A stretch of 64,000 nucleotides of DNA from Candidatus Zambryskiibacteriota bacterium (lineage in GTDB: Bacteria > Patescibacteriota > Minisyncoccia > Phycocordibacterales > DATDWN01): the NCBI GenBank assembly GCA_023267045.1, contig JAHFOB010000001.1, positions 9,593 through 73,592 on the forward strand. The letters run 5' to 3'. Below, piece by piece: positions 1-64,000 of this stretch (positions within the stretch are counted from its first letter, which is position 1; every line of letters begins with the position of its first letter). Both the position numbers and the translations under genes were made by a program. The notes beneath the pieces were generated by a model. The model was given only the letters and a program-made list of their open reading frames with translations. It did no database searches and had not been told where the DNA came from.

Positions 1-260
1 TAACATACAAAAACGAAGTTATAAAGTCATCTCGTCAGCAGTTTGCAAGACCACGAGCTCAAGTTGAAAAAGAAATAGTTGATTGGCATGGTCCGAGTGA
101 AACAAAAGAAGCCAAAGCACCGTCGGATTTCAGATCTTCTGAACCGAGGAGATTTCAGGAAACAAGATCAAATGATAACAACGGTAGCAGAAGAGAAGTT
201 CCAAGAGAGCCGAGACAAACGGAAAATTTTCAAAAACCAGATCAGACCAAGCAGGTTTTT

Positions 261-650
261 ATGAAAGCGGCCGAGGAACTTCGTACAAAAGAAAAGTTTC
301 AGACAGAACAAAATAAACTGAAACCACAAGAGACAGTCACTTTACCTCATCAAAGAATTGAGAAAGATAAAAAAACTGTGACAAAAGAGAATATGTCGGA
401 TTTAAAGAGCGCTCTGTCTAGTGTGATAAGTAAACAGCCAAAACCAGAAGTTAAGCCAGAGATTAAACAGGAAGAGAAAAAGACTGAAAAAACGGCAGAG
501 AAAAAGCAAGAATCACATCAAGAAGTTCCAGAAAATGTTCTGAGAGATTTGCTCAAAATGGACCCCGTAGTAGATTCTGGCATTGCTCCAGAGGAGCGGG
601 CAAAGCCCAATGCCAGAATTCACTACAGGGTGGATGATACTAGTAAATGA
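261..650 (+). CDS. Hypothetical Lys/Glu-rich low-complexity protein. It may be the C-terminal part of a gene that starts upstream of the window.
   Basis: ORF in the track. The composition is highly charged and repetitive, with no recognisable domain. Confidence 0.25.
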   Translation: MKAAEELRTKEKFQTEQNKLKPQETVTLPHQRIEKDKKTVTKENMSDLKSALSSVISKQPKPEVKPEIKQEEKKTEKTAEKKQESHQEVPENVLRDLLKMDPVVDSGIAPEERAKPNARIHYRVDDTSK

Positions 651-660
651 CCAAATCCCA

Positions 661-1836
661 ATGACCAATGACCAAAGAAGGAGAATTCTGATTTTTTCAA
701 CCGCCTATTATCCTTTCGTCGGAGGAGCAGAAGTAGCAGTCAAAGAAATAACTGACAGATTGGTAGGGAGTTTTGATTTTGACTTGATTACAGCTAGATT
801 TGAAAAAAAACTTCCACCTGTTGAAAAGGTTGGAAATGTTACTGTTTATAGAATAGGTTCTGGAAAGCCAAAACTAGATAAAATATTTCTGCCTTTTAGA
901 GGTGCAGTTTTAGCTTCAAAGTTGAATAAGACACATAATTATTTTTGTTTTTGGGGGATTATGGCCACTTTTGCTAGTGGAGCTGGATATATTTACAACA
1001 TTTTTAGAACCTTGAACGGAAAGAAAAAAATTCCAATGGTTTTAACTTTGCAGGAAGGTGATTCTGAAAATCACCTCCAATACAAATGGCTTGGACTCAT
1101 TTCGCTTTCATGGAAGCTAGCCCTACGACAAACAGATTTGCTTACAGGTATTAGCAATTTTTTATTACATAGAGCTGAGAAAAATGGGTATAAAGGAAAA
1201 TCTTTTCTAATACCAAACGGAGTTGATTTTTCTTTATTTTCTAAAGAAATTTCTGATCAGGATAAATTATCATTAAAAAATCGTCTTGGTAAAAAAGAGG
1301 AAGATATATTTTTGGTCACGGTTGGAAGATTGGTTCATAAAAATGGCGTGGATGATATTATTTCGGCTACTGCATTATTACCAGAAAACATAAGCCTCTT
1401 AGTTATTGGCAAAGGTGACTTGGGTCATAATCTTCAAAAACAAGCTGATAGTTTGGGTCTTGGAAATAGAGTAAAATTTCTCGGTTTTGTTCCTTATTCT
1501 GAATTGCCAAAATACCTCTCGGTTTGTGATATATTCGTTAGGCCGTCGCGTTCAGAGGGCTTCGGTAACTCGTTTATAGAGGCCATGGCAGCCAAAATAC
1601 CGGTTATAGCCACTCCTGTTGGCGGTATTGTAGACTTTATAGATGATAGGGGTACAGGCCTATTTTGCTCCCCAGACAACCCCCAGAGCATAGTATCAGC
1701 TATAAAGGCTATATTGGAGGGCAATAGCCTAAGGGATTCTATGGTCCAGAATGCCTACAATAGGGTTAAGGGGAGCTACACATGGGATAATATAGCTCCA
1801 GAAATGAAGCAGGTTTTCAATCAAATAGAACAATGA
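661..1836 (+). CDS. Glycosyltransferase family 4 (GT-B fold)
   Basis: Translation beginning MTNDQRRRILIFSTAYYPFVGGAEV is GT4 N-terminal-like. The C-terminal half carries the RPSRSEGFGNSFIEAMAAKIPVIATPVGG nucleotide-sugar-binding motif typical of GT1/GT4. An in-frame ATG at 661 gives a more plausible start than the track start at 583. Confidence 0.7.
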   Translation: MTNDQRRRILIFSTAYYPFVGGAEVAVKEITDRLVGSFDFDLITARFEKKLPPVEKVGNVTVYRIGSGKPKLDKIFLPFRGAVLASKLNKTHNYFCFWGIMATFASGAGYIYNIFRTLNGKKKIPMVLTLQEGDSENHLQYKWLGLISLSWKLALRQTDLLTGISNFLLHRAEKNGYKGKSFLIPNGVDFSLFSKEISDQDKLSLKNRLGKKEEDIFLVTVGRLVHKNGVDDIISATALLPENISLLVIGKGDLGHNLQKQADSLGLGNRVKFLGFVPYSELPKYLSVCDIFVRPSRSEGFGNSFIEAMAAKIPVIATPVGGIVDFIDDRGTGLFCSPDNPQSIVSAIKAILEGNSLRDSMVQNAYNRVKGSYTWDNIAPEMKQVFNQIEQ

Positions 1837-2840
1837 AGATTCTTATATCTACAGGTATATATCCACCAAAAATTGGAGGTCCAGCAGAATATAGCAAGAA
1901 CTTAAAAAGTCAGTTTATAACATCTGGACACAAGGTTTTTATTGCTACGTATTCTTTGGAAAATTATTTACCGACCGGCTTAAGACATCTTTATTTTTTC
2001 ATAAAAATAATGCCGAAAGTTTTACGTTCGGATTTCGTTTTAATAATGGATACATTTTCAGTTGGTTTGCCGACGGTTTTGGCTTGCAAACTTTTTGGTA
2101 AAAAATCGATCATTCGTACCGGCGGAGATTTTTTGTGGGAGGGGTTCGTTGAAAGAACGGGTAAAAAAGTATTACTTCGTGATTTTTATGAAAAAGAGAT
2201 AAATAATTTTTCTGCAAAAGAAAGAATTATTTTTAGGTTAACCAAATGGACACTTAAAAATACTTCTAAAATTGTTTTTTCAACACAGTGGCAAAGAGAG
2301 ATTTTTAAAAAACCATATGATCTTGAAATGGGACATACAGAAATAATAGAAAATTTCTACGGGTCTAAAGAGGGAGATTTTCAGCCAAAAGAAAAAGATT
2401 TCGTCGCTTCAACACGCAGACTTGTTTGGAAAAATACAGATCTTCTGAAAGAGGTTTTTCAAAAAATTAAGTCTAGAAATAATGAAGTTTCTCTTTTCTC
2501 TGCAAATTTGCCATTTGCAGAATTTATGGAGAAAATTAAAAACTGTTACGCTGTTATACAAGTTTCTTTAGGTGATATCAGTCCTAACATGATACTGGAT
2601 GCTATACGATATAACAGACCTTTCATTTGTACTAAAGAAGTTGGAATATACGATAGGATTGGAGATGTTGGTATTTTTGTTGATCCACTTAACGAAAAGC
2701 AGATAGAAGAGGCCGTCTTGAAATTATTAGATAAAAATGAATATGAAAAGGCTAAAGAAAAAGTAAAACAGTTTTCTTTTGTTCACACATGGCAAAGTAT
2801 TGCTACAGAATTTATGGGTGTTTATAACAAAATAAAATGA
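1833..2840 (+). CDS. Glycosyltransferase-like protein (GT-B-like N-terminal domain)
   Basis: N-terminus MKILISTGIYPPKIGGPAEY resembles a GT4 N-domain, but the C-terminal E-x7-E motif is not obvious. The gene sits in an operon, with ATGA stop/start overlaps to both neighbours. Confidence 0.45.
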   Translation: MKILISTGIYPPKIGGPAEYSKNLKSQFITSGHKVFIATYSLENYLPTGLRHLYFFIKIMPKVLRSDFVLIMDTFSVGLPTVLACKLFGKKSIIRTGGDFLWEGFVERTGKKVLLRDFYEKEINNFSAKERIIFRLTKWTLKNTSKIVFSTQWQREIFKKPYDLEMGHTEIIENFYGSKEGDFQPKEKDFVASTRRLVWKNTDLLKEVFQKIKSRNNEVSLFSANLPFAEFMEKIKNCYAVIQVSLGDISPNMILDAIRYNRPFICTKEVGIYDRIGDVGIFVDPLNEKQIEEAVLKLLDKNEYEKAKEKVKQFSFVHTWQSIATEFMGVYNKIK

Positions 2841-2841
2841 A

Positions 2842-2940
2842 TCCCGTTAGAGTTTTACTAAATTTGATTAGAGTAATAATTATATTAGAAAATCAGTGTA
2901 TAATAATTGGTATTAGAAAATAATGAAAAACTCTAACGGG
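2842..2940 (+). mobile_element. 99-bp miniature element bounded by inverted repeats TCCCGTTAGAGTTTTAC / GAAAAACTCTAACGGG, flanked by a 5-bp direct repeat ATGAA (copy 1)
   Basis: Read directly: the left arm (2842-2858) and right arm (2925-2940) are reverse complements. ATGAA lies at 2837-2841 and again at 2941-2945. The spacer holds an extended -10 box TGTATAAT (2897-2904) oriented toward the downstream gene. The original ATGA stop/start junction of the two flanking GT genes appears to have been split by the insertion. Confidence 0.6.
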
Positions 2941-4056
2941 ATGAAAGTACTTTCTATAAGCACAGACAGAAAATTGTTTGAAGAAGGAAGCGCTGTTTTA
3001 GAGCGTTCAAAAGATTATGCTTCCAAAATGGAGAAATTGCACATAATAGTTTTTTCCTTAAAAAGTCATAATTTAAAATTTAAAGAAGAAGGGAATTTGT
3101 ACATTTATCCAACAAATTCTTTGTCGAGATGGTTTTATGTGATGGATGCAGTGAAAATAGGAAAAAGTATTTTAAATAAAAGTTTTGTTATTTCCACCCA
3201 AGATCCATTTGAGACTGGTTTAGTCGGCTATAAACTTAAGAAAAAGTTTAATCTGCCACTCCAAATCCAAATACACACTGATTTCCTAAGTCCATATTTC
3301 AGAAATTCTTTCTTGAATTATATTCGTGTTTTTATTTCAAAATTTACTATTCCAAAAGCAGATTATGTTCGTGTTGTCAGTTCTTCAGTAGAAGATTCTC
3401 TAAGAAAAATCTCAACAAAAGTGAAAATTCAGATTTTGCCAGTTTTTGTTGATATTCCAAGAATAATGAATTTTCAACCAAAAAAAGATATAAAAAAAGA
3501 TTTTCCTCAATTTAAATTTAGTATTTTTATGGCTTCCCGGTTGACCAAAGAAAAGAGAATAGACACTGCACTCAAGGCTTTTAGAAAAGTAGTCGATGTC
3601 CACACAGAAGCTGGTTTGATTATTTCTGGATCAGGAAAAGAGGAAGGTAATCTAAAAAGTTTGGTAAAATCTCTAGGGCTTACAAAAAATGTTATTTTCA
3701 CTGGTTGGAATGATGGTTTGATTTCATATTATAAAACAGCAGATATTTTTCTACTTACTTCACAGTACGAGGGTTATGGTATGACTCTTGTGGAGGCTGG
3801 AGCATCGGGCTGTCCTATTGTTACGACAAAAGTTGGTCTGGCAAAAACAGATCTTTTTAAAAACGGAGCAAACTCTTTTGTCTGTTCAGTTTGGGATGTA
3901 AATTGTTTATCAGAATCTATTTTAAAACTTATTTCTAATCCCAATTTAAGACTATTGTTCAAAACAAAAATGCAGGATAGTATTAGAAATACAACTATTT
4001 CAAAAGAAGAATATGTGACAAAGTATGTCAGTTTGCTTCAGGATTTATTAAAATAA
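2941..4056 (+). CDS. Glycosyltransferase family 4
   Basis: Carries the E-x7-E motif EGYGMTLVEAGASGCPIVTT. The track start at 2923 adds MKNSNG, which is encoded by the element's right repeat; 2941 is the ATG contiguous with the gene body. Confidence 0.7.
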   Translation: MKVLSISTDRKLFEEGSAVLERSKDYASKMEKLHIIVFSLKSHNLKFKEEGNLYIYPTNSLSRWFYVMDAVKIGKSILNKSFVISTQDPFETGLVGYKLKKKFNLPLQIQIHTDFLSPYFRNSFLNYIRVFISKFTIPKADYVRVVSSSVEDSLRKISTKVKIQILPVFVDIPRIMNFQPKKDIKKDFPQFKFSIFMASRLTKEKRIDTALKAFRKVVDVHTEAGLIISGSGKEEGNLKSLVKSLGLTKNVIFTGWNDGLISYYKTADIFLLTSQYEGYGMTLVEAGASGCPIVTTKVGLAKTDLFKNGANSFVCSVWDVNCLSESILKLISNPNLRLLFKTKMQDSIRNTTISKEEYVTKYVSLLQDLLK

Positions 4057-4068
4057 CTCTGTAAATAC

Positions 4069-4917
4069 ATGAAAATAGGATTTATTGGAACTGGCTGGAT
4101 CGGTAAAAATTACGCTTTAGATTTCACAGAAAGAGGCTACGATGTTACTTCATACAGTCTTGAACCAGAATACAAAAAAAATAAAGATAAAATTTCAAAA
4201 TGTGATATTGTTTTTATTGCAGTACCAACGCCAACAACGCCAAAAGGCTTTGATGACTCAATAATAAGATCTGTTCTAGGGTTGGTCGGAAAAGGTAAAA
4301 TAGCTGTTTTGAAATCTACAATCGTCCCTGGGAAAACGAAGGAATTACAAAAAAAATTCCCAAACATAACACTCCTTTATTCTCCAGAGTTTTTGTCTGA
4401 AGCTACAGCAAAATTTGACACAAGTAATCCTTTTTCAAGTATTGTCGGGTTTTCAAAAGAAACAAAAATCCAAAAAGAAGCCTGTCAGAAAGTATTATCT
4501 ATTTTACCAAAAGCTCCTTTTTCTCTGGTATCTTCAAGTACAGAGGCAGAGATTATAAAATACACGCACAATACCAGTGGTTTTGTGCAGATCATTTTCT
4601 TTAACATGATCTATGATTTGTCTAGAAAACTTGGTTGCAACTGGAAAACTATCCACAAAGCTATAATAGCTGATCCTTTTATGTCTCATAAATATGCACA
4701 ACCTATTCATAAAAGTGGTCGTGGCGCAGGCGGGCATTGTTTCATAAAAGATTTTGAGGCTTTTCACAGACTCTACGAAAAACTTTTCTCAAATGATAAA
4801 TCCGGTTCAGCTATTTTCAGAGAAAATATAAAAAAGAACATTGAACTTTTGACAAGAACTAAGAAAGACCTGGGGCTTCTGCGCGGTGTTTATGGAGATG
4901 ATATAATTAAAAAATGA
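4069..4917 (+). CDS. Nucleotide-sugar dehydrogenase family protein (UDP-glucose/GDP-mannose dehydrogenase-like), short form
   Basis: N-terminal Rossmann signature MKIGFIGTGWIGK, the FIAVPTP motif, STIVPGKT, PEFLSEATAKFD and a catalytic-Cys-like GRGAGGHCFIKD. At 282 aa it lacks the usual C-terminal UDP-binding domain. Confidence 0.5.
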   Translation: MKIGFIGTGWIGKNYALDFTERGYDVTSYSLEPEYKKNKDKISKCDIVFIAVPTPTTPKGFDDSIIRSVLGLVGKGKIAVLKSTIVPGKTKELQKKFPNITLLYSPEFLSEATAKFDTSNPFSSIVGFSKETKIQKEACQKVLSILPKAPFSLVSSSTEAEIIKYTHNTSGFVQIIFFNMIYDLSRKLGCNWKTIHKAIIADPFMSHKYAQPIHKSGRGAGGHCFIKDFEAFHRLYEKLFSNDKSGSAIFRENIKKNIELLTRTKKDLGLLRGVYGDDIIKK

Positions 4918-5333
4918 TAGAGAGAATGATTGAAAGACTAACCAGACATGTTTTCGTGCGGTTTTTTATATCTGGTGGCACTTCTGCTATGGTGGACTTA
5001 GTTTTACTATATATCCTAAACAGCGTCGTCGGTGTTCATTATCTCTTGGCAGCAACTTTGGCTTTTATTGGGGCGTTTGGAGTTAGTTTTACTTTACACA
5101 AATACTGGACATTCAAAAGTCACGCCGAGGAAACTCATAGACAAGTTGTTATGTACCTTTTCGCTTCTCTGCTTTCTCTCGTTCTCAACACGATTTTGAT
5201 TTATGTTTTTGTCGATCGTTTTCATATACAAGTTTTACTCTCACAGATTTTTGTCGGTCTGATTATTGCTAGTTTTAGTTTTTTTCTTTCGCACAAGTTT
5301 GTTTTTAAGTATAAAGGTCAAATCTCACAATGA
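4914..5333 (+). CDS. GtrA-family small polytopic membrane protein (polyprenyl-phosphate sugar translocation associated)
   Basis: 139 aa with about four TM helices and the GtrA-like N-terminal RFFISGGTSAMVDLVLLYIL. It is positioned like Rv3789, next to the dprE1/dprE2-like pair. Confidence 0.55.
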   Translation: MIERMIERLTRHVFVRFFISGGTSAMVDLVLLYILNSVVGVHYLLAATLAFIGAFGVSFTLHKYWTFKSHAEETHRQVVMYLFASLLSLVLNTILIYVFVDRFHIQVLLSQIFVGLIIASFSFFLSHKFVFKYKGQISQ

Positions 5334-6352
5334 AACTTCTTATATTTACTCAAAAAGTAGACAAAAATGATCCAACTCTAGGCTTTTTCCATACATGGAT
5401 AAAAGAGCTTTCAAAAAAGTCGGATTCTATTGCCGTCGTTTGTCTTGGGAAAGGTCAGTATGATTTGCCTAAAAACGTTACAGTTTATTCACTAGGTAAG
5501 GAAAGTGGTTTATCGAGACTCGGTTATTTGAAAAATCTTTTCCACTATCTTTATTTGATACGAGGTTCATATGACAAAGTTTTTGTTCACATGAACGAAG
5601 AGTACGTTTTACTCTGTGGACTTTATTGGAAGATAAAAAATATTCCAGTTTATTTCTGGCGTAATCATCCTAGGGGTAGTTTGGTCACCAGAGTTTCCGT
5701 TCTACTTTCCAAAAAAGTTTTTTGTACATCAAAAGATTCTTTTACTGCAAGATTTAGGAAAACAGTTATTATGCCAGCCGGCATTGATACAACCATTTTC
5801 AAACCAATAGAGGGTGTCGTTCGCAAGAAATATTCAGTTTGTATGGTCGGTAGAGTTTCTCCGATAAAAAATATTGATCTTGCTCTGCCAGCTATAAGGA
5901 TTTTGGTCTCATGGGGTTTTCAAGTATCACTTTCAATAATTGGTCCTATTCCAAAAAATGATTTGAAATATCTTGATAGTCTGAGGGCGTACGTAAAAAA
6001 TTACAATCTATCAAATTCAATTTCATTTCTTGAGGCAGTTTCTCCGCTAGAGTTAGCAAAAGTATATAGTAGTTACGAGGTAACGCTCAATTTGACTGAT
6101 ACTGGCTCGTTTGATAAAACAATCGTTGAGGCGGCGGCTTGTGGCTCAATACCTCTGGTTTCTAACAAGTCTTTCTCACTTTTACTTCCAGAGGTTTGTA
6201 TAATAGAAAAATCACAAGAAGCCGTATCAGAGGGTATCAAGAGGCTTTTGAGTGCTCACGAACAAATAGAAATCCAAAAAAATTTAGAAACTTTTGTTAA
6301 AGCACAAAGTCTCACGGGGCTGATCGATAAACTTATTGTAGAAATGAACTAA
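5330..6352 (+). CDS. Glycosyltransferase (GT-B-like)
   Basis: 340-aa ORF translationally coupled to its neighbours in the glycosylation operon. The C-terminal region is EAAACGSIPLVSN-like. Homology is weak. Confidence 0.4.
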   Translation: MKLLIFTQKVDKNDPTLGFFHTWIKELSKKSDSIAVVCLGKGQYDLPKNVTVYSLGKESGLSRLGYLKNLFHYLYLIRGSYDKVFVHMNEEYVLLCGLYWKIKNIPVYFWRNHPRGSLVTRVSVLLSKKVFCTSKDSFTARFRKTVIMPAGIDTTIFKPIEGVVRKKYSVCMVGRVSPIKNIDLALPAIRILVSWGFQVSLSIIGPIPKNDLKYLDSLRAYVKNYNLSNSISFLEAVSPLELAKVYSSYEVTLNLTDTGSFDKTIVEAAACGSIPLVSNKSFSLLLPEVCIIEKSQEAVSEGIKRLLSAHEQIEIQKNLETFVKAQSLTGLIDKLIVEMN

Positions 6353-6358
6353 TATGTA

Positions 6359-6457
6359 TCCCGTTAGAGTTTTACAAGTTTTGAAAATGGTACAATTATA
6401 TTTAATAAATTATGGTATATTTGGTCGGGAGGTATAATAATTAAGAACTCTAACGAG
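6359..6457 (+). mobile_element. 99-bp inverted-repeat element, copy 2, flanked by 5-bp direct repeat ATGTA
   Basis: Left arm TCCCGTTAGAGTTTTAC at 6359-6375; right arm GAACTCTAACGAG at 6445-6457. ATGTA lies at 6354-6358 and at 6458-6462. A TATAAT box sits at 6433-6438. The element is exactly the same length as copy 1. Confidence 0.55.
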
Positions 6458-7177
6458 ATGTATAAAAATAAAAAAGTAAGTGTAGTAATATCCACCTATA
6501 ATGAGTCAGCAAGCATTCGTGGTGTTATAGACGATTTTTTTGCTACAGGTCTTGTTGATGAAGTTGTTGTGGTAGACAACAACGCTCTTGGAAATACAAG
6601 AGAGGAAGTTGCTAAGACAAAAGCTCGTCTTATTGTTGAAAAGAAACAGGGATTGGGTTGGGGTTTACGAAAGGGGCTTGAAGAAGTAACAGGAGATTTG
6701 ATTGCAATGGTAGATGCTGATGGATCATATTTTTCAAAGGATATTGAAAAACTTCTTGCATACAGCGATGAGTTCGATGCTGTGCTTGGAACAAGAACTT
6801 CTCGATCTGCGATTTTCTCTGGGGCATTTATGCCCTTTTCTGTACGTATTGCAAATTCAATTTGGGCAAAGTCAGTAGAGTTTTTGTATAACGGACCATT
6901 ACTGAGTGACGTAGGTTGTTTATATAAACTTTTATCGAGAAAGGCACTCAACGAAATAAAGCCATTTTTTCCTATATCTACTGGTGGACCAATTTTTTCT
7001 CTGGAGATTATACTTTGGCTTTTGCGTAAAAAAGTCAAAACTATTGAGGTGCCAGTGATTTTTAAAGAAAGAGTGGGTAAGTCGAGTTATGTTGGTGATA
7101 GCATCTACAAAACGGCAAAATGGGGGTTTAAAATGATACCTTTTATTATAAGAGATAGGTTTATTTCAGTTAGATAA
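6458..7177 (+). CDS. GT2 glycosyltransferase, polyprenyl-phosphate sugar synthase-like (DPM1/GtrB-like catalytic domain)
   Basis: VSVVISTYNE start and DAD motif (IAMVDADGSY), which are GT2 hallmarks. At 239 aa it has no membrane domain. Confidence 0.7.
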   Translation: MYKNKKVSVVISTYNESASIRGVIDDFFATGLVDEVVVVDNNALGNTREEVAKTKARLIVEKKQGLGWGLRKGLEEVTGDLIAMVDADGSYFSKDIEKLLAYSDEFDAVLGTRTSRSAIFSGAFMPFSVRIANSIWAKSVEFLYNGPLLSDVGCLYKLLSRKALNEIKPFFPISTGGPIFSLEIILWLLRKKVKTIEVPVIFKERVGKSSYVGDSIYKTAKWGFKMIPFIIRDRFISVR

Positions 7178-7235
7178 TATTTTTATCTAACTTTATCTAA
7201 ATACACAAGTATAGTATATTATTGAAACAACTACA

Positions 7236-8924
7236 GTGGAATCGATTTCTAAAAAAAAAGAATATATTGTTTTTTCGCTGTTCGTGGTACTTTTTGTGGT
7301 TTTACATCTGTGGGGTGTATCAATTCCTTATCATCAAGATGAATACAAATGGGTATTTTATACGCATCCAGAATTCACTTCTTCCAGCAGTATACCGCAT
7401 CCACCCTTAACAGAATTTATTTATACCAAACTTGGACCAATGTTTGGAGATAACAATTTTCGTTTCATTCCGTTTATTTTTGGCTTTATAAATCTGTTTC
7501 TTATATTTTGGCTTGCACAGACTATATTCAAAATTAGAAAAACTACTTTATGGGTTACAGGGCTATTTACGGTTTCATTTTTCTCTCTTCTTGCTACGCT
7601 TATGGTAGACGTAGACGGAGCTATTATGGCTTTTTTCTTTCTTCTACTGTCCATTGGTTATGTTAAAGCAAAAGAAACACAATGGAAAGATTGGAAGTGG
7701 TTCATTTTGATCCTTATTGGTGCAATCGGAGGGTTTTTGGTAAAAGTTAGTGCCATTTTGCCCATTATGGCATTTGCCATAGATTTTGCTATTGAAAAAG
7801 ATATGTTTTCTGACAGGAGAAAGGTTCTCAAGTATTCATTGTATTTTTTCCTTGGGGCAATTTTTCTTTTCTTAGTTTTGTTTTTTTCAAAGTATATTTT
7901 CCCTTTTTTTAATTTGAAATATTCTCTTTCATATTGGGGGCATTTTTTAAACTCCTCAAGTTTTTTGGACAGAGGATGGTTTCAAACATTTATACAGGTC
8001 GTCAAATCTCTCTTATATGCATCTCCTCTTCTTCTTGCTCCACTGTTTTTTATTGATAAAGATATTTGGAAAAAGACCAGAGGATTTTTCATATTTATCT
8101 TTTGTGCAACATTCTTCTACATAGTTATTTTTGATTTCTCCATTGGTGCCCTAGATCGATATTTACAGTTTATGATTATTCCTCTTTGTCTTGTCTCTGG
8201 GGCGATATATTCTAAATATTTAAATGGAAAAATAAACAAAAAATCAATCATCGTAGGTATTACCATATCCATAGGGATTTTTTGTCTACAATTTTTACAC
8301 CATTTTACACCACCCTTATATCCAAAGGCCGAGTGGCTCCACAGACTAGTTTCTTTCAAATGGAACTTTTTATATCCATTTTCTGGAGGATCTGGACCAT
8401 TACCTTTTTATATTTCGTTTGTTTTCATGGCACTTTTTTGGATTGCCTCATTTGTATTAATTATTTTGTTTTTCAAAAAAAGAAATTGGAAAAAAGAAAT
8501 ACTTATTTGTGTTTTTATCTTCGGTTTCGTATATAACGCAGTTTTTATTGAAGAATATTTGTTTGGCAAGATAAATGGTAGTGCTAGAAAATTGGTTGCG
8601 GATAGTGTTGAATTTATTAAAAACGACAATAACATTGACGCAAATAAAAAAGTTGTGGTTTACAATGACAATGGGGGTTTTAATGTTCAGCAAACAGGTA
8701 AGTACAGAAAGCGTCTATACATAGATCCGAAGTTTGGAGTAGAGTCAAAAATGGATAGCCTTAACTATTACAAAGAATTTTATATGGTGGTGGATATTCC
8801 TCACATCGACCAGAATAGTTTTTACGCTAAATATTTCAATTCTTGTAGTTCAGTTTTTACTGAAAGCTCTGGTGTTATTTTGGTTCATGTTTATGATTGT
8901 AGAAAAGCCCCAGATATAAAATAA
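7236..8924 (+). CDS. Polytopic GT-C-like membrane glycosyltransferase (GT39/ArnT/PMT-like)
   Basis: More than ten predicted TM helices. It has a first-loop acidic motif HQDEYKW, as in the DE motif of ArnT/PMT-family enzymes, and a soluble C-terminal domain. Confidence 0.45.
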   Translation: MESISKKKEYIVFSLFVVLFVVLHLWGVSIPYHQDEYKWVFYTHPEFTSSSSIPHPPLTEFIYTKLGPMFGDNNFRFIPFIFGFINLFLIFWLAQTIFKIRKTTLWVTGLFTVSFFSLLATLMVDVDGAIMAFFFLLLSIGYVKAKETQWKDWKWFILILIGAIGGFLVKVSAILPIMAFAIDFAIEKDMFSDRRKVLKYSLYFFLGAIFLFLVLFFSKYIFPFFNLKYSLSYWGHFLNSSSFLDRGWFQTFIQVVKSLLYASPLLLAPLFFIDKDIWKKTRGFFIFIFCATFFYIVIFDFSIGALDRYLQFMIIPLCLVSGAIYSKYLNGKINKKSIIVGITISIGIFCLQFLHHFTPPLYPKAEWLHRLVSFKWNFLYPFSGGSGPLPFYISFVFMALFWIASFVLIILFFKKRNWKKEILICVFIFGFVYNAVFIEEYLFGKINGSARKLVADSVEFIKNDNNIDANKKVVVYNDNGGFNVQQTGKYRKRLYIDPKFGVESKMDSLNYYKEFYMVVDIPHIDQNSFYAKYFNSCSSVFTESSGVILVHVYDCRKAPDIK

Positions 8925-8933
8925 TGTAATTAT

Positions 8934-10265
8934 ATGAAAAAAAATCAGACTGAATACTCAGGTTGGGGTAATTATCCCAGACTTATGGCAGAGACGCTAG
9001 AACCAGAAAGTATTGAGGCGTTACAAGAAGTAGTTCGAAAAGCCGAAGTGGTTATTCCTCGTGGATTAGGTCGGAGCTACGGAGATTCAGCTCTATCAGT
9101 CCTGTTACTTTCCCTAAAACGCATGAATTATCCACAAAAATTTGATGAAAAAACTGGTATATTAACAACTGGCGGAGGAACATCATTCAAGACGATATTA
9201 GAGATGATTATTCCCCTCGGTTGGTTTTTGCCGGTTACACCTGGCACAAAACATATCACACTTGGTGGGGCCATTGCAGCGGATGTTCATGGAAAAAATC
9301 ATCATAAGGATGGATCATTTGGAGATTACGTGGTCTCAATGAATATTATGATGGCGGGTGGGGACATAGTAACATGCTCGAAAACAGAAAAAACTGAACT
9401 CTTTCATGCAAGTATTGGGGGGATGGGACTCTTGGGTATTATAGTGAGTGCTACAGTGCAGATGAGACCTATAGAGACGTCATTTATTTCACAAAAGATT
9501 GTTCGCACAAAAAACTTTGAGGAGACAATGAATACTCTACAAAATGCAAAAGATACAACATATTCAATCACATGGATTGACTCAGCTGCTCGTGGTAAAA
9601 AGATGGGTAGGGGGGTTGTGTTTTTGGGGGATCATGCGCCCGCTGCACTTATTCCAAGAGGAATTTCTGTTCTTCCTGTATCACGAAAGAAATCATGGCC
9701 AATATTTTTTTCTCTACCACGTTTTGCATTAAACATGTTATCTGTAAAAATACTGAATAAGTTTATTTATTTTTTGCATCCATCGAAAGAGTCGCTTGTT
9801 TCATATGATTCATTCTTCTATCCCCTCGACCAATTCTCAAATTGGAATCGTATTTACGGTAGTTCTGGGTTTTTGGAATATCAGTGTGTTGTTCCTAAAC
9901 AGGGCGGTGACCAGGTAATACGACGCATTATCGAAGAAACTGTATCGAGTGGACTACCAGCGCATCTTATGGGTTTTAAAATTTTTGGTAAGGCAAATGA
10001 CAACCTTCTCTCATTTCCTATGGAAGGATACACGCTTGGAATCGATTTTTCCATTCGCAAGGATTTAACAACTCTTTTTAAAGTTTTCGATGATATAGTT
10101 ATACGTTCTGGGGGGAGATTATATCTTGCAAAAGATACACGTATGTCGAAAGAAATATTCGATACTTCTTACAGGCGTGCTGAGGAGTTTAAAAAATATA
10201 AACGACAGGTTGACCCAACAAGTAAATTTCGTTCTCTCCAGTCAATGCGTCTTGGGCTGTATTAA
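8934..10265 (+). CDS. dprE1: FAD-dependent oxidase, DprE1-like (decaprenylphosphoryl-beta-D-ribose 2'-oxidase homolog)
   Basis: N-terminal SGWGNYP and the motif PRGLGRSYGDSAL match the mycobacterial DprE1 ARGLGRSYGDNAQ FAD-binding signature. At 443 aa the length matches. Confidence 0.7.
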   Translation: MKKNQTEYSGWGNYPRLMAETLEPESIEALQEVVRKAEVVIPRGLGRSYGDSALSVLLLSLKRMNYPQKFDEKTGILTTGGGTSFKTILEMIIPLGWFLPVTPGTKHITLGGAIAADVHGKNHHKDGSFGDYVVSMNIMMAGGDIVTCSKTEKTELFHASIGGMGLLGIIVSATVQMRPIETSFISQKIVRTKNFEETMNTLQNAKDTTYSITWIDSAARGKKMGRGVVFLGDHAPAALIPRGISVLPVSRKKSWPIFFSLPRFALNMLSVKILNKFIYFLHPSKESLVSYDSFFYPLDQFSNWNRIYGSSGFLEYQCVVPKQGGDQVIRRIIEETVSSGLPAHLMGFKIFGKANDNLLSFPMEGYTLGIDFSIRKDLTTLFKVFDDIVIRSGGRLYLAKDTRMSKEIFDTSYRRAEEFKKYKRQVDPTSKFRSLQSMRLGLY

Positions 10266-10291
10266 TAGATAGATGATATTATAGTATAATT

Positions 10292-11026
10292 ATGGAAAAA
10301 CCTTGGATACTCATCATTAGTGCTGGTTCTGATATCGCAATGAAAACAGCAGAAAGGTTTGTGGCTTTAGGTAATAATCTTTATCTAGCTGCTCATCATC
10401 CAGAAGAAATTCAATCATTCGCAGACAACCTTACTTTACGTTACCATGTGAAAATAACTGTTCTACCGTTTGATATTGTAAAGACGCAGTCACACGATGC
10501 TTTCCTAAGTAGTCTTCCAGTTGTGCCGAAAGGAATATTGATTGCTACTGGCTATGCAGGAGAGCAAGAATATTCTGAAAACAACATGAAAGAAGTAGAG
10601 CACATCATCAATGTTAATTTTATAGGTTGTATTTTTTTTCTTGAAATATGTGTGAAATATTTTGAAGGTAAGAAGGCATTTATTGTTGCCATCTCTTCAG
10701 TTGCTGGTGAACGTGGTCGTCGAAGTAATTATATATATGGCGCGTCAAAGGCTGGTCTTACTGCGTACTTGTCTGGACTTCGTGTGCGTCTCAGACCGAA
10801 AGGTATTGAGGTTATTACCATAATACCTGGTATTGTAAGAACGAAAATGTCTGCCGGAAAAGTATTTCCTCAATTCCTTGCGGCGACACCTGAGAAAGTA
10901 GCGATAGATATTGAGAAAGCGATCCGTCAAAGAACACCAGTTATATATACACCATGGTGGTGGCGTTTTGTAATGTTTAGTATAAAACTTATTCCTGAAA
11001 GAATATTTATGAGGATAAATTGGTAG
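10292..11026 (+). CDS. dprE2: Short-chain dehydrogenase, DprE2-like (decaprenylphosphoryl-2-keto-ribose reductase homolog)
   Basis: ISSVAGERGRRSNYIYGASKAGL, IPGIVRTKMSA and the C-terminal WRFVMFSIKLIPERIF align with M. tuberculosis DprE2 ([22 protein letters not shown] ... FRYVMMVLRHIPRSIF). The gene is adjacent to the dprE1-like gene. Confidence 0.7.
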   Translation: MEKPWILIISAGSDIAMKTAERFVALGNNLYLAAHHPEEIQSFADNLTLRYHVKITVLPFDIVKTQSHDAFLSSLPVVPKGILIATGYAGEQEYSENNMKEVEHIINVNFIGCIFFLEICVKYFEGKKAFIVAISSVAGERGRRSNYIYGASKAGLTAYLSGLRVRLRPKGIEVITIIPGIVRTKMSAGKVFPQFLAATPEKVAIDIEKAIRQRTPVIYTPWWWRFVMFSIKLIPERIFMRINW

Positions 11027-11064
11027 AACTCCCTCTTTTATTATAGAATTTAAGGTACTATATT

Positions 11065-12561
11065 ATGGAATATTCAGACTACATAGAGTCATTTTTCACA
11101 GAAAAAAGAAAGAAAATAATTCTAGCTATAGTTTTTGTTTTAGCACTATTTCTAATAACTTTCCAATTCATTAATACTCCAATGGTTTGGACTGACGAAG
11201 GTCTCTTTACTGAGATGTCTCGAAACGTAGCTTTTCACGGAGTGTGGGGTGTTCAGACAGCACCAGGAGTGTATTCTTTAATGAATACCACATTTGTTTC
11301 TGTAAGTTATCCAGTTATATTTGCTGTCGCGGTAAGTTTAAAACTTTTTGGTATCGGAGTTTTTCAGGCACGATTGCCCATGATCTTGTATATGTTTTTA
11401 TTAGTTGTCTTTTTTTATCTTTTTGCCAAAAAAAGATACGGTTTTTATCCAGCTGTTTTGTCAGTTCTTTTACTTTTATCTTTTTCACCTTTTTATGGTG
11501 ATGGTAGGCCTGTTCTTGGAGAAGTGCCCGGTTTAGTTTTTTTTGTTTTAGGTGCGTATTGGCTTCTTTTTTGGGAGGAAAGTGATTTTAAAAATATAAA
11601 GTGGGCGTTACTCACTGGATTTGCTTTCGGACTCTCAGCTGCTACTAAAGAAATTTATTTGATTGGGGTTCCATTAGCATTTATTGTCGCTCTCTTTTTT
11701 TGTTTTAAAAGAGAGCGACAAAAAGTAGAAAACAAAAAAACACTATTGTATTTTTTGTTAGGCTTTATTCCACCAGTTTTTGTATGGGCATATATTCATC
11801 TCATTTCTTCGAATACTGTAATGGATTTTATTCCAAACTATTTATATTTTTCTGGTAATCATGGTAGTAATTTGTCCACTATACAGACAATTGTAAGTAA
11901 TTTTATGAGATTTTTTACCGAATCGACTCCAATTCTTTTCTCTTTTTTACTTATTGTGACAATTGTCTCTTTTCTTTTTAGATTTAGGAAAGGTACATCA
12001 GAGCATTTTAGTGTTGCAGAGTGCACAATATTTGCTTTTGTTATTTTGAATTGGGCAGGATATTTGAAGGGAACAGGTTGGTATCGTTATTTTTTCCCGG
12101 CGCATATTCTACTTTACCTACTTTTTCCGGCTGCTCTTTTACTTTTTGCTAGACATTTTAAAAATCAATTTTTGAAAAAATATCTAATTGTCATTCCTAT
12201 CGTTTTGGTTATATTTCAGTTTTACTATCTAATATTTTTATCAGACACATCTTTTGTTGTTTCAAGAACTAGAAATACGGAGCTTACTCTAGTTCTTTCA
12301 AAAATTGATCCTTCAAAAAATGTTGTGTTCTATAACACTATGGAAACAATCATATTTTTTAAGGGAAATAATTATTCACAGTATTTATCAGTAGGTGATT
12401 TTATAGTAGTTGGAGACAAAAATATCTTATCCAGTACGACAGCAGACTATATAGTCAGTAATACTGATCAAAATCTTTCTGTCTCCCAATTATGTTATGA
12501 AAAAACATCTGTAAGTAGATATTATTTATTTACACGTTTGAATAATTGTAAAAAGAATTAG
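11065..12561 (+). CDS. Polytopic GT-C-like membrane glycosyltransferase (GT39/ArnT-like)
   Basis: 498 aa with many TM helices. The first-loop TDEGLFTEMSRNVAFHG resembles the DE motif of polyprenyl-phosphate-sugar-dependent GT-C enzymes. Confidence 0.5.
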   Translation: MEYSDYIESFFTEKRKKIILAIVFVLALFLITFQFINTPMVWTDEGLFTEMSRNVAFHGVWGVQTAPGVYSLMNTTFVSVSYPVIFAVAVSLKLFGIGVFQARLPMILYMFLLVVFFYLFAKKRYGFYPAVLSVLLLLSFSPFYGDGRPVLGEVPGLVFFVLGAYWLLFWEESDFKNIKWALLTGFAFGLSAATKEIYLIGVPLAFIVALFFCFKRERQKVENKKTLLYFLLGFIPPVFVWAYIHLISSNTVMDFIPNYLYFSGNHGSNLSTIQTIVSNFMRFFTESTPILFSFLLIVTIVSFLFRFRKGTSEHFSVAECTIFAFVILNWAGYLKGTGWYRYFFPAHILLYLLFPAALLLFARHFKNQFLKKYLIVIPIVLVIFQFYYLIFLSDTSFVVSRTRNTELTLVLSKIDPSKNVVFYNTMETIIFFKGNNYSQYLSVGDFIVVGDKNILSSTTADYIVSNTDQNLSVSQLCYEKTSVSRYYLFTRLNNCKKN

Positions 12562-12652
12562 AGGATATTTACGGATATCTCAAAAGATGGTAGGGTTTAC
12601 CAAAATATTTAAGGGCTTATATACAACTGATTAGTCAAACTTTTATATCAAA

Positions 12653-14434
12653 ATGAAGACATTATCAATAGTTATCCCAATATATAACGAAAAGAGTACA
12701 CTCTCCAAGACGCTTAAAAGAGTGGAGGAAAGTCCAGTAGGTGAATTAAAAAAGGAAATAATTTTAGTCGATGATTTTTCAACAGACGGAAGTAGGGAAA
12801 TTTTAGAAGATTTAGTAAAAACAGGCAGGTATAAAATTTTCTTTCAAGATAAAAATAGTGGCAAGGGTTCTTGTTTGCGGTTAGGTTTCAAAGAGGCTCG
12901 TGGAGATTTTATTATTGTTCAAGATGCTGATTTAGAGTACAACCCAAATGAATATCAAAATTTACTAGAACCGCTGACAAACGGTTTGGCCGATGTAGTG
13001 TACGGATCACGTTTTGTAGGTGATAAACAGCATAGAGTTTTATTTTTCTGGCATTATCTTGGCAATAGATTTTTAACATTGTTTTCAAATATTTTCACAG
13101 GTCTCAATCTTTCAGATATGGAAACTTGCTACAAAGCTTTTACAAAACAAGCTCTGTTAAAAGTATTACCATCTTTGAAATCCAATCGTTTCGGTATAGA
13201 GCCAGAAATTACTGCGGTCATAGCTCATAATAAACTAAGAATATTTGAAGTGGGCATATCATATGCAGGACGTACTTACGAAGAAGGTAAAAAAATAAAT
13301 TGGAAGGATGGTTTATCTGCCATCTGGACCATTGTAAAATCTAGTTTCCGTTTATCTTCTATTGGCAGAGATAGATATAAAACTTGGCTTCTTATTATAC
13401 TTTTACTTTTACCTATTTTTTCTATAACCGTACTTAAGCCAGAAATAGAAGGGGATAGTATTTCTTACGTTGAGACTTTGGGGGTACTCAAAGGGGGAAT
13501 TACGCCAACTCATTTTGTGCCAAATCGTCTTATCACGACATATTTTGGACTTTTGACGATTAGGTTTGCAGATGCAATATTTCATAATCTTAAATTTTCA
13601 TGGCTTCTAGTTAACAGTCTTCTTTATGTTATTATGGGTCTGTTTTTTTACTCACTTTTGCAAAAATTATTTCAAAATAAAAGAATATCTTTCATCAGCA
13701 CACTATTTTTAGTGACAAACTATTCTGCCGTCACATTTGGTTTAGCATATCTAATGGATATTGGAGGTTGGACATTTTATATTATTTCTCTTTATTTCTC
13801 TTCACTTTATTTGGAAACTAAAAAGACTGATTGGTTATGGCTTTCTGCTCTGGTACTTTCTTTCGGGGGGTTATTTAAAGAGTATGCTCTTTTGGGCTAC
13901 ATTGTTCTCTTTGGACTTATTTTGTTTATAAACTGGAAAGAATGGAGAAAGATTGCAAAACTCACTTTCTTTACTGGGCTCATAACTTTTGGTCCAGTAA
14001 TTTTGATAAATCTTTATTCATTGTTCGTCTATGATTACACGTATTTCTCTTGGCTTGCTGTTCAATCAAAGTATGTTTATAAATCTAGAATTTTGGAATA
14101 TATAAAAAGTTTTGGTTCGCTGTACAATTTTGATTGGTTCATCTTTTTGCCTGGATTTTACTTACTTTTGAAAAATTACAAAAAAATATTTAAAAATGAA
14201 TCACTATTGTTTATCCTACTTGTCTGTTTGTCTAGCTTACCTATTTTTCTATGGGGAGCTATAACCCAAAGAGTTTTGTTTATTACTGTTCCCGCACTCG
14301 TTTTGATTTCCAGTTTATTTCTTAAAAAAATAGATACATATTGGTATGTGGTGTTATCTCTTTTATTTCTGTATGTTTTATCTAGTTTTCTTATGGATTC
14401 TTATATTTTAAACACTGTTAATCTTGGTTTTTGA
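12653..14434 (+). CDS. GT2 glycosyltransferase (polyprenyl-phosphate hexose synthase-like) fused to a large C-terminal polytopic membrane domain
   Basis: N-terminal LSIVIPIYNE ... DDFSTDGS ... VQDADLEY (GT2 DxD region), followed by about ten TM helices. Confidence 0.6.
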   Translation: MKTLSIVIPIYNEKSTLSKTLKRVEESPVGELKKEIILVDDFSTDGSREILEDLVKTGRYKIFFQDKNSGKGSCLRLGFKEARGDFIIVQDADLEYNPNEYQNLLEPLTNGLADVVYGSRFVGDKQHRVLFFWHYLGNRFLTLFSNIFTGLNLSDMETCYKAFTKQALLKVLPSLKSNRFGIEPEITAVIAHNKLRIFEVGISYAGRTYEEGKKINWKDGLSAIWTIVKSSFRLSSIGRDRYKTWLLIILLLLPIFSITVLKPEIEGDSISYVETLGVLKGGITPTHFVPNRLITTYFGLLTIRFADAIFHNLKFSWLLVNSLLYVIMGLFFYSLLQKLFQNKRISFISTLFLVTNYSAVTFGLAYLMDIGGWTFYIISLYFSSLYLETKKTDWLWLSALVLSFGGLFKEYALLGYIVLFGLILFINWKEWRKIAKLTFFTGLITFGPVILINLYSLFVYDYTYFSWLAVQSKYVYKSRILEYIKSFGSLYNFDWFIFLPGFYLLLKNYKKIFKNESLLFILLVCLSSLPIFLWGAITQRVLFITVPALVLISSLFLKKIDTYWYVVLSLLFLYVLSSFLMDSYILNTVNLGF

Positions 14435-14443
14435 TAAAATTAT

Positions 14444-15556
14444 ATGCATCAAAAAAAAATAATTTTTGCAATTGATCAATTGGGAATGGGTGGTGCTGAA
14501 AACATGATTGTGCAGCAGGTAAATCATATAGACAGAAAAATCTTCAAAGTCTATCTGATTACTCTTTTTTCCAATCCAAAGGTCAATGTAGCAGATAAAA
14601 TTGACCCTGACGTTACATATGTTCAGTTTAATTTTCGTAGTCCATTTTCCGGGCTTTTGGATATTAGTTCTTGGTGGAGATTATATAAATTTTTTCGAAA
14701 AGAAAAATTTGATGTAGTTGATACTAATCTTTTTATCACAAATATTATTGTTCGTATCGTTGCTATATTTGCGGGTGTACCAGTCATTTTATCTAACGAA
14801 CTAAATGTGTATAAAAATAAAAAGTATTGGCAGATATGCATTGATAAAATACTAGCTCGTTTTACAAAGGTAATATTTGCTAGTTCTTCTGAAGTTCTAG
14901 AATTTACAGCAGAGCAGGAGCACCTATCCAAGGATAAATTTTGTTTGAATTATAATGCCATTCCTCTAAAACTTTTTAAAGTTAAAGAAAATCGTAATAA
15001 AGTATTGACCGAATTCGCCTTACCTACCGACTCTTTTTATATTGTTACAGCCGGCAGACTTATAGTCCAAAAAGGTCACAAGTATCTATTAGAAGCAGCT
15101 CAAATACTTAAAAAACAAGGTATTTCTAATTTCAAAGTTCTTATTTTTGGTCAGGGAGTTCTAGAAGAAGAGATTTCAAAGCAAATTATTTCTCTAGGTT
15201 TGGAATACCAAGTAAAATTAATGGGGTTAAGTTCGATGGACAATATTCTTGCTATAAGTGATACTTTTGTCTTGCCTTCTTTATGGGAAGGTTTGTCCAT
15301 AGCTCTCCTTCAGGCTATGGATTCTGGTTCAGTTATTGTAGCTACAGATATTAGTGGCTCAAGAGAAGCTATTATAAATGGCACGAGTGGTCTAGTTGTT
15401 AGTTCTGGTGATTCGGAGAAACTTGCTTCGGCTCTAAGTACTGTTATGAAAGATACACAATTGCGAACTAAGCTTTCACGTGGAGCACTTGAACAGGTGA
15501 AAAAATTTTCAATTGAAGCAAATGTCAAAATAATAGAAAGGGAAGCTCTAAAATAG
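14444..15556 (+). CDS. Glycosyltransferase family 4
   Basis: C-terminal PSLWEGLSIALLQAMDSGSVIVATD is an E-x7-E motif. The GT-B layout is evident. Confidence 0.7.
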   Translation: MHQKKIIFAIDQLGMGGAENMIVQQVNHIDRKIFKVYLITLFSNPKVNVADKIDPDVTYVQFNFRSPFSGLLDISSWWRLYKFFRKEKFDVVDTNLFITNIIVRIVAIFAGVPVILSNELNVYKNKKYWQICIDKILARFTKVIFASSSEVLEFTAEQEHLSKDKFCLNYNAIPLKLFKVKENRNKVLTEFALPTDSFYIVTAGRLIVQKGHKYLLEAAQILKKQGISNFKVLIFGQGVLEEEISKQIISLGLEYQVKLMGLSSMDNILAISDTFVLPSLWEGLSIALLQAMDSGSVIVATDISGSREAIINGTSGLVVSSGDSEKLASALSTVMKDTQLRTKLSRGALEQVKKFSIEANVKIIEREALK

Positions 15557-15573
15557 GTTATAATTAGAAAGAT

Positions 15574-16569
15574 ATGAAAAGTATACAAAAAAGAGTATTT
15601 AAGGATAAAAACGTACTTATTACTGGTGGGGCTGGGTTTATCGGTAGTTCTTTGGCTCACGCTTTAGTCAGTTTGGGTGCAAAAGTCACTGTGGTTGATC
15701 CTCTACTACCTCTATATGGCGGCAATATGTTTAACCTTGAAAGTATTTTAGATAGGATAACTTTTGTAGATGGAGATATTCGTGATGGAGATTTGATGAT
15801 GAAACTAGTAAAAGATCAGGATATAGTTTTCAACTTAGCTGCCCAGGTTAGCTATATCGATTCCAAGACAGAACCTTTCCTTGATTTGGAAATTAATTGT
15901 CGTGGACATTTGAACGTTCTTGAGGCTGTTCGTACTGTTTCACCAAAGTGTCGAGTCATTTTTTCTTCATCTCGTATGGTCTACGGAAAGATTTTGAAAG
16001 TACCTGTTTCAGAGGATCATCCAACAAATCCACTTAGTCTATACGGAATTCATAAACTAACCGCCGAAAAGTATTATAAGTATTATCACGATACTTTCGG
16101 CCTAGATACTATTGTTTTACGTATTCCTAATCCATATGGGCCACGGCAACAGATGAAACACAGTAAGTACTCAATAGTGGGGTGGTTTATCAGGCAAGCT
16201 TTTGAATCTAACCCGATTACTATTTTTGGTGATGGAAAACAGGATAGAGATTATCTATATATAGATGATATTGTTTCGGCATTTTTGAAATTGGCAGAAA
16301 GTGGAAAATCAGGGGAGATTTATAATGCTGGCACAAAAGAAAAGGTAACTTTTGTTCAAATGGTTGATGCTATTTTAGCTGAAGTACCATCTGGAACAAA
16401 AAAGCATGTTCCATGGCCAGATAATTATGAAAAAAATGAAACGGGTGGTTACGTGGCAGATGCTTCCAAAATTGAGCGAGACACATCATGGCAAGCAAAA
16501 GTAAGTTTGAAAGATGGCATTCATAAAACTGTTGCGTATTACAAAAAGAATAAAAAACATTACTGGTAA
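15574..16569 (+). CDS. NAD-dependent nucleotide-sugar epimerase/dehydratase (extended SDR)
   Basis: GGAGFIGSSLAHAL Rossmann motif and a YxxxK catalytic region (SLYGIHKLTAEKYYKYY). Confidence 0.75.
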   Translation: MKSIQKRVFKDKNVLITGGAGFIGSSLAHALVSLGAKVTVVDPLLPLYGGNMFNLESILDRITFVDGDIRDGDLMMKLVKDQDIVFNLAAQVSYIDSKTEPFLDLEINCRGHLNVLEAVRTVSPKCRVIFSSSRMVYGKILKVPVSEDHPTNPLSLYGIHKLTAEKYYKYYHDTFGLDTIVLRIPNPYGPRQQMKHSKYSIVGWFIRQAFESNPITIFGDGKQDRDYLYIDDIVSAFLKLAESGKSGEIYNAGTKEKVTFVQMVDAILAEVPSGTKKHVPWPDNYEKNETGGYVADASKIERDTSWQAKVSLKDGIHKTVAYYKKNKKHYW

Positions 16570-16574
16570 GACAT

Positions 16575-17711
16575 ATGGAAGAAACAATTCACAAACCTAA
16601 AGTTGCTTTAATGAGCTACTCGATGGACAACCGTCGGACAAAGGGAACTGCTCTCTATGCACGGAAACTTATAGAAGGTCTTCTAACTAACCAAAAGTGT
16701 GATTACTATCTAGTTCACTACGACAAAGTAGATGATCCGTTGTACAAAAAAGCCAACGAAATTTTAATACCCAAAATAAAACTTCCATATGGTTCTAGGT
16801 TTGTGTCACAATTTATATTTTTTTGGAAATATAGAAACAATAAGTTCGATGTTGTTCACTATTTCCAACCAAGACTTTACCCTTTTTTCTGGTTTGTTCC
16901 TGCAAAAAAAATAATTGTCACGGTACACGGCGCTGGAGATATCTCTGCTCCACAGTACTTTATTTTTTCTCGTACAGTTTTTAACTTTGTTATAGTTCAT
17001 TTTCAGAAGTTCGTAGAAGTGTTTATTGCTGATTCAATCGATGCCAAGGTTGAGATAGTGCAGTATTACAAGTTTCCCGAAAGTAAAGTAAAGGTTATCT
17101 ACCTCGGAGGTGCTGAAAACTATACAGTTATTCCTAAAAATGAGGCTAAAGAATTAGTTTCAAAAAAATATGGAGTAAACGGTGCATTTATACTAGATGT
17201 CTCACGTCTTGTTCCACACAAGAACATAGTTAATCTTATAAAAGCTTATGATAGTATGAGAACAGAATACAGTTCTCATACAGAGAAACTGGTTATTGTG
17301 GGCAGTTCTGTACCCAACCGTGTAGATGAATTCGAGCAGGCAAAAAGTTCACTATTCTCAAAAGACATTTGCTTTATTGGTTTTATTGACGCCGGAGATT
17401 TGAACGCTATTTACTCCGCATCAGATCTTTTTGTGTACCCATCTCTTTCCGAAGGCTTTGGTCTACCTATTTTGGAGGCGATGGGCTCTGGTACGCCAGT
17501 GGTCACTTCAAACATCACTTCAATGCCTGAAATCGCTGGAGATTCAGCGCTTTTAGTTGACCCACTGAATATTACAGAAATAGCCACAGCGATGCATAAA
17601 GTACTTACGGATAAAGAGTTGCGAGAAAAAAATATAGATAAAGGATTTGAGCGCGTAAAAAAGTTTACTTGGGCTGGAACAGTTCAGAAGACAGAGGAAC
17701 TATATAAATAA
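16575..17711 (+). CDS. Glycosyltransferase family 4
   Basis: PSLSEGFGLPILEAMGSGTPVVTSN E-x7-E motif. Confidence 0.7.
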   Translation: MEETIHKPKVALMSYSMDNRRTKGTALYARKLIEGLLTNQKCDYYLVHYDKVDDPLYKKANEILIPKIKLPYGSRFVSQFIFFWKYRNNKFDVVHYFQPRLYPFFWFVPAKKIIVTVHGAGDISAPQYFIFSRTVFNFVIVHFQKFVEVFIADSIDAKVEIVQYYKFPESKVKVIYLGGAENYTVIPKNEAKELVSKKYGVNGAFILDVSRLVPHKNIVNLIKAYDSMRTEYSSHTEKLVIVGSSVPNRVDEFEQAKSSLFSKDICFIGFIDAGDLNAIYSASDLFVYPSLSEGFGLPILEAMGSGTPVVTSNITSMPEIAGDSALLVDPLNITEIATAMHKVLTDKELREKNIDKGFERVKKFTWAGTVQKTEELYK

Positions 17712-17714
17712 AAT

Positions 17715-18539
17715 ATGAAAAATCAATGCCCAATCTGTAATAGTGAAAATACTAAAATTAGGGATAGAGAGATCGGTGTATACGAATGTCTAAAATGTAC
17801 TCACGTTTTTACTGTTATCACAGGCAATCCACTCACACCTTATACAGAGGAATATTATAATAACAAACACAAAAACTGGTTTGAACATCCTGATGTAAGG
17901 TTGTTTAGAAAAATCGTAAAACAACTTGATCTAGAAAATAATCAAGGCAAATCACTAATAGATGTTGGTTGTGGAAAAGGTGATTTTTTGAAATATGTAA
18001 AAAATACTGGATTAAAGATACAACTATACGGTATAGATCCTACTAAAAACGTATACGATGGGATTTATTTTATCCAAGGAGATTTTATGAATATTGATTT
18101 TCCAGACAGAAAAGATTTTGTTGTTTCCACGATGGTTGTTGAACACGTTACAGAACCAAATCTTTTTATGCGCAAGATCGTAGATATACTAAAACCAAAC
18201 GGAGTATTGGTGCTTAATACAATAAACAGTGGTGCACTTATACATTATCTAGCAAGATTTTTAAAAATATTTGGTGTTCGAGTAGTTTTTGATCGTTTAT
18301 ATGACCATCATCATTTGCAACACTATACAAAAAAATCACTATCCCAGTTAGTCATACAAAACGGTTTTGAAATCACTTCTCACACGATTCATAATTTCCC
18401 TTTAAAAGCAGTTGATTTACCTGAAAATCGTGCTATTATAAGGCAAATTTACTTAGCTGGTGTAGCTATTATATTTGCATTTTCCAATGTATTTGGAGGA
18501 GGATTGAGCCAGACAATAGTTTGTCGTAAACACACATGA
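17715..18539 (+). CDS. Class I SAM-dependent methyltransferase with N-terminal Cys4 zinc ribbon
   Basis: CPICNSE ... CLKCTH zinc ribbon, then LIDVGCGKGDFL (SAM motif I). Confidence 0.6.
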   Translation: MKNQCPICNSENTKIRDREIGVYECLKCTHVFTVITGNPLTPYTEEYYNNKHKNWFEHPDVRLFRKIVKQLDLENNQGKSLIDVGCGKGDFLKYVKNTGLKIQLYGIDPTKNVYDGIYFIQGDFMNIDFPDRKDFVVSTMVVEHVTEPNLFMRKIVDILKPNGVLVLNTINSGALIHYLARFLKIFGVRVVFDRLYDHHHLQHYTKKSLSQLVIQNGFEITSHTIHNFPLKAVDLPENRAIIRQIYLAGVAIIFAFSNVFGGGLSQTIVCRKHT

Positions 18540-19486
18540 AAAAAGAAATATTATCAATAGTTGTGCCGTGTTATAACGAGAGTGAGACTACAGAAAGTAG
18601 TTTCAGGATTTTACAGCAGCTTTGTAACTCTTGGAAAGAAAAAACCCTCATAGCTGACTATGAGTTGCTTTTTGTAAACGATGGGTCTACAGATGATACA
18701 TTTGATATTTTGAAAAAGATTTATAACAAAAATAAAAATGTTTCGATAGTAAATCTCCGAAAAAACTCTGGATTTCAGGCGGCGTTAACCGCTGGTCTTT
18801 TCGAGTCGACAGGGGATATTGTGGTAAGTATTGACGCTGATCTACAGGATGATCCAGAAAAAATAGAAGAAATGATACAGAAATACCATGAGGGGTTTGA
18901 GATGGTGCTCGGTATCCGAAAAGACCGTAGCACAGATACATTTTTCAAACGTTTGTTTGCAGAAACATATTATAAAATCCTTCGAAAAATTGGAGTGAAA
19001 TCTGTATATAACCACGGCGATTTTCGTTTACTGAGTCGCGGTATCATAGATGACCTCAAAAAGTTTCCAGAACGAGTGCGCTATTTGCGATCACTCATCT
19101 TTGAAATAGAACCACGATATGCTTGTGTATACTACGCTCGTACCAAAAGAAAATTTGGTCAAAGTAAGTTTACCTTTTCTAAATCTTTATCACTTGCTAT
19201 TGATGGTGTAACATCTTTTACGGCACAACCAATAAGACTTCTCTCTGTCTTGGGATTTTTTATGTTTATATTGTCTATCGTTTGTACAGTGATTGTGTTT
19301 TTTGGAAAGTTCTACTGGCACTTGGGTATTCCTGGGTGGGCATCTCTTGCACTCATCGTACTTTTTTTCGGAGGCATTCAAAACCTTTCACTAGGAGTGG
19401 TTGGAGAGTATGTTTCTAAAATATATATAGAAAACAAAGCTCGTCCACTATATCTTGTTCGTGATATTTATACACATGGAAAATAA
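18536..19486 (+). CDS. GT2 polyprenyl-phosphate sugar synthase (DPM1/GtrB-like) with C-terminal TM helices
   Basis: LSIVVPCYNE, VNDGSTDDT, SIDADLQDD (DxD), and two C-terminal TM helices, which is the typical GtrB/DPM1 architecture. Confidence 0.7.
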   Translation: MKKEILSIVVPCYNESETTESSFRILQQLCNSWKEKTLIADYELLFVNDGSTDDTFDILKKIYNKNKNVSIVNLRKNSGFQAALTAGLFESTGDIVVSIDADLQDDPEKIEEMIQKYHEGFEMVLGIRKDRSTDTFFKRLFAETYYKILRKIGVKSVYNHGDFRLLSRGIIDDLKKFPERVRYLRSLIFEIEPRYACVYYARTKRKFGQSKFTFSKSLSLAIDGVTSFTAQPIRLLSVLGFFMFILSIVCTVIVFFGKFYWHLGIPGWASLALIVLFFGGIQNLSLGVVGEYVSKIYIENKARPLYLVRDIYTHGK

Positions 19487-20342
19487 TTCACAAAAACTTT
19501 TCCGAGAATATATAGATAAACTTGCTGTAACCACTACCCAGAAAAATGTCCTACATGGAATTATTCTCAAAGATAATTCTCAAGTGCCAGAGTTTCATGA
19601 AGGGAAAATATATTTTGTTGAAAAACCGAGCATCGGGTTTAACGAGGATTCCAACGATGTATTTGTAAACAAGATTAAAATTTTTTTAAAAAAGTTTCCT
19701 GGACTTTTTTTTATTATTTATCATCTTGTAGGAGCATCTTTTGTTGGTAAAAGTTCAAAAAAATCTATACAAGAAATACCAAAAGGCAAAGTCATAATAA
19801 ATCTAGGTTCTGGAGTAACAGTAGTCAGAGAAGATGTTGTAAATATTGATTTTTATCCATTTGAAAATGTTCACATAGTTGCAGACATAAGCAATCTGCC
19901 TTTTGCGGCAGCCCAAGTGGACGCAGTATTGTGTGAATATGTTTTGGAACACGTTCCAGATCCAGAAGCGATTGTAAAAGAGATTGAGAGAGTGACGAAA
20001 CCCGGTGGCACGGTATATGTATCAGTTCCTTTTGTAGCTAGTTTCCATTCCTCACCAAACGACTATTATAGATGGAGTAAAATGGGACTAAAGGAACAAC
20101 TAAAAAATTTTGAAGAAGTTAATTCTGGTGTGCGGTCTGGGCCAGGCGCTGCTCTAGATTATATTTTGGCAGAGTTTGTTGCAACATTATTTTCTTTTGG
20201 TTCTAAAACAATACACCAAGTTCTTTTTATGACATTTTTAATCTTGTTTGCTCCACTTTGTTACCTTGACTATCTTATTGCAAGATATCCAACGAGTGAA
20301 AATATTGCATATGGTTTTTATTATATCGGTCGCAAAAAATAA
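19455..20342 (+). CDS. SAM-dependent methyltransferase (Methyltransf_11-like)
   Basis: Motifs VINLGSG, LEHVPDPE and VKPGGTVYVS. Confidence 0.5.
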   Translation: MFVIFIHMENNSQKLFREYIDKLAVTTTQKNVLHGIILKDNSQVPEFHEGKIYFVEKPSIGFNEDSNDVFVNKIKIFLKKFPGLFFIIYHLVGASFVGKSSKKSIQEIPKGKVIINLGSGVTVVREDVVNIDFYPFENVHIVADISNLPFAAAQVDAVLCEYVLEHVPDPEAIVKEIERVTKPGGTVYVSVPFVASFHSSPNDYYRWSKMGLKEQLKNFEEVNSGVRSGPGAALDYILAEFVATLFSFGSKTIHQVLFMTFLILFAPLCYLDYLIARYPTSENIAYGFYYIGRKK

Positions 20343-20344
20343 TT

Positions 20345-22105
20345 ATGGATAGAATAAAACAACTCATACGGCAACATTGGATAGCTCTATTACTCGCATT
20401 TATCATTGGTGTTTTGGTTGTGAGTCCGACTCTTGTATCTATTAGAAAACTTACCCCAAATACATTTAAGGGTATTTACCCAATGTTCAATGATGATGAG
20501 GATGTGTATTTGACGATGACTCGCGAAGCGTACGACGGACATACCAATCTATCCAATGCATATATAAAGGATTATAAGGCTGGACCATATTTACAACCAC
20601 CGCTTCCAGAGGTAGTTTATTCGGGCATAGCAAAAGTTCTACATGTTTCTGTTGCCACAGAGGCAGTTGTCAATGACTTTTTTACACCGCTTATCTCATT
20701 TCTCATTCTGTATTCTTTAATATGGATGCAAACCAAGTCAAAAAAGATTTCCCTTGCTCTTTCAAGTTTATTTTTTCTATTTTTTCTTGGATCTTTTGGA
20801 AGACCAATAAACCCACAGTTTGGTTTTATCTTTCTTTTGCTAGGATTTCAATGTATTTGGATCATTGCTACTAATACTTTCCCTAAAAAGAAAATAATTC
20901 TTTGGAATCTTGCTCTCGCCGGATGCTTTGGAGTCTTGGTCTACGCCTATCCTTTTTATTGGATGACTCTTGGAGTGGTTTATACAGTCTGGACACTTTC
21001 CATTGCTCTGAAAGAAAAAGAGTGGAGATATTGGCTTACCAACTGGCTATGGTTTTTTATTCCGGCAGGAATATGTACACTACCATTTCTCTATAACGCA
21101 AAACTTCTTGCATCAAGTCCATTTTTTATAGAAGCAAACGAACGGTTTGGATTTCTTGCTACGCATTTTCCCGGTTCTTATTTCCAGATAATTTTAATAA
21201 TACTCTGTTTTCCACTAGCTTTTGCTGTTTGGAAATTGAACCAAAAATATCTTAGTAATATTGTACTTTTCGCTCCAGCACTTATACTTTCTGGAATTAT
21301 TCTTAATTGGCAAAATATTATAACTGGCAAAACTTTGCAGTTTCCTCCGCATTTTTATCCAGTTATGGTCTTGTTTATTTTTCTCATAGCTAGTGTAACT
21401 ATACATACAGTGTGTAGAGAAGGTGTGCGTAGATTATGGAGCATTATCTGTGTAACAACTTTAGTTTTGTTGTGTATCATCATTGGCAACAGACAAAAAG
21501 GAGAAGCTATAGCGGTGATCAGAAATATATATAAACCGGTGGATATAACTAAACTACAAGATATTGGTAGAGTGACACAGTGGCTTAGTCAAAATACTCC
21601 ACCAGATTCAGCGGTCTATGCACTCGGAGAGAACTATTTCTGGGCAATACCAATATATACCAGCGATAATCTGTATTTTGCTCCAAATGCAAGTCTAACA
21701 ATGATGTCGGATTTAGAACTTGAAAACAGATGGGCAATTCAGCATTTCTTTGACGATGAGACAGAAAGTAGGGTGACACAAGCTAGTCGTGAAATATGGG
21801 CCAATAAATTCATTGATTCATATCAAAACAAAGAAGTGCGCAGAAAGATTTTAGAACTTATTACAAGAAAACAATATCCAGAAAATATTCTTATGGATGA
21901 AAGTTATCCAAAAAGAGTATTCCAAATCTACAAAAAAAATAAAGAAATGGGTTTTGAAAAAGCTCTGAAAACTTATTCTGTTGATTATATTCTTTTGGAC
22001 AATAGCGACAAAAGATACACTTCTTTGGAAGAAAAGTTTAATTCTTTTTCTTTTATAAAAGAAGTAGCGCGTTTTGGGGACACGATAATATATAAAATAA
22101 AATAA
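20345..22105 (+). CDS. Large polytopic membrane protein, possibly GT-C-like
   Basis: 586 aa with many TM helices and the acidic loop PMFNDDEDVY. No firm family assignment. Confidence 0.35.
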   Translation: MDRIKQLIRQHWIALLLAFIIGVLVVSPTLVSIRKLTPNTFKGIYPMFNDDEDVYLTMTREAYDGHTNLSNAYIKDYKAGPYLQPPLPEVVYSGIAKVLHVSVATEAVVNDFFTPLISFLILYSLIWMQTKSKKISLALSSLFFLFFLGSFGRPINPQFGFIFLLLGFQCIWIIATNTFPKKKIILWNLALAGCFGVLVYAYPFYWMTLGVVYTVWTLSIALKEKEWRYWLTNWLWFFIPAGICTLPFLYNAKLLASSPFFIEANERFGFLATHFPGSYFQIILIILCFPLAFAVWKLNQKYLSNIVLFAPALILSGIILNWQNIITGKTLQFPPHFYPVMVLFIFLIASVTIHTVCREGVRRLWSIICVTTLVLLCIIIGNRQKGEAIAVIRNIYKPVDITKLQDIGRVTQWLSQNTPPDSAVYALGENYFWAIPIYTSDNLYFAPNASLTMMSDLELENRWAIQHFFDDETESRVTQASREIWANKFIDSYQNKEVRRKILELITRKQYPENILMDESYPKRVFQIYKKNKEMGFEKALKTYSVDYILLDNSDKRYTSLEEKFNSFSFIKEVARFGDTIIYKIK

Positions 22106-22704
22106 TAAAAAAGTGCCCAGCTACTAGCGAATAGCTGGGCACTCAGGAAATACGCTCCAAATGTTGCGATCGTGATCACAACACTTGCGATTAAAACCAC
22201 CTTCTCAAATGGTTTGAGATGGAAAAGTTCTCCAGCGCTATATCTGTAGTCCTCTATGCCCATGACCTCACCGAGCTTGAGCTTTGTGAAGTACGGGTAG
22301 ATTGGCCAGATGCAACTGTTATCCGTCGAGTTCCAGATCGGATCACAGTGCGTCAGGCAGTCTATGAATGTGTGCAGGATCATCCCGAGCGAAAGGGCGA
22401 CAAAGAAGGTTCCGATCGGCTCCGATTGATACTGAAGACCGATGAGTAGTAGTAGCTCTATAACAAACGAATGACTGGTCTCCTTTGTCAGAAGAAAGAA
22501 CGGCTGGTTTTCTCCTCCTGAAAAGACTGGACGTTTGTAATAAAACTTATCCAACGCCCACTGTCCAAATGTTGGAATATCTGGCGTGACGTTGCCCATG
22601 ACAGTTCCAGCAAGGGCGCATTGTCCCAAGACTGGGTCATGTGAGGCCAGTAAAACTGCTCCGCCGATCGCTGTTCCCATAACCAAGTGCGTGTATGTTT
22701 GCAA
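21985..22704 (-). CDS. Membrane-bound metal-dependent hydrolase-like protein (DUF457/YdjM-like). GC-rich and SD-bearing, so likely horizontally acquired.
   Basis: MQTYTHLVMGTAIGG N-terminus and His-rich TM segments. TTG start preceded by AAAGGAGG. The 22140-22700 segment is about 50% GC against a ~33% background. The 3' end of the ORF, as drawn by the track, runs through the terminator hairpin and overlaps the upstream gene, so the true C-terminus is uncertain. Confidence 0.45.
   Translation of the reverse strand: MQTYTHLVMGTAIGGAVLLASHDPVLGQCALAGTVMGNVTPDIPTFGQWALDKFYYKRPVFSGGENQPFFLLTKETSHSFVIELLLLIGLQYQSEPIGTFFVALSLGMILHTFIDCLTHCDPIWNSTDNSCIWPIYPYFTKLKLGEVMGIEDYRYSAGELFHLKPFEKVVLIASVVITIATFGAYFLSAQLFASSWALFYYFILYIIVSPKRATSFIKEKELNFSSKEVYLLSLLSKRI
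22112..22143. terminator. Bidirectional rho-independent terminator hairpin between convergent genes
   Basis: GTGCCCAGCTA-ctagcgaa-TAGCTGGGCAC, a perfect 11-bp stem, with an A-run upstream and a T-run on the opposite strand. Confidence 0.5.
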
Positions 22705-22809
22705 GGCGTCCTCCTTTGTACATTATACTACCTTATACTAAATTTGTCAACAAAAAAAATAGGAAATATTCTCGTATTTAAGGTAAACTAAAGTTAATAA
22801 CTTAACAAC

Positions 22810-23937
22810 ATGAAGGGGAAATTAGTCTATATTTCAAATAGCAGAATGCCGACCCAACTTGCACACGGACTTCAGGTTATGAGTATGTGTAGGGCTTTTA
22901 CTCAAAACGGACTCCAAGTAGAGCTTTTAGTGCCTAGGCGAGTAAACAGGATTAGAGAAGCCCCTTTTTCTTATTATGGAATAGAGAAAAATTTTTCCAT
23001 AAAGAAAATCTTGTGTCTTGATCTTATTTTTCTAAACAACAGAAGTATTTTCTTTTGGATACAAACTTTGTCTTTTCTTCTTTCAGTAAAAAGTTATCTT
23101 GCCTCTAAAAAGTACGATATTTTATATACTCGCGAACAGATGGTAGGACTTTTTTTTAAAAATTTTGTATTGGAAATCCATTCTTTGCCTAAAAAAACAA
23201 GAAAATTTCATAAAAAGATTTGGGAAAAAGCCAAAGCTTTGGTTGTCTTGACACCTTTTATAAAACAAAATTTAGTTGATCTGGGAATTCCAAAAGAAAA
23301 AATAATAGTTTCTCCTGACGGAGTAGATCTAGAGCTTTTTGACATTTCAGTCTCAAAGGAAGAGGCTAGAGAAAAAACTTCTCTTCCTCAAAATAAAAAA
23401 TTAATTGGTTACGTTGGAATGTTGCGTACTCTTGGTATGGAAAAGGGAATTGATACGGCAATTTTGGCTATGAAAAGATTGGATGAAAATACCAGTCTAA
23501 TTTTGGTCGGTGGTAGTCTAGATGATATCAATTATTACAAAAAAATGGCAATGGATAAAGGTTTAGAAAATAGAGTTATTTTTACTGGGAGGGTCTCACA
23601 CCAGGAAATTCCAATTTATCTCAAAGCTTTTGATATTCTGATTGCACCTTTTCCAGAAAACCAGCATTATAGCTACTATATGTCACCAATGAAGATATTT
23701 GAATACATGGCCTCTAAAAGGCCTATAATAACGACTTCTCTACCCAGTTTGGTGGACATATTAGGGAGTGGAAAAGCTCTCCTAATCGCCCCAGGGAGCT
23801 CCGAGGGGCTTTCTTCTGGCATAGAGAGTCTCCTAGAGTTAGGTCAAAAAGAGGTCTATTCTACAGAAGCTTTCGAAGCAGTAAAAGGTTATACATGGCA
23901 AGAAAGAGCAAGGAAAATTCTAGAATCAATAAAATGA
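22810..23937 (+). CDS. Glycosyltransferase family 4
   Basis: GT-B layout; the C-terminal domain carries FEYMASKRPIITT. Confidence 0.65.
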   Translation: MKGKLVYISNSRMPTQLAHGLQVMSMCRAFTQNGLQVELLVPRRVNRIREAPFSYYGIEKNFSIKKILCLDLIFLNNRSIFFWIQTLSFLLSVKSYLASKKYDILYTREQMVGLFFKNFVLEIHSLPKKTRKFHKKIWEKAKALVVLTPFIKQNLVDLGIPKEKIIVSPDGVDLELFDISVSKEEAREKTSLPQNKKLIGYVGMLRTLGMEKGIDTAILAMKRLDENTSLILVGGSLDDINYYKKMAMDKGLENRVIFTGRVSHQEIPIYLKAFDILIAPFPENQHYSYYMSPMKIFEYMASKRPIITTSLPSLVDILGSGKALLIAPGSSEGLSSGIESLLELGQKEVYSTEAFEAVKGYTWQERARKILESIK

Positions 23938-24887
23938 GAACATTAATCATAAAAAGTGTCAAAAAGGCGGTAGTTGCTACAGCCTATAATTCTGGTCTAG
24001 CCAAGCTTTTTGGTAGCATACACTCATCTAAACTTTTTTGTGTTGGTTATCATAGTGTATGGAGTGATAAAAATAAAAAAGAATTACACAGAGAACTTTA
24101 CTCAAATATTTCTATAAAAGTTGAAGATTTTGAAGAGCAGATACTTTTTATGAAAAAAAATAATCATACTTTTATAAACTTTTCAGATTTAAGTGACCCA
24201 AATACAAAAAAATTAAAAAAAGCCACAATTATATTTTTTGATGATGGGTTTAAAGATATACTTGTTAACGCTCTTCCTATTTTACAAAAACACAATATTC
24301 CAGCTACTGTTTTTGTAACAACAGGTCTTATTGAGCGCACTCATTTTCTCTGGACATTAAAAGTTCGTCATATAATGTCTAGGAGTGGTCTAAAGAACTT
24401 TGAAGTCGAGAAAAAAATATTGGAGTTAAAAAAGATGTCAATGGCGGAAAGGGACAAAAAGATAAAAGATTTAGAAAAAGAATATGCTTTACAAATTCAA
24501 CCTGAAAAACTCGGCATTTTTCTAGACTGGAATGAAGTTAATGATTTAAAAAATGGGGGATTTGAAATTGGATCACACGGAGTAAAACATGAAAAACTCA
24601 TAGAATTATCAGGCAATGAACTTCTGGCTGAACTTTCAGAATCAAAAAAAATATTAGAAGAAAAAATTGGTCAACCTGTCTTTACAGTTTCTTATCCTTA
24701 CGGTCGTTATAATATAGGTGTAGAAAAAGCTGCACAGTCAACAGGATATTTTTATGGTATGACGACCGAAAGTGGTTGGAATAAAATTGATGATGTTTTA
24801 AATGATCCTTATAAAATGAAAAGAATTGAACCAAATTCAGGAGATAAACTAACTAGTTTTGCTGTAAAACTTTATATGAATATCTAA
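23895..24887 (+). CDS. Polysaccharide deacetylase (NodB homology domain)
   Basis: TIIFFDDGFKD and HGVKHE motifs of carbohydrate esterase family 4. Confidence 0.65.
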   Translation: MARKSKENSRINKMRTLIIKSVKKAVVATAYNSGLAKLFGSIHSSKLFCVGYHSVWSDKNKKELHRELYSNISIKVEDFEEQILFMKKNNHTFINFSDLSDPNTKKLKKATIIFFDDGFKDILVNALPILQKHNIPATVFVTTGLIERTHFLWTLKVRHIMSRSGLKNFEVEKKILELKKMSMAERDKKIKDLEKEYALQIQPEKLGIFLDWNEVNDLKNGGFEIGSHGVKHEKLIELSGNELLAELSESKKILEEKIGQPVFTVSYPYGRYNIGVEKAAQSTGYFYGMTTESGWNKIDDVLNDPYKMKRIEPNSGDKLTSFAVKLYMNI

Positions 24888-24888
24888 T

Positions 24889-25638
24889 ATGTTAATTACA
24901 CAAAATAAATTATGGTTTAAAAAAGCAATTGTTTTACTTGATGATTCTCTGGTGAAAGAGGTCGTGGCAAGTAAAATATATTCAGCGATTGATATTTTGT
25001 CTTATAAAAAAATGTTGCTTGTTGGTTTTCGAGTGAAAGAAAAAACTATTGCATTAATTGATCTTATGAGAGAGGAGCAGAATATTTTTGATTCATTCGG
25101 AGAAACAACGCGAAAGCACATACGTAGAACACAGAATAATCCAGACTTGAGATTTGATTCTATAGCGATACCAACAGATGAATGGTACGAGTTATTTAAG
25201 AAGTTTGAATATTCTCAAAACAGAGTGCCAATGCCTCGAAAGGATTTCAAAAGTTTTCGTTTGTTTGCTGCCTACTATAAAGACAGCCCCATTTCTGGTG
25301 TATCTGTTATTGAAAGTGGACATTACATTCGTACAATAACTATTTTTTCAAAACGACTTGATATCGAAGATAAAAAATTATATAAACTTACCGCTTGGAG
25401 TACAAGGCGAATCATGTGGGAGATTTGTTTATGGGGCAAGAAAGAAGGTTTTACATCTTTTGACCTTGGATCAGTCAATCTCGTAGACCCAAAGAAAGCT
25501 GGGATATCTGATTTTAAACTATCTTTTGGAGGTGGTACAATGCCAGAATATACACATATATATAAAAGTAATACCTTCGCTTTTTTTGAGAAACTAGCTA
25601 TGCTAAAAAATCAGATAAAAAAAATAATTAAGCTCTAA
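24889..25638 (+). CDS. FemAB-like / GNAT-fold acyl- or aminoacyl-transferase
   Basis: Weak resemblance to the FemAB/GNAT fold (FDLGSVNLVDPKKAGISDFKLSFGG). Assigned from context. Confidence 0.3.
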   Translation: MLITQNKLWFKKAIVLLDDSLVKEVVASKIYSAIDILSYKKMLLVGFRVKEKTIALIDLMREEQNIFDSFGETTRKHIRRTQNNPDLRFDSIAIPTDEWYELFKKFEYSQNRVPMPRKDFKSFRLFAAYYKDSPISGVSVIESGHYIRTITIFSKRLDIEDKKLYKLTAWSTRRIMWEICLWGKKEGFTSFDLGSVNLVDPKKAGISDFKLSFGGGTMPEYTHIYKSNTFAFFEKLAMLKNQIKKIIKL

Positions 25639-25645
25639 TACAATC

Positions 25646-27325
25646 TTGATGGAAATATATATTGAAAAAGCAAAGATTTTTTTGAAAACAAATAAAATAG
25701 AAATACTCGTCTTTCTGCTATTTCTTGGTGTTACTATTCTCGCGCTTTTGTATTCGTTCACACTGCCGTTCACTATTCATGGTGATACATACGTTAGTCT
25801 TCTTGGAAATAAAGTAGCTACCGACCCTACGTATCCCGACAGAGCATTTCTCCTTAACCTCGATTTCAAACCATATCTCTACACAAATCTTCTTTCTATC
25901 ACGACAAATCATTTTTCTCTCTATACTGGCAAACTCATCATCTTCTTCTTTGCTGTGTTTGGTATTGGGTATGGCGCATATATAGGTTTTAGAATGTTGC
26001 GATTTCCTAGAAGCGTCGCTATTTTAACTGCACTTGTGGCTTTGATGCCGAGAGGTGAGATATCTGGTGGTATTTTTGCTGCAATCACTCCTGACGATGT
26101 GCTCGGTAGTGCTTTGGCCATTCCAATAATGTGGCTTGTGCTTAGCTGGTTTCTACAAAGAAGATTTGAAAAAAAATCACTTTGGCCAGTTATGCTTGTA
26201 TCTGGTCTTTCGACATACATGCACCCTGTCAGTCTCATATTTTTTAACTGTGTTCTTTTTCTCACTATATTGTACTGGGCAATTATTGATAAAAATTACA
26301 AAAAAGATCTAAAAGACTTTTTTTGGAGTATCGTCTCTTTTTCTCTAGGAGCTTCTTTTTTATTGATAAAGATTTTTACTGTTTCTAGGGGTGTAAGTCT
26401 AACTAAATCTGGATTTGCAACGGCTTCGGCTCATGAATATGTGACTGCCCTTTTATATAGAATAGGATTTGATTTTTTTCCAACAAGCGCCTCATACATA
26501 GTTCAATTTTCTATTATCAACGTTTTGTTCTGGGTTGCAGTTGTGTATGTGTATTACAATATTCGCAAAGGGAAAATTGTGAAAGGGAGTTTGTTACACT
26601 TTATATCCAATTTTAGTTTCTTTGTTATTATTGTTTCTGTTTTTCTTTCTTTCTCTCTTCCGGCTTTACAGCTTTGGCTTGTACAAAAGTTTGATTTTCC
26701 GTATATACTCCAGCAAACAAGTCGTTTTTTCAGGTACTATTATCTTGGGATTTTCCTTTTATGGGGAGTTGCAGTCACTGTGTTTCTTGAGCAGTATAAA
26801 GAAAAAAGAAAAATTCTTTTTACCATTTTACTTATTTTAGGCATCGTTAGCTCCACATTTTTCTTTGAAGTATTTCAGTTTTCTGTTGGATACTATGGAT
26901 ATCAAAGAGAGTACATTCCGGCCTTCCTCCAGAAAGCAAAGGATGTTTATTCTGACGGCACAAAAGTTTATCCGGCTTTGTGTGATCAGATTACACAATC
27001 AGGCATCACCAGAAACGATCTTATTTTATATGATGATTTTACACTGCGTTATTGGTGTGAGAGCCGACTGTATACAACGTTTGAAGAAGGTACCATTTAC
27101 TTGCTTTCAGGTAAAAACCAGCTTGTGTGGTGGTATAAAACTTATCTAGAGCAAGAACATGCGTTACATTTTGGTGATGTCGCCGAATTAACAGCTTTTG
27201 CCAAAAAGGTCGGGGCACGCTATGCTTTCCTCAATATTGATTCACCGATTATTTCTACACTTGAAAAGAAGGGTGAAGTAGTCTCCAAAGGTTCTCGATT
27301 CGATATTATACGATTCAAACAATAA
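25646..27325 (+). CDS. Polytopic membrane protein with C-terminal soluble domain (GT-C-like candidate)
   Basis: About twelve TM helices, then a ~170-aa soluble domain. No firm motif. Confidence 0.35.
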   Translation: MMEIYIEKAKIFLKTNKIEILVFLLFLGVTILALLYSFTLPFTIHGDTYVSLLGNKVATDPTYPDRAFLLNLDFKPYLYTNLLSITTNHFSLYTGKLIIFFFAVFGIGYGAYIGFRMLRFPRSVAILTALVALMPRGEISGGIFAAITPDDVLGSALAIPIMWLVLSWFLQRRFEKKSLWPVMLVSGLSTYMHPVSLIFFNCVLFLTILYWAIIDKNYKKDLKDFFWSIVSFSLGASFLLIKIFTVSRGVSLTKSGFATASAHEYVTALLYRIGFDFFPTSASYIVQFSIINVLFWVAVVYVYYNIRKGKIVKGSLLHFISNFSFFVIIVSVFLSFSLPALQLWLVQKFDFPYILQQTSRFFRYYYLGIFLLWGVAVTVFLEQYKEKRKILFTILLILGIVSSTFFFEVFQFSVGYYGYQREYIPAFLQKAKDVYSDGTKVYPALCDQITQSGITRNDLILYDDFTLRYWCESRLYTTFEEGTIYLLSGKNQLVWWYKTYLEQEHALHFGDVAELTAFAKKVGARYAFLNIDSPIISTLEKKGEVVSKGSRFDIIRFKQ

Positions 27326-27329
27326 AGTT

Positions 27330-28271
27330 ATGAAAATTTCCGTTATCCTGCCGGTCTATAATGAAGAGAAAAGCATTCCTACTTTGCACGAGGAGCTAAA
27401 AGAGGTTTTTCTTGGTCTCCAAAAAGAATACGAGGTTATTTGGGTCAACGATGCGTCAGAAGACGGAAGTCTGGAAGTTTTAAAGGAGCTTGCTTTTAGA
27501 GATAGACGTATCAAAGTCATAAACTTTAGATTTAATTCCGGACAAACAGCTGCGATGTCTGCGGGCATAAAACATGCAACAGGTGAAATTATAATTCCAA
27601 TGGACTCAGATTTACAAAATGACCCCAAGGATATCCCCAGATTTCTAGATAAGTTGGATCAAGGTTTTGATGTAGTTTCCGGCTGGAGAAAAAATAGAAA
27701 AGATTTTGTTCTAAGCAGACGTCTCCCATCAGTTTTAGCAAACGGACTTATTCGTTATATAACAGGGGTTAAGATTCATGATTATGGTTGTTCAATGAAA
27801 GCTTACAAGAGTGATATAATAAAAGACGTTATTTTGTATGGTGAGATGCATAGATTTATTCCAGCTTACACGGCTTGGCATGGAGGAAAAATAACAGAAA
27901 TCGTTGTTAATCATCGTCCTAGAAAATTTGGCAAAACTAATTACGGTATTGGGAGGACTTTTAATGTAATCCTTGATCTAATTGTTGTGAAGTTTCTTTC
28001 TAAATATATGGACAAGCCTATGCACTTTTTTGGTGGGATAGGATTTTTATCTTTGGGTTTGGGAATTTTTTCAGGTCTATGGTCTGTTTTTCTTAAAATA
28101 GTGCATTTAAGAGATTTTGTTACTACACCACTTCCTGTATTTTCAGCACTGTTTATTATTGTTGGGGTGGTCTTAATTACTATGGGAGTGATAGCTGAAA
28201 TGATTATGCGTGTTTACTACGAGTCACAAAATAAAACTCCTTATCAAGTGCGCGAAACTATTAACTTTTAG
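27330..28271 (+). CDS. GT2 polyprenyl-phosphate sugar synthase (DPM1/GtrB/ArnC-like) with C-terminal TM helices
   Basis: ISVILPVYNE, NDASEDGS, PMDSDLQND (DxD), and two C-terminal TM helices. Confidence 0.7.
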   Translation: MKISVILPVYNEEKSIPTLHEELKEVFLGLQKEYEVIWVNDASEDGSLEVLKELAFRDRRIKVINFRFNSGQTAAMSAGIKHATGEIIIPMDSDLQNDPKDIPRFLDKLDQGFDVVSGWRKNRKDFVLSRRLPSVLANGLIRYITGVKIHDYGCSMKAYKSDIIKDVILYGEMHRFIPAYTAWHGGKITEIVVNHRPRKFGKTNYGIGRTFNVILDLIVVKFLSKYMDKPMHFFGGIGFLSLGLGIFSGLWSVFLKIVHLRDFVTTPLPVFSALFIIVGVVLITMGVIAEMIMRVYYESQNKTPYQVRETINF

Positions 28272-28292
28272 AACCTATATTAAAAACATACT

Positions 28293-30173
28293 ATGTGTGG
28301 AATAGCAGGATATTGGGGAAAAGGAGATGAGCAAGTCCTAGACAGTATGATAGATGCTATTTCTTATCGTGGACCAGATGATAAAGGTTTGTTCGTAAAA
28401 GGAAATATGGGTCTGGCTCAAAGAAGACTTTCTATTATAGACCTGACTTCTGCAGGTCATCAGCCGATGTCAAACGAAGACAAGACAGTTCAAATTATTT
28501 TTAACGGAGAAATATATAATTATAAAGAACTCAAAACATCACTAAAACAAAAACATACCTTTAAAAGTAGTACTGATACAGAAGTTATTCTTCGTCTATA
28601 TGAAGAATATGGAGAAGAAGTTTTTTCTAAAATTCAAGGAATGTTTGCTATTGCTTTGTTTGATTCAAAAAATAACAAACTTTTTTTAGCTAGAGATAGA
28701 ATGGGTAAAAAACCATTATATTGGTATAAAAATGATAAAGTTTTTCTTTTCGGTTCAGAATTAAAAGCACTCATGAAGCACCCATCTTTTGAAAAAGAAA
28801 TTGATTTAGTTTCACTCAATAAATATTTAACATATGAATATGTACCAACTCCGCATTCAATTTTTAAAAATACATATAAATTAGAACCAGGAACGTATCT
28901 GACTTGGGATGGAAAAGAAACTCTGAAAAAGGTTTTTTGGGAGCCAAAGTTTCTACCAAAGTCTGACTCTTTCGAACAGTCTCTGGAGTCTCTAGATAAG
29001 GCCCTAGAGCAGTCTGTCGAGGACAGGCTAGTTTCCGACGTTCCTATAGGTGTTTTCCTCTCTGGGGGAATAGACAGCAGTACGGTGGCTTACTATGCTT
29101 CTAGGGCACAAAAGAACAAGCCAGAAGGCAAAATAAAGACCTTTTCCATAGGATTTAAGGAAACCTCCTTTGACGAGTCTTCCTACGCAAAGCAAGTAAG
29201 TAAACACCTGGGTACAGAACATTATGAGAAAATACTAACAAGTGAAGACAGTCTTTCTCTCGTGCCAAAAATAGGGGAAATACTTGATGAGCCAATGGCG
29301 GATTCATCTCTTATCCCGACATACCTTTTGTCTAAGTTTACCAAAGAAAATGTTACAGTGGCGCTCGGTGGTGACGGGGGAGATGAACTTTTTCTCGGCT
29401 ACGATACGTTTCTTGCACATCGACTTGCTTCTCTGTATGAAAAAGTGCCACGTGTAATTCGTACGAAAATTATACAGCCACTAGTAAAACTACTTCCCAC
29501 ATCGTTTGTAAATATGAGTTTGGACTTTAAAATCAAAAAGTTTGTAGAAGATTTTGAAGGTAATAAAAATTATCGTAACGATCGATGGCTCGGAGCTTTT
29601 AGTCATATAGATAGAGCAAATCTTTTCAAAAAAGAAATATCTGAAAAGCTCAAGAGTAAAAATGAGTTTGATGATATTGATACGTATCTCTCCCATCTAG
29701 ATTCACAGGATTTCTTTGATCAAGTCACCCTACTTCACCAGAGGATGTATATGATGGACCAGGTTTTGGTAAAGGTTGACCGGGCCAGTATGGCGAACTC
29801 TCTGGAGGTTCGTGCGCCGTTTCTCGATACTCGAGTGGTTGATTTGGCGAACCATATGCCGATAGAGTTCAAACTAAGAGGTCTAGAGCGGAAATATATT
29901 TTGAAAAAGCTTATGGGGGGTAAGTTGCCTGATAATATTGTCTACAGAAAGAAAAAAGGCTTTGGAGTACCCATAGCGGAATGGATTCGTGGGGGTTTGA
30001 AACCTGTCATACTCGATTTTTTAGGTAGAGAATCGGTAGAAAAAATGGGGTTGTTTAATTATGATTATATTGAAAAAATATTAGACGAACATTTCTCTGG
30101 CAAAAAAGATAATCGGAAACAAATCTGGACTCTTTTTGTCTTTGCAATATGGCACAGAAAATGGTTACAATAG
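28293..30173 (+). CDS. asnB: Asparagine synthase (glutamine-hydrolysing)-family amidotransferase, WbpS/AsnB-like
   Basis: MCGIAGYWG N-terminal nucleophile-Cys glutaminase start and the SGGIDSS PP-loop. Its position inside a glycan locus suggests sugar amidation. Confidence 0.8.
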   Translation: MCGIAGYWGKGDEQVLDSMIDAISYRGPDDKGLFVKGNMGLAQRRLSIIDLTSAGHQPMSNEDKTVQIIFNGEIYNYKELKTSLKQKHTFKSSTDTEVILRLYEEYGEEVFSKIQGMFAIALFDSKNNKLFLARDRMGKKPLYWYKNDKVFLFGSELKALMKHPSFEKEIDLVSLNKYLTYEYVPTPHSIFKNTYKLEPGTYLTWDGKETLKKVFWEPKFLPKSDSFEQSLESLDKALEQSVEDRLVSDVPIGVFLSGGIDSSTVAYYASRAQKNKPEGKIKTFSIGFKETSFDESSYAKQVSKHLGTEHYEKILTSEDSLSLVPKIGEILDEPMADSSLIPTYLLSKFTKENVTVALGGDGGDELFLGYDTFLAHRLASLYEKVPRVIRTKIIQPLVKLLPTSFVNMSLDFKIKKFVEDFEGNKNYRNDRWLGAFSHIDRANLFKKEISEKLKSKNEFDDIDTYLSHLDSQDFFDQVTLLHQRMYMMDQVLVKVDRASMANSLEVRAPFLDTRVVDLANHMPIEFKLRGLERKYILKKLMGGKLPDNIVYRKKKGFGVPIAEWIRGGLKPVILDFLGRESVEKMGLFNYDYIEKILDEHFSGKKDNRKQIWTLFVFAIWHRKWLQ

Positions 30174-30754
30174 ATGTCACAATGACCGAAAACCTTAAAA
30201 AACTTAATCTCGGATCTTCAGGAAGAAAAAAAGAAGGATATATAAATGTTGATTGGCTTTCACTCGTAAAGCCAGATGTTGAGCATAATCTAAATGTCTA
30301 CCCATATCCATTCAAAAATAATGAGTTTGACGTGGTGGAGGCAAATCATGTTATTGAACATTTAGAAAGACCGTTTGAAGTTATGCGAGAGATTTGTAGA
30401 ATTTCTAAACCAGGTAGTAAAATCATCATTCGTGTACCGCATTTCAGTCGGGGAATGGCTCATCCAGAACATGTACACGGTTTTGATGTTACCTTTCCAA
30501 ACTATTTTAATAAAAAATATGCAGATGTTGGATACTTTGGAGTTGATTTGCAGGTAGAAAGTTTAAGGCTAAAATGGTTTGCCTTTCCGCATATCACACA
30601 GAAAATGGGTTTTGGTGCTGTAACTTTATTTTTTGCGAAGTTAGCTAATAGTATTATTAATTTCTTTGCGAACTTGTCTCCAAGTTTTTGTAGTCGTATC
30701 TGGTGTTTCTGGGTCGGAGGATTTGAGGAGATAGAGTTTGTTTTTATTAAATAA
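30149..30754 (+). CDS. SAM-dependent methyltransferase
   Basis: Methyltransf_11-like region (ANHVIEHLERPFEVMREICRISKPGSKIII). Confidence 0.5.
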   Translation: MAQKMVTIDVTMTENLKKLNLGSSGRKKEGYINVDWLSLVKPDVEHNLNVYPYPFKNNEFDVVEANHVIEHLERPFEVMREICRISKPGSKIIIRVPHFSRGMAHPEHVHGFDVTFPNYFNKKYADVGYFGVDLQVESLRLKWFAFPHITQKMGFGAVTLFFAKLANSIINFFANLSPSFCSRIWCFWVGGFEEIEFVFIK

Positions 30755-30771
30755 TGTTATTATAAAGTTCC

Positions 30772-31458
30772 ATGACACAAATAACGAAAGAAGAAATATC
30801 AAAGGGGTATGATGCTGTGGCTGATAAAATCCATCACGGAATGACTGGTAAGTTCTATACTCGAGTAGTTGCTATGCAGTCTAACTACCACGGAAAGATC
30901 CTTGATATTGGTTGTGGGGGTGGGAGTCTGATTAAAAAAGTTAGTGTGATTGCACAGTCTGGCACGCAGTTTTTTGGTCTAGATATTTCTGAAAAGCTTT
31001 GCCAGATAGCAAGAGAAGGTAATCCTAATGCACAAATTACAAAAGGAGATGCAGAGAACTTACCATATGTAGATAATACGTTTGATATTGTCTTAATGAC
31101 GGAAGCGCTTGAGCATATGCTCGATTATAAGAAAGCTGTCTTGGAAGCGAGAAGAGTTTTAAAACCAAAAGGTATATTTATAGTCACTGTTCCAAACAGA
31201 GATTGGCTTCAGTATGATTTTTATAAACCATATATTGATAGACACGAGTTTCAACCTGTTCAGGATCACTACTTTAGGTTCAAAGAAATAACTAGCTTGC
31301 TAAAAGATAATGGTTTTAAAATTGTAAAATATAAGGGTTCAGATAATCTTTTTTACTACGGAACTATACACACCTTTGAACAAATAGCCGCTTTCTTTCT
31401 ACCATCCCTAAAAAAACGGATGAAACGTCTCATTTTCAAATGTGTGAATGAAAAATAA
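30772..31458 (+). CDS. SAM-dependent methyltransferase
   Basis: ILDIGCGGGS motif I, then LMTEALEHM and LKPKGIFIVT. Confidence 0.6.
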   Translation: MTQITKEEISKGYDAVADKIHHGMTGKFYTRVVAMQSNYHGKILDIGCGGGSLIKKVSVIAQSGTQFFGLDISEKLCQIAREGNPNAQITKGDAENLPYVDNTFDIVLMTEALEHMLDYKKAVLEARRVLKPKGIFIVTVPNRDWLQYDFYKPYIDRHEFQPVQDHYFRFKEITSLLKDNGFKIVKYKGSDNLFYYGTIHTFEQIAAFFLPSLKKRMKRLIFKCVNEK

Positions 31459-31473
31459 TAGTCCGGTTCATTT

Positions 31474-32490
31474 TTAGAAAAATTGTTTGAATCTTCGGAG
31501 TGAAGCTGATGTGTTTGCTATGAGTTTTGGTGCGATGATCATACTTAAAAACTGAATATTTTCTGGAAAAATATCGAAATAAATACTAAGTGCATTCAAC
31601 GAAAATTTACGCACCCTTACCCCATTAAATGATTTTAGCAAGAGTCCTCCCATGAGAAGTGATGCCCAGTGTTTTCTGTATTTTCTATATTCACTTGGTA
31701 AATACTCTTTTATAATTTTTGCCACTTCAGGTGGGTCAAATGTATCTATCCAAAAATCGAGTGGGATATTATGTGTCCAATTTGTTTCGTTTTTTCGATG
31801 AAGTACAAAACACTGTCCGATAATAAGCAGTTTTCCATATTTGCCAATACCTATAAGTAATGGCGCTTGAAATATATACACATTTTTTGGTTTTAAGTAT
31901 TTTCTTGTAGTTTCAAGTTCTTTGTTAAATATATCCTTTTTAAAAACGACAGCTGTAGCCAAGTTTGTCATATGAATCCAATTGTTAACATCCCTCAGTT
32001 TGTTACAATCTCTTTCAAAATCTTCTATAAAGATATCTTTTGTAATATTGAGTCTGTTTTGTAGAGAGATCTCATACTTTTTATTTGAATCATCAAGCGA
32101 CATCATATTTGATGTGTTGATCAAAATAATATTTGGTTTTTTTTCTCTAATACAATCAATAATATATTTCAGTGCTCCATCTGTAAGCAAATCATCGTCG
32201 CAACATATAAGAACATAGGGGCCTATCGCTTTATCTATAAGCCATAATATGTTTGGCGAAACCCCAAGATTTTTCTCTTGGACATATCCATCTACAAAAC
32301 CATATTCGTTGTCAGCGTGTTTGACGTATGTGGCTGTATCATCGCCAGATGCATCATCGCTTATAATTATTTGGACTAGGTTTTCCAGTCCAGCACTTTT
32401 GATTTGATTAGCTAAAGTGGTAACTATAGTTTCAAGAAATTTTACTCTCTTGTACGTAGGAATAACTATACTAAGTAAAATATTTTTCAT
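31474..32490 (-). CDS. GT2 glycosyltransferase
   Basis: LLSIVIPTYKR start and a DDD region (ICCDDDLL). The track start at 32508 adds MNDSNG from the repeat footprint. The ATG at 32490-32488 is contiguous with the gene body. Confidence 0.65.
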   Translation of the reverse strand: MKNILLSIVIPTYKRVKFLETIVTTLANQIKSAGLENLVQIIISDDASGDDTATYVKHADNEYGFVDGYVQEKNLGVSPNILWLIDKAIGPYVLICCDDDLLTDGALKYIIDCIREKKPNIILINTSNMMSLDDSNKKYEISLQNRLNITKDIFIEDFERDCNKLRDVNNWIHMTNLATAVVFKKDIFNKELETTRKYLKPKNVYIFQAPLLIGIGKYGKLLIIGQCFVLHRKNETNWTHNIPLDFWIDTFDPPEVAKIIKEYLPSEYRKYRKHWASLLMGGLLLKSFNGVRVRKFSLNALSIYFDIFPENIQFLSMIIAPKLIANTSASLRRFKQFF

Positions 32491-32503
32491 CCCGTTAGAG
32501 TCG
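32491..32503 (-). repeat. 13-bp footprint or solo terminal repeat (CGACTCTAACGGG on the minus strand) of the 99-bp element, flanked by ATGAA direct repeats
   Basis: Plus strand reads TTCAT-cccgttagagtcg-TTCAT (32486-32508). The footprint sits at a TGA/ATG stop-start junction, the same target context as the full copies. Confidence 0.5.
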
Positions 32504-32504
32504 T

Positions 32505-33581
32505 TCATATTTTCCAGCTTATTCTTCGAGGAATAAAATGTTTATCATCTTTCCACTCTTTCAGTGTTGCTTCTCTGGCTGCAGTCCAAATACTCATATT
32601 CCAGCTTATGTTTCCATTCGTGTCCATTACTGGTGGTATATTATGTTCTTGACACCATTTTTTTGCAGAGTCAGCATATATTTTTTCGTCTGTTGATGTT
32701 TGGCCACTTAAATGTTCACAGGCTAATCCAAGTACTGCCACGGTATAACCTTTTTCTATTGCTTGAAGACAAATAAGTCGGTCATAGTAGTGGTTAATAG
32801 GGAAGTTTGGTCGATAACCAATCTCATTCCAGACTTTTCTAGGGAAGGCAATTGCGCATCCATCTAGTAAAATTGCTTCGGTCAGTCCATCAAAACGCTC
32901 ACCATGTACCTTTGCGTCTGTGCCAGTCCATTTTTTGTCTTTGTATCTATATGTTCTCGCGGCAAAGTTTGAAGTTGTCCCCCATCCTCGTCCACCAGTT
33001 TTGTTTATTTCATCAGAACCTACAAAACCAACTACACCAAGTTTCGGATCGCGTGCAAACAAATATTTTAGGAGAACATCAAAGTTGTCTTCATCGACTA
33101 CGATATCGCTGTGAATAAAAAGTATAATATCTCCCTCCGTGTTTTTCATACCAACATCGAAACACGGATAAACGCTTATATTTCCTTCTGGCGGGCAAAT
33201 CACTTTTACTTTGATATCTGCTGGTAAGTGCGAAGTTTCTGGTCTGAAATCACCCCCATTGTCTATCACAACAATTTCAATTGGTTCGCTATGGTGTTTT
33301 ACAATTTTATTAATACAAAATTGTGCCAAATCATGTTGTCCCAACACCGGAATTATAATTGAAAATGTAAGGTGGTGAGTTTTTTTGTGGCCATATTCTT
33401 TTGCCGCTTCTCGCAACTCCTTTCCAGGATTTTTGCCTACATAAAGTCCGATCTTTCTTATGAGGTTTTGAGTTTTGTGATATATAAATCTATACGTCTT
33501 ATACAAGAGTGGACTAAATCCTTGTTTTCGGAGCATACGATAGGCATTCTGGATTTTAGTTGTGAGTGGTATTTTCTGCAT
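32505..33581 (-). CDS. Glycosyltransferase, GT2-like
   Basis: FSIIIPVLGQ ... VVIDNGGD and SDIVVDEDNFD motifs. Confidence 0.5.
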   Translation of the reverse strand: MQKIPLTTKIQNAYRMLRKQGFSPLLYKTYRFIYHKTQNLIRKIGLYVGKNPGKELREAAKEYGHKKTHHLTFSIIIPVLGQHDLAQFCINKIVKHHSEPIEIVVIDNGGDFRPETSHLPADIKVKVICPPEGNISVYPCFDVGMKNTEGDIILFIHSDIVVDEDNFDVLLKYLFARDPKLGVVGFVGSDEINKTGGRGWGTTSNFAARTYRYKDKKWTGTDAKVHGERFDGLTEAILLDGCAIAFPRKVWNEIGYRPNFPINHYYDRLICLQAIEKGYTVAVLGLACEHLSGQTSTDEKIYADSAKKWCQEHNIPPVMDTNGNISWNMSIWTAAREATLKEWKDDKHFIPRRISWKI

Positions 33582-33587
33582 TTGTTT

Positions 33588-34955
33588 TTAGTTTGTTAGT
33601 ACAGGCTCAGGATTTATAGAGGCTTTATTATAAAGTATAATCACAATAATAGCCCATACAAGACGAATAATCACTCGAGCAATGACAAGACCAATAAGTC
33701 CCCACCACATAATACCCATGGTCAAAAGTATCATCTGTACTATAACTCCAGAAATACTATTTATATATTGTTCTTTTATTTTTTTCTTAGCTGACAGATA
33801 CGCATTTGCTGGTATAGAAAACATATATAGAAGTGAAAGGGAGAAAATCTGTGAATAGAAAACTGAACTCATGTATTTTGGAAAAAATATCTGGAAAATA
33901 TACGGAGCTGTAATCCAATAAGTAGCAATAAAAACAACACTGGTTATAAACAAAAGCATATACTTATTGCTCATTCCAGCTTTTATTTCTTTGTCAGAAC
34001 GTTCGGTGAATTTTGGTAAAATCAAATTACCGAGGTTTTGGATGGGACCTTTGATTTGGTTTGGTATGGCAGTAGCAAAGTTGTAGATTGCCAGTTGGAC
34101 TGGACCGATAAAATGGAACACCAAGATCTGGTCGATGTTGTCAGAGAATCCACCGAGAATACTAATCAGACTTAAGTGTTTACTGTAAGTCATCATGTTA
34201 GGATCCACCTTATTATTTGGTTTATAGATTTTTACTATTCTTTGATAGAGAATAAGACCGATGAGTGCATTTGAAGCAAAGTATACAAAAACTAAAACAA
34301 CAGGGTTGCTCGTTCTCATTATCGTCAATAGTAAACAAAGGTATGGAAAAAGATTACCAATTATTGTGAAGTATATTGCGATTCGTCTGAAATCTTTTTT
34401 TGCTGTCAGATATGAGCTATAAAAATTGGTGCTACTAAAAATTGGCCATAGACATCCGACGATAAGTATCGATATGCCAAGCGATGCATTTCCGTTCACA
34501 AAATAATATATTGAGGTACCAGCAGCTCCAATGAAAAACAACACAGACCATTTTATATTTTGCCAGAAGGCATAGTGGAGTGTTCCTTCAAATCCTCTAC
34601 TTACAGACTCAAATGTGGCAAGCCCTAATCCTGTCATTGTAAATGTAGCCAGGATACTACCTATAGATAGGATGTATTTATATTGACCATAAGCTTCTTT
34701 TGATACGAAATGCGCAAAGGCAATAGCCATTAGAAATGTGGCGAGAGAGGAGACCACCTGACCTATTGTTGACCAAAAACTACCCCGAGCGAGGTAGATC
34801 ATATCTATCTTGGCGTAACGCTCAAGCCACTTAAGCGTACGAAAGCCTTTTTCTCTGATGCTTTGCATATCGAGTACCGCTTCAATATATAACAAAAAAG
34901 CTATAAAGTATAGGGAAGAAATATTATTCAAACCACAGAATTGTGTAGGGTGCAT
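33588..34955 (-). CDS. Wzx-like polysaccharide/oligosaccharide flippase (MOP superfamily)
   Basis: 455 aa, about twelve TM helices, with the typical Wzx length and topology. Located inside the glycan locus. Confidence 0.55.
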   Translation of the reverse strand: MHPTQFCGLNNISSLYFIAFLLYIEAVLDMQSIREKGFRTLKWLERYAKIDMIYLARGSFWSTIGQVVSSLATFLMAIAFAHFVSKEAYGQYKYILSIGSILATFTMTGLGLATFESVSRGFEGTLHYAFWQNIKWSVLFFIGAAGTSIYYFVNGNASLGISILIVGCLWPIFSSTNFYSSYLTAKKDFRRIAIYFTIIGNLFPYLCLLLTIMRTSNPVVLVFVYFASNALIGLILYQRIVKIYKPNNKVDPNMMTYSKHLSLISILGGFSDNIDQILVFHFIGPVQLAIYNFATAIPNQIKGPIQNLGNLILPKFTERSDKEIKAGMSNKYMLLFITSVVFIATYWITAPYIFQIFFPKYMSSVFYSQIFSLSLLYMFSIPANAYLSAKKKIKEQYINSISGVIVQMILLTMGIMWWGLIGLVIARVIIRLVWAIIVIILYNKASINPEPVLTN

Positions 34956-35988
34956 CGCCTGGAAAAGTTATATTACCAAAAACTTTTCCGAGGCGTTGTT
35001 TCCATTTTGGCAGACTAAAAGATGGAGTAATCTCTACGTCAGGATGTTTTTGATGCAACTCTTTTTTTGATGAAAATTTTTCTACACTTTTTACAGTTCG
35101 TTCAAAAGTTGGAACGCCGACCTGGGCTACAGTTATACGAAATAATCTGTAGACTATTTTGTGACCAGGTAGGACAGGTATAAGTTCTGTCAAGTCTGCA
35201 GCTATTCGACAGTCATAATTTTTCTCCCTACTTGCAAGTTTTTTGTAGTGTGGAACCTGAACTGGTTTTGTGACGAGAACCTGAACTGTGCCGTCGTAGA
35301 CAGGGTATTTCCTCATAAAATCCACGAAATTATCTAATTTTTGCTCAAAAGTTTCCTTGTATTCAGGGTTTTGAGAAAGCCATTTGGAGATATCTGTGGA
35401 TCTTAATCCGTGCCAACCAAACTGCCCGTTCCATACTACTCCGTGATTTCCACCTTCTATACTAAAACGTTCCGCTACTTCAACTGGCGCAAACGTCATA
35501 TCTTCTTTTTCCAAAAAAGGTCTAGCCGTTTCGCATATCCACAAATCTTCCGGATGAAATTTCCCTCCGATTTTTTTGTAATTTTTCGAAATATAATCTA
35601 AGAGTCTTTTGCTACGAATACTAAATCCTCCACCACCAACATGTGTTTTTCCGAGATGGTACCATGGTGCTCCAATATAATCGTATGTTAAAAATTCATC
35701 TTCCCAAGCTGAAGGGTTGGCTATAAAGCTGTCTGGATGGAAACAAAGGGCATATTCTGTTTCTACATGTTTAGCAAATTCACTGATATAAAATTCCGAA
35801 TACTTTTGCCAATCGTTGAGAATTTCTGGGACTTGTATTACTCGAGGATCACTGTCCGGAATAGATGAAAGTATTTTCACCGCACCGAAAGAAAATTCTT
35901 TTTCGCATATGTCCGCTGCAACTTTTGTTGTTTTTAGATTTATGCAATCAAAAGTAATAAGGGTAACATTTGGCAAATATTTTTTCAT
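34924..35988 (-). CDS. Hypothetical soluble protein of the glycan locus
   Basis: Intact 354-aa ORF with no motif I can confidently name. Confidence 0.3.
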   Translation of the reverse strand: MKKYLPNVTLITFDCINLKTTKVAADICEKEFSFGAVKILSSIPDSDPRVIQVPEILNDWQKYSEFYISEFAKHVETEYALCFHPDSFIANPSAWEDEFLTYDYIGAPWYHLGKTHVGGGGFSIRSKRLLDYISKNYKKIGGKFHPEDLWICETARPFLEKEDMTFAPVEVAERFSIEGGNHGVVWNGQFGWHGLRSTDISKWLSQNPEYKETFEQKLDNFVDFMRKYPVYDGTVQVLVTKPVQVPHYKKLASREKNYDCRIAADLTELIPVLPGHKIVYRLFRITVAQVGVPTFERTVKSVEKFSSKKELHQKHPDVEITPSFSLPKWKQRLGKVFGNITFPGDAPYTILWFE

Positions 35989-36004
35989 TTTTTTATTTTT
36001 GGGT

Positions 36005-37063
36005 TTATTCTATCTTAAACAAGCTTTCGAAGAAACGTATTTGAATTTTGCATTCTCGCCAGTAGATTTTTTCCCAGTTTTTGTATACAGGATAGTCACT
36101 TTCTCGGATAGTCACGTTTTCGTTCGGTATCTCGGAAACCTTCCATTGCTTAGAATAAAAATAACCTGATGTAAGACGATCGATCAGTTTATAGTAGTAC
36201 GTTATCTGGTCCATACGCATTTCATGAAGTGAAGATATGTTAACAAATATATCTGTGCATTTAGACGGAAGTAGTTCAAGTTGACTTGAAAGAAGGAATA
36301 TAATGTCAGCATTTTGGAATTCATCCTTGATATCTTCAAATGAATTCCAATCTCTGAATTTGAATATTTTTCTCTCTGGAAATTGCTCTGAAAGATATTT
36401 TTGAGCTATCCATAAGGCGGGAGGTATGTCGACGATAATATAGCGTATTTTTGGCATCGTTTTCAAAAATACATACGCTGTTCTTCCGTATCCAGCACCA
36501 AGCTCAATTATTGTTTTTATTTCTTTTTTATCTTTTACGTTTTCTATTGCAGAATAATATTCCAATACAGAATGTGCTAGGTCTTGTGATATTAGTTTCT
36601 TGCCACGGTAGATTTGTGGGGGGTTACCCTCAAGTGGTTCGTCCAAAGAATCAAGCAAGTTTTCCTTATCATTTTTTTGTGTGAAATCCCAAAGTAGATT
36701 GCTAAAATAGTTATATGCAAGTGATTGTGTCAAGGTAAAGAATTTATGTTTTTTTGGAAAAAAGAGTACACGGAAAATATTACCCAGAACAATACCCGTG
36801 GAGAGATTTTTCCTAAGTTCTCTAATCTGTCTGTCTTTTGGGAAACTTCTTACTAGGTATCTTAGTGGTGCACTGGGTCCAGCCATAGTCCAGGTAAAGT
36901 AGTTGAGTGCAATAGTTTGTTTGAAATTTTCATACCCGTGCTCCTCAAGCTGCTCTAGGTTTTTTCGGTTGAGTTCAATCCAGTATTTTGAAGGTAAAAC
37001 CTCTGTAGGTGCTCCGGAAAGGGCGTCAAACATTTCTCTGATCTCTTTTTTCTCCTTTTCCAT
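36005..37063 (-). CDS. Putative SAM-dependent sugar O-methyltransferase
   Basis: IELGAGYGRTAYVF glycine-rich SAM motif in the C-terminal half. The architecture resembles glycan-locus O-methyltransferases. Confidence 0.4.
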   Translation of the reverse strand: MEKEKKEIREMFDALSGAPTEVLPSKYWIELNRKNLEQLEEHGYENFKQTIALNYFTWTMAGPSAPLRYLVRSFPKDRQIRELRKNLSTGIVLGNIFRVLFFPKKHKFFTLTQSLAYNYFSNLLWDFTQKNDKENLLDSLDEPLEGNPPQIYRGKKLISQDLAHSVLEYYSAIENVKDKKEIKTIIELGAGYGRTAYVFLKTMPKIRYIIVDIPPALWIAQKYLSEQFPERKIFKFRDWNSFEDIKDEFQNADIIFLLSSQLELLPSKCTDIFVNISSLHEMRMDQITYYYKLIDRLTSGYFYSKQWKVSEIPNENVTIRESDYPVYKNWEKIYWRECKIQIRFFESLFKIE

Positions 37064-37123
37064 AATAAATGATATAGTATCACACTAAAGGGGGATTTAT
37101 AAGAATCTATTAAATATATAATT

Positions 37124-37669
37124 ATGGCAAAATTTAAGTTTACACCACTTGCAATTCCAGAAGTTATTATGATTGAGCCAACAGTTTTTTCTGATTCTCG
37201 CGGTTTTTTTACTGAAACGTATAATAAAAAAGAATTTGCTGATGCCGGTATTTTTGAAGATTTTATTCAAGATAATCATTCGTATTCAACAAAAGGTGTG
37301 GTGCGAGGATTACATTTTTCACTTCCACCACATGAAACAGCAAAGCTTGTGAGGTGTGTAGAGGGTGAAGTTCTAGATGTAGCAGTGGATATTAGAGCCA
37401 ACTCGAAAACTTTTGGAAAATGGGTGGCAGAAAAGCTTTCTAGGGAAAATGGCAAGATGCTTTTTGTTCCAAAAGGTTTTGCTCACGGTTATTGCGTATT
37501 GAGTGAAACTTCTAGTTTTCTATATAAAGTAAGTGAGTATTACTACCCAGAAAGTGATCGCGGAATTCTCTGGAATGACTCTGATTTGGCTATAGATTGG
37601 GGGGTAGAAAACCCTATTTTGTCTGAAAAGGACTCAAAACTACCTACTTTTAAAGATTTGTCAAAATAG
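37124..37669 (+). CDS. rfbC: dTDP-4-dehydrorhamnose 3,5-epimerase
   Basis: RmlC cupin signatures: FKFTPLAIPEVIMIEP, RGLHF, and the catalytic His/Tyr region AHGYCVLSE. Confidence 0.8.
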   Translation: MAKFKFTPLAIPEVIMIEPTVFSDSRGFFTETYNKKEFADAGIFEDFIQDNHSYSTKGVVRGLHFSLPPHETAKLVRCVEGEVLDVAVDIRANSKTFGKWVAEKLSRENGKMLFVPKGFAHGYCVLSETSSFLYKVSEYYYPESDRGILWNDSDLAIDWGVENPILSEKDSKLPTFKDLSK

Positions 37670-37695
37670 GTTTGTGGTGCTAATATGCTTTACTT

Positions 37696-38562
37696 ATGAA
37701 GACCAAGGAAGACGCTATCTTGTCCCAAGTACTAACTACAGGGGGAAACGGAATGGTTGGCAGCTATGTGGATTTTGGTATCAAACTTGACCGTCGAGCT
37801 CTAGATGTTACAGATTTAAATGATGCACTGTTTGTGTGTAGACAACATAAACCAAAGGTCATTATTCATTTAGCCGCTGAAACTGACGTTGGTCGTTGCG
37901 AGCGAGACCCACAGTACGCGTACCTTGTAAATACTATAGGTAGTTATAATATGGCGCTTGCAGCAAAGGAAATTGGTGCAAAGCTTATCTATGTTTCCAC
38001 ATCAGCTGTTTTTGATGGTTCAAAAAAAGATCCATATATTGAAACAGATGAATGTAATCCACAGAGTTACTACGGACGTTCTAAGTTTCTCGGAGAAGTG
38101 GCAGTAAAAAGCGTTTTGAATGACTACATTATCGCACGAGTGTGCTGGATGTTTGGGGGTGGTCAAGAAAAAGACAAAAAGTTTGTTGCAAAGATTATCG
38201 AACAAACAAAAGGGTCCGAAATCAAGATTATTAGTGGTAAGTATGGTTCTCCAACATATGGTAAGGATCTTGTTGGTGCTCTGAAAAAACTGATTCTCCA
38301 GGATGCCACAGGAATTTTTCATTTATCCAACAAAGGTTCACCATCTCGATTTGATGTGGCAAAAGAGATTATAAAAATTACTGGTTCAAAAACAAATGTG
38401 ACAGAAGTAGACCCGAGTTTCTTTAGCAATATTCATTCTGAAAGTATGCCAAACAACAATAATGAAAGTTTGTCTTCAAAAATAGATCTTATAAGAGGAT
38501 GGCAGGAGGCAGTGCGAGAGTATATATTAGAAGAGTGGCCAACGTATGTTAAAAAATATTAA
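37696..38562 (+). CDS. rfbD: dTDP-4-dehydrorhamnose reductase-like (RmlD family)
   Basis: SDR-like fold with YGRSK (YxxxK) and RmlD-like length and layout. Adjacent to rfbC. Confidence 0.6.
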   Translation: MKTKEDAILSQVLTTGGNGMVGSYVDFGIKLDRRALDVTDLNDALFVCRQHKPKVIIHLAAETDVGRCERDPQYAYLVNTIGSYNMALAAKEIGAKLIYVSTSAVFDGSKKDPYIETDECNPQSYYGRSKFLGEVAVKSVLNDYIIARVCWMFGGGQEKDKKFVAKIIEQTKGSEIKIISGKYGSPTYGKDLVGALKKLILQDATGIFHLSNKGSPSRFDVAKEIIKITGSKTNVTEVDPSFFSNIHSESMPNNNNESLSSKIDLIRGWQEAVREYILEEWPTYVKKY

Positions 38563-39799
38563 TTCCATGAAAGAACATTATCACAGAACAACATGTCGAA
38601 TTTGTAATTCTTCAGATTTGAAGAAGTTTTTGGATTTAGGAAAAAGTCCTCTTGCAAACGCTCTTGTAAATAAGAAAAATCTAAATAAAAAAGATAAAAC
38701 CTTTCCTCTGGCTGTTTATTTTTGTCAAAATTGTTCACTCGTTCAAGTTTCTGATGTAGTTGATCCTAGGATGCTTTTTAGTGATTATTATTTTATAACC
38801 TCAGCTTCTTCCCCATCAGTCGACCACTTCAAGAAATATGCTCAGGATATTCTAAAAAACTTCATCAAGTCATCTGGAGATTTAGTGGTTGATATTGGTG
38901 GAAATGACGGAACACTTCTCAATGAATTAAAAAACGATTCTCGAGTATTAAACGTTGACCCAGCTACAAACATCGCAAAAATATCAAAAAAGAAAGGAAT
39001 CAAAACTGTAAACGACTTTTTCTCAAAAAAACTAGTAACGGATCATCTTCTTAGAAATTTTGGTAAAGCAGATGTTGTTACAGCCAACAACATTATTGCT
39101 CACACAGACACAGTTATCGATTTGTTTAAGGGGGTAAAAGAGTTCCTTACACCAGGTGGTGTTTTTATATTTGAGACTCATTGGGTTCGAAATTTGGTAG
39201 AAGAGAGGGCATTTGATCAGGTGTATCATGAGCATCTTTCTTATTACTCACTTCACGCACTGAAACACCTTGTAGAATCTGTCGGACTTTCTGTCTTTGA
39301 TGTCAAAACAGTCCCAATACAAGGAGAATCCATTCGAATCTATGTTTCAAATAATCGTAAATCAAAACCTTCTGTCAAAAAATTTTTGGCACGAGAGAAA
39401 AGTCTTGGCCTACACAAATTCAAAGTTTTTTCAGATTTTTCTAAAAAAGTACTTGAAAGTAAAAATATAATGTTAAAACTTCTTGCCTCACTTAAAGAAA
39501 ATGGTAAAAAGATAGTAGGGTATGGCGCTCCAGCAAAAGGAACAACGTTTCTCAATTTTTTTGGTATTGGTAAGGACACCATTGATTACATTATAGATAC
39601 AACGTCCATAAAACAAGGACTCTTTATGCCTGGTGTTCATATCCCCATTTATCCCCCAGAGAAACTTCTTGAATCAAAACCAGATTATATATTGATTTTG
39701 GCTTGGAACTACGCCGATAGCATTCTCAAGAAAGAAAAAGATTTAATAGAGTCTGGTGTAAAATTTATCATACCTGTTCCAAAAATAAAGATAGTATAG
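38546..39799 (+). CDS. NDP-hexose C-methyltransferase (TylCIII/NovU-like) with N-terminal zinc ribbon
   Basis: CRICNS ... CQNCSLVQ zinc ribbon, SAM motif VVDIGGNDG, and the C-methyltransferase C-terminal domain. Confidence 0.6.
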   Translation: MLKNINSMKEHYHRTTCRICNSSDLKKFLDLGKSPLANALVNKKNLNKKDKTFPLAVYFCQNCSLVQVSDVVDPRMLFSDYYFITSASSPSVDHFKKYAQDILKNFIKSSGDLVVDIGGNDGTLLNELKNDSRVLNVDPATNIAKISKKKGIKTVNDFFSKKLVTDHLLRNFGKADVVTANNIIAHTDTVIDLFKGVKEFLTPGGVFIFETHWVRNLVEERAFDQVYHEHLSYYSLHALKHLVESVGLSVFDVKTVPIQGESIRIYVSNNRKSKPSVKKFLAREKSLGLHKFKVFSDFSKKVLESKNIMLKLLASLKENGKKIVGYGAPAKGTTFLNFFGIGKDTIDYIIDTTSIKQGLFMPGVHIPIYPPEKLLESKPDYILILAWNYADSILKKEKDLIESGVKFIIPVPKIKIV

Positions 39800-39804
39800 G
39801 TTTT

Positions 39805-42015
39805 GTGTATAGAAAGTTTGTTGGTATACTACTTGTTGTTATGCAAATGACAAAAAATGTAATTAAATATCTAGTTTTGGCAGGACTTTTTGCTGTACCG
39901 TTTATTGTATTTATCATTCCGAGTGGCATGTTTTTTCCTTTTATTTCGGGAAAAGGTTTTACCTTTAGGATTATTATAGAAATAATATTTGGGGCGTTTG
40001 TTGTTTTGGCTTTTTTGGATGCACAATATCGTCCAAAATTTTCATGGATTACAAAATCAGTTCTATTTTTCACTCTGGCTATTCTAGTTGCTGATTTATT
40101 TAGTGTAAATTCTTACAAAAGTTTATGGAGTAACTACGAGCGTATGGAAGGTTTTGTTTTGATCGCTCATTTAGCTTTGTATTATATCGTTGCTTCTTCC
40201 GTGTTTAGAAATCTTAAAAATTGGAATACCTTTTTCAATGTTTCAATCATTTCTAGCGTTCTCTTGTCTTTCTATGGAGTTTTACAATTAGCTCGAAAAA
40301 TTACTATCAATCAAGGGGGAGTTCGTGTCGATGGAACATTTGGAAATGCTACATATTTTGCAATTTATCTAGTCATTCACATTTTCCTTTGCCTATATAT
40401 GTTAGTTGATTCTAGTAAGCCAAAATGGCAGAAATGGCTATACGGTCTCATCGCCTTATTTGAAGCAGTTATACTATATTACACAGCAACAAGAGGAGCT
40501 ATCCTTGGTCTTATTGGCGGGCTTGTACTTGCAGCAATACTTATAGTTTGGAAAGAAAAAGAAAATCTGTTACTTAAAAAAATAAGTTATGGGGTTATTA
40601 TTTTTATAGTCATTTTTAGTGGGTTGTTTGTATCTTTGAGGAATACATCTTTTGTAAAAAATAGCCCCGTTCTTTCAAGATTTTCTTCTCTTGGTCCAGA
40701 GGAGTTAAAAACCCAAGGACGATATTTTGTCTGGCCAATGGCAATAAAAGGATTTTTGGAAAAACCAATATTAGGTTGGGGGCAGGAGAGTTTCAACTTT
40801 GTTTTCAATAAATATTATGACCCACGAATGTACAATCAAGAGCAGTGGTTTGACCGAACACACGATGTATTTTTAGACTGGCTTATTGCCGGTGGATTAG
40901 TTGGTTTTTTGGCCTACGCAAGTATGTATTTTGCCTTATTTTATTACATCTGGCGAAAGAAAAGTACATTATCTATTCCTGCCAAAAGTGTTTTAACTGG
41001 AATGATTTCAGCATATATATTTCACAATATATTCGTTTTCGACAATCTTATAAGCTACATATTATTCTTCTCAATTCTGGCTTTCGTTCATTCTATTAGT
41101 TCGGAAAATGAAGTTAGTACAAAAAAGTTTTACACAAAAATTTTTTCAAATGATGTAATACATTACATTGTTTTACCAGTTGCCGTTGTCGCCACATGCA
41201 CTGCAATATATTTTGTTAACGTTCCTGCAATAGAAGAAAACAAAGCTCTAATACAAGCCATAACCACCCAAGGTGATTTGGAAAAAAACTTTACATTGTT
41301 CAAAAAAGTTTTTGATTACAACTCATTCGGCAATTCAGAGGCGGTTGAACAACTACTCCAGGTCACTTCACAGATCTATTCTTCCCAAGCGCCAGATAGT
41401 GTAAAACAGGAGTTTTATGATTTTTCAAAAACAAAAATAGAAGAAAAGATTAATCAGACTCCAACAGATGCAAGATATCTAGTTTTTGCTGGGAGTTTCT
41501 TCAACCGTTTTGGCCAGTTTGATTTAGCTATACAGTATTTAGAGCGAGCAATAAAAGAATCTACAAATAAACAGACAATATATTTTGAACTTGGTTCTTC
41601 ATATCTTGGAAAAGGTGATAGAGCAAAGGCTTTTGAAACTTTCAAAAAAGCCTATGATCTCGAACCAGATTCACAAGAATCAAAAATTATTTATGCCGTC
41701 GGTGCTATATATACTCAAAATAATTCTGTTCTCAATCAAATAATTAAAACTATAGACCAAAATACTCTGATTGGGGATAACAGAATTATAAAAGCATACG
41801 CCGATATTGGGGACTACACTACAGTCATAAATATATTAAACGCTAGACTACAAAAAAATCCTACAGATAAAAATAATCGTCTGTCTTTAGCCTCCGTCTA
41901 TTCAACAATCGGGCAAAAACAAAAAGCTATAGATATTATTCAAGCAATGATAAAAGAGAATCCTAATTTCAAAGATGAAGGGGAAGGTTATATAAAACAA
42001 ATCCAATCTCAATAG
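39805..42015 (+). CDS. O-antigen ligase/polymerase-like (Wzy_C) membrane protein with C-terminal TPR repeats
   Basis: GTFGNATYFAIYLVIHIFLC ... TATRGAILGLIGG Wzy_C core, about eleven TM helices, and a C-terminal TPR-like helical repeat region. Confidence 0.55.
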   Translation: MYRKFVGILLVVMQMTKNVIKYLVLAGLFAVPFIVFIIPSGMFFPFISGKGFTFRIIIEIIFGAFVVLAFLDAQYRPKFSWITKSVLFFTLAILVADLFSVNSYKSLWSNYERMEGFVLIAHLALYYIVASSVFRNLKNWNTFFNVSIISSVLLSFYGVLQLARKITINQGGVRVDGTFGNATYFAIYLVIHIFLCLYMLVDSSKPKWQKWLYGLIALFEAVILYYTATRGAILGLIGGLVLAAILIVWKEKENLLLKKISYGVIIFIVIFSGLFVSLRNTSFVKNSPVLSRFSSLGPEELKTQGRYFVWPMAIKGFLEKPILGWGQESFNFVFNKYYDPRMYNQEQWFDRTHDVFLDWLIAGGLVGFLAYASMYFALFYYIWRKKSTLSIPAKSVLTGMISAYIFHNIFVFDNLISYILFFSILAFVHSISSENEVSTKKFYTKIFSNDVIHYIVLPVAVVATCTAIYFVNVPAIEENKALIQAITTQGDLEKNFTLFKKVFDYNSFGNSEAVEQLLQVTSQIYSSQAPDSVKQEFYDFSKTKIEEKINQTPTDARYLVFAGSFFNRFGQFDLAIQYLERAIKESTNKQTIYFELGSSYLGKGDRAKAFETFKKAYDLEPDSQESKIIYAVGAIYTQNNSVLNQIIKTIDQNTLIGDNRIIKAYADIGDYTTVINILNARLQKNPTDKNNRLSLASVYSTIGQKQKAIDIIQAMIKENPNFKDEGEGYIKQIQSQ

Positions 42016-42186
42016 TTTTCTTTTTTAAAAATTAAAAATTTTAAATTAAAAATTCTTTTTTGTCTCAAACAAAAAAGTTATCCACACTTTTGCTTAAAAA
42101 TAACATTTATTTATTTTTTCTGTACTATAATAAATTTAGGTCGTAAAATACTTTTAGTTTTATAAAAAATAATCTCACTAAATAAA

Positions 42187-42258
42187 ATGAAGAAAAAAAT
42201 GAAAAAAGTTGCAAAGAAAAAGAAAGCAACAAAGAAAAAATCAAAGAAAAGAAGATAA
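42187..42258 (+). CDS. Micro-ORF encoding a 23-aa poly-lysine peptide (MKKKMKKVAKKKKATKKKSKKRR)
   Basis: ATG..TAA ORF in an A-rich intergenic region, followed 15 nt later by a perfect terminator hairpin. It could equally be chance in A-rich DNA. Confidence 0.15.
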   Translation: MKKKMKKVAKKKKATKKKSKKRR

Positions 42259-42273
42259 ATAAATTACTTTTCC

Positions 42274-42299
42274 AAAAATCCGCCATCGTGCGGATTTTT
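42274..42299. terminator. Rho-independent terminator hairpin AAAAATCCGC-catcgt-GCGGATTTTT, potentially bidirectional
   Basis: Perfect 10-bp stem with T/A runs on both sides. Confidence 0.5.
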
Positions 42300-42325
42300 G
42301 TTTCCCAGTAGTAGAGTTTTGGTGT

Positions 42326-42457
42326 TGCACAGATTACCGTGCGTATGAAATGACACCAAACTCACTACCGGGTTTGCCCCGTAGTGAAGTTGGCATTATG
42401 TGTATCACGCAGGGTAATCCCTGCCATGACAACTTCTACTACCGGGGTTTTTGTGTT
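42326..42457 (+). promoter_or_regulatory. Structured secA 5' leader: hairpin GTTTTGGTGT...ACACCAAAC, then a long terminator/attenuator-like hairpin CCCCGTAGTGAAG...CTTCTACTACCGGGG followed by a T-tract
   Basis: Inverted repeats read directly. TTTTTGTGTT immediately follows the second stem, and the secA ATG at 42474 follows. Confidence 0.35.
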
Positions 42458-42473
42458 AAAATATCCTCTATCT

Positions 42474-45038
42474 ATGTCAATTTTGACCAAGATATTTGGT
42501 GATGAATCAAGTAAGACTTTGAAGGAGATTCAGCCTTTAATTGTCAAAATAAACGCTCTAGAGAGCGTTATTTCTGGTTTGTCAGACGCAGAACTTAAAG
42601 ATAAAACTACAGAATTTAAAAAAAGATTGTCTTCCGGAGAAACTCTTGAAGATATTTTGCCAGAGGCTTTTGCTGTCGTTCGAGAAGCGTCAAAAAGATG
42701 TCGTGATCAAAGACATTTTGATGTTCAACTTTTGGGAGGAATTATCCTTCATCATGGCGAAATTGCTGAAATGAAAACTGGAGAAGGAAAAACTTTGGTG
42801 GCAACTCTTCCAGCTTATCTAAACTCACTGACTGGAAAAGGAGTTCATGTTGTAACTGTAAATGATTATCTTTCTCGGCGTGATGCCGTTTGGATGGGAG
42901 AGATTTATTCTTTTCTAGGAATTTCTGTTGGGGTTATAAATCATGATGAATCTTTTTTGTATGATCCAACTCATACCAAAGAATATGAACAGCTTGATAA
43001 AAAAAGAGATGAAGTAGGTTCTTTCAAAGTGGTCAATGAATTTCTCCGACCAGTTACTCGGCGTGAGGCATATCAAGCTGATATTACTTATGGAACAAAC
43101 AATGAGTTTGGTTTCGACTATTTACGTGACAATATTGAATATGAAGAGTCACGATTGCGTCAGCGTGAACCAAACTACGCTATTGTTGACGAAATCGACT
43201 CAATATTAATTGACGAAGCAAGAACTCCACTGATTATTTCTGCACCGACGTCAGAATCAGAGGATTTGTATAATACTTTTGCTCAAATTGCTACCAAACT
43301 AGAGAAAGGCGAGCACTATACTGTAGATGAAAAGTTTAAAAGTATTGCCTTAACTGACTCTGGAATAACCAAAGCTGAGGAACTTTTGGGTGTGGAAAAT
43401 ATATATACAGAGAAAGGAATAAAATATGTTCATCATTTGGAAACTGCTGTCAGAGCGGCGGCACATTTTCATAAGGATAAAGAATATGTTGTAAAAGATG
43501 GAGAGATCATTATTGTTGATGAATTTACCGGACGACTGCAGCCAGGTCGTAGATGGTCCGAAGGCTTGCACCAAGCCATAGAAGCAAAAGAACATGTGCC
43601 AATACAGAAAGAATCAAAAACTTTTGCTTCTGTTACATTCCAAAATTATTTCCGTTTGTATAAAAAACTTTCTGGTATGACTGGAACAGCTCAAACTTCA
43701 TCCGAAGAGTTTTACAAAGTTTACGGTCTCCACGTTATCTCGATTCCGACAAACAAGATTACCGCACGTCTTGATCACAACGATCTTATATTTCAAACCG
43801 AAAATGGAAAGTTCAAGGCAATTGCTCGAGAAGTAAAGTTACGTCACGCAAATGGCCAGCCTGTTTTGATTGGAACAGTTTCGATAGAAAAAAATGAAAT
43901 GCTTTCTGAATATTTGAAAGCTGAAGGCGTTCCGCACGAGATATTAAATGCCAAAAATCACGGAAGAGAAGGAGAGATTATTGCTCAAGCAGGCAGACCA
44001 TCTGCTGTAACTATTGCTACAAACATGGCAGGACGAGGAGTGGACGTAAAGCTCGGTGGAAATCCCGGAAGTATAGATGCCTACGAAAAAGTTAAATCTG
44101 TCAGTGGACTTTTTGTTCTTGGTACGGAGCGACATGATGCACGCAGAATAGACAATCAGCTTCGAGGACGATCTGGTAGACAAGGTGATCCGGGTGAAAC
44201 ACAGTTTTTCGTTTCTCTAGATGATCATTTGATGCGTGTTTTTGGCGGAGATTCAATAAAAAATATGATGGGTCGGCTTGGTATAAAAGAAGATGAGCCG
44301 ATAGAAAACCGTTTGATCACGCGTTCTCTTGAAAGTGCTCAAGAAAAAATAGAAGGACTTAATTTTGACGCACGAAAACATGTTTTGGAATTTGACGATG
44401 TTCTAAATTTTCAAAGAAAAATAATGTATGGAAGACGTAGAGAAATATTGATTGGCAATAGTCAGACTATAAAATCGTACGTTAATGAACTTTTGCAAAA
44501 CGCCGAAGAAAAAGATAGAAAAATCGTGGAAGATAAGTTGCAAAATATTGATCAAAATTACACAAATGCTCTTCGTGGAGCAATACTTCAGGCAATGGAC
44601 ATGTACTGGGTTGAGCACCTAGAAGTAATGGACTACATGAGATCTTCTGTAAACTTGCGCGCATACGGTCAACGTGATCCACTGGTCGAATACAAACGTG
44701 AAGGCTTGAAACTTTTCAAAGAAATGGAGATTTCTATTGGTAACGAGATTTTGAAATTGATTCCACAAATACAATCTAATAAAGTTTTTCTTGATACGCC
44801 AACTAAACTAGTGGAAACAAGACAGGATGCTGAAGCGCTTACGGCAGAAGCGCCAAAGGCCTCTGAATCCAGCAGAACTCCAGATGGTCACCCCAGTAGC
44901 AGAGCACAGCACGCTACAGGGCAAGGAAAAATTGGCAGAAATGATCCGTGTTTCTGCGGAGCGATTAATCCAGAAACAGGTAAAGTTTATAAATACAAAC
45001 AATGTGGTATGATTAACGCGCCTTATCACAAAAGTTAG
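42474..45038 (+). CDS. secA: Preprotein translocase ATPase SecA
   Basis: Clear SecA motifs: Walker A MKTGEGKT, DEAD-like IVDEIDSILIDEARTPLIIS, helicase motifs, and the C-terminal RNDPCFCG...KQCG zinc-finger-like tail. MSILTKIFG at 42474 is the conserved SecA N-terminus. The track start at 42384 is an upstream in-frame extension. Confidence 0.9.
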   Translation: MSILTKIFGDESSKTLKEIQPLIVKINALESVISGLSDAELKDKTTEFKKRLSSGETLEDILPEAFAVVREASKRCRDQRHFDVQLLGGIILHHGEIAEMKTGEGKTLVATLPAYLNSLTGKGVHVVTVNDYLSRRDAVWMGEIYSFLGISVGVINHDESFLYDPTHTKEYEQLDKKRDEVGSFKVVNEFLRPVTRREAYQADITYGTNNEFGFDYLRDNIEYEESRLRQREPNYAIVDEIDSILIDEARTPLIISAPTSESEDLYNTFAQIATKLEKGEHYTVDEKFKSIALTDSGITKAEELLGVENIYTEKGIKYVHHLETAVRAAAHFHKDKEYVVKDGEIIIVDEFTGRLQPGRRWSEGLHQAIEAKEHVPIQKESKTFASVTFQNYFRLYKKLSGMTGTAQTSSEEFYKVYGLHVISIPTNKITARLDHNDLIFQTENGKFKAIAREVKLRHANGQPVLIGTVSIEKNEMLSEYLKAEGVPHEILNAKNHGREGEIIAQAGRPSAVTIATNMAGRGVDVKLGGNPGSIDAYEKVKSVSGLFVLGTERHDARRIDNQLRGRSGRQGDPGETQFFVSLDDHLMRVFGGDSIKNMMGRLGIKEDEPIENRLITRSLESAQEKIEGLNFDARKHVLEFDDVLNFQRKIMYGRRREILIGNSQTIKSYVNELLQNAEEKDRKIVEDKLQNIDQNYTNALRGAILQAMDMYWVEHLEVMDYMRSSVNLRAYGQRDPLVEYKREGLKLFKEMEISIGNEILKLIPQIQSNKVFLDTPTKLVETRQDAEALTAEAPKASESSRTPDGHPSSRAQHATGQGKIGRNDPCFCGAINPETGKVYKYKQCGMINAPYHKS

Positions 45039-45182
45039 CGAAGTCCTGTACCGAGCTTCTTGCCGTGTACTGAACTTTGTTCTAGTACTGCGGTGCTCTG
45101 GTACTGGGGTGGTTCAGGAAAGAAGTATAAAAAGTGCGGTGAATTGAATACGGAAGAGCATCAGAAGAGGATGGTAAAGTAG
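45039..45182 (+). other. In-frame 47-codon open extension after the secA TAG stop, encoding a second SecA-type C-terminal tail (…PCTELC…GSGKKYKKCGELN…)
   Basis: Codon-by-codon read from TAG 45036-45038 to the next stop TAG 45180-45182. GSGKKYKKC matches the canonical SecA C-terminal metal-binding motif. Confidence 0.4.
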
Positions 45183-45209
45183 AAACTGAAAGATAATGCA
45201 TAGTTTGCT

Positions 45210-45238
45210 TTGACAATAATACCCCTAGGGGGTATCAT
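45210..45238 (+). promoter_or_regulatory. Copper-operon promoter with a CsoR operator palindrome ATACCCCTAGGGGGTAT in the spacer
   Basis: TTGACA (45210-45215), 17-bp spacer, then TATCAT (45233-45238). The perfect 17-bp palindrome at 45219-45235 resembles known CsoR boxes (TACCC-N-GGGTA). Confidence 0.6.
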
Positions 45239-45247
45239 TGTCTGTAT

Positions 45248-45514
45248 ATGAAAATAGATATAAAAAATAAAGCTATTAAGCGTTTGAAAATTGCTGAAGG
45301 ACAAATAAGAGGAGTTCAATCTATGGTTACTAATGAGAAGTATTGTATAGATATTATTACTCAAGTTTCTGCCATAAAAGAAGCTTTGTCAGGTATTGAA
45401 GATTTAATTTTGGAAAATCACATATCTACACACGTAGTTCACCAAATAAAGCATGGTAATGAAAAGAAAGCTACGGAAGAGATTCTAAAAGTCTATAAAC
45501 TCAAAAGAAAATAA
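45248..45514 (+). CDS. csoR: CsoR/RcnR-family metal-sensing transcriptional repressor
   Basis: RLKIAEGQIRGVQSMV...YCIDIITQVSAIKEAL matches the CsoR (DUF156) signature, including the Cys and His ligand positions. Confidence 0.7.
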   Translation: MKIDIKNKAIKRLKIAEGQIRGVQSMVTNEKYCIDIITQVSAIKEALSGIEDLILENHISTHVVHQIKHGNEKKATEEILKVYKLKRK

Positions 45515-45515
45515 T

Positions 45516-47852
45516 ATGAGCAATACTAAAACTTATAAAGTTAAGGGTATGCATTGTGCATCATGCGCAAGTATTATCGAAAAAATATTCAAAAAAACTC
45601 CAGGTGTTCATAACGCAGAAGTAAATTATGCCACCGAGACTGCAAAGGTTTCTTTTGATGAATCCAAAACAAATCCACTCCATCTCTCTAAAAAAATCGA
45701 ACCACTCGGATATTCTTTAAACATCCCAACGGCACAATCAATGCATATGTCAGAGAGTGAACATGTGGCACATTTAGGCCTCAACCAATCAAAAGCTGAG
45801 AAACTTTCTGAACTTAAAGATATGAGGATAAAAGTTTTGTCTGCTTTACCTCTTGCAGTATTTAGTATTTTTATAATGGGCTGGGACACTTTGATTCAAT
45901 TCAAGACAGTCCCAGAAATGCCTATTATATGGAATGAGTTTTTTCATCATTTATTGCCTATATTTGCCACTTACACACTTTTTATTGTTGGTAAACCATA
46001 TTTATTGGGGTTTTATCGCTTTGTACGTTTTGGAAAAGCAAATATGGATACTCTTATTGGTATCGGTACTTCCGTAGCTTTTCTTTATAGTTTTGTAGTA
46101 ACTGCTTTTCAGGAGACTTTGAAACCTTTCATAAATGTAAATCAAACATATTACGATGTAACAATTGTTGTCATTACTTTTATTGCTCTTGGTAAATATC
46201 TTGAGACAAGATCAAAACTTAAAACTGGTGATGCCATAGAGAAACTCCTTAATCTACAGGCCAAGACAGCTTTGGTGGTGAGAGACCAAAAAGAAATCGA
46301 GATTCCAATTGGCCAAGTTGTTCATGGAGATTTGATTATTGTAAAACCAGCGGCTCTAATACCAGTAGATGGTGTTATAACCGAAGGGTCATCATACGTT
46401 GATGAATCAATGCTCACAGGAGAGTCTATGCCGATAGGAAAGAACATTGGAGACAATGTGATTTCTGGAACAATGAATACATCTGGCTCGTTTACTTTCA
46501 AAGCTACAAAAGTCGGTTCGGAAACTATGCTAGCTCGTATAGTAAAAATGGTAGAAGAAGCGCAAGGAAGTCGCGCTCCAATACAAGCACTGGCTGATAA
46601 AATATCTAGCATATTTGTACCTATCGTTTTGGCACTTTCTTTTGTTTCTTTGAGTGCATGGTTATTTATTGGGACATCATATTTCGGTTTCTCACAAGCT
46701 CTTTCGTTAGGCCTAGTATCATTTGTCGGCATTCTTGTCATAGCTTGTCCTTGCGCTCTTGGACTTGCCACTCCTACAGCAATTATTGTTGGAGTAGGTA
46801 AGGGAGCGAAAGAGGGCATTTTGATTAAAGATGCTGGTACATTAGAGAAACTTGGAAAGGTTGATATCGTGGTTGTAGATAAAACAGGGACGTTGACCAA
46901 AGGAAAACCTGAACTTGTATCAATCAAAAATTTTTCCCGAGGGGAAAATAATTTAAATGACGATGAGCTTGTTACTATTTTAGCTTCGTTAGAAAAAAAA
47001 TCAGAACATCCAATTGCTCTGGCTATTATTTCTTCAGCAAAGGAAAAAGAACTTCCTATTTATTCTGTGGAAAAATTTGAGGCAATTAAAGGTAAGGGTT
47101 TGAAAGGGATTATTAATAATGTTCAGTATTTTGTCGGTAATGCAAAACTTGTCAAAGATCTGGGCATTTCGTTTGATACAGAGTCATTTGTAAAAGATAC
47201 TAAGGAAGGCAAAACTCCTGTTATTTTAGCAACAAAAGAAAAAGTACTCGGGATCGCATATGTGGCAGACACAATCAAGACTGAAACAAAAGATGCAATA
47301 GTAAATCTCCATAAACTTGGAATAAAAATAGTCATGCTTACAGGGGACGATAGAAATACTGCGGAGTTTATTGCAAAACAAATCGGTATTGACGTTCGTC
47401 CCGAGTCCTCAGCCCCGAGGGATGAAGTAGTGGCAGAAGTTATGCCTGAAGACAAACTTAACAAAATAAAAGAATTACAATCAGAAGGAAAAATCGTGGC
47501 CATGGTTGGAGATGGAGTAAATGACGCGCCAGCTCTTGCTCAAGCTGATGTTGGTATCGCTATGTCAACGGGGATTGATGTTGCCATTGAAAGCGCTGGT
47601 ATTACACTCTTGCATGGAGATATCTCAAAACTTGTAAAAGCAATAAAACTTTCAAGGATAACAATGCGAGGTATTAAACAAAATCTTTTCTGGGCTTTTG
47701 CCTATAACATCATAGGCATTCCGCTTGCAGGAGGATTGTTTTATCCAATTTTCGGTTGGCTACTTTCTCCAGTTTTTGCTGGCTTTGCAATGGCCATGTC
47801 CAGTGTTTCGGTCGTATCAAATTCACTCCGTATTAAAGCTAAAAAAATATAA
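45516..47852 (+). CDS. copA: Copper-translocating P1B-type ATPase
   Basis: N-terminal HMA GMHCASCA; CPC motif (IACPCALGLATP); phosphorylation motif DKTGTLT; the HP motif region; and the hinge GDGVNDAPAL. Confidence 0.9.
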   Translation: MSNTKTYKVKGMHCASCASIIEKIFKKTPGVHNAEVNYATETAKVSFDESKTNPLHLSKKIEPLGYSLNIPTAQSMHMSESEHVAHLGLNQSKAEKLSELKDMRIKVLSALPLAVFSIFIMGWDTLIQFKTVPEMPIIWNEFFHHLLPIFATYTLFIVGKPYLLGFYRFVRFGKANMDTLIGIGTSVAFLYSFVVTAFQETLKPFINVNQTYYDVTIVVITFIALGKYLETRSKLKTGDAIEKLLNLQAKTALVVRDQKEIEIPIGQVVHGDLIIVKPAALIPVDGVITEGSSYVDESMLTGESMPIGKNIGDNVISGTMNTSGSFTFKATKVGSETMLARIVKMVEEAQGSRAPIQALADKISSIFVPIVLALSFVSLSAWLFIGTSYFGFSQALSLGLVSFVGILVIACPCALGLATPTAIIVGVGKGAKEGILIKDAGTLEKLGKVDIVVVDKTGTLTKGKPELVSIKNFSRGENNLNDDELVTILASLEKKSEHPIALAIISSAKEKELPIYSVEKFEAIKGKGLKGIINNVQYFVGNAKLVKDLGISFDTESFVKDTKEGKTPVILATKEKVLGIAYVADTIKTETKDAIVNLHKLGIKIVMLTGDDRNTAEFIAKQIGIDVRPESSAPRDEVVAEVMPEDKLNKIKELQSEGKIVAMVGDGVNDAPALAQADVGIAMSTGIDVAIESAGITLLHGDISKLVKAIKLSRITMRGIKQNLFWAFAYNIIGIPLAGGLFYPIFGWLLSPVFAGFAMAMSSVSVVSNSLRIKAKKI

Positions 47853-47857
47853 CCGCT

Positions 47858-48904
47858 ATGAGCACACACGATGAAAATAATTTACTAAAGACTTACACAT
47901 TTCACGTTAGTGGTATGCATTGTAATGCTTGCATATTAATCACCGAAAGTGAATTAGAAGAAGTACCTTATGTTACAAAAGCAAAGTCTAGTCTCAAGAA
48001 TCATTCAGTAGAAATAACTGGGAACTTTGGTAGCAAAGAAAAAACTTTGATCGCCGAAGAACTAACACAAGTTTTAATTAAGCACGGATACAGTCTTTCT
48101 GTAGAGAAACAAATAAAAACAAAAAATTGGTCAGATTTTAAAATTGCTATTCCAATTACTTTCGGTTTTGCTGTTTTGTTTGTGATTCTTCAAAAAATAG
48201 GTTTGGTAAATCTAGTTGGTGGCGGAAATGTATCATACGGAACAGCGTTTGTTATTGGAATTATTGCTTCTCTTTCTACTTGCATGGCTGTGGTTGGTGG
48301 ACTTCTATTATCAATGTCGGCAACATTTGCAAAAGAGGGAGATAAAATAAAACCTCAACTCCTTTTTCATGGCGGCCGCATTGTTTCTTTCTTTGTTCTC
48401 GGAGGTGTAATAGGTGCTATTGGATCTGCATTTACTCTGAATACGGAAATGACGTTTATGCTTAGTGTAATTATTGGGGTCGTCATGCTTATTCTTGGTG
48501 TAAATCTTCTCGACACATTTCACTTTGCTAAAAGATTACAACCTAGTATGCCCAAGTTTCTTTCCAAACACGCTCTCGGTATATCAAAATTTAACCACAC
48601 ACTTACTCCACTTTTTGTCGGTATTGCAACATTCTTTTTGCCTTGTGGTTTTACTCAATCAATGCAGTTGTATACTCTTACGACAGGAAGTTTTATAGAA
48701 GGCGGACTAACTATGCTGGCTTTCGCTGTTGGAACATTGCCAGTATTAGGTCTTATTAGTTTTAGTTCTTTCAGTATCAAAAATAGTTCTAAAGCAGGAG
48801 TTTTCTTCAAAACTGCTGGGCTTATTGTAATTATGTTTGCACTTTTTAATCTGATTAACAGTTTAGTAGTTATCGGTTTGATACCACCCATATTTAGTTT
48901 TTAG
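47858..48904 (+). CDS. HMA-domain protein fused to a polytopic membrane domain (CcdA/DsbD_2-like or permease-like)
   Basis: N-terminal GMHCNAC metal-binding domain, then about eight TM helices with paired conserved Cys (SLSTCMA...). Part of the copper cluster. Confidence 0.45.
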   Translation: MSTHDENNLLKTYTFHVSGMHCNACILITESELEEVPYVTKAKSSLKNHSVEITGNFGSKEKTLIAEELTQVLIKHGYSLSVEKQIKTKNWSDFKIAIPITFGFAVLFVILQKIGLVNLVGGGNVSYGTAFVIGIIASLSTCMAVVGGLLLSMSATFAKEGDKIKPQLLFHGGRIVSFFVLGGVIGAIGSAFTLNTEMTFMLSVIIGVVMLILGVNLLDTFHFAKRLQPSMPKFLSKHALGISKFNHTLTPLFVGIATFFLPCGFTQSMQLYTLTTGSFIEGGLTMLAFAVGTLPVLGLISFSSFSIKNSSKAGVFFKTAGLIVIMFALFNLINSLVVIGLIPPIFSF

Positions 48905-48916
48905 TATAATGAAAAT

Positions 48917-49309
48917 ATGAAATTAACTATCATCTCAGTCTTTATAGCTATTACACTAATTGGTGGGGCTATCGCACTCTCTGGTAATAATAAATCTGCA
49001 TCAACAAATAATATTCCCGCAAATAATGTAACCCTTAGTCAAGGAAAACAAATAATCGAAATTGATGTAAAGGGTGGTTATAATCCAACAAAAAGTTTTG
49101 CTAAAGCTGGCATGCCTACAGTTCTTAGGTTTATAACTAATGGTACTTTTGATTGCTCTTCATCAATTCGTATTCCGAGTTTAAATGTAACTAAAATACT
49201 TCCACAAACAGGGAATACTGATATAGATGTTGGCACTCCACAGCTTGGTATTCTTTCTGGGACTTGCGGTATGGGCATGTATCGATTCCAAATAGATTTT
49301 CAGAGTTAA
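48917..49309 (+). CDS. Secreted/anchored cupredoxin-like domain protein (copper-cluster associated)
   Basis: Signal/anchor helix, then a ~90-aa beta-rich domain with Cys/Met residues (CSSS...CGMGMY), resembling cupredoxin-like domains often encoded next to copA. Confidence 0.35.
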   Translation: MKLTIISVFIAITLIGGAIALSGNNKSASTNNIPANNVTLSQGKQIIEIDVKGGYNPTKSFAKAGMPTVLRFITNGTFDCSSSIRIPSLNVTKILPQTGNTDIDVGTPQLGILSGTCGMGMYRFQIDFQS

Positions 49310-49393
49310 TTTTGTAAAATTACCAAAAGGTTGATTTGACAGGTGTCTATTTGACATGTTAAAGTCAGGTTGGACTAGAAAAGGAGGTGGGGC

Positions 49394-49933
49394 ATGAAAG
49401 TCAAAAACGAACAAGCCCTGCGTTCTGGCAGGGAGTTTGAGGAATTGGTATTTGGTCACGTGGCAAAACAGGACCAAATAAGCATTTCGGAGTTGGGGGC
49501 TCCTACGTACCTCCACTTTAAGAACAGTCTTCAACAGCAGATCTACCATAACTGGAGTATTGCTGAGGCTGCCGTAGAACAAGGAAGAAGTGATTACTAT
49601 AATCCATCAAATCCTCGTACCGGACAATCTCACAAAGTTTGGGAATCGGTAAAAAACTTCTTACCAACTGAAGAATCTGGCAAGAAGGAACCTCTCCATT
49701 TCTACATGTCAATCGGAAGGAATTCTCTTGACTATTGGCATGGGGTTGACGCTTTCTTTGTTTGGAGAGGTACTTTTGTAACAATAGACCTCTCTTTGGG
49801 GCGTAAGAAGTATCCAAGCGCCGATTTCATCTTAACTCCTGCTGATATGAATGACCACAAAAGACTTTTGGTTTTTGGCAGAAAGGCTGCTGATCTTTTA
49901 ATAAAGCGCCATGAGAATAATGAAACACTATAA
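49394..49933 (+). CDS. Hypothetical protein; GC-rich single-gene insert with a canonical Shine-Dalgarno
   Basis: AAGGAGGTGGGGC-ATG start context, about 43% GC, followed by a long 14-bp-stem hairpin at 49932-49967. No family recognised. Confidence 0.4.
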   Translation: MKVKNEQALRSGREFEELVFGHVAKQDQISISELGAPTYLHFKNSLQQQIYHNWSIAEAAVEQGRSDYYNPSNPRTGQSHKVWESVKNFLPTEESGKKEPLHFYMSIGRNSLDYWHGVDAFFVWRGTFVTIDLSLGRKKYPSADFILTPADMNDHKRLLVFGRKAADLLIKRHENNETL

Positions 49934-50008
49934 ATCCGGGTCGGGACGCATGTTCCCACCCGGATTTCTTAATGGAAATTTTTTGTTCAATATGTTAATC
50001 TGATCAGT

Positions 50009-50395
50009 ATGAAAAAAATAAGCTATATTGTATTAGTTTTGGCTTTAATAGGGGGGGTCGCTTGGCTTGTTATAACACCAGGCAAGGACGGTAAATACGA
50101 CGTTTTTGCCAAGTGTATAAAAGATTCAGGCACTATATTTTACGGTGCTTTCTGGTGTCCTCACTGTCAGGCCCAAAAAGCTCGGTTTGGTAAATCCGCA
50201 GACCTTCTTCCATATGTAGAGTGTTCAACTGCCGATAGTCAGAGCCAGACGCAAATTTGTAAAGATAAAAATATACAGACATATCCGACGTGGTACTTTG
50301 CAAGCAGTACTGCTGTTGGTGGTTATGAGATCGTGGTGGGGGAGTTGGAACTAGCCCAATTATCTGAAAGAACAAGCTGTCCTTTAGCTCAATAA
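50009..50395 (+). CDS. Thioredoxin-fold thiol:disulfide oxidoreductase (DsbA/BdbD-like), membrane-anchored
   Basis: N-terminal TM anchor and a CPHC active site (FWCPHCQAQK). Confidence 0.55.
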   Translation: MKKISYIVLVLALIGGVAWLVITPGKDGKYDVFAKCIKDSGTIFYGAFWCPHCQAQKARFGKSADLLPYVECSTADSQSQTQICKDKNIQTYPTWYFASSTAVGGYEIVVGELELAQLSERTSCPLAQ

Positions 50396-50398
50396 AAC

Positions 50399-50962
50399 AT
50401 GACATCTTTAATTCAAGCAAGTGCCACTCCAGTAATAGGATTTCTGACTTTATTATCGAACATTATATTTGTTGTTGTTTTAATTGTTGTTTTGGCCCAC
50501 TCTGATTCTCGTAAGCATTTGTATAATTTTGTACATAAATATGTTTTAGAGTTATTGTTTTTTGCCATTCTTTCTGCAGTTGTAGGAAGTCTGATATATT
50601 CTGACGTTGTCGGGTTTCCTCCTTGCGATTTGTGTTGGTGGCAGAGGATTTTCATGTATCCTCAGTTGATTATCGTTGCTTTGGCTATGTATAGAAAAGA
50701 CAAGACGGTTATTGATTATCTTGTTCCACTATCCGTTTTAGGTGCTTTGGTTTCATTATTTCAATCCTTCGTTCAATGGGGTTTTTCTTTCGGTGTCAGT
50801 GGCGGTTGTACTGTTCTCGGCGGCGAGTGTGCGAAAGTTTATTTCACTCAATATTCATACATTACCATTCCTTTCATGTCTTTCACCGTTTTCATTTATA
50901 TTATCGCTATAAAATTTATTTATTATCATAAGAGTTGGAAAACAAAAAATGGTTGGGAATAA
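50399..50962 (+). CDS. Disulfide bond formation protein B (DsbB/BdbC family)
   Basis: Four TM helices, the CDLCWWQRIFMYP motif of BdbC-type DsbB, and a second Cys pair in loop 2 (GGCTVLGGEC). Confidence 0.6.
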   Translation: MTSLIQASATPVIGFLTLLSNIIFVVVLIVVLAHSDSRKHLYNFVHKYVLELLFFAILSAVVGSLIYSDVVGFPPCDLCWWQRIFMYPQLIIVALAMYRKDKTVIDYLVPLSVLGALVSLFQSFVQWGFSFGVSGGCTVLGGECAKVYFTQYSYITIPFMSFTVFIYIIAIKFIYYHKSWKTKNGWE

Positions 50963-51848
50963 AAAGATAACGATAGTTACACATAGTTCTGGTTTTCATA
51001 CTGATGATATTTTTGCTGTAGCGACACTACTTTTGACTTTAGGGGGGGGCGATAATATTTCCGTTGTTCGCTCTCGAGATAAAAGCATTATTGAAAGCGC
51101 TGATTATGTTACAGATGTTGGAGACCTCTACGATCCATCTAGAAATAGATTTGACCATCACCAAAAAGGTGGAGCTGGAAAACGAGAAAATGGAGTTCCG
51201 TATGCGTCTTTCGGTCTGGTTTGGAAAGAATTTGGTCAAAAATTATCTGGGGATAAAGCTGTAGCAGATAAAATTGATCAGATGATTGTCCAACCTATTG
51301 ATGCTGGTGATAATGGAATGAAGTTTTTAGACGCAAGAATTCCAGGATTGTATCCTTTTGATATAGAACTCTTAACTTCAATATTTTATCCAACATGGAA
51401 AGAGGATCCAGACAATTTTGACGATATCTTTAATACTTTGGTTTCTTATGCGAAAACTATCATCAGTCGTTTAATAATTTCTGTTAGAGACGATACTGAA
51501 GCAGAAAGTTTGGTGGTGGAGGCATATAAAAATTCTCCAGATAAAAGATTAATTGAAGTAGGTGATAGGTATCCTTGGGAAGAAGTACTTTCAAAATTTC
51601 CAGAACCTATTTTTGTTATTTACAAAAATAAAGACAATAACTGGACTATAGAAGGTGTTCGTAGTGATCAATTTTCCTATAAATCAAGAAAAGATCTTCC
51701 AGAATCATGGGCCGGTAGAAGAGATGAAGAATTAGAAAAAATAACTACTGTAGCAGGAGCAGTTTTCTGTCACAACGCTAGATTTATGGCAGTTAACAAA
51801 ACAAAAGAGGGAATTCTGAAAATGGCTGAAATAGCATTAAATTCTTAA
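50949..51848 (+). CDS. MYG1/UPF0160-family metal-dependent hydrolase
   Basis: ITIVTHSSGFHTDDIFAVATLL and DHHQKGG motifs characteristic of MYG1 (GAMM1) proteins. Confidence 0.6.
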   Translation: MVGNKKITIVTHSSGFHTDDIFAVATLLLTLGGGDNISVVRSRDKSIIESADYVTDVGDLYDPSRNRFDHHQKGGAGKRENGVPYASFGLVWKEFGQKLSGDKAVADKIDQMIVQPIDAGDNGMKFLDARIPGLYPFDIELLTSIFYPTWKEDPDNFDDIFNTLVSYAKTIISRLIISVRDDTEAESLVVEAYKNSPDKRLIEVGDRYPWEEVLSKFPEPIFVIYKNKDNNWTIEGVRSDQFSYKSRKDLPESWAGRRDEELEKITTVAGAVFCHNARFMAVNKTKEGILKMAEIALNS

Positions 51849-51850
51849 CC

Positions 51851-51961
51851 CTAGCTAAATAAACCCGGTAGATAGAGTGCTATCATACCAACGATAACTA
51901 GGACGCAGATGACTGTCCAGATTATTTGAAATGTTTTTTTGTTCTTTTTTTGAAAAAGCAT
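51851..51961 (-). CDS. Possible 36-aa single-TM micro-protein (MLFQKKNKKTFQIIWTVICVLVIVGMIALYLPGLFS)
   Basis: ATG..TAG on the minus strand with a hydrophobic core. Not in the track because it is under 60 aa. Confidence 0.15.
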   Translation of the reverse strand: MLFQKKNKKTFQIIWTVICVLVIVGMIALYLPGLFS

Positions 51962-51963
51962 AG

Positions 51964-52009
<46 letters not shown>

Positions 52010-52013
52010 ACTC

Positions 52014-52397
52014 ATGATGCTTGATTTCTCACAAAAACGCAAGTTTAGAAGTCTACTATATAACTGGATAACTATAGGTATTTTGGCTATTATTGTTTTG
52101 TTTTTTTTACATTCTACCTGGTCTGTTTATAAAAAAGATAAAGAAAGTGAACAAATGAAACAGGTCTCACTCCAGAACGTAGAGGAGTTGAGGGCCAGAA
52201 ACGAGAATTTGCAGACTAAAATAGATAGACTGGCAACTCCGGAGGGTGTCGAAGAGGAGATTCGTTCAAAGTTTAGTGTGGCAAAGGAGAATGAGAATAT
52301 GGTTTTGGTTGTAGAGAGTGAGCAGAACTTAGAGCAACCAACAACAACGGAACAAGTTACATTTTGGCAAAGGATACGAAGTTTCTTTGGAAATTAA
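52014..52397 (+). CDS. FtsB/DivIC-like septum formation initiator
   Basis: N-terminal TM helix, a coiled-coil with leucine heptads (NVEELRARNENLQTKIDRLA), then a PEGVEEEIR motif typical of the FtsB/DivIC family. Confidence 0.45.
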   Translation: MMLDFSQKRKFRSLLYNWITIGILAIIVLFFLHSTWSVYKKDKESEQMKQVSLQNVEELRARNENLQTKIDRLATPEGVEEEIRSKFSVAKENENMVLVVESEQNLEQPTTTEQVTFWQRIRSFFGN

Positions 52398-52474
52398 AAA
52401 TTAAAAATTGAAAAATTCTAGTTGATATATATTATGTAGTAGTATATACTTCCAGAAATAACCATAATAAAAAG

Positions 52475-52732
52475 ATGAAGAAAGTCACGATATACTCAAC
52501 ACCTGTTTGCCACTACTGTGCAATGGCGAAAGAATACTTCAAAGCAAACGGAGTCGCATATGAAGAGTTTGACGTTGCAAGTAATGCCGACAAAAGAAAA
52601 GAAATGATGGAAAAGTCAGGTCAGCTTGGCGTACCTGTAATACTAATTGACGATAGTGTTGTGGTCGGTTTCAATAGGCCTAAACTAGCTCAACTTCTAA
52701 ATATTGGCCAACCCGCTCCACAGACAGCGTAA
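52475..52732 (+). CDS. Glutaredoxin-family protein
   Basis: KVTIYSTPVCHYCAMAKEYF with CxxC, and GVPVI toward the C-terminus. 85 aa. Confidence 0.6.
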   Translation: MKKVTIYSTPVCHYCAMAKEYFKANGVAYEEFDVASNADKRKEMMEKSGQLGVPVILIDDSVVVGFNRPKLAQLLNIGQPAPQTA

Positions 52733-52808
52733 ATCTCACGATACTAGTGGATAAAACGATACATAACTAGTATTGTTTTGGTTTATCCAAATAGTGTATA
52801 ATTGATTA

Positions 52809-53432
52809 ATGGGTAAAGCATTATTATTAAAATCAGAGATTGATAAAATAAAAAAGCTAAGAGAAACAGGGCATTCTCTGAATGAGATAAAAAGCGTTGT
52901 TAATCGAGGATATGGAACAGTGTATCGTTATATGAAAAATGTTCCTGTCATCTCAAAGTACCAAGATATTTTAAAATCTAAACAAGGTGGTAGTAGTGCG
53001 AGATCTCAAAAAAATTGGAACAATGCTAGAAAAAATGCCAGTAAAATTATAAATGATCTTAATTTCAAAGAAAAGATGGTAGCACTTTCTTGTCTTTATT
53101 GGGGTGAGGGTAATAAGACAGAATTAAGTTTAATTAATAGTGATCCTAGTTTGCTTAAAGTTTTTCTGTCATGTTTAAGAGAGTTGGGTATTAAAGAAAG
53201 TGATTTGAAAATAAGTTTGAGATTATTTGAAGATATAGATAGAAATAAAGCAACAGATTTTTGGTTGAAAATTCTACATCTACCAAACGGGAGTATTACA
53301 AAATATGACATAAAAAAAGGAAGTAAATCGGGAAAACTTAAATACGGTATGTGTAGAATAAGAGTGAAAAAATCTGACAAATATTTCAAATTGATTATGA
53401 GTATGATAGATTTAATTAAATTAAAGGTTTAA
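52809..53432 (+). CDS. HTH-containing DNA-binding protein with a single LAGLIDADG-like motif (putative free-standing homing-endonuclease-like)
   Basis: N-terminal HTH-like IKKLRETGHSLNEIKSVV. ALSCLYWGEGNKT resembles a degenerate LAGLIDADG helix, followed by a basic beta-rich region. Confidence 0.3.
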   Translation: MGKALLLKSEIDKIKKLRETGHSLNEIKSVVNRGYGTVYRYMKNVPVISKYQDILKSKQGGSSARSQKNWNNARKNASKIINDLNFKEKMVALSCLYWGEGNKTELSLINSDPSLLKVFLSCLRELGIKESDLKISLRLFEDIDRNKATDFWLKILHLPNGSITKYDIKKGSKSGKLKYGMCRIRVKKSDKYFKLIMSMIDLIKLKV

Positions 53433-53435
53433 AAT

Positions 53436-53507
53436 GCCGTCGTAGTTAAATGGATATAACTCCTTCGTCCTAAGAAGGAATTGACCGTTCGATTCGGTCC
53501 GATGGCA
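53436..53507 (+). tRNA. tRNA-Arg (anticodon CCT)
   Basis: Manual fold: acceptor GCCGTCG/CGATGGC, D-stem GTTA/TAAC, anticodon stem CCTTC/GAAGG with loop GTCCTAA, T-stem GACCG/CGGTC with loop TTCGATT, discriminator A. CCA is not encoded. Confidence 0.75.
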
Positions 53508-53537
53508 CAAAAAAAAGAGAGCTCCACTCTCTTTTAA

Positions 53538-53752
53538 AGGGGTGCTCCCTGTCTGGTCCCTACAAGTTCTCTGTTTTGAGATACTTTGTCCTCACCACGC
53601 TCTGGATGATAACCTAGGATTAACTCATCACCCAAGGTGGAAGCCTTTGCGAGTTACGCGCCTCGTTGGCGGTCTTGGATTTTCTCTCGTCAAGAGACTT
53701 ATGAGGGATCTGATCGCGCGATCAAGATTAACCTTAAAGGAGCACCCCGTTT
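53538..53752 (+). ncRNA. Candidate ~215-nt structured RNA closed by a terminal helix GGGGUGCUCC / GGAGCACCCC. Identity unknown; it could be a 6S-like or other regulatory RNA.
   Basis: GC about 48% against a ~33% background. The 10-bp terminal helix and internal imperfect complementary strands were read directly (UCCCUACAAGUUCUCU vs AGAGACUUAUGAGGGA). The track ORFs across it are low-complexity and lack start context. Confidence 0.3.
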
Positions 53753-53819
53753 CATTCTAAGGGTCTCTAATTTTTTGTCAACTTATTTACTTTTCTTCAT
53801 ATTTTGCTACTATAATCTC

Positions 53820-54056
53820 ATGTCACCAGAGGAAAGAGAGCTCCTTAAAAGAACAGCTGATCTTGCAGAAGATAACAATAAAATGTTGCGCTCGATGCAA
53901 CGTTCTATGCGTTTACAAAGGATAATGACTCTATTTTATTGGGTTTTTATAATAGGCTCGGCCATAGGAGCGTATTATCTTATTCAGCCATATATAGATA
54001 GTATTAAAGGGGCATATGGAGGTGCTAGTAGCGGTTTCAAGGATCTTTTTAACTAA
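53820..54056 (+). CDS. Small membrane protein (78 aa) with an N-terminal coiled/charged segment and one TM helix
   Basis: MSPEERELLKRTADLAEDNNKMLRSMQRSMRLQRIMTLFYWVFIIGSAIGAYYLI. The ATG is preceded by TATAAT. The upstream part of track ORF 53637 overlaps the GC-rich structured region and is probably not translated. Confidence 0.35.
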   Translation: MSPEERELLKRTADLAEDNNKMLRSMQRSMRLQRIMTLFYWVFIIGSAIGAYYLIQPYIDSIKGAYGGASSGFKDLFN

Positions 54057-54478
54057 AATTTAAGAGTTCGCCCTTTATAATTCAAAGCTTCTTTAACAAA
54101 TTTTTCCCCAAGTTTTGTGCTATGTTCTATCATGTGACAGTTTGCACAAAGTAAAAGACATTTTTGCATCTCGGCTTTAATTGAATCCCAACTTTTATTT
54201 GCAACACCCCCGATAATGAATTCTTTCTTTGAAGAGTCTTTGTGGTGAAATTGCATTGCTGCTTGATTCCCATGCCATCCACATTTCTCACACTTTCCTC
54301 CCAATAATTTAATAGCTGCGGCTTTAGACCGAAATCTTCGAATTTTTGTATTACATGAACCACAACGATTTCTTTGTCTATTTTGGTAATCTTTAAATGG
54401 TTTATTACACAATTTGCATATTGTCATATTGGTCAGTATAACATATATGGCTCTACCAAAATCAAGAATGGGTTGCAA
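54053..54478 (-). CDS. HNH endonuclease
   Basis: Cys4 zinc site plus the HNH core: CEKCGWHGNQAAMQFHHKD...N...LLCANCHMIEH. Confidence 0.7.
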   Translation of the reverse strand: MQPILDFGRAIYVILTNMTICKLCNKPFKDYQNRQRNRCGSCNTKIRRFRSKAAAIKLLGGKCEKCGWHGNQAAMQFHHKDSSKKEFIIGGVANKSWDSIKAEMQKCLLLCANCHMIEHSTKLGEKFVKEALNYKGRTLKF

Positions 54479-54503
54479 AATAGGTATTTTTTAGTAATAT
54501 ATC

Positions 54504-54579
54504 CATACCACATGCCGAGGTAACTCAGTTAGCAGAGTGCTTCCCTGAAGAGGAAGAAGTCGCCAGTGCAACTCTGGCC
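54504..54579 (+). tRNA. tRNA-Phe (anticodon GAA)
   Basis: Manual fold: acceptor GCCGAGG/CCTCGGC, D-stem ACTC/GAGT, anticodon stem CTTCC/GGAAG with loop CTGAAGA, T-stem GCCAG/CTGGC, discriminator A, and an encoded CCA. Confidence 0.8.
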
Positions 54580-56132
54580 CTCGGCACCATAATCCGACTT
54601 TCGTCGGAAGAACCAACGGATGCGTGGGACGCGCGAAGTGCGTCCCACGGAGTTCCGCCTGAATCTGCGAGGGAATCTGTCAAAAATGAATCTGAATTTG
54701 GAGTGCAAGCACTCACGGTTTTTTCGCGGAGGAGGAGGTTCGAGCCAAAGACTTTTTTGGCAGCAACCTTTTTATTCAAAAGGTTGCTATCCAATGCAAT
54801 TTTTTCCATATTCTGGGCTTCTTTTATCCATTCTGACATCGGTTCGAGCCAATGTTTTTGCTTTTGTTCATTCCGAGATATTTCTTCTTCCAGCGACTTT
54901 TTCTCGGATAACAATTTTGCTTTTTGTTCACGATATACTTCTTTTTCTACATCTTGGTCTAAATATCCATCTAAAAGTCGCTGGAGCTTCACAGTAATAT
55001 CTTTTATACGATTTTGATTTTTTAGAACAAAAGCAGAAACAGATTGGGCGGATTCCGTTTTGTCGTTTTCTAAACGACCGAACATATATTCCGCCCAATC
55101 TTGTGGCAAAGAAACTTTTTGAAGAAGTGATGAAATTTGTTCGTCCAAGACTTCCTGGCGAATACAGGGTTCAGGACACTTAATATCTCGTCGCTTTTTG
55201 GAACAGTGATAGTAAGTGTAATAATGTTCTTTACCACTGACTTGTTTCTTCACCCTGTATTCGCCAGTGATCATCATTCCGCAAGTTCCACAGGATAACA
55301 AACCACAATATGCTTGGGGTTCATTTTTCTGTTTGTGTCTTGGACGACCTCTTTGCTTCATCACTTCTTGGACTCTATCAAAAAGTTTCTTGTCCACGAT
55401 TGGCTCAAACTTTCCTTCATAGACTTCACCAGAATATCTAAAGTGTCCATAGTAAAAAGGATTAGACAGAATAAAAGTAGCTCTGGTTCTATGGATTCTC
55501 TTTCCGTGTTTTGTTAAAAGATTGTGCTTCGCCAAAAACATACCGATAGTATTAAGAGTTTGATTACCTTGTGAATACAGTTCGAACGCTTGTCTTATAA
55601 CAGGCGCGGATTTTTTGTCCACCACGATTGTCTTTGTTCTACTATCGTTTATATATCCCACTGGTGAAAGTCCTGGATATTCTCCGCGCCTAACTTTTTG
55701 GCGAAGTCCTCTTTTGGTATTTTCGGAAAGAGAATCCACATAGTATTTACTTTGTCCGAAAGCCATGTTGAGCATGAATTTACCTTGACTCGTAGAATCA
55801 CACCAAAAAGTAGGAAACTTCAAGCTCGCAAGTTTCCCTGTGTCGAGGAGGTATATTATTTTTCCACCATCAATACTATTTCTTGCGAGACGATCCGGAT
55901 GCCAAGAGAGGATAGAATCTGCATCGCCATTTTCGATACATCTCATCATTTCGTTGAAAATAGGACGACCTGGAATCTTGGCAGATTGTTTTTCTATAAA
56001 CTCAAGGGCGATGTTCAGATTTTCTCGCTTGGCATAGTCTCGCAATTCGTTGAGCTGTGCCTCAATCGAAAGAACTTGTTTGTCCTCGACATCTGTTGAC
56101 TTGCGAGCGTATAAAAAGAATTTTTGTTCCAT
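54525..56132 (-). CDS. Large serine recombinase (resolvase/integrase family)
   Basis: N-terminal catalytic domain FFLYARKSTDVEDKQVLSIEAQ (Ser nucleophile context) ... WHPDRLARN, a recombinase domain, and Cys-rich zinc-ribbon CGTCGMMITGEYRVKK...CSKKRRDIKC. M at 56132 is the likely start. The 3' end of the ORF runs through IR-A and antisense through tRNA-Phe with no stop until 54525, so the true C-terminus is uncertain. Confidence 0.75.
   Translation of the reverse strand: MEQKFFLYARKSTDVEDKQVLSIEAQLNELRDYAKRENLNIALEFIEKQSAKIPGRPIFNEMMRCIENGDADSILSWHPDRLARNSIDGGKIIYLLDTGKLASLKFPTFWCDSTSQGKFMLNMAFGQSKYYVDSLSENTKRGLRQKVRRGEYPGLSPVGYINDSRTKTIVVDKKSAPVIRQAFELYSQGNQTLNTIGMFLAKHNLLTKHGKRIHRTRATFILSNPFYYGHFRYSGEVYEGKFEPIVDKKLFDRVQEVMKQRGRPRHKQKNEPQAYCGLLSCGTCGMMITGEYRVKKQVSGKEHYYTYYHCSKKRRDIKCPEPCIRQEVLDEQISSLLQKVSLPQDWAEYMFGRLENDKTESAQSVSAFVLKNQNRIKDITVKLQRLLDGYLDQDVEKEVYREQKAKLLSEKKSLEEEISRNEQKQKHWLEPMSEWIKEAQNMEKIALDSNLLNKKVAAKKVFGSNLLLREKTVSACTPNSDSFLTDSLADSGGTPWDALRASHASVGSSDESRIMVPRARVALATSSSSGKHSAN
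54622..54756. repeat. Inverted repeat IR-A (~135 bp, left copy) flanking the serine recombinase gene
   Basis: About 85% identical to the reverse complement of 56185-56317. It contains the hairpins CGTGGGACGC-gcgaagt-GCGTCCCACG and GAGTGC-aa-GCACTC, and ends in a T-arm-like GGAGGAGGTTCGAGCC. Confidence 0.7.
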
Positions 56133-56184
56133 ATGTTTGTAGTATAGCAAAAATTCTTTTTGTAAAGAAAAGTAAAAATTGTAT

Positions 56185-56317
56185 TGGATTCGAACCTCCT
56201 CCTCCAAAACAAATTAGTGCGCGCTTGCGCGCCAGATTCAGATTCATTTTTGGCGGATTCCATCGCAGATTCAGGCGGGAACCCTTGGGATGCACTTCGT
56301 GCGTCCCACATTATGGC
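56185..56317. repeat. Inverted repeat IR-A' (right copy, about 50 bp upstream of the recombinase start)
   Basis: Reverse complement of 54622-54756. The hairpins are conserved with compensatory changes (GCGCGC-aa-GCGCGC against GAGTGC-aa-GCACTC). Confidence 0.7.
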
Positions 56318-56334
56318 TTCTTCAAAACCGATTT

Positions 56335-56575
56335 GTTCTATTTTGGTGTGTCTTTACGACTTCGCTCGAACTTATTTCATTAAAACTGTTTAAGTGGTGA
56401 ATCTGACAATGAATTCCGTCACGGCTCGGCATCCGCTCCAGAACACGCTGGAAAGCGTGTTCTTCCGCTTCTGCCTTACCGTGTCCGCCCTCGCACCCAT
56501 CGCTTCCAATCCTAAATCTGTTTTGCGCGGGATTTCTTTTTTCGGAATGGGCGATTGGTTCTCGGGCTACTTGCC
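56335..56575. repeat. Inverted repeat IR-B (~240 bp, left copy), GC-rich, with internal hairpin GAACACGCT-ggaa-AGCGTGTTC and a terminal hairpin plus T-tract
   Basis: Near-identical to the reverse complement of 59355-59598. The identical 61-aa track ORFs (56394-56579 + and 59347-59547 -) are a consequence of this repeat. Confidence 0.75.
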
Positions 56576-56611
56576 GTGACAAAAAATTAACCAAAATGTT
56601 ATACTTAAAAC

Positions 56612-58228
56612 ATGGATGAACAAACTCCTACTATTATTCCTCCCCCGATACCCCAGGAAGAACCTCAAAAAACTAAACAGCCATTATGGTTAGCGGTCTC
56701 AATTCTGGCTGCAGTTTTTGTAGTTGTCGGTAGTTATTTTATATATCAAAAACTAACGACAAAATCACAGATTCAGAATGTAAATTTTGTAAATATTGCT
56801 ACGACCACAGATCAATTTGCAAATTGGAAAACATATACCGATGAACAGTATAAATTTGAGTTTAAATATCCAGCTACACTTGAAGTTTTTAAAGATAATA
56901 CGGCGATTATTCACATTATTCATCCCGAAGATAAGGACGTAGATTTAAGTAAAACTGGGCCAGTAGATGGCATGTGGATACATGTTGTGGATAATACAGA
57001 TAAATTATCCGTCACTGATTGGTGGAATAAATACGGACCTTATACTCCAAAAAGAAATGGTACTGGACTTAAACCCGACACTTTTCCAATTAAGAATATG
57101 AGCGTGGGTAATTTAAACGGTATTTACATTGGTGGTTCAGAGGGTGTTTTATCGAATTACCTCATTTTGCCATATATGGATAAAATCCTTGAAATTAATG
57201 TAATGACTAAAGATTTCAAGGAAATTCTCTCTACTTTAAAATTACCAGAATCATTAACAAAAGATTGGCAAACCTACAGAAACGATGAGTTTAAAATTTT
57301 TGAAATAAAATATCCTGGAGGATGGGTAATTCAACAGGAAGATCCTTACCAGCTTATTTTATCAAGTGCTCCAAAAGAACAATATTTGAAAGATGTTGGT
57401 GTCGCTCCTTCTGGAAATATGTCAATAACCGTGTCAGAGGGTGTAAATTGCTCTAGTGATGATTTCAAAAGCCTTCTCGGTTTTACGAAGTCAAACATTT
57501 CAGTTAAAAGAGTTTGTGTTGATGGATTTCAGATCTCAGCAGTTATTTGGAATGATGATACGCAAATAATTTCTCATAAAGAACTACTGAATGAAATTAT
57601 TTCCACATTTAAATTTATTGAGAAAAAACGACTTAGTAAAGAAGAACTAGCAAACAGAATATTACTAACTTCAGAAAATATTCCTACTTACGCAAAATAT
57701 AATGAACCATATAAAAGCGGGAGTTTACCCTCAGCATGTACTGAAAAATTTAATTATGACGAGCCAAATAGTACAACTACTTATTCTAATACAAAATGGG
57801 GCATATCGTTTGGAGTTCCATATAATGTAAATTGGGGAAATAGTAAGTACAGAATAGATCCGTATGAAGAAATTGAGGTAAATAATAAATATAACAACGA
57901 TGTCTTATCTGCTATTTCATGGGGTTATATTAGTGGTGGTGAGGGATGTTCATGGGGAAGACAATATTTTGTTGATATTAAATCAAAAAAATCAGCGGAG
58001 GATCTTATGACATCAATGAAACCGGATAATCTTCCTTACGATATATTTCATGCTAAAATCGAGACAATAAATAACTTACAGGTTGTAAAATATAGTACTG
58101 CCGATATGTGTGCATATTACTATATAGTAGTTATTGGTAAAAAATATAATTATGAATTCACATCTTCATGTAATGGAAGTTTTGATGACGTTGAACCGGT
58201 AGTTAAAACAGTAAAACTACTTGATTAA
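56612..58228 (+). CDS. Secreted or membrane-anchored protein of unknown function (N-terminal TM/signal anchor, Pro-rich linker, ~480-aa extracytoplasmic domain)
   Basis: KQPLWLAVSILAAVFVVVGSYFIY anchor. No recognisable catalytic motif. Enclosed between the IR-B copies. Confidence 0.4.
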   Translation: MDEQTPTIIPPPIPQEEPQKTKQPLWLAVSILAAVFVVVGSYFIYQKLTTKSQIQNVNFVNIATTTDQFANWKTYTDEQYKFEFKYPATLEVFKDNTAIIHIIHPEDKDVDLSKTGPVDGMWIHVVDNTDKLSVTDWWNKYGPYTPKRNGTGLKPDTFPIKNMSVGNLNGIYIGGSEGVLSNYLILPYMDKILEINVMTKDFKEILSTLKLPESLTKDWQTYRNDEFKIFEIKYPGGWVIQQEDPYQLILSSAPKEQYLKDVGVAPSGNMSITVSEGVNCSSDDFKSLLGFTKSNISVKRVCVDGFQISAVIWNDDTQIISHKELLNEIISTFKFIEKKRLSKEELANRILLTSENIPTYAKYNEPYKSGSLPSACTEKFNYDEPNSTTTYSNTKWGISFGVPYNVNWGNSKYRIDPYEEIEVNNKYNNDVLSAISWGYISGGEGCSWGRQYFVDIKSKKSAEDLMTSMKPDNLPYDIFHAKIETINNLQVVKYSTADMCAYYYIVVIGKKYNYEFTSSCNGSFDDVEPVVKTVKLLD

Positions 58229-58272
58229 TAATTTGTTGCTTAAAAATTGGTATTTGATATAATGTCAGTAAT

Positions 58273-58755
58273 ATGGCTCGCGATGTACTAAATGCACAAC
58301 AAATAGCCGAATACTTCCTCTGGAAAGCGCAAAACGAGAAAAAGGCAATTACGAATAAGAAACTGCAGAAATTACTTTACTATGCTCAAGCATGGTCTTT
58401 GGTTTTGCGTGACAAAAAACTTTTCAGTGACAAAATTGAGGCGTGGGTACATGGGCCTGCTGTTCGTGATGTATATTTTGAATACAAAAAATTTGGCTTT
58501 GGGCCAATCACAAAAACTGTAAAGGAAAATGACTTAGAAAAAATTTCTATAGATACAAAAAAATTCCTCGATCAAGTTTGGTCTGTATATGGTAAAAAAG
58601 ATGCAGCTTATTTGGAATATCTTTCTCACTCTGAAACTCCTTGGCAAAAAGCCCGCGAAGGACTTGAACCACATATTGGGTCTGAAAATGAAATTTCTCC
58701 TAAAGACATGAAGGAATTTTACAGTTCTAAACTCACAACACAGAAACATACTTAA
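58273..58755 (+). CDS. Panacea-domain (DUF4065/SocA-like) protein, a putative antitoxin-type component
   Basis: ARDVLNAQQIAEYFLWKAQ...ITNKKLQKLLYYAQAWSLVL...AWVHGPAVRDVY matches the DUF4065/Panacea core. Three nucleotides separate it from the next ORF. Confidence 0.45.
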   Translation: MARDVLNAQQIAEYFLWKAQNEKKAITNKKLQKLLYYAQAWSLVLRDKKLFSDKIEAWVHGPAVRDVYFEYKKFGFGPITKTVKENDLEKISIDTKKFLDQVWSVYGKKDAAYLEYLSHSETPWQKAREGLEPHIGSENEISPKDMKEFYSSKLTTQKHT

Positions 58756-58758
58756 ACT

Positions 58759-59187
58759 ATGACAATACCATCACCGGACGAGAAACTTCCAGAAAGTCCA
58801 ATACCATTGACCGCTGTTGAAATTCCACAACCTGAAGAACCGCCAGAAGCGAAACCTTTTCTGATATCTTTCGAAAAGTATAACGATAAGGAGTGCCAGC
58901 TAGACGGAATGGAGAGCAAAATGGCTAAAAAAGCTTTTAAAACTATTCGTGATATTGGTGTAAATATAAGAGACGAAAGCGATTTTGGTAAATATTTACC
59001 AAAATTAGAAGTTGTCCCTATAGAAAATAGTGGAGATTACAGAAAATTATACAAAGGACTAACAGATATGCCAGATGTTGAAGTGAAAGAAGCAAAAATT
59101 GATCGTCATACAGGTCGATTATTCTTTTTCTTGGTAGGTAAAATTTTTCATATTATCGCGGTAAGAGAAAGTCATTACCAAACATAA
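58759..59187 (+). CDS. Hypothetical protein with a RelE/ParE/Gp49-like C-terminal region; putative toxin partner
   Basis: C-terminal KIDRHTGRLFFFLVGKIFHIIAVRESHY resembles the RelE/ParE-superfamily C-terminal strand-helix. The Pro-rich N-terminal extension is unusual. Tightly coupled to the upstream Panacea gene. Confidence 0.25.
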   Translation: MTIPSPDEKLPESPIPLTAVEIPQPEEPPEAKPFLISFEKYNDKECQLDGMESKMAKKAFKTIRDIGVNIRDESDFGKYLPKLEVVPIENSGDYRKLYKGLTDMPDVEVKEAKIDRHTGRLFFFLVGKIFHIIAVRESHYQT

Positions 59188-59354
59188 AAAGCACAGCAGT
59201 TTACTTGTAGCCTCGGACATATTCCGTTTTGGGCGTCGTCACATAACTACAAAATGATACATTACCACTAGCGCAAAGGAATGTCTGAGGCGAATGATTA
59301 TGTTAGAGTAAAGATATAGGTAGGTAGTACAGTAGTTTGAATTCCGTCAGTTTC

Positions 59355-59598
59355 TCCCTTTAAGGAGAAACCCGCCCGAGAACCAATCGCCCATTCCGAA
59401 AAAAGAAATCCCGCGCAAAACAGATTTAGGATTGGAAGCGATGGGTGCGAGGGCGGACACGGTAAGGCAGAAGCGGAAGAACACGCTTTCCAGCGTGTTC
59501 TGGAGCGGATGCCGAGCCGTGACGGAATTCATTGTCAGATTCACCACTTAAACAGTTTTAATGAAATAAGTTCGAGCGAAGTCGTAAAGACACACCAT
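59355..59598. repeat. Inverted repeat IR-B' (right copy)
   Basis: Reverse complement of 56335-56575. The match breaks at TTCTCGGGC on both sides. Confidence 0.75.
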
Positions 59599-59663
59599 AA
59601 TCAAAAACCATCCTGAGTTTATCGAAGGATGGTTTTTTGATTGCGGTGCCAAATATGGAAGTT

Positions 59664-60140
59664 CTACCCCTTAACCTTTAGTCTTGTTTGTCTATTTTTA
59701 TCTATCTTTGGTAGACGTATTATAAGCAGTCCATGTTTTTCCACAGCATCTGCTTCATCCACTTGGACTTCGGCTGGGAGCATAATAGTTCTTGAAAATG
59801 AACCCCAGTAGAGTTCCTGGTGAAAATAGTCCTCATCTTTTACAAATCTTTCCGTCTCTCGCTTGCCTTTTATCGTAACAACATCACGAGTAATAGAAAT
59901 ATCCAAATCTTCTGGTTTTACACCAGCAACCATGCTTTTTATGACAATCTCCGAAGGTGTTTGATAGACGTCAACCGTCAATTCTCCTTCCGAAGCTTCT
60001 TCGTCAAACCAAGCTTCACCAGAAGGTGAAGTTTTGTCTTTACTAGGTAGTTTACTTACCGTAGGAGTCTCTTCTGTGTCATTTTCATCAACTCTGCTAC
60101 TACCAGTTAGCTTCTCAAAGAACGATCGGTTATCTTTCAT
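59664..60140 (-). CDS. Hsp20/alpha-crystallin family small heat-shock protein
   Basis: Alpha-crystallin domain (DVYQTPSEIVIKSMVAGVKPEDLDISITRDVVTIKGKRE...LPAEV...A..E.GLLIIRLPK). Confidence 0.8.
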   Translation of the reverse strand: MKDNRSFFEKLTGSSRVDENDTEETPTVSKLPSKDKTSPSGEAWFDEEASEGELTVDVYQTPSEIVIKSMVAGVKPEDLDISITRDVVTIKGKRETERFVKDEDYFHQELYWGSFSRTIMLPAEVQVDEADAVEKHGLLIIRLPKIDKNRQTRLKVKG

Positions 60141-60154
60141 TTTTATTTTATTTA

Positions 60155-60895
60155 TTAAATTATTTTTCTAGGTTCTGTATATTTGCTATTATCTTTGATA
60201 TGCTTTACTTTCTCAAAGAGTAACAATAGTATCACTATGCTTACCCAGACCATTCCGAATACAAAGAAAATATTTCCAGACGATTGCCTAATTATAAATA
60301 AATTGAACGTAGTATGCAACACCACTGCCATCAAAATACCGAATAAAGTGTAGAAAACTCGAGTTTTTCGATTTTTATAGTAGGACAGAGCCATACATAT
60401 ACCTATTGTGGCCGATGACATTGTGTGCAGTAGACTTGCACCGATAAATCGCAGATTGCCGTGTATTATAGTGTTAATAATCTCACCATTTTTTATTGGG
60501 TCTATTAAAAAAAGAGTGTTTTCAAATGTTACAAAACCTAGGGCTGACACAATAAGGTAGATTATGTCGTCTACGGGCTCATCTGCCAGAGCTTTGTTCC
60601 GCAAAGCTATGAACCATACAAAACCAAACTTAGCCAGCTCTTCTATCATTGCCCATAAAGTAAATGCTAGAGTTTCGTGGTCGTTTATATTATTGAAATA
60701 GTAGTAGATTTTTTCTTGAAGAGGCAAAGAAAACATAACAGCTACCATTCCGCCTAGAAATGCCAGCGTTATCATTTTTGATGGTTCATGGTGTCTATCT
60801 TCTTTGAGCCAAAACCAAAGCCAAATGAGCGCTGGGACTAGTCCAAGAATGAAAGCCAGTATAAACGGATATTCTTTTATAAAATCAAGGAACAT
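60155..60895 (-). CDS. PrsW-family (or related) intramembrane metalloprotease-like protein
   Basis: Six to seven TM helices, an EELAKF (EExxK-like) motif, and conserved His in later helices (HGNLRFIGASLLH). Confidence 0.4.
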   Translation of the reverse strand: MFLDFIKEYPFILAFILGLVPALIWLWFWLKEDRHHEPSKMITLAFLGGMVAVMFSLPLQEKIYYYFNNINDHETLAFTLWAMIEELAKFGFVWFIALRNKALADEPVDDIIYLIVSALGFVTFENTLFLIDPIKNGEIINTIIHGNLRFIGASLLHTMSSATIGICMALSYYKNRKTRVFYTLFGILMAVVLHTTFNLFIIRQSSGNIFFVFGMVWVSIVILLLLFEKVKHIKDNSKYTEPRKII

Positions 60896-60900
60896 ATTTT

Positions 60901-63033
60901 TTACTTAGGCCACATCGATATCATAAGCATCTCTTTTTCTTTGCCAGGAAGGTTTTGCCAGATTTCTTCTGTTATAAAAGGCATGAACGGGTGTAGTATC
61001 GTAAGGCAAGTTTCCAGAATATGAGTCAATGTATATTGTATCGATGAAACCACTTCAGGATCTTCACTTTTTAATTTTTCTTTTGATTGTTCTATTATTT
61101 TATCAGCAAATGTGTGCCAAACATAGTGATAAAGTTTTTCTGTAGCTAGATAAAATCTAAAGTTGTCCATATCACTTGTAACATCTTGAACTAAAAGATT
61201 TAGTTCATCGAGCGTAGTTTGGTCACTACTTTCGATTTTTCCGGGTCTTTTAGCATCCCAGTTTTCGGTATTTGATAATACAAATCTAGTTATGTTCCAA
61301 ATCTTATTAGCGAAAAGTTTATAAGCCTTAACTTTGCTTTCTTGCAGTGCTAGATCTGTTCCTGGCGTATTTCCGACAATGAGAGCCATTCGCAAAGCAT
61401 CTGTTCCGTATTTTGAAGTCAGATCGAGTGGATTTACGACATTACCTTTTGACTTACTCATTTTTTTACCTTTGGCGTCGTTTACAAGTCCATGAAGATA
61501 GACAGTATTGAAAGGTACTTTGCCAGAAAGATAGAGACCAAAAATGACCATACGTGGGACCCATTTGAAAATCAAGTCATGTCCAGTTTCCATAACGTCT
61601 GTCGGATAATACTTTTCAAAATCTTTTCCATCTGGGTAGCCGGTGACAAATAGTGGCCATTGCCCAGACGAGAACCATGTATCAAATGTGTCAGAGTCTT
61701 TTATCCAACCGTCACCTTCCGGTTTTTCTTTGCTTGCTGTAGCTTCATTTTCTTTGAGCCATGCTGGTATAGGTATACCCCAAACTATCTGACGAGAAAT
61801 ATTCCAATCTATTGTATTGTTCATCCAATATCTAAAGATTTTTTCGTAGTTATCAGGTATAAATTTCACTTCCCCTCTATCAACTGATTCCAGAGCTTTT
61901 TTTGCCAGAGGTTCCATTTTAACAAACCATTGATCTTTTATTTGAGGTTCGATTATTGTATTGCATTTGTAGCATCTTTTAACAACATTTTTATATTTGT
62001 CATCTATTTTTACAAGCAGTCCTTTTTCTTTCAATTTATCAACTATTTTTGGCCGAGCTTCTTTTATATTTATTCCAGCAAATTCTCCCGCAACAGGCAA
62101 AAGTTTCCCACGCCAGTCGATTATTTGTTCAACATCCAAGTTATATTTTTGAGCTAGCTCAAAATCCACCTGCGAATGCCATGGTGTGATAGTCATAACT
62201 CCCGTTCCAAACTCCATATCAACGACTGGGTCTTTTATGACAGTTGCTTCGATCGGGCCATTTATCCATTCGACCATCATTTTCTGTCCATGTTTATATT
62301 CGGAATATCTTTTGTCGTCTGGATGCATTACCACATATTTATCAGCAAATTTTGTTTCTGGCCTAACAGTTCCTATTTCAAATGGCCCGTATTTGAAATA
62401 ATAAAAAGGATTTATCTCTTCAACAGATTCAGTTTCAACTTCAGATAGGGAAGTCTGATGTTTTGAACACCAGTTCACAGTTCGTTTGCCTCTGTAAACT
62501 AAACCATCGTTATACATTTTTATAAACGTATCTTGAGTTTTTTTTACAATGTCTGGATCAAGTGTAAATTTTTCACGCGACCAATCACATGAAGCCCCAA
62601 GAGATCTGACTTGAGTCTCCATATTCTTTTTATTCTCTAAAGTAAAATCTAGAATTTCTTTGTATAAATCTTTTGGATCCATGCCAAATCTAGATCTCCC
62701 TTCTTTCTCAAGTTTCTTTTCATAAACAACTTGTGTTTCAAATCCAGCATGGTCTGCACCAGGAATCCAAAGACTTCTAAATCCCTGCATTCTTTTGAAA
62801 CGAGTCAGTATGTCTTCAATAGTTATAAACAAAGCATGTCCAGCATGGAGGTTGCCGTTTGCATTAGGTGGGGGCATAACTATTGTAAACGGTTCAGCTT
62901 TTGAGTTAGTGTTGTTGTCTGGACTAAAAAATCCACTGTTTTCCCACATACTGTAGATCCGATTTTCCGTATTTTCTGGTTTGTATGGGGATAAGAATAT
63001 TTCTTTCATCCCGTTAGAGTTTTTCATAATCAA
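60901..63033 (-). CDS. valS: Valyl-tRNA synthetase (compact form lacking the long C-terminal coiled-coil)
   Basis: PFTIVMPPPNANGNLHAGHA (HIGH region, with the ValRS-type PPPN context) and KMSKSKGN. The track start at 63033 includes MIMKNSNG encoded by the 99-bp element. MKEIFL at 63009 is the ATG contiguous with the gene body. Confidence 0.8.
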   Translation of the reverse strand: MIMKNSNGMKEIFLSPYKPENTENRIYSMWENSGFFSPDNNTNSKAEPFTIVMPPPNANGNLHAGHALFITIEDILTRFKRMQGFRSLWIPGADHAGFETQVVYEKKLEKEGRSRFGMDPKDLYKEILDFTLENKKNMETQVRSLGASCDWSREKFTLDPDIVKKTQDTFIKMYNDGLVYRGKRTVNWCSKHQTSLSEVETESVEEINPFYYFKYGPFEIGTVRPETKFADKYVVMHPDDKRYSEYKHGQKMMVEWINGPIEATVIKDPVVDMEFGTGVMTITPWHSQVDFELAQKYNLDVEQIIDWRGKLLPVAGEFAGINIKEARPKIVDKLKEKGLLVKIDDKYKNVVKRCYKCNTIIEPQIKDQWFVKMEPLAKKALESVDRGEVKFIPDNYEKIFRYWMNNTIDWNISRQIVWGIPIPAWLKENEATASKEKPEGDGWIKDSDTFDTWFSSGQWPLFVTGYPDGKDFEKYYPTDVMETGHDLIFKWVPRMVIFGLYLSGKVPFNTVYLHGLVNDAKGKKMSKSKGNVVNPLDLTSKYGTDALRMALIVGNTPGTDLALQESKVKAYKLFANKIWNITRFVLSNTENWDAKRPGKIESSDQTTLDELNLLVQDVTSDMDNFRFYLATEKLYHYVWHTFADKIIEQSKEKLKSEDPEVVSSIQYTLTHILETCLTILHPFMPFITEEIWQNLPGKEKEMLMISMWPK

Positions 63034-63107
63034 TTTTTAATTTTAGTCTATATTTTGCGCGATAGATAATACATATCCACATTCGTTATAAGTAAAACTC
63101 TAACGGG
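63009..63107 (-). mobile_element. 99-bp inverted-repeat element, copy 3, immediately upstream of valS, flanked by ATGAA direct repeats (minus-strand sense)
   Basis: Plus-strand arms TCCCGTTAGAGTTTTTC (63009-63025) and GTAAAACTCTAACGGG (63092-63107). TTCAT lies at 63004-63008 and again at 63108-63112. Same length as the other two copies. Confidence 0.55.
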
Positions 63108-63399
63108 ATTCATGTAATAAGATTAACATATAGACGTCGTAGTTAGTAGGTTTTGTTAAAAAAGACTATTTTCATATAAAGGACATAGCATATCGACTCT
63201 AAATCTAATGTCCTTTATAAGTCTTTTCTAAAATAAGTCGCAAAATAATGTCTTAATAGAATCTAAAGGACATCAATTTTGGCATAAAAGACAAATATTA
63301 AAATACAGCTCAGATTAGCCATATAATAAAAATCACTAAAATTTTCTAGCTATTGACGACATCGCAAAGCAAGTGTATCCTTTACGAACTAAAGTTTTT

Positions 63400-64000
63400 A
63401 TGATGAATTTTCTACGAATACAGAACAATAATTCTCTAGGCAAAAAAGGATTATTCTCTTTTATTGTTTTGACTCTACTTTTATCTACTTTTGGCGTTTT
63501 TCAAACGGCAAGAGCTACTACTGTTTCTACTTGCTTTAACCCAGACACACTAGGTAATAGTTCTAACCTAACTATTGGTCAGAGTTGGGATGATGGAGAT
63601 ATAGTAAATCTTCAAGATATACTAAACAGTCTCGGTTTTTCTATCGATACTGTAAACAATCAAACTCATTATCAAACATGGATTCCGACTACAAACAGTA
63701 CAACAATAAAAGTTAAAGCTCTTTCACACAATAGTGATTGGAAAGAAGTTTTTGGATATTTTCAAAATGGAACTTTTCACCCAATATATAAAACTACAGA
63801 TGGGACAATCGGATTTGAATCAACTCCACTTCTTAGTTCTGGAGGTCAGATTGATGTAACTATTTCTGGAACAGATATTGTTACTTTTGCAATGTATGTT
63901 TCCGACATTGATACTTTCAGATATACTCAAAATTCACTTAACAACCCAAATAGCGAATATTTTTCTGTTGTTTACAATGCAAATAATAGTAATGAAAGTT
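63400..64000 (+). CDS. Secreted protein of unknown function (5' partial within the window)
   Basis: ATG at 63400, with signal peptide MMNFLRIQNNNSLGKKGLFSFIVLTLLLSTFGVFQTARA, then a Thr/Asn/Ser-rich domain. Open to the window end. Confidence 0.4.
   Translation, partial: MMNFLRIQNNNSLGKKGLFSFIVLTLLLSTFGVFQTARATTVSTCFNPDTLGNSSNLTIGQSWDDGDIVNLQDILNSLGFSIDTVNNQTHYQTWIPTTNSTTIKVKALSHNSDWKEVFGYFQNGTFHPIYKTTDGTIGFESTPLLSSGGQIDVTISGTDIVTFAMYVSDIDTFRYTQNSLNNPNSEYFSVVYNANNSNES

Follow-up and report, generated by a model that had tools for sequence, protein, structure and literature searches.

A candidate orphan gene for a structured RNA, read from the minus strand, at a tRNA-flanking insertion hotspot of a Paceibacteria genome

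Between the genes for tRNA-Arg(CCT) and a 78-aa membrane protein, the 64,000-nucleotide stretch of DNA analysed here (referred to as the window) contains a GC-rich segment that we regard, with moderate confidence, as an orphan and horizontally acquired gene for a structured small RNA, one that is self-contained and would be read from the minus strand. The predicted transcript is ~240 nt long. The features by which a stand-alone sRNA gene was assessed are a promoter of its own (in this case a match to the consensus), an intrinsic terminator and a lack of coding capacity, and each was found for this segment. A GC-rich fragment of foreign origin can, however, fold well without having any function.

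The host is a member of the Paceibacteria (Parcubacteria, CPR). For the neighbouring 78-aa protein 214 homologues were found, and the named sources among them are Zambryskibacteria, Nomurabacteria, Paceibacterota or Minisyncoccia. The gap from tRNA-Arg to the 78-aa gene (53820-54056) measures 311 nt in the window and is occupied, in order, by a hairpin (53509-53537) that has an A-run before it and a T-run after it on the plus strand, by the GC-rich segment, and by a spacer of ~70 nt (~53750-53819) that is AT-rich by eye. The original prediction had placed the structured segment immediately downstream of tRNA-Arg, but the two are not directly adjacent, as the hairpin, of 10 bp and with its A and T runs, intervenes between them. 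The features of the locus, in order of position, are as follows.

52809-53432, plus strand: gene for a 207-aa protein with a weak Hin-type HTH match at its N-terminus and no Pfam match
53436-53508, plus strand: tRNA-Arg(CCT), detected by ARAGORN; a neighbour only, outside the RNA, and of the same tRNA type as in locus L026
~53509-53768, no strand assigned: lineage-specific insertion (terminator, RNA and -10 box), from the comparison of gaps with relatives
53509-53535, minus strand: putative intrinsic terminator, AAAAGAGAGU-GGA-GCUCUCUUUU and then U residues; 10 pairs, probability 0.94
53539-53748, minus strand: structured core of 210 nt, 50% GC, closed by helix P1, from MFE and z-scores
53562-53589, minus strand: hairpin D, loop AAAACA; probabilities 0.46-0.75, uncertain
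53595-53640, minus strand: hairpin C, 10-bp helix UGGGUGAUGA/UUAUCAUCCA, probability 0.97; apical helix 0.93
53641-53700, minus strand: hairpin B, where the fold is least certain; helix probabilities 0.61-0.88
53708-53728, minus strand: hairpin A, AUCU-U-GAUC GCGC GAUC-AGAU; inner helix probability 1.00, outer 0.68
53737-53748, minus strand: 5' strand of P1, GGGGUGCUCCUU, paired in the predicted fold with AGGGAGCACCCC at 53539-53550
53754-53781, minus strand: candidate sigma-70-type promoter, TTGACA-16-TAGAAT, with 11/12 consensus matches
53805-54056, plus strand: extended -10 TGCTACTAT and leaderless gene for the 78-aa membrane protein, a geometry conserved in relatives
54053-54478, minus strand: gene for a 141-aa HNH endonuclease (PHROG HNH families, E 1e-25)
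54514-54589, plus strand: tRNA-Phe(GAA), detected by ARAGORN

The segment is enclosed by GGGGTGCTCC (53539-53548) and GGAGCACCCC (53739-53748), which together form a perfect 10-bp inverted repeat, as had been recognised in the original prediction. Among the 73 perfect 10-bp inverted repeats with a loop of 150-300 nt in the window, this is the sole pair with at least seven G/C, the others of that geometry being mostly AT-rich, and block shuffles give a mean expectation of 0.1 GC-rich repeats of the same kind. The GC content is 0.50 for 53538-53750 and 0.44-0.485 over the segment when computed in 200-nt windows, as compared with 0.354 for the window as a whole, values that come close enough to the 48% versus 33% first estimated. 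The segment is non-coding. Two plus-strand ORFs do exist across it (53542-53760 and 53637-54056), and the doubts that had been expressed about them were well founded: gene callers call nothing in the segment on two independent contigs, the 72-aa plus-strand product has no homologue among 5.8 billion proteins, and a HMMER search of 1.84 billion representatives with this product returned only three repeat proteins, which match through internal repeats and are regarded as noise. The minus strand is free of ATG-initiated ORFs, and the longest reading frame there, of 33 aa, begins with TTG. A 135-aa variant of the neighbouring protein (P0069) was also considered and set aside, being a product of reading through tRNA-Arg and not through a related element.

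Both strands of the element can be folded, with unequal success. When read from the minus strand, the whole element has a minimum free energy of -82.2 kcal/mol (z -5.52, with 0/200 shuffles as good), as against -73.3 kcal/mol (z -2.62) for the plus strand. With the closing helix left out, the interior continues to fold better than chance on the minus strand (z -2.95, 0/200 shuffles as good) but not on the plus strand (z -0.81, 39/200 shuffles as good), and the partially complementary internal strands that had been reported are in this sense a property of the minus strand and not of the plus strand. A coarse window-wide scan of z-scores places the minus-strand element among the top 3-5 of 594 segments of 215 nt, and ~6-7 G-U pairs, as counted from the MFE structure, are specific to that strand. 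Since the significance of the fold, the promoter and the terminator agree, we assign the RNA to the minus strand; all three speak against the plus-strand reading implied by the original prediction, and the strand assumed there is most likely wrong.

The candidate promoter consists of a -35 TTGACA at 53781-53776, a 16-nt spacer and a -10 TAGAAT at 53759-53754, and it is one of three sites with at least 11/12 matches on both strands of the 64-kb window. The first G of P1 follows the end of the -10 box by 5-6 nt, and transcription should begin at ~53748-53746, with that first G of the closing helix. At the other end of the element, the putative terminator starts 3 nt past the 3' strand of P1 and ends one base from the 3' end of tRNA-Arg. 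It would place nine consecutive U in the minus-strand transcript, whereas only UUUU follows the hairpin on the plus strand; it is one of three distinct strong terminators on both strands of the window, and the terminator part of the Rfam family STnc290 aligns to it (53509-53535, minus strand). Promoter and terminator bracket the element in the correct order and on the correct strand, each within a few nucleotides of the ends of P1. Both signals are consensus matches only, and the promoter could be an accident of the insertion junction because TTGTCAA/TTGACAA is nearly palindromic and the -35 overlaps a spacer that is possibly ancestral. The combination of A-run, hairpin and T-run could also act as a bidirectional terminator that serves tRNA-Arg.

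Elsewhere in the window, the only perfect 12/12 promoter (22750-22722) drives a minus-strand ORF of 239 aa (21985-22750) that is GC-rich (0.53) and gave negative results with NCBIfam and PHROGs. Within the 3' end of this ORF as called is the strongest terminator of the window (22143-22112), and the product looks like a membrane protein by eye, with its true stop, and even its coding status, uncertain. A second orphan GC-rich structured segment occurs on the plus strand at 42296-42462, where a pair of long hairpins similar to each other (MFE -65.3 kcal/mol, z -5.75, 0/200 shuffles) and without a match in Rfam separates a Lys-rich mini-ORF and its terminator from the probable start of secA (ATG 42476, by eye).

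Another suggestion of the original prediction, that the segment might be a cis-leader of the protein encoded at 53820, is contradicted by the unremarkable fold of the plus-strand interior (z -0.81) and by the promoter of that gene, a conserved extended -10 (TGCTACTAT, 53805-53813) located downstream of the element. Among relatives whose gap is minimal (n~18), a TTGATT-like -35 is combined with an extended -10 (TGnTAnnAT) that stands 6-7 nt before the ATG, and because this distance is only 6-7 nt the mRNA of the 78-aa gene would be leaderless. In the window the element is situated more than 50 nt upstream of the promoter of the gene, and a 5' leader or riboswitch of the 78-aa gene was rejected for the reason that the element lies outside the leaderless mRNA and upstream of the gene's promoter. 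A broader version of this reading would have a plus-strand element, reached by read-through from the tRNA, serve tRNA-Arg as a 3' trailer or the 78-aa gene as a cis-regulatory leader. The location between both genes and on their coding strand agrees with such a role, and the presence of only four U after the hairpin on the plus strand makes read-through conceivable; however, the interior fold of that strand is matched by 39/200 shuffles, the extended -10 of leaderless type is conserved downstream of the element, and ~18 relatives carry the same gene with a gap of 22-56 nt and no such element. We consider a plus-strand element very improbable, and it would be a mistake to annotate the element as ORFs of the plus strand or as a leader belonging to the gene downstream. 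With regard to other genes of the window, most ORFs are without a Shine-Dalgarno sequence, and a TATAAT-like box is found 6-10 nt before many start codons (e.g., 10292, 48917, 52809, 53820 and 58273). This arrangement suggests that leaderless mRNAs might be widespread in the organism.

For the minus-strand RNA gene that we prefer, the sigma-70 promoter (53781-53754) would start transcription at the first G of GGGGUGCUCC (~53748), the transcript would form a multi-branched domain of 210 nt, made up of the 12-bp helix that closes it, a short second helix and a junction surrounded by four hairpins, and transcription would end at the intrinsic terminator (53535-53509) that abuts the oppositely oriented tRNA-Arg. 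The MFE, centroid and MEA structures are all multi-branched, with the 12-bp closing helix and four hairpins in each. On the minus strand, P1 gains a G-U and a U-A pair in addition to the perfect 10, which brings it to 12 pairs with a mean pairing probability of 0.98, and the second helix of the predicted RNA has 4 bp. Hairpin A includes the DNA palindrome GATCGCGCGATC, and hairpin B combines a 12-nt unpaired stretch, AGAAAAUCCAAG (53685-53674), with a small CGCC/GGCG hairpin; by inspection, the CUUGGGU of hairpin C is a possible alternative partner for the sequence AUCCAAG. A second copy of the motif AAUCCnAG (AAUCCUAG) is found in the apical loop of hairpin C. The predicted hairpin loops are GCGC, AACGA, AUCC and AAAACA, and several of the interior helices have a pairing probability of only 0.46-0.7.

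Such an RNA would presumably be transcribed and act in trans as a structured RNA. It may serve as a scaffold for the binding of protein, or it may act through exposed single-stranded AAUCCnAG motifs, one of which is placed by the predicted fold in the 12-nt internal loop and the other in the apical loop of hairpin C. Duplex folding of the RNA against start regions yielded long looped duplexes only, and an anti-Shine-Dalgarno action is unlikely because the genes of the window are mostly without Shine-Dalgarno sequences and many of them are leaderless.

No known RNA family accounts for the element. Rfam 15 comprises 4227 models, with membership defined by a score at or above the gathering threshold of the family, and searches of both strands in the gathering and E-value modes, with the window, an identical contig (L001) and a 256-nt segment as queries, assigned the element to no family. 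When the 256-nt segment was searched at E<=10 with the laxest filters, only terminator-like partial matches (STnc290, DnaX and the 3' end of CrcZ) and the structureless FTX_1 were returned, the partial match to STnc290 scoring 21.7 bits against a threshold of 60. These negative results are tempered by the failure of the Rfam speed filters to detect two genuine tRNAs at this locus. The tRNA-Arg(CCT), a variant with the D-arm GTTAAATGGATATAAC (53436-53508; 2389-2461 in L026), was missed by Rfam in all modes, and the tRNA-Phe at 54514-54589, which has the unusual T-loop GUGCAAC, was dropped in the gathering mode in spite of a score of 62 bits.

A housekeeping RNA (6S, SRP, RNase P or tmRNA) might in principle have diverged so far as to be missed by the models, as real tRNAs of this genome are missed by the Rfam filters. 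The paired 5' and 3' ends and the possession of a promoter and a terminator are traits of the ssrS, ffs and rnpB genes as well, and GAGAGAAAAUCC and ACAGAGAA of the element faintly resemble the conserved regions CR-I and CR-V of E. coli RNase P RNA. The P4 pseudoknot of RNase P RNA joins CR-I (GAGGAAAGUCC...) to CR-V (ACAGAA...CUUA), with helices that follow the order P1-P2-P3-P4...P2'-P4'-P1'. By inspection of the element, the pairing of CUUGUAGG with AAAUCCAAG is limited to 4 bp, CUUGGGU as the other potential partner is topologically misplaced, and the look-alikes cannot form P4 in the right topology; no RNase P model matches, and an RNase P RNA measures 330-400 nt, as compared with 210 nt for the element. 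SRP RNA is recognised by the hairpin of its domain IV, which has a GNAR tetraloop and conserved symmetric and asymmetric loops; in the element there is no GNRA-capped domain IV with an AGCA motif (the sole AGCA being inside P1) and no model match. A tmRNA combines a tRNA-like domain (acceptor stem, T-arm, CCA end) with a tag reading frame; ARAGORN finds no tmRNA in the window, and neither a T-arm nor a CCA is present at the 3' end of the element. These results, together with the Rfam scans, bear out the earlier impression that the core motifs of RNase P, SRP and tmRNA are missing. The description "6S-like" is not supported, as the MFE, centroid and MEA folds are multi-branched around a junction rather than rods with a long closing stem, a large central bubble and a terminal stem-loop, and no 6S covariance model matched at E<=10. 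None of these housekeeping families appeared in the search of the 256-nt segment at E<=10 with the laxest filters, and such an RNA would not be expected to vanish from the locus in all relatives, without leaving a recognisable homologue in 446 kb of sequence. Of the readings considered, we hold this one to be the least probable. A group I intron, which would interrupt a host gene on the strand of that gene and have a conserved P3-P7 core, was rejected separately: the element is intergenic with a promoter of its own, and it has no match to RF00028, a model that does detect an intron in locus L078. That intron (2849-3120, minus strand; RF00028, 79 bits) belongs to a Paceibacter genome and directly follows the homologue of the 78-aa gene, at the position that tRNA-Phe has in other genomes; ARAGORN finds no tRNA-Phe in the L078 locus.

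Searches for homologues were equally unproductive. Both nhmmer, as applied to the syntenic loci, and a covariance model made from the sequence and the predicted structure, as applied to 446 kb of related loci, recovered only the window's own sequence (262.6 bits in the latter case). Pattern scans of viral contigs gave 0 matches for the closing-helix pair with a variable gap and, for an 18-mer of the unpaired junction, three chance matches with no extended similarity. Two purine/pyrimidine-coded patterns that tolerate transitions had 0 matches in JGI metagenome contigs, a result with the sensitivity of patterns only. BLAST in its distant mode against phages and plasmids found nothing relevant, and nothing specific was found in the literature on CPR non-coding RNAs. 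The neighbouring protein occurs on three contigs from three samples, and the two contigs that were compared are 100% identical to the window over 2.8-5.3 kb, so that there is no population variation to use. Within the databases searched, the element has no detectable homologue and belongs to no known family, and consequently it offers neither covariation nor a sign of purifying selection. Of the description "lineage-specific regulatory RNA" that had been proposed, a lineage-specific RNA is the best available wording, with the qualification that it belongs to no known family.

The history of the locus can be approached through 76 genome loci that were fetched around aligned homologues of the 78-aa protein, together with the locus of the closest available relative (L079), which has 78% identity in the 78-aa protein. 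A succession of glutaredoxin, tRNA-Arg(CCT), 78-aa gene and tRNA-Phe(GAA) is widely conserved. In the 18 relatives where tRNA-Arg and the 78-aa gene lie closest together, 22-56 nt separate them, versus 311 nt in the window. In L079, glutaredoxin, tRNA-Arg and the 78-aa gene are in direct succession (with a gap of 131 nt, counting the 73-nt tRNA), and this locus has neither the element nor the 207-aa gene found ahead of tRNA-Arg in the window. Neither nhmmer nor the single-sequence covariance model found the element in the 76 syntenic loci or in L079, and the window from ~53769 onward resembles an ancestral AATTTTGATTTT... spacer. Because the syntenic relatives and L079 are without the element and have far shorter gaps, we interpret the ~260-nt block as a lineage-specific insertion. 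A lack of conservation in relatives had been named in the original prediction as part of what would speak against it, and indeed none of them carries the element; this means that the element is without detectable relatives, and it does not make the element a 5' UTR. The block would most likely have been acquired horizontally, since it is missing from the relatives and since the site is a recurrent insertion hotspot of this bacterial class.

The hotspot is hypervariable, with gaps of 170-1600 nt and unrelated content in many relatives. GC-rich insertions of ~115-190 nt that repeat parts of the tRNA-Arg of their own genome were found in six of them (L013, L020, L023, L032, L063 and L069). Five of the six contain the final 12-21 nt of tRNA-Arg as a direct copy, the exception being L013, which has only an inverted copy, and an inverted copy of the T-loop is present in all but L032 (again five of the six); L069 additionally repeats ~75 nt of the downstream flank, and L013 and L020 are related to each other. 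These insertions have the look of integration scars, or of miniature integrative elements, placed at the tRNA 3' end. An origin of the window's element as a scar of this type was rejected, as there is no repeat of the tRNA 3' end at its distal boundary, and no match of at least 9 nt exists between tRNA-Arg and the 311-nt gap in the window. Also, the scar-type insertions of the relatives fold better on the plus strand, and the window's element does so on the minus strand. In ~18 loci the tRNA-Arg is inverted.

Two protein genes come and go at neighbouring positions. The HNH gene occurs sporadically between the 78-aa gene and tRNA-Phe, with 70-79% identity across genomes, which exceeds the conservation of its neighbours, and the 207-aa gene occurs sporadically between glutaredoxin and tRNA-Arg; the loci with such sporadic genes include L007, L020, L032, L038, L043, L052, L063, L064, L070, L079 and others, in addition to the window. 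From this distribution, both genes appear to behave like free-standing genes of the homing-endonuclease type. A tie between the element and either of these genes was rejected, as both occur at the same positions in relatives without the element. Further downstream, an island of ~5 kb (54590-59601) separates the CCA end of tRNA-Phe from the terminator by which tRNA-Phe is directly followed in relatives. The island contains the gene for a large serine recombinase (54525-56207, minus strand; the ORF as called overlaps tRNA-Phe), which is flanked by a 135-nt inverted repeat of 80% identity (54624-54758 / 56175-56309), and it contains a 228-nt inverted repeat of 100% identity (56340-56567 / 59374-59601) around three ORFs, one of which is SocA-antitoxin-like (58273-58755). 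The island could be an invertible or mobile cassette.

The main rival to a functional RNA gene is that the block represents an inert remnant of foreign or mobile DNA, for example decayed cargo beside tRNA-Arg, with transcription signals that are fortuitous or left over. Much about the neighbourhood agrees with such an origin, including the demonstrable hotspot with its unrelated insertions of 170-1600 nt in many relatives, the scar-type copies of tRNA-Arg in the six relatives named above, the sporadic mobile genes (HNH endonuclease and 207-aa HTH) that flank the site, the recombinase island after tRNA-Phe, and the failure to find either a homologue or a sign of selection. The block differs, however, from the scars of the relatives in having no duplicated tRNA 3' end and in folding better on the minus rather than the plus strand. 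It is also unlikely that one of only three such promoters and one of only three such terminators would by chance bracket a top-folding segment, and neutral DNA in a genome of 35% GC should drift towards AT-richness. We regard an inert remnant as a real possibility, though one on the unlikely side.

The inverted repeat suggests a different kind of mobile DNA, a MITE-like non-autonomous element with GGGGTGCTCC and GGAGCACCCC as its terminal inverted repeats. The perfect 10-bp repeats around ~190 bp and the presence or absence of the block between related genomes would be in keeping with this possibility, but there is one copy in 64 kb and none in 446 kb of related loci, the ends of the repeats show no target-site duplication (TTTTAAA | ... 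| GTTTCAT), and patterns based on the repeats or on the core are unmatched in viral and metagenome contigs. A DNA element, moreover, has no need for the strand-specific structure of the interior. A MITE-like element is in our estimation improbable.

To our knowledge, almost nothing is known of regulatory or structural RNAs in the Patescibacteria (CPR) beyond the universal ones, and a well-defined RNA gene of ~240 nt, with a strong fold and transcription signals that are clean, would be a concrete candidate in this group. Its apparent recent insertion at a tRNA-flanking hotspot suggests that sRNA genes might be exchangeable as cassettes in reduced genomes, with the reservation that a candidate from a single genome has limited general significance. 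More speculatively, and in our view with rather little probability, the element might be the first representative of a novel class of structured RNAs, in which a minimal promoter-RNA-terminator cassette inserts beside the tRNA genes of Patescibacteria and constitutes a horizontally exchangeable RNA function. If this were true, such a cassette could provide reduced genomes with an RNA that sequesters a protein, for example, or with one that is linked to a mobile element.

Several known systems resemble the predicted RNA gene in part. It is similar to the tRNA integration scars of its relatives in site (directly after tRNA-Arg), in size (170-300 nt), in GC-richness and in being preceded by a terminator hairpin, and unlike them in the lack of a direct copy of the tRNA-Arg 3' end or an inverted T-loop, and in its minus-strand fold. 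It shares with bacterial MITEs (Correia, RUP, ERIC) a small size, a terminal inverted repeat and a pattern of presence or absence between relatives; it departs from them as a single-copy element with no target-site duplication, a repeat of only 10-12 bp, a strand-specific interior, and a promoter and terminator of its own. Like 6S RNA (RF00013 and relatives), it appears as an independent gene of ~200 nt, GC-rich as compared with its genome, with ends that pair in a closing stem, but 6S RNA is a rod with a central bubble, whereas the element is predicted to have a multi-branch junction with four hairpins and occupies a locus that is not conserved. Finally, the GC-IGR approach has led to the discovery of stand-alone sRNA genes as GC-rich intergenic islands in AT-rich genomes (PMC8632094). 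The acceptance of such candidates normally requires covariation among their homologues, in contrast to the present element, which is without homologues and appears as a recent insertion at a non-conserved locus; it is like the GC-IGR sRNAs in being GC-rich, non-coding and well-folding, with a sigma-70-type promoter and an intrinsic terminator of its own, and with a predicted length of ~240 nt.

Follow-up and report, generated by a model that had tools for sequence, protein, structure and literature searches.

The inverted repeat IR-A is a pair of inverted arms, of about 140-165 bp each, that extend between a tRNA discriminator/CCA core on the outside and a GGTTCGA motif on the inside and bracket a large serine recombinase gene. 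Together with this gene, a second inverted repeat (IR-B, hereafter X) and a cargo segment, the arms make up one element of about 5 kb, at positions 54590-59597 of the window, i.e., the whole 64,000-nucleotide stretch of Candidatus Zambryskiibacteriota DNA that was analyzed. The element lies between a tRNA-Phe gene and what is most likely that gene's native terminator, and elements of this type are widespread in Patescibacteria. The best explanation of the whole, in which we place moderate confidence, is a serine integrase element that inserts at tRNA ends, carries two inverted repeat pairs, and uses one of its hairpins, hairpin 2, as a terminator.

The element and its junctions at tRNA-Phe

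The integration target is the tRNA-Phe(GAA) gene at 54514-54589 on the plus strand, identified by ARAGORN and by the Rfam tRNA model (62 bits). Its 3' end, CACCA (54585-54589, plus strand), is the core of the first junction, J1, between tRNA and IR-A. The left arm of IR-A follows at 54590-54746 and the right arm lies at 56187-56348. At the outer end of the right arm is the second junction, J2, where IR-A passes into X; here the core is inverted and reads TGGTG (56344-56348, i.e., CACCA on the minus strand), in an attP-like arrangement. The left arm of X (56340-56567) is matched exactly over 56344-56567 by the right arm (59374-59601), which ends in ...GTTCGAGCGAAGTCGTAAAGACA-CACCA and thereby provides the core of the third junction, J3 (59593-59597, attR-like). 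Between the X arms lies the cargo segment (56568-59373), with three plus-strand ORFs for a 538-aa PsbP_2-like protein (56612-58228), a SocA/Panacea antitoxin-like protein (58273-58755) and a product of 142 aa (58759-59187). The left boundary of the inserted unit, which is attL-like, is marked by the 10-nt sequence CACCATAATC at 54585-54594, and the same sequence recurs in direct orientation at 59593-59602. It is followed at 59603-59637 (plus strand) by a hairpin with a T-run (AAAAACCATCC...GGATGGTTTTT), which is most probably tRNA-Phe's original terminator, pushed about 5 kb away by the insertion. A terminator hairpin is found on the host side of J3 in the window and also in the related loci L001, L004, L008, L044 and L047. 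The reconstructed empty site, GGCACCA|TAATCAAAAACCATCC, in which tRNA-Phe adjoins the terminator, had no exact match in metagenome contigs, where absence says little; no circular form was found either.

We compared J1, J2 and J3 in 12 loci. The three junctions share only a core of 3-6 nt, corresponding to tRNA positions 72-76; the unit is bounded by direct-orientation hybrid junctions with a short common core, as in serine integrase elements. The core occurs as CAC, CACCA or CTCCA, and the base at the X end is that of the tRNA discriminator. In L004, L008, L044 and L060 the common core narrows to CAC, which is consistent with a crossover at the discriminator and C74. X itself is conserved between loci only over the approximately 46 nt adjoining the core; its G+C-rich part folds well (z -3.7), and no Rfam family matched it.

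The recombinase would thus exchange strands at the 3-6-nt core. Recombination between J1 and J3 would excise the unit, and recombination between J1 and J2 would flip the recombinase segment. The excised circle would hold two inverted attP-type sites, in a layout like that of the yeast 2-micron plasmid. No directionality factor was identified in the element. An IS-like transposon with terminal inverted repeats was considered and rejected, because the flanking cores are inverted (CACCA...TGGTG), with no direct duplication, and because on mechanistic grounds a serine recombinase would not be able to excise between inverted sites; the IS607 model scored 22.5 bits against a cut-off of 110.

The repeat pair IR-A in the first-pass annotation is real. 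The two arms align without gaps over 120 nt (54624-54743 with 56309-56190) at 82.5% identity, with an E-value of 2e-30 in a comparison within the window, and no further copy occurs there. The repeat is longer than had been annotated. Outward, it extends to the CCA core at 54585-54589 and 56344-56348, through 35-39 nt in which the arms have diverged beyond alignment; the similarity stops precisely where hairpin 1 has its outer edge. Inward, about 16 nt (AAAATTGyATTGGAT) are common to both arms across an in-frame 45-nt indel, and both arms end in GGAGGAGGAGGTTCGA(G/A)(C/T)C. At this inner boundary the left arm reads GGAGGAGGAGGTTCGAGCC (54728-54746, the reverse complement of 56187-56205), which contains the 8-mer GCTCGAAC, confined to the element in 4 copies against 0.7 expected. 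The IR-A arms of the window are only 82.5% identical and its X arms identical, a contrast of which our main model gives no account.

The recombinase gene and its relatives in Patescibacteria

The gene between the arms runs on the minus strand from 56135 to 54525 and encodes 536 aa. Pfam finds in it the resolvase-type catalytic domain (PF00239 Resolvase, 1.6e-21, residues 7-152) and, C-terminal to it, the Recombinase (PF07508, 2.6e-14) and Zn_ribbon_recom (PF13408, 3.7e-8) domains of a large serine recombinase; the serine nucleophile motif YARKST is visible in the translation. Relatives in the PDB are the A118 integrase (aligned over residues 39-201) and SprA/YokA. The curated NCBIfam subfamilies CcrB, CcrC and XisF score 127, 83 and 83 bits, far under their cut-offs of 900, 900 and 375, so the protein belongs to a distinct clade.

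The region that can be aligned with known large serine recombinases stops at about residue 417-428 of 536, leaving an extra C-terminal region of about 100 residues. The left arm of IR-A forms the last approximately 40 codons of the gene; the reading frame crosses the arm and the antisense of tRNA-Phe before reaching its stop codon. The minus strand of the left arm encodes the tail SNLLLREKTVSACTPNSDSFLTDSLADSGGTPWDALRASH..., and the plus strand of the right arm retains a reading frame that encodes this tail peptide too (DSNLLLQNKLVRACAPDSDSFLADSIADSGGNPWDALRASH), with pN/pS = 0.43 between the two window arms. In none of the 73 arms is the frame interrupted, and indel lengths are multiples of 3. 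The arm at the 3' side of the gene is a translated, family-specific C-terminal tail of the recombinase, a coding role that the first-pass annotation had missed. The family is large: more than 7,900 homologues were recovered, and in 19 of 120 the C-terminus is an X-encoded tail, LYDSARTYFIKNS, instead of an antisense-tRNA tail.

The coding role also bears on the inner end of the arms, which had been described as resembling a tRNA T-arm. It is antisense to GSNLLL, a run of near-invariant codons (SNLLL, with the G marginal, at the boundary itself) and has no 3' stem partner; i.e., it is no tRNA remnant. A tmRNA or tRNA remnant, suggested by GGTTCGA and its G+C-rich flank, is ruled out by ARAGORN, which reports nothing in the IR-A arms, by Rfam, which at E<=5 over 53300-57300 reports only tRNA-Phe itself, and by the coding and junction analyses.

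In about 60 of 80 related Patescibacteria loci, repeats of 115-185 nt flank the recombinase gene. Within a locus the repeats are mostly 95-100% identical, between loci about 70%, and at least 12 loci have a second repeat pair next to them. The arm at the 3' end of the recombinase gene abuts a tRNA or tmRNA 3' end in 57 of 72 loci, with 25 kinds of tRNA or tmRNA represented; the tRNA is at the 5' side of the gene in about 8 loci, and X is at its 3' side in 2. The two orientations occur in near-identical DNA, as in an invertible segment bounded by inverted repeats: loci L081 and L082 are 98.5-99.7% identical, yet the recombinase segment points in opposite directions, relative to X and the cargo, in the two. 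Polymorphisms of the arms move together with the gene in this pair, which places the exchange point outward of hairpin 2, in an interval that still includes hairpin 1. Recombination between attL-type and attP-type sites is not known for canonical serine integrases; the flip may therefore be RecA-mediated, or may reflect integration via either attP. Positions at which the two arms of a locus differ, often runs of 3-5 adjacent bases, are scattered along the whole arm and are uninformative on the exchange point. At least 15 contigs end within the upstream arm, as any long perfect repeat would cause them to do.

This type of element appears to be undescribed. Our literature search found no description of such an element and no paper pairing "Patescibacteria" with "large serine recombinase"; a paper on tRNA introns in Patescibacteria does not mention recombinases.

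Hairpins in the arms and their proposed roles

Four hairpins are found in this region. Hairpin 3 (TCCGAC-tttc-GTCGGA, 54593-54608) adjoins the core, and its sequence varies between elements. Hairpin 1, with a G+C-rich 11-bp stem and a 3-nt loop, lies at 54624-54648 in the left arm, over the codons W-D-A-L-R-A-S-H, and at 56285-56309 in the right arm (TTGGGATGCAC-ttc-GTGCGTCCCAC). Hairpin 2 is at 54701-54714 on the plus strand, followed by ACGGTTTTTT, and at 56219-56232 on the minus strand, followed by ACTAATTTGT. Hairpin 0 (AGCAACCTTTT-tattc-AAAAGGTTGCT, 54762-54788) is within the recombinase gene, in the 45 nt absent from the upstream arm, and its outer pairs covary between loci. The arms have a G+C content of about 55%, compared with about 35% for the genome.

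The first-pass annotation had reported paired substitutions in two hairpins. This is correct for hairpin 2, which reads GAGTGC-aa-GCACTC at 54701-54714 (plus strand) and GCGCGC-aa-GCGCGC at 56232-56219 (minus strand): of the six pairs, two have changed at both positions and are still Watson-Crick (A-T to C-G and T-A to C-G). It is not correct for hairpin 1, because the plus strands of both arms, i.e., non-homologous strands, had been compared. On homologous strands the two copies are GTGGGACGCGCGAAGTGCGTCCCAC and GTGGGACGCACGAAGTGCATCCCAA, and their three differences are all one-sided: G.T to A-T, C-G to C.A, and a terminal C to A, the C.A being a wobble only when read on the opposite strand.

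The wider claim, that selection acts on structure beyond sequence, is borne out across the family. We aligned 34 distinct arms from related genomes by their codons, independently of structure. Hairpin 1 is 92.2% paired in this alignment, and 7 of its 11 pairs change on both sides; its covariation score is 0.471, compared with 0.161 in shuffles (0 of 500 reach 0.471) and at most 0.128 with slid partners. The outer pairs TGGG/CCCA are nearly invariant and the inner five covary, with 311 Watson-Crick, 16 G.T and 2 A.C pairs overall. Both hairpins covary strongly over 34-37 distinct arms. Hairpin 2 occurs as at least 12 different stems, each perfectly paired, at positions that shift relative to the reading frame and with differing loops; loop length (2-7 nt, 3 nt in hairpin 1) and hairpin position differ between subfamilies. 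The amino acids of the tail switch jointly (WDALRASH, WAALCAAH or WACLRHAH) and leave the palindrome intact. These patterns support a selection on pairing that keeps G+C-rich hairpins in a dual-use sequence at the expense of the peptide. The counts of G.U and A.C pairs give no clear signal of the strand on which hairpin 1 acts: 13 of the 16 G.T pairs are the outermost T.G pair, from an invariant Trp codon, and with this pair excluded the ratio of 16 to 2 falls to 4 to 2.

Hairpin 2 has the look of an intrinsic terminator that faces inward, i.e., a G+C-rich stem-loop with a U-tract. A terminator scan flags it in both window arms, facing inward: in the left arm it has the form of a terminator for transcription that heads from the tRNA toward the gene, and in the right arm for transcription that comes in from the X side. 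Among 56 distinct arms, the terminator rule is satisfied inward in 41 and outward in 4, and a U-run of at least 4 follows the hairpin in 68% inward versus 16% outward. This directional U-tract, typical of terminators, had previously been overlooked. As in rho-independent terminators, the stem is G+C-rich, the loop short and the U-tract in one direction; unlike them, hairpin 2 is embedded in an ORF on the opposite strand, and its U-tract often begins 3-5 nt past the stem and is absent in two subfamilies (those with LANREAR and RLASRAVRGEP tails). Such terminators would shield the recombinase segment against outside transcription, blocking on one side read-through from the tRNA, which would be antisense to the recombinase gene, and on the other read-through out of X or the cargo. 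Hairpin 2 would also substitute for the tRNA terminator displaced by the insertion. Hairpin 1 has such a U-tract in 18 of 48 arms inward and 15 of 48 outward, i.e., without a bias in direction. We provisionally regard it as a possible second RNA-level block or 3'-end hairpin. It is the best-conserved hairpin, and yet our main model leaves it unexplained; its invariant outer and covarying inner pairs could equally mean recognition of sequence plus shape by a protein.

The repeat had initially been interpreted as recombination sites or a structured RNA. It does belong to a site-specific recombination system, but the hairpins themselves are probably not the crossover sites, since the only sequence common to J1, J2 and J3 is the core at the outer end of the arms, and since their variable loop length and position do not fit a fixed 2-bp crossover. 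A related possibility, which we consider doubtful, is that the hairpins act as DNA, i.e., as palindromic or cruciform accessory sites, or that hairpin 1 is itself the exchange site; binding by the recombinase or a partner protein would then organize synapsis and control inversion or integration, like the res/enhancer sites of small serine recombinases. The stems are nearly always perfectly Watson-Crick on both strands, and hairpins are present in both arms of a recombinase-bounded repeat; the near-invariance of TGGG/CCCA around covarying inner pairs, the end of arm similarity at hairpin 1 in the window, the inclusion of this hairpin in the L081/L082 exchange interval, and the confinement of GCTCGAAC to the element all agree with such a role. 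However, the common core is at the CCA end, 35-45 nt from hairpin 1, and loops of 2-7 nt, with an odd 3-nt loop in hairpin 1 and a shifting hairpin 2, are out of keeping with a 2-bp crossover at a symmetric dimer site. An operator that acts as double-stranded DNA, moreover, needs no palindromic central 5 bp, the inward-only U-tract of hairpin 2 would be left unexplained, and no accessory sites are known for large serine recombinases. A broader proposal, which we judge rather unlikely, is that Patescibacteria-specific recombinases use the universal tRNA 3' end as attachment site, with the discriminator inside the crossover dinucleotide keying each lineage to tRNAs that have a given discriminator base, and two inverted attP copies making the element self-flipping and 2-micron-like, and that the hairpins, especially hairpin 1, are shape-specific signals, as cruciform DNA or RNA, read by the recombinase. 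Were this true, the choice of site or the directionality would depend on structure and be written in the recombinase's own C-terminal coding sequence.

At the level of RNA, the arm in the tRNA sense might be a functional non-coding RNA, a tRNA-trailer transcript antisense to the 3' end of the recombinase mRNA. Processing of the tRNA 3' end would free this RNA, recombinase expression would be lowered when the gene faces the tRNA, and orientation would thus set its level. The arm does begin right at the tRNA 3' end, its fold in the tRNA sense (-71.2 kcal/mol, z -4.3) is more stable than that of the coding strand (-55.6, z -3.6), and the orientations are biased (57 loci versus about 8 and 2). But the long-range helices of this single-sequence fold are not conserved over 37 arms, for which RNAalifold keeps no helix beyond hairpin 1; Rfam has no match, and the pair counts without the outermost pair give no clear strand signal. 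A larger RNA fold is therefore unsupported, and we consider a trailer RNA unlikely. Still less probable, indeed very improbable, is that there is no structural selection, the palindromes being kept by template switching and gene conversion between arms as a by-product of repeat biology. Concerted evolution of the arms within loci (95-100% identity), the patch-like runs of 3-5 differing bases and the unusual perfection of the stems would suit this explanation, but in every subfamily the hairpins recur at corresponding places, although their sequences, loops and frame positions differ, they are G+C-rich (arm about 55%) in a genome of about 35% G+C, and the U-tract is directional; template switching corrects palindromes but does not explain why there are four of them in a coding region. 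We give virtually no credence to a decayed tRNA- or tmRNA-derived repeat, or to conservation of the protein only with incidental hairpins. GGTTCGA does resemble a T-loop, and the arm is translated with a pN/pS below one half between the window arms; however, ARAGORN and Rfam are empty in the arms, GGTTCGA lacks a 3' T-stem partner, and the tail lies past the part of the protein that aligns with known large serine recombinases. Paired, coordinated amino acid changes leave the base pairing intact, and synonymous sites also serve to maintain pairs, which rules out conservation of the protein alone.

Comparison with known systems and implications

The element shares with known serine integrase elements (A118/LI integrase, SPbeta SprA, SCCmec Ccr) the same three-domain enzyme and hybrid junctions with a very short common core, as expected for a 2-bp crossover. 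It differs from them in its target, the generic 3' end of many tRNA/tmRNA genes instead of one locus, in a second, inverted copy of the attachment region, such that the recombinase gene and the cargo each lie between long inverted repeats, and in a reading frame that crosses the attachment site, with the C-terminal extension described above. In X, the element-side site, a GTTCGAGC motif is separated from the core by about 4 nt more than is the T-loop motif of the tRNA; this may resemble a spacing difference between attP and attB that has reportedly been described for LI integrase.

If excised, the element would have two unique segments and two long site-bearing repeats, like the yeast 2-micron plasmid, with Flp/FRT in two 599-bp inverted repeats, and other flip-flop replicons, and both relative orientations occur in both. 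Here, however, the enzyme is a serine and not a tyrosine recombinase, its host is a bacterium, the element is found in integrated form at tRNA genes, with neither a replication gene nor an evident role in amplification, and its circular form is putative. Invertible segments (Hin/Gin/Pin invertases, invertons, shufflons) likewise have inverted repeats, both orientations and a serine recombinase at the locus, and the C-terminal end of the protein likewise depends on orientation, as an antisense-tRNA or an X-encoded tail. In contrast to them, the repeats are 115-185 bp and not about 26 bp long, the segment that flips contains the recombinase gene itself, whose product is of the large type, the two kinds of tail look more like side effects than like variants with a function, and the whole unit is a mobile insertion. 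Islands and prophages that target tRNAs as a rule duplicate the 3' part of the tRNA as a direct repeat and are specific for one tRNA. The present element resembles them, as well as tycheposons, in inserting at tRNA/tmRNA 3' ends and keeping the tRNA intact, but only 3-6 nt are shared and 25 tRNA kinds are used. Those systems mostly use tyrosine integrases; among tycheposons and related cryptic elements, 910 of 937 do so (bioRxiv 10.1101/2020.12.28.424599).

Mobile elements of Patescibacteria (CPR bacteria) are poorly characterized, and this type is present in most of the 80 loci sampled, from many candidate phyla. Loci such as L042 and L045 suggest that it can also rearrange chromosomes between tRNA genes. 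On the practical side, its perfect repeats of 115-185 nt break MAG assemblies beside tRNA genes. A serine integrase able to use the 3' ends of at least 25 different tRNA/tmRNA genes would, if confirmed, be unusual, and would matter to efforts to find integrases whose sites are broad or re-targetable; the doubled, inverted attachment region would likewise put both the recombinase gene and the cargo on segments that can flip-flop. The arms, if confirmed, would be a clear case of dual coding, in which the need for the DNA or RNA to remain a hairpin makes the amino acids of the recombinase tail covary.

The recombinase gene and its inverted repeat

The inverted repeat IR-A is real: in an ungapped alignment of 120 nt, 54624-54743 and 56309-56190 are 82.5% identical, and no third copy exists in the 64-kb window besides the two arms (54590-54746 and 56187-56348). 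These arms surround a minus-strand gene whose open reading frame (ORF) runs from an ATG at 56135 to 54525 and encodes 536 aa. Because the protein carries the Pfam domains Resolvase, Recombinase and Zn_ribbon_recom, it is a large serine recombinase. Its closest solved structures are A118 integrase and SPbeta SprA, with the alignment stopping at residue ~417-428, and it scores far under the NCBIfam cut-offs for Ccr and XisF; by sequence, we assign it to a distinct clade of large serine recombinases. The left arm lies inside the ORF, encoding the peptide ...FGSNLLLREKTVSACTPNSDSFLTDSLADSGGTPWDALRASH..., and beyond this arm the frame crosses the antisense of tRNA-Phe(GAA) (54514-54589, + strand; ARAGORN and Rfam) up to the stop codon. 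Nearly the same peptide is encoded by a + strand ORF in the right arm (56184-56393), and pN/pS between the arms is 0.43 over 40 codons. Rfam and ARAGORN gave no match on the arms; the sequence GGAGGAGGAGGTTCGA, which the first-pass annotation described as a T-arm-like end, is the antisense of codons (G)SNLLL and has no 3' stem partner. It is almost invariant in the recombinase family and forms the sharp inner edge of the repeat.

A 17-nt palindrome, 94% complementary (56110-56126 / 56148-56164), surrounds the start codon, and a self-complementary stretch of ~70 nt occupies the equivalent position in six related loci (L004, L005, L011, L043, L048 and L060); the palindrome may serve as an operator or as a hairpin acting on translation. 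Just outside the element, among tRNA-Arg and tRNA-Phe genes, are two ORFs without a Pfam match, 52809-53432 (207 aa) and 54053-54478 (141 aa), the latter Cys-rich with CxxC and HH motifs.

The recombinase has more than 7,900 homologues. We compared 80 genome loci, all from assemblies of uncultured genomes, mostly labelled as Patescibacteria/CPR lineages. Of the 80, about 60 have the gene enclosed by inverted repeats 115-185 nt long, mostly with 95-100% identity within a locus versus only ~70% between loci. Each arm terminates outward in ...TGGTG or ...TGGAG, the sequence of a tRNA 3' end read on the complementary strand, and in 57 of 72 loci a tRNA or tmRNA gene, of 25 kinds, abuts the arm on the 3' side of the gene. 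The opposite arm adjoins a conserved sequence, X (TGTCTTTACGACTTCGCTCGAAC...). At least 15 contigs of metagenome-assembled genomes (MAGs) terminate inside the upstream arm (e.g., L002, L006, L009, L019, L022, L036, L038, L054, L062 and L066); repeats of this type systematically disrupt MAG assemblies beside tRNA genes.

Covarying hairpins in the arms

The annotation's inference that selection acts on structure is borne out, although one of its two examples is not. Hairpin 2 (54701-54714 / 56219-56232) is genuinely compensated, with GAGTGC-aa-GCACTC on the left and GCGCGC-aa-GCGCGC on the right, i.e., two pairs changed on both sides. For hairpin 1 (54624-54648 / 56285-56309), the homologous strands show three differences, every one of them one-sided; the paired substitutions reported there arose because the + strands of both arms, which are not homologous, had been compared.

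Across the family, hairpin 1 nonetheless covaries. It corresponds to codons W-x-A-L-x-A-x-H, so we anchored the alignment on the protein frame, independently of structure. Among 34 distinct sequences, 92.2% of cells are paired, and 7 of 11 pairs are altered on both sides (53 cells); the outer pairs are almost invariant, and the inner ones covary. Covariation scores 0.471, compared with 0.161 for shuffles (0 of 500 attain the observed score) and at most 0.128 for slid partners, the fairer control; because the sequences share ancestry and each locus contributes two arms that depend on each other, the shuffle counts are not probabilities. The peptide shifts in step while the palindrome stays intact (WDALRASH, WAALCAAH, WACLRHAH, WALLRNAH). 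When 37 whole arms are simply aligned with MAFFT, hairpins 1 and 2 are 91.3% and 80.8% paired, respectively, with an overall covariation score of 0.307 versus 0.100 for shuffles. Hairpin 2 occurs in at least 12 distinct, perfectly paired forms (e.g., GCGCCC/GGGCGC, GCCCCGCC/GGCGGGGC, GCACCGCC/GGCGGTGC and GCCGCGC/GCGCGGC), with loops of 2-4 nt and a location that shifts relative to the reading frame. Paired variation is also seen in hairpin 3 (54593-54608), beside the tRNA end, and in hp0 (54762-54788), a palindrome just inside the gene, AGCAACCTTTT-tattc-AAAAGGTTGCT, within 45 in-frame nt absent from the upstream arm; the outer pairs of hp0 differ between loci as GCAACC/GGTTGC, CAGACC/GGTCTG, GCGACC/GGTCGC and GTAACC/GGTTAC. 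RNAalifold supported no long-range helix on the arms.

In a terminator scan of the window, hairpin 2 is a hit in each arm, both times facing inward (GAGTGCAAGCACTC+ACGGTTTTTT, left arm, + strand; GCGCGCAAGCGCGC+ACTAATTTGT, right arm, - strand). Under the same rule, 41 of 56 distinct arms score inward versus 4 of 56 outward, and a U-run of at least 4 follows the hairpin in 68% versus 16%. As a terminator, hairpin 2 would block two kinds of read-through: transcripts leaving the tRNA, which run antisense to the recombinase gene, and transcripts reaching the recombinase promoter from the X side. Since the element lies between the tRNA and its probable native terminator, it is plausible that each arm carries, on its inner side, a terminator that faces inward. 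Hairpin 1 lacks this directional asymmetry (18 of 48 inward, 15 of 48 outward). It may serve at the RNA level as a second block or a 3'-end hairpin, or as a DNA or cruciform signal to the recombinase; counts of G.U versus A.C do not decide which strand acts.

The X repeat and its cargo

The left arm of X (56340-56567) directly abuts IR-A and is inverted at 59374-59601, exactly over 224 nt; within one element, then, the X arms are identical whereas those of IR-A are 82.5% alike. At least 12 further loci share this two-pair layout. Between loci, X is conserved only over the ~46 nt adjoining the short core at the junctions (below); the remainder is G+C-rich with a stable predicted fold (z -3.7), and X matched no Rfam family. 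In the window, X flanks 2.8 kb of cargo, including, at 58273-59187, an antitoxin-like gene with a SocA/Panacea domain (2e-20) and, after it, a 142-aa ORF without a Pfam match; the two may be a toxin-antitoxin pair stabilizing the element. The 8-mer GCTCGAAC occurs four times in the 64 kb (54738-54745, 54842-54849, 56364-56371 and 59570-59577), always within the element, against 0.7 expected and with four copies reached in 0 of 100 shuffles. It is the antisense of the T-loop-like GTTCGAGC and may be a recognition motif for the recombinase.

Insertion, two orientations and a possible rearrangement

We compared the junctions tRNA|IR-A (J1), X|IR-A, inverted (J2), and X|host (J3) in 12 loci and the window. 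That a recombination system is involved, as the annotation held, agrees with these data; that the hairpins are its recombination sites is probably wrong, since the three junctions have in common only a core of 3-6 nt at the tRNA discriminator/CCA (CAC, CACCA, CTCCA or GTACCA). The X-end base equals the tRNA discriminator in every case. On its host side, J3 shows a hairpin typical of terminators (59603-59637 in the window; also in L001, L004, L008, L044 and L047); the ~5-kb unit 54590-59597 therefore lies between tRNA-Phe and what is most likely its own terminator, with CACCATAATC as a direct repeat at both ends. As read from these sequences, this pattern is the trace expected when a serine integrase inserts DNA by conservative site-specific recombination, and it would imply a circular form bearing two inverted attP-type sites. 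Outside the element of L047, beside tRNA-Leu and tRNA-Gly, a third inverted pair (1304-1429 / 5535-5675, 72% identity) looks like what is left of an earlier insertion that surrounds the present one.

The recombinase segment occurs in two orientations. Homologue tails are either antisense-tRNA (...GFEPTT...CSTN) or X-encoded (...LYDSARTYFIKNS), the latter in 19 of 120. The related loci L081 and L082 share 98.5-99.7% identity, yet their recombinase segments lie in opposite orientations relative to X and the cargo. The outer flank changes between these two loci, but the two polymorphisms by which their arms differ stay at the end of the gene. This places the exchange point in the interval from hairpin 2 to the core, which takes in hairpins 1 and 3 as well as the core itself.

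In its working the element is like serine-integrase islands, but four features set it apart: its target is the generic tRNA 3' end; its attachment region is doubled and inverted, a layout resembling that of the 2-micron plasmid; the reading frame of its recombinase gene runs through the attachment site; and structural hairpins are written into the coding tail of that gene. A literature search found no description of this element. In two loci (L042:3701-5616 and L045:34-2022), the recombinase segment has tRNA sequence next to each of its arms and no adjacent X. These suggest that a second tRNA gene can also serve as partner for the internal attP-like site, a recombination that would rearrange the chromosome.

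What the first reader, a model, noticed from the sequence alone, without database searches (positions are those of the whole stretch)
56335..59598. IR-B copies look like convergent small-RNA genes pointing into the cargo
Each 240-bp IR-B copy (56335-56575 and 59355-59598) is GC-rich. It contains a strong internal hairpin GAACACGCU-GGAA-AGCGUGUUC and ends, on the cargo-proximal side, with a hairpin plus U-tract: AAAUC...GCGCGGGAUUU CUUUUUUC. The geometry is two inward-facing terminated transcripts flanking the cargo, which could act as antisense or insulating RNAs or mark inversion sites. The track shows identical 61-aa ORFs in both, but these have no start context and are probably not coding.
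Basis: inference. Interest (0 to 1): 0.5.

Follow-up and report, generated by a model that had tools for sequence, protein, structure and literature searches.

The report
Duplicated end of a tRNA-targeting island
The two repeat copies are not a pair of small-RNA genes but a duplicated end piece of a small mobile gene island, driven by a serine recombinase, that sits behind a tRNA gene; the same unusual double-inverted-repeat layout recurs in many candidate-phyla-radiation (CPR) bacteria and was not found described.

Summary
The repeat is real: 224 nt perfect (228 nt with one mismatch), 56340-56567 and 59374-59601, 49% GC against 35% for the window. The named hairpin exists. The claimed hairpin plus U-tract does not fold better than shuffled sequence.

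IR-B belongs to an element of about 5 kb (about 54588-59597) inserted between tRNA-Phe and its terminator. The layout is tRNA-Phe | A | large serine recombinase (LSR, minus strand) | A'B' | three cargo genes | B | terminator.

The outer ~45 nt of each B copy is conserved in most of the ~160 related CPR loci fetched. In 18 of 18 loci with all three junctions readable, tRNA|A, B|A and B|flank share only 3-5 nt at tRNA positions 72-74. This fits an LSR crossover.

- The right B copy is therefore the element's end (attR).
- The left B copy plus A is an intact second attP-like site.

Other loci carry different covarying hairpin modules there. Pairing is almost purely Watson-Crick with no strand bias, so RNA and DNA cannot be told apart. 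No Rfam family matches and no promoter was found. Why the module is duplicated and what the hairpins do is unresolved.

The parts
54514..54589 (+). tRNA-Phe(GAA), the target gene. Its T-arm and acceptor 3' strand form the bacterial (B) half of the left junction (attL). The inferred crossover is at CAC|CA, 54585-54589.
   Evidence: ARAGORN and Rfam. Junction comparison in 18 loci.
54590..54758 (+). IR-A left arm (A in 'X' orientation), directly after the tRNA. It contains a covarying hairpin (GTGGGACGCGC-GAA-GTGCGTCCCAC) and a terminator-like hairpin with a T-run (54701-54724). On the minus strand it is read as LSR codons ~459-504.
54525..56132 (-). Large serine recombinase gene (535 aa). The ORF runs through the A arm and stops inside the antisense of tRNA-Phe.
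   Evidence: Pfam Resolvase + Recombinase + Zn_ribbon_recom. PDB matches to A118 and SPbeta integrases. YARKS catalytic motif and Cys cluster. ORF limits.
56175..56309 (-). IR-A right arm (A on the minus strand), upstream of the recombinase gene. It is 80% identical to the left arm here, against 96-100% in five of six other loci checked.
56310..56385 (-). Internal intact B|A junction (attP-like): the conserved B core (56344-56385, ending ACACACCA on the minus strand) joined to the start of A.
56340..56567 (-). IR-B, recombinase-proximal copy. It is a truncated copy of the hairpin domain (it lacks the 5' strand of the closing helix and the first hairpin) plus the B core.
56441..56462 (.). It is the tip of the longest hairpin of the domain.
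56514..56543 (+). It is not a credible terminator and lies in the A-rich apical loop of the second hairpin of the domain.
56612..59187 (+). Cargo of three genes: a 538-aa membrane protein with a PsbP_2-like region, a 160-aa SocA/Panacea antitoxin and a 142-aa protein of unknown function. A promoter-like site lies at 56576-56605.
59339..59530 (+). Complete 192-nt hairpin domain ('W-domain'). It is closed by GAATTCCGTC/GACGGAATTC and holds three hairpins. The only homologue found is L158:2615-2813.
59374..59601 (+). IR-B, distal copy. Its last ~45 nt (59557-59597) are the conserved B core, which forms the element half of the right junction (attR). The element ends at about 59597.
59598..59650 (.). 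Strong two-way terminator hairpin outside the repeat. It is inferred to be the original terminator of tRNA-Phe (shared with the convergent Hsp20 gene) and the bacterial half of attR.
   Evidence: The same kind of flank (a terminator or the next tRNA gene) follows the distal B copy in other loci.

Best explanation
IR-B is the duplicated end module of a small (~5 kb) integrative island driven by a large serine recombinase (LSR). The island is inserted at the 3' end of tRNA-Phe, between the tRNA and its terminator.

What each part is:
- The outer ~45 nt of each B copy (ending ...GTTCGAGC...ACACAC|CA) is the element-side left half-site (P) of the recombinase attachment site.
- It imitates a tRNA T-loop and acceptor end, but sits 4 nt further from the crossover than the real one.
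- The distal copy (59374-59601) is the right end of the element (attR = B core | host terminator).
- The proximal copy (56340-56567), joined to the inner A arm, is a second, intact attP-like site in inverted orientation.

Consequences of this layout:
- An excised circle would carry two inverted B-A (attP) modules, one on each side of the recombinase gene.
- Integration through either module, or homologous flipping between the arms, would give both orientations of the recombinase segment. Both are seen in related genomes.
- The near-identity of the arms would be kept by recombination or gene conversion between them.

The GC-rich remainder of IR-B is a lineage-specific block of very stable, almost purely Watson-Crick hairpins. 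Its role is not established. I think it most likely acts as a structural or insulating block next to the attachment site, stalling or terminating read-through between the tRNA or recombinase side and the cargo. It may work at the DNA level or on both transcripts. I do not think it is a discrete trans-acting small RNA.

Shown: the repeat, the architecture and its conservation, the junction pattern, and the recombinase class. Inferred: the crossover position, the excised two-attP circle, the reason for the duplication, and the role of the hairpins.
For: Context in the window:
- An LSR with resolvase, recombinase and zinc-ribbon domains lies next to IR-B. It is flanked by a second inverted repeat and abuts tRNA-Phe.

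Conservation:
- More than 500 relatives were found in GTDB genomes and more than 500 in metagenomes, and none in IMG/VR. The titled genome records are almost all Patescibacteria/CPR MAGs; a few carry other labels.
- The A arm occurs upstream of the LSR gene and, inverted, inside its 3' end in nearly all of the first 80 loci.
- 97 loci have a tRNA (or tmRNA) at the LSR 3' side, with 27 different tRNA/anticodon targets. 55 loci show the full B-core / LSR / tRNA layout.
- B arms of about 140 to more than 300 nt, 84-100% identical and 1.2-7 kb apart, flank variable cargo in at least 18 loci.

Junctions:
- In 18 of 18 loci, tRNA|A, B|A and B|flank share only CAC or CTC (plus CA). The core follows the tRNA discriminator (CTC for Thr; CAC for Phe, Val, Arg, Ile).
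- The flank after the distal B is a terminator or the next tRNA gene.

Geometry:
- GTTCGA lies 26 nt from the crossover in the B core and 22 nt in the tRNAs.
- A118 integrase has attP 6-8 bp longer than attB, needs identity only in the central 2 bp, and binds the right half-sites poorly (PMC3556126).

Both orientations exist:
- L073 reads tRNA-Leu > A > LSR > A'B' - cargo - B; L052 also has B' after the LSR 3' end. 10 loci have a tRNA upstream and 12 have a B core at the 3' side.

Assembly behaviour:
- Other assemblies of the same population stop inside IR-B, as expected for a true repeat longer than the assembly word (k-mer) size.

Hairpin blocks:
- The window's domain has z = -6.9 and is kept in L158.
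- The M1-M2 modules of other loci show 17 of 19 pairs with two-sided changes and 97.4% pairing, reached by 0 of 500 shuffles.
Against: - No empty site and no circular junction was found, so mobility is inferred from comparison only.
- The two A arms of the window are only 80% identical and differ most next to the junction. This copy may therefore be a mosaic or inactive.
- No recombination directionality factor was identified.
- Standard LSRs do not use two attP sites, and no function for the duplication has been shown.
- The B core looks like a sigma-70 promoter in 28 of 76 loci, so its conservation may partly reflect promoter rather than binding function. It does not look like one in the window.
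- The insulator idea rests only on hairpin stability and on A-runs/T-runs next to the hairpins that I read from the alignments without a formal count.
- Perfect palindromes can also be kept by template-switch correction without any selected function.
- The domain in the window has a single homologue.
Confidence: 0.72

Rival explanations
1. Each IR-B copy is a small-RNA gene, or another discrete structured RNA (for example a leader or 3' UTR element), that acts on the cargo or on the recombinase mRNA.
For: - Fold energy is very low on both strands (z = -6.9 and -5.7).
- The structure is conserved with compensatory changes in L158.
- The equivalent modules of other loci covary strongly.
- 19 of 20 related B regions fold better on the cargo-facing strand.
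- The cargo operon would read into the distal copy.
- In the alignments, A-runs precede these hairpins on the outward-reading strand, which would be U-runs after them on the cargo-facing strand. This is my reading, not a formal count.
Against: - There is no Rfam match.
- No promoter was found, and the claimed terminator is at shuffle level.
- The left copy lacks part of the domain.
- Wobble pairs are as rare as other mismatches and show no strand bias, which is unusual for an RNA selected on one strand.
- The better folding of the cargo-facing strand can be explained by composition, because that strand is G-rich. The window itself shows the opposite.
- The sequence is not conserved even in the closest LSR relatives (L085, 86% identical protein, has a different B).
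Confidence: 0.15
2. IR-B marks a programmed invertible cassette, as in the Gin, Hin or Pin systems: the adjacent recombinase flips the cargo to switch expression.
For: - A serine recombinase lies next to a segment bounded by inverted repeats.
- Cargo genes face either way among loci.
- The recombinase segment itself is found in both orientations.
Against: - The enzyme is a 535-aa integrase-type LSR, not a ~190-aa invertase.
- The cargo genes are complete and have their own promoter-like site inside the segment, so flipping would change nothing obvious.
- The cargo is unrelated from locus to locus.
- The junction pattern is that of integration at tRNA genes.
- Arms of more than 200 nt would flip by homologous recombination without any enzyme.
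- The cargo orientation in short-read assemblies is not reliable.
Confidence: 0.08
3. The repeat is an assembly artefact, or the terminal inverted repeats of a separate transposon or MITE that carries the three genes.
For: - Inverted repeats bound a 3.3-kb gene block.
- Contigs of other assemblies break there.
Against: - The same layout is seen in dozens of independent assemblies made with different assemblers.
- There is no target-site duplication at the outer ends (sequence...TTGTTCT| on the left and |TAATCAA on the right).
- No transposase is present in the cargo.
- No further copies occur in the window.
- The identity stops exactly at the tRNA-type CCA end.
Confidence: 0.03

Closest known systems
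Large serine integrases of temperate phages and integrative elements (A118/LI, phiC31, Bxb1, SPbeta)
   Same: - Same domain set: resolvase, recombinase and zinc ribbon.
- The junctions share only a few central bases.
- The element-side half-site is about 4 nt longer than the host-side one.
- The right half-sites are poorly conserved, as reported for A118 (PMC3556126).
   Different: - There are no phage genes and no relatives in IMG/VR.
- The targets are the 3' ends of many different tRNA genes.
- The attP region is present twice, inverted, on both sides of the recombinase gene.
- The recombinase ORF reads through the site into the antisense of the tRNA.
SCC elements with Ccr recombinases (SCCmec)
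   Same: - CcrB and CcrC are the best curated matches to the LSR.
- Both are small to medium cargo islands inserted at the 3' end of a conserved gene.
- Both lack transfer genes.
   Different: - The scores are far below the family cut-offs (127 against 900 bits), so the LSR is not a member.
- SCC targets rlmH, not tRNAs.
- SCC has short terminal repeats (my own knowledge), not an internal inverted copy of the attachment region.
Tycheposons of Prochlorococcus (bioRxiv 10.1101/2020.12.28.424599)
   Same: - Both are cargo islands in small, streamlined genomes.
- Both integrate site-specifically at tRNA genes.
- The cargo is variable, and several copies can occur per genome.
   Different: - Tycheposons mostly use their own tyrosine recombinase (910 of 937 elements) and share replication hallmark genes.
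- No double inverted repeat is described for them.
- The element here has only an LSR plus cargo.
Yeast 2-micron plasmid (FLP/FRT in 599-bp inverted repeats) and streptococcal pSM19035 (my own knowledge)
   Same: The inferred excised circle would have two unique segments separated by long inverted repeats. Each repeat would hold a recombinase site, and the recombinase gene would sit in one of the segments.
   Different: - FLP is a tyrosine recombinase.
- Those are replicating plasmids, where flipping drives copy-number amplification.
- No replication gene is present here, and the circle itself has not been observed.
Gin/Hin/Pin invertible segments
   Same: A serine recombinase gene lies beside a segment bounded by inverted repeats.
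   Different: - Those systems use small invertases.
- Their crossover sites are 26-34 bp and lie inside genes or promoters.
- They need an enhancer.
- None of these features is seen here.

Membership tests
Large serine recombinase (integrase) integrative element | A recombinase with an N-terminal resolvase catalytic domain (active-site Ser), a recombinase domain and a zinc-ribbon domain | tested here: met
   Pfam PF00239, PF07508 and PF13408, all above their cut-offs. Matches to the A118 and SPbeta integrase structures. YARKS motif and Cys cluster.
Large serine recombinase (integrative element) | attL, attR and attP junctions that share only a short central core, with no long direct repeats | tested here: met
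   18 of 18 loci share only CAC or CTC (plus CA) between tRNA|A, B|A and B|flank. The window shares CACCATAATC between its left and right junctions.
Large serine recombinase (integrative element) | The element-side site is longer than the host-side site by a few bp per half-site | tested here: met
   GTTCGA lies 26 nt from the crossover in the B core and 22 nt in the tRNA. A118 for comparison: attB is 6-8 bp shorter than attP. That GTTCGA is the binding motif is an inference.
Large serine recombinase (integrative element) | Evidence of mobility: an empty site, a circular junction, or presence/absence among strains | tested here: inconclusive
The flank after the distal B is a terminator or the next tRNA gene, which fits an insertion. 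The source reads could not be searched.
Large serine recombinase (integrative element) | A recombination directionality factor for excision | not tested
   No conserved small gene was seen in the variable cargo. This was not examined further.
   No promoter-like site is called at either copy. The B core of the window has no sigma-70 match.
   -6.1 kcal/mol, z = +0.32. Not called by the scan.
   The structure is conserved in L158 and in the related modules. There is no strand bias in wobble pairs, and the window's own domain has only one homologue.
   No expression data are available.
Any Rfam family | A score at or above the family's gathering threshold | tested here: not met
   There were no matches in the window and none at E <= 10 in 54400-59800 apart from tRNA-Phe and one sub-threshold hit, sR33 at 16.3 against 37 bits, in the inner A arm. 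The B regions of the related loci scanned had no match either.
Gin/Hin-type invertible segment | A small (~190 aa) serine invertase with short crossover sites placed so that inversion switches a gene or promoter | tested here: not met
   The enzyme is a 535-aa LSR. The cargo genes are complete, with an internal promoter-like site.
Tycheposon | The tycheposon-type tyrosine recombinase and shared replication hallmark genes | tested here: not met
   The enzyme is a serine recombinase, and the cargo has no replication genes. Only the tRNA targeting and the cargo-island habit are shared.
SCC (Ccr) element | The recombinase reaches the CcrA, CcrB or CcrC family cut-off | tested here: not met
   The best score is 126.6 bits against a cut-off of 900.

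The most novel reading that the evidence does not exclude
The family is a new type of mobile island. Its excised form would carry two inverted copies of its attachment site plus hairpin module around the recombinase gene, and the duplication would be functional. One possibility is that it lets the element integrate or flip in either orientation, switching the recombinase between being read sense or antisense from the tRNA promoter, as a built-in on/off switch. Another is that the conserved hairpin modules act as RNA or single-stranded-DNA cofactors of recombination or of uptake.
Probability: 0.15. Interest if true: 0.8.

Novelty: new variant of a known kind. Interest (0 to 1): 0.5.

Why it matters
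- CPR/Patescibacteria genomes are tiny, and very little is known about how they gain and lose genes.
- The family found here occurs in hundreds of such genomes and targets at least 27 different tRNA species.
- It ferries restriction-modification, toxin-antitoxin, transporter and envelope genes. It may therefore be a main vehicle of their flexible gene content, much as tycheposons are in Prochlorococcus.
- The recombinases, with their short tRNA-mimicking sites, could also interest genome engineers.
- The inverted duplication of the attachment region and the recombinase ORF that reads into the tRNA antisense are unusual for serine integrases. They give a concrete, testable question.
- The repeats also explain why contigs of these organisms so often break beside tRNA genes.

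Tried and rejected
- **Known RNA families.** Rfam was run at gathering scores and at permissive E-values on the window and on related loci. Nothing matched the repeats.
- **tRNA or tmRNA identity of B.** ARAGORN finds none. The tRNA-like stretch is only the 3' ~30 nt and does not form a T-arm.
- **Protein-coding reading.** The 61-aa and 90-aa ORFs have no Pfam hit, and the L158 homologue has frame-breaking indels.
- **Strand assignment.** Fold-energy asymmetry pointed to the cargo-facing strand in 19 of 20 loci but the other way in the window, and it is confounded by G content. Wobble-pair counts gave no bias. The attempt was abandoned.
- **B core as a universal promoter.** This holds in only 28 of 76 loci and not in the window.
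- **RNA-guided targeting.** A 7-nt match between B and the tRNA-Phe acceptor stem was noticed while reading the sequence. I judged it chance, and the GCCGAGG in modules of loci with other targets argues against it. It was not pursued.
- **Empty-site search** among the fetched loci: none found.
- **Phage origin.** There are no LSR relatives in IMG/VR.
- **Defence-system models** (PADLOC) on the cargo and the LSR: no hits.
- **Literature.** Four searches for serine recombinases in CPR bacteria or for double attP sites found nothing relevant.
- **One script timed out** and was replaced by pattern searches.
- **An unexplained gene call.** A 116-aa partial gene is called on a 3272-nt cargo contig from another assembly.


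Full report
**1. The observation**

The inverted repeat is real.
- Its arms are 56340-56567 and 59374-59601.
- It is perfect over 224 nt, with a single mismatch at 56343/59598.
- It is 49% GC in a 35% GC window.
- The hairpin GAACACGCT-GGAA-AGCGTGTTC is present in both copies, at 56441-56462 and 59479-59500.

The proposed terminator (AAATC...GATTT followed by CTTTTTTC, 56514-56543) is not credible.
- It folds at -6.1 kcal/mol with z = +0.32, no better than shuffled sequence.
- The terminator scan does not call it.

The only strong terminator nearby is the two-way hairpin at 59598-59650 (z = -4.5). It lies just outside the right copy.

**2. Context in the window**

- IR-B is one of two inverted repeats. 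The other ('IR-A', 54624-54758 and 56175-56309, 80% identical) flanks a minus-strand gene.
- That gene encodes a large serine recombinase (LSR). It has resolvase, recombinase and zinc-ribbon domains, matches the A118 and SPbeta integrase structures, and carries a YARKS catalytic motif.
- The LSR ORF (54525-56132) runs through the left A arm and stops inside the antisense of tRNA-Phe (54514-54589).
- Reading the plus strand, the layout is: tRNA-Phe | A | LSR(-) | A' B' | three cargo genes | B | terminator | Hsp20(-).
- The cargo is a membrane protein, a SocA/Panacea antitoxin and a protein of unknown function.
- I call 'X' the orientation in which B is followed by A. On the minus strand, 56567 down to 56175 is one contiguous B-A unit. 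The outer copies are an A alone (after the tRNA) and a B alone (before the terminator).

**3. Related loci**

- The LSR has more than 500 relatives in GTDB genomes and more than 500 in metagenomes, at 56-87% identity. The titled genome records are almost all Patescibacteria/CPR MAGs; a few carry other labels. There are none in IMG/VR.
- An A-arm profile finds A upstream of the LSR and, inverted, inside its 3' end in nearly all of the first 80 loci.
- 97 loci have a tRNA or tmRNA whose 3' end faces the LSR 3' end. There are 27 different tRNA/anticodon targets.
- Where enough upstream sequence exists, a B arm next to A has an inverted partner 1.2-7 kb away. The arms are about 140 to more than 300 nt long and 84-100% identical.
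- The genes between the arms are unrelated from locus to locus. They include a HaeII restriction enzyme, LemA/DUF2207, NYN, an ABC ATPase, a glycosyltransferase and an S51 peptidase.
- Many contigs end inside A or B. In other assemblies of this same population the Hsp20 contigs stop inside IR-B: L082, a k141 contig, reaches 145 nt into the repeat. The cargo also turns up on a separate 3272-nt contig. The cargo orientation in the window may therefore not be resolved by short reads.

**4. Junctions**

In 18 of 18 loci where all three junctions can be read:
- tRNA|A (J1) equals B|A (J2) from the crossover rightwards. This holds closely in 14 of the 18; in the window, L003, L047 and L160 the stretch next to the junction has diverged.
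- B|flank (J3) equals J2 up to the crossover.
- The three share only CAC or CTC, with or without the following CA. These are tRNA positions 72-74.
- The core follows the target: CTC for Thr tRNAs; CAC for Phe, Val, Arg and Ile tRNAs.
- The J3 flank is an intrinsic terminator (window, L003, L015, L160) or the next tRNA gene of a former tandem (L028, L049, L062, L087).

This is the signature of conservative site-specific insertion between a tRNA and whatever followed it.
- In the window, J1 (GGCAC CA TAATCCGAC) and J3 (ACACAC CA TAATCAAAAA) share CACCATAATC.
- The element spans about 54588-59597.

**5. The conserved tip of B**

- The last ~45 nt of B are the only part of the window's IR-B that is similar in other loci.
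- MAFFT aligns this tip with the T-arm and acceptor end of true tRNAs, with a 4-nt insertion.
- GTTCGA lies 26 nt from the crossover in B and 22 nt in tRNAs.
- For A118 integrase, attP is 6-8 bp longer than attB, only the central 2 bp must match, and the right half-sites bind poorly (PMC3556126).
- I therefore read the B tip as the P half-site, which mimics the near-universal tRNA T-loop. This would explain how one LSR family uses so many tRNA genes. It is an inference.
- In 28 of 76 loci the tip also resembles a sigma-70 promoter reading towards A and the LSR. It never does so on the other strand, and it does not in the window.

**6. What the duplication implies**

- J1 (attL) and J3 (attR) are in direct orientation. 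Excision would therefore give a circle whose new junction is B|A, the same as the internal J2 but inverted.
- The circle would thus have two inverted attP-like modules, one on each side of the LSR gene.
- Both expected integrated forms exist. The common form has the LSR convergent with the tRNA (55 fully verified loci). The rarer form has tRNA > A > LSR > A'B' - cargo - B. L073 shows this form, with its B pair at 11754-11869(-) and 17720-17835(+), and L052 also has B' after the LSR. In all, 10 loci have a tRNA upstream and 12 have a B core at the 3' side.
- Arms within a genome are usually near-identical while B differs greatly between genomes, which points to ongoing exchange between the arms.
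- Why the module is duplicated is not known.

**7. The GC-rich part of IR-B**

In the window:
- It belongs to a 192-nt domain (59339-59530). The domain is closed by GAATTCCGTC/GACGGAATTC and holds three hairpins (-91.7 kcal/mol).
- With the B tip included, z = -6.9 on the X strand and -5.7 on the other strand.
- Its first 35 nt lie outside the repeat, so the left copy is incomplete.
- The one homologue (L158:2615-2813) keeps the architecture through many changes.

In other loci:
- Even the closest LSR relative (L085, 86% identical) has different modules in this place.
- Two of these modules, M1 and M2, were modelled. They occur in about 30 loci. Where both B arms lie on the contig they come as an inverted pair, one next to A and the LSR and one at the far end of the cargo. 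They show 97.4% pairing and two-sided changes in 17 of 19 pairs, reached by 0 of 500 shuffles. This alignment was fitted to the model, which favours the structure.

RNA or DNA:
- Pairing is almost purely Watson-Crick: 562 Watson-Crick pairs, 5 G.T, 7 A.C and 8 other. The same holds for the A-arm hairpin, where 438 of 440 cells in the variable pairs are Watson-Crick.
- So there is no strand signal. The pattern fits DNA-level palindromes, function on both transcripts, or palindrome correction by template switching.
- One locus (L035) even has the loop of the A hairpin inverted.
- That A hairpin is also read as LSR residues W-[D/A]-x-L-[R/C]-x-x-H. These residues change in step with the stem, so the nucleic-acid constraint dominates there.

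**8.

- The sequence features are largely as described.
- The reading as two inward-facing, terminated small-RNA genes is not supported. There is no promoter, no terminator, no Rfam family and no strand signal, and one copy is truncated.

**9. Comparison and novelty**

- The element works like a serine-integrase island. It meets the tests I could run for that class (domains, junction core, site geometry), but mobility itself is unproven.
- It is not an SCC element (127 against 900 bits). It is not a tycheposon, because the recombinase class is wrong and there are no replication genes. It is not a Gin/Hin-type switch.
- The inverted duplication of the attachment region, the LSR ORF that crosses its own site into the tRNA antisense, and the covarying hairpin modules were not found in four literature searches. 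That library is incomplete.
- I rate it a new variant of a known kind, of moderate interest.

Noticed in passing
window 53539-53752 (+): A GC-rich ~210-nt stretch lies right after tRNA-Arg(CCT). It is closed by a 10-bp helix (GGGGTGCTCC...GGAGCACCCC) and folds at -73 kcal/mol, z = -3.1. It has no Rfam match even at E <= 10 and no similarity in the first 80 loci. It may be an undescribed small RNA.
   Followed up: partly
window 54525-54623 (-) against tRNA-Phe 54514-54589 (+): The last ~33 codons of the recombinase ORF are read from the antisense of the junction and the tRNA gene. In relatives the tail changes with the target tRNA (for example ...STN* on Phe and Thr genes). When the gene faces a B copy instead, the tail ends ...LFYQxRTxFQN. 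So integration rewrites the C-terminal tail of the protein.
   Followed up: partly
window 54590-54625 against 56310-56343: The two A arms of the window carry different versions of the first small hairpin after the junction: CCGAC-TTTC-GTCGG and GAAC-AAATC-GGTT. Each version matches a different group of relatives, which suggests that this element is a mosaic of two lineages.
   Followed up: partly
L055:337-469 (+): A LOOT RNA (Rfam RF03000, 71.5 bits against a gathering score of 46.4) lies inside the cargo of a related island, about 50 nt in from the distal B arm.
   Followed up: no
L008:12962-13194 (+): A group I intron (RF00028, 78 bits) lies about 0.8 kb beyond the tRNA cluster that borders this locus's island.
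   Followed up: no
L047, flank beyond the distal B copy (about 4000-4075): The flank after the distal B is a fragment of another recombinase gene of the same family, in reverse orientation. This suggests nested or serial insertions. L137, L150 and L159 have B cores on both sides of the recombinase gene.
   Followed up: partly
L024:1810-2140 (-): One island is inserted at the 3' end of a tmRNA gene rather than a tRNA. The gene ends ...CCATCTCCACCA, and ARAGORN reads a tag peptide.
   Followed up: no
L035, upstream A arm: The loop of the conserved A hairpin is inverted (TTC instead of GAA) while the stem is unchanged. This is a footprint of template switching or cruciform-type rearrangement within the palindrome.
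   Followed up: no
L037:9701-11616: The recombinase gene with its two A arms sits between two convergent true tRNA genes (Arg-CCG and Leu-CAG), with no B copy. Either both attachment sites were used, or the assembler joined two insertions.
   Followed up: no
window 58273-59187 (+): The cargo encodes a SocA/Panacea-domain antitoxin followed by a 142-aa protein with no Pfam, NCBIfam or PADLOC hit. This may be an uncharacterised toxin partner.
   Followed up: no
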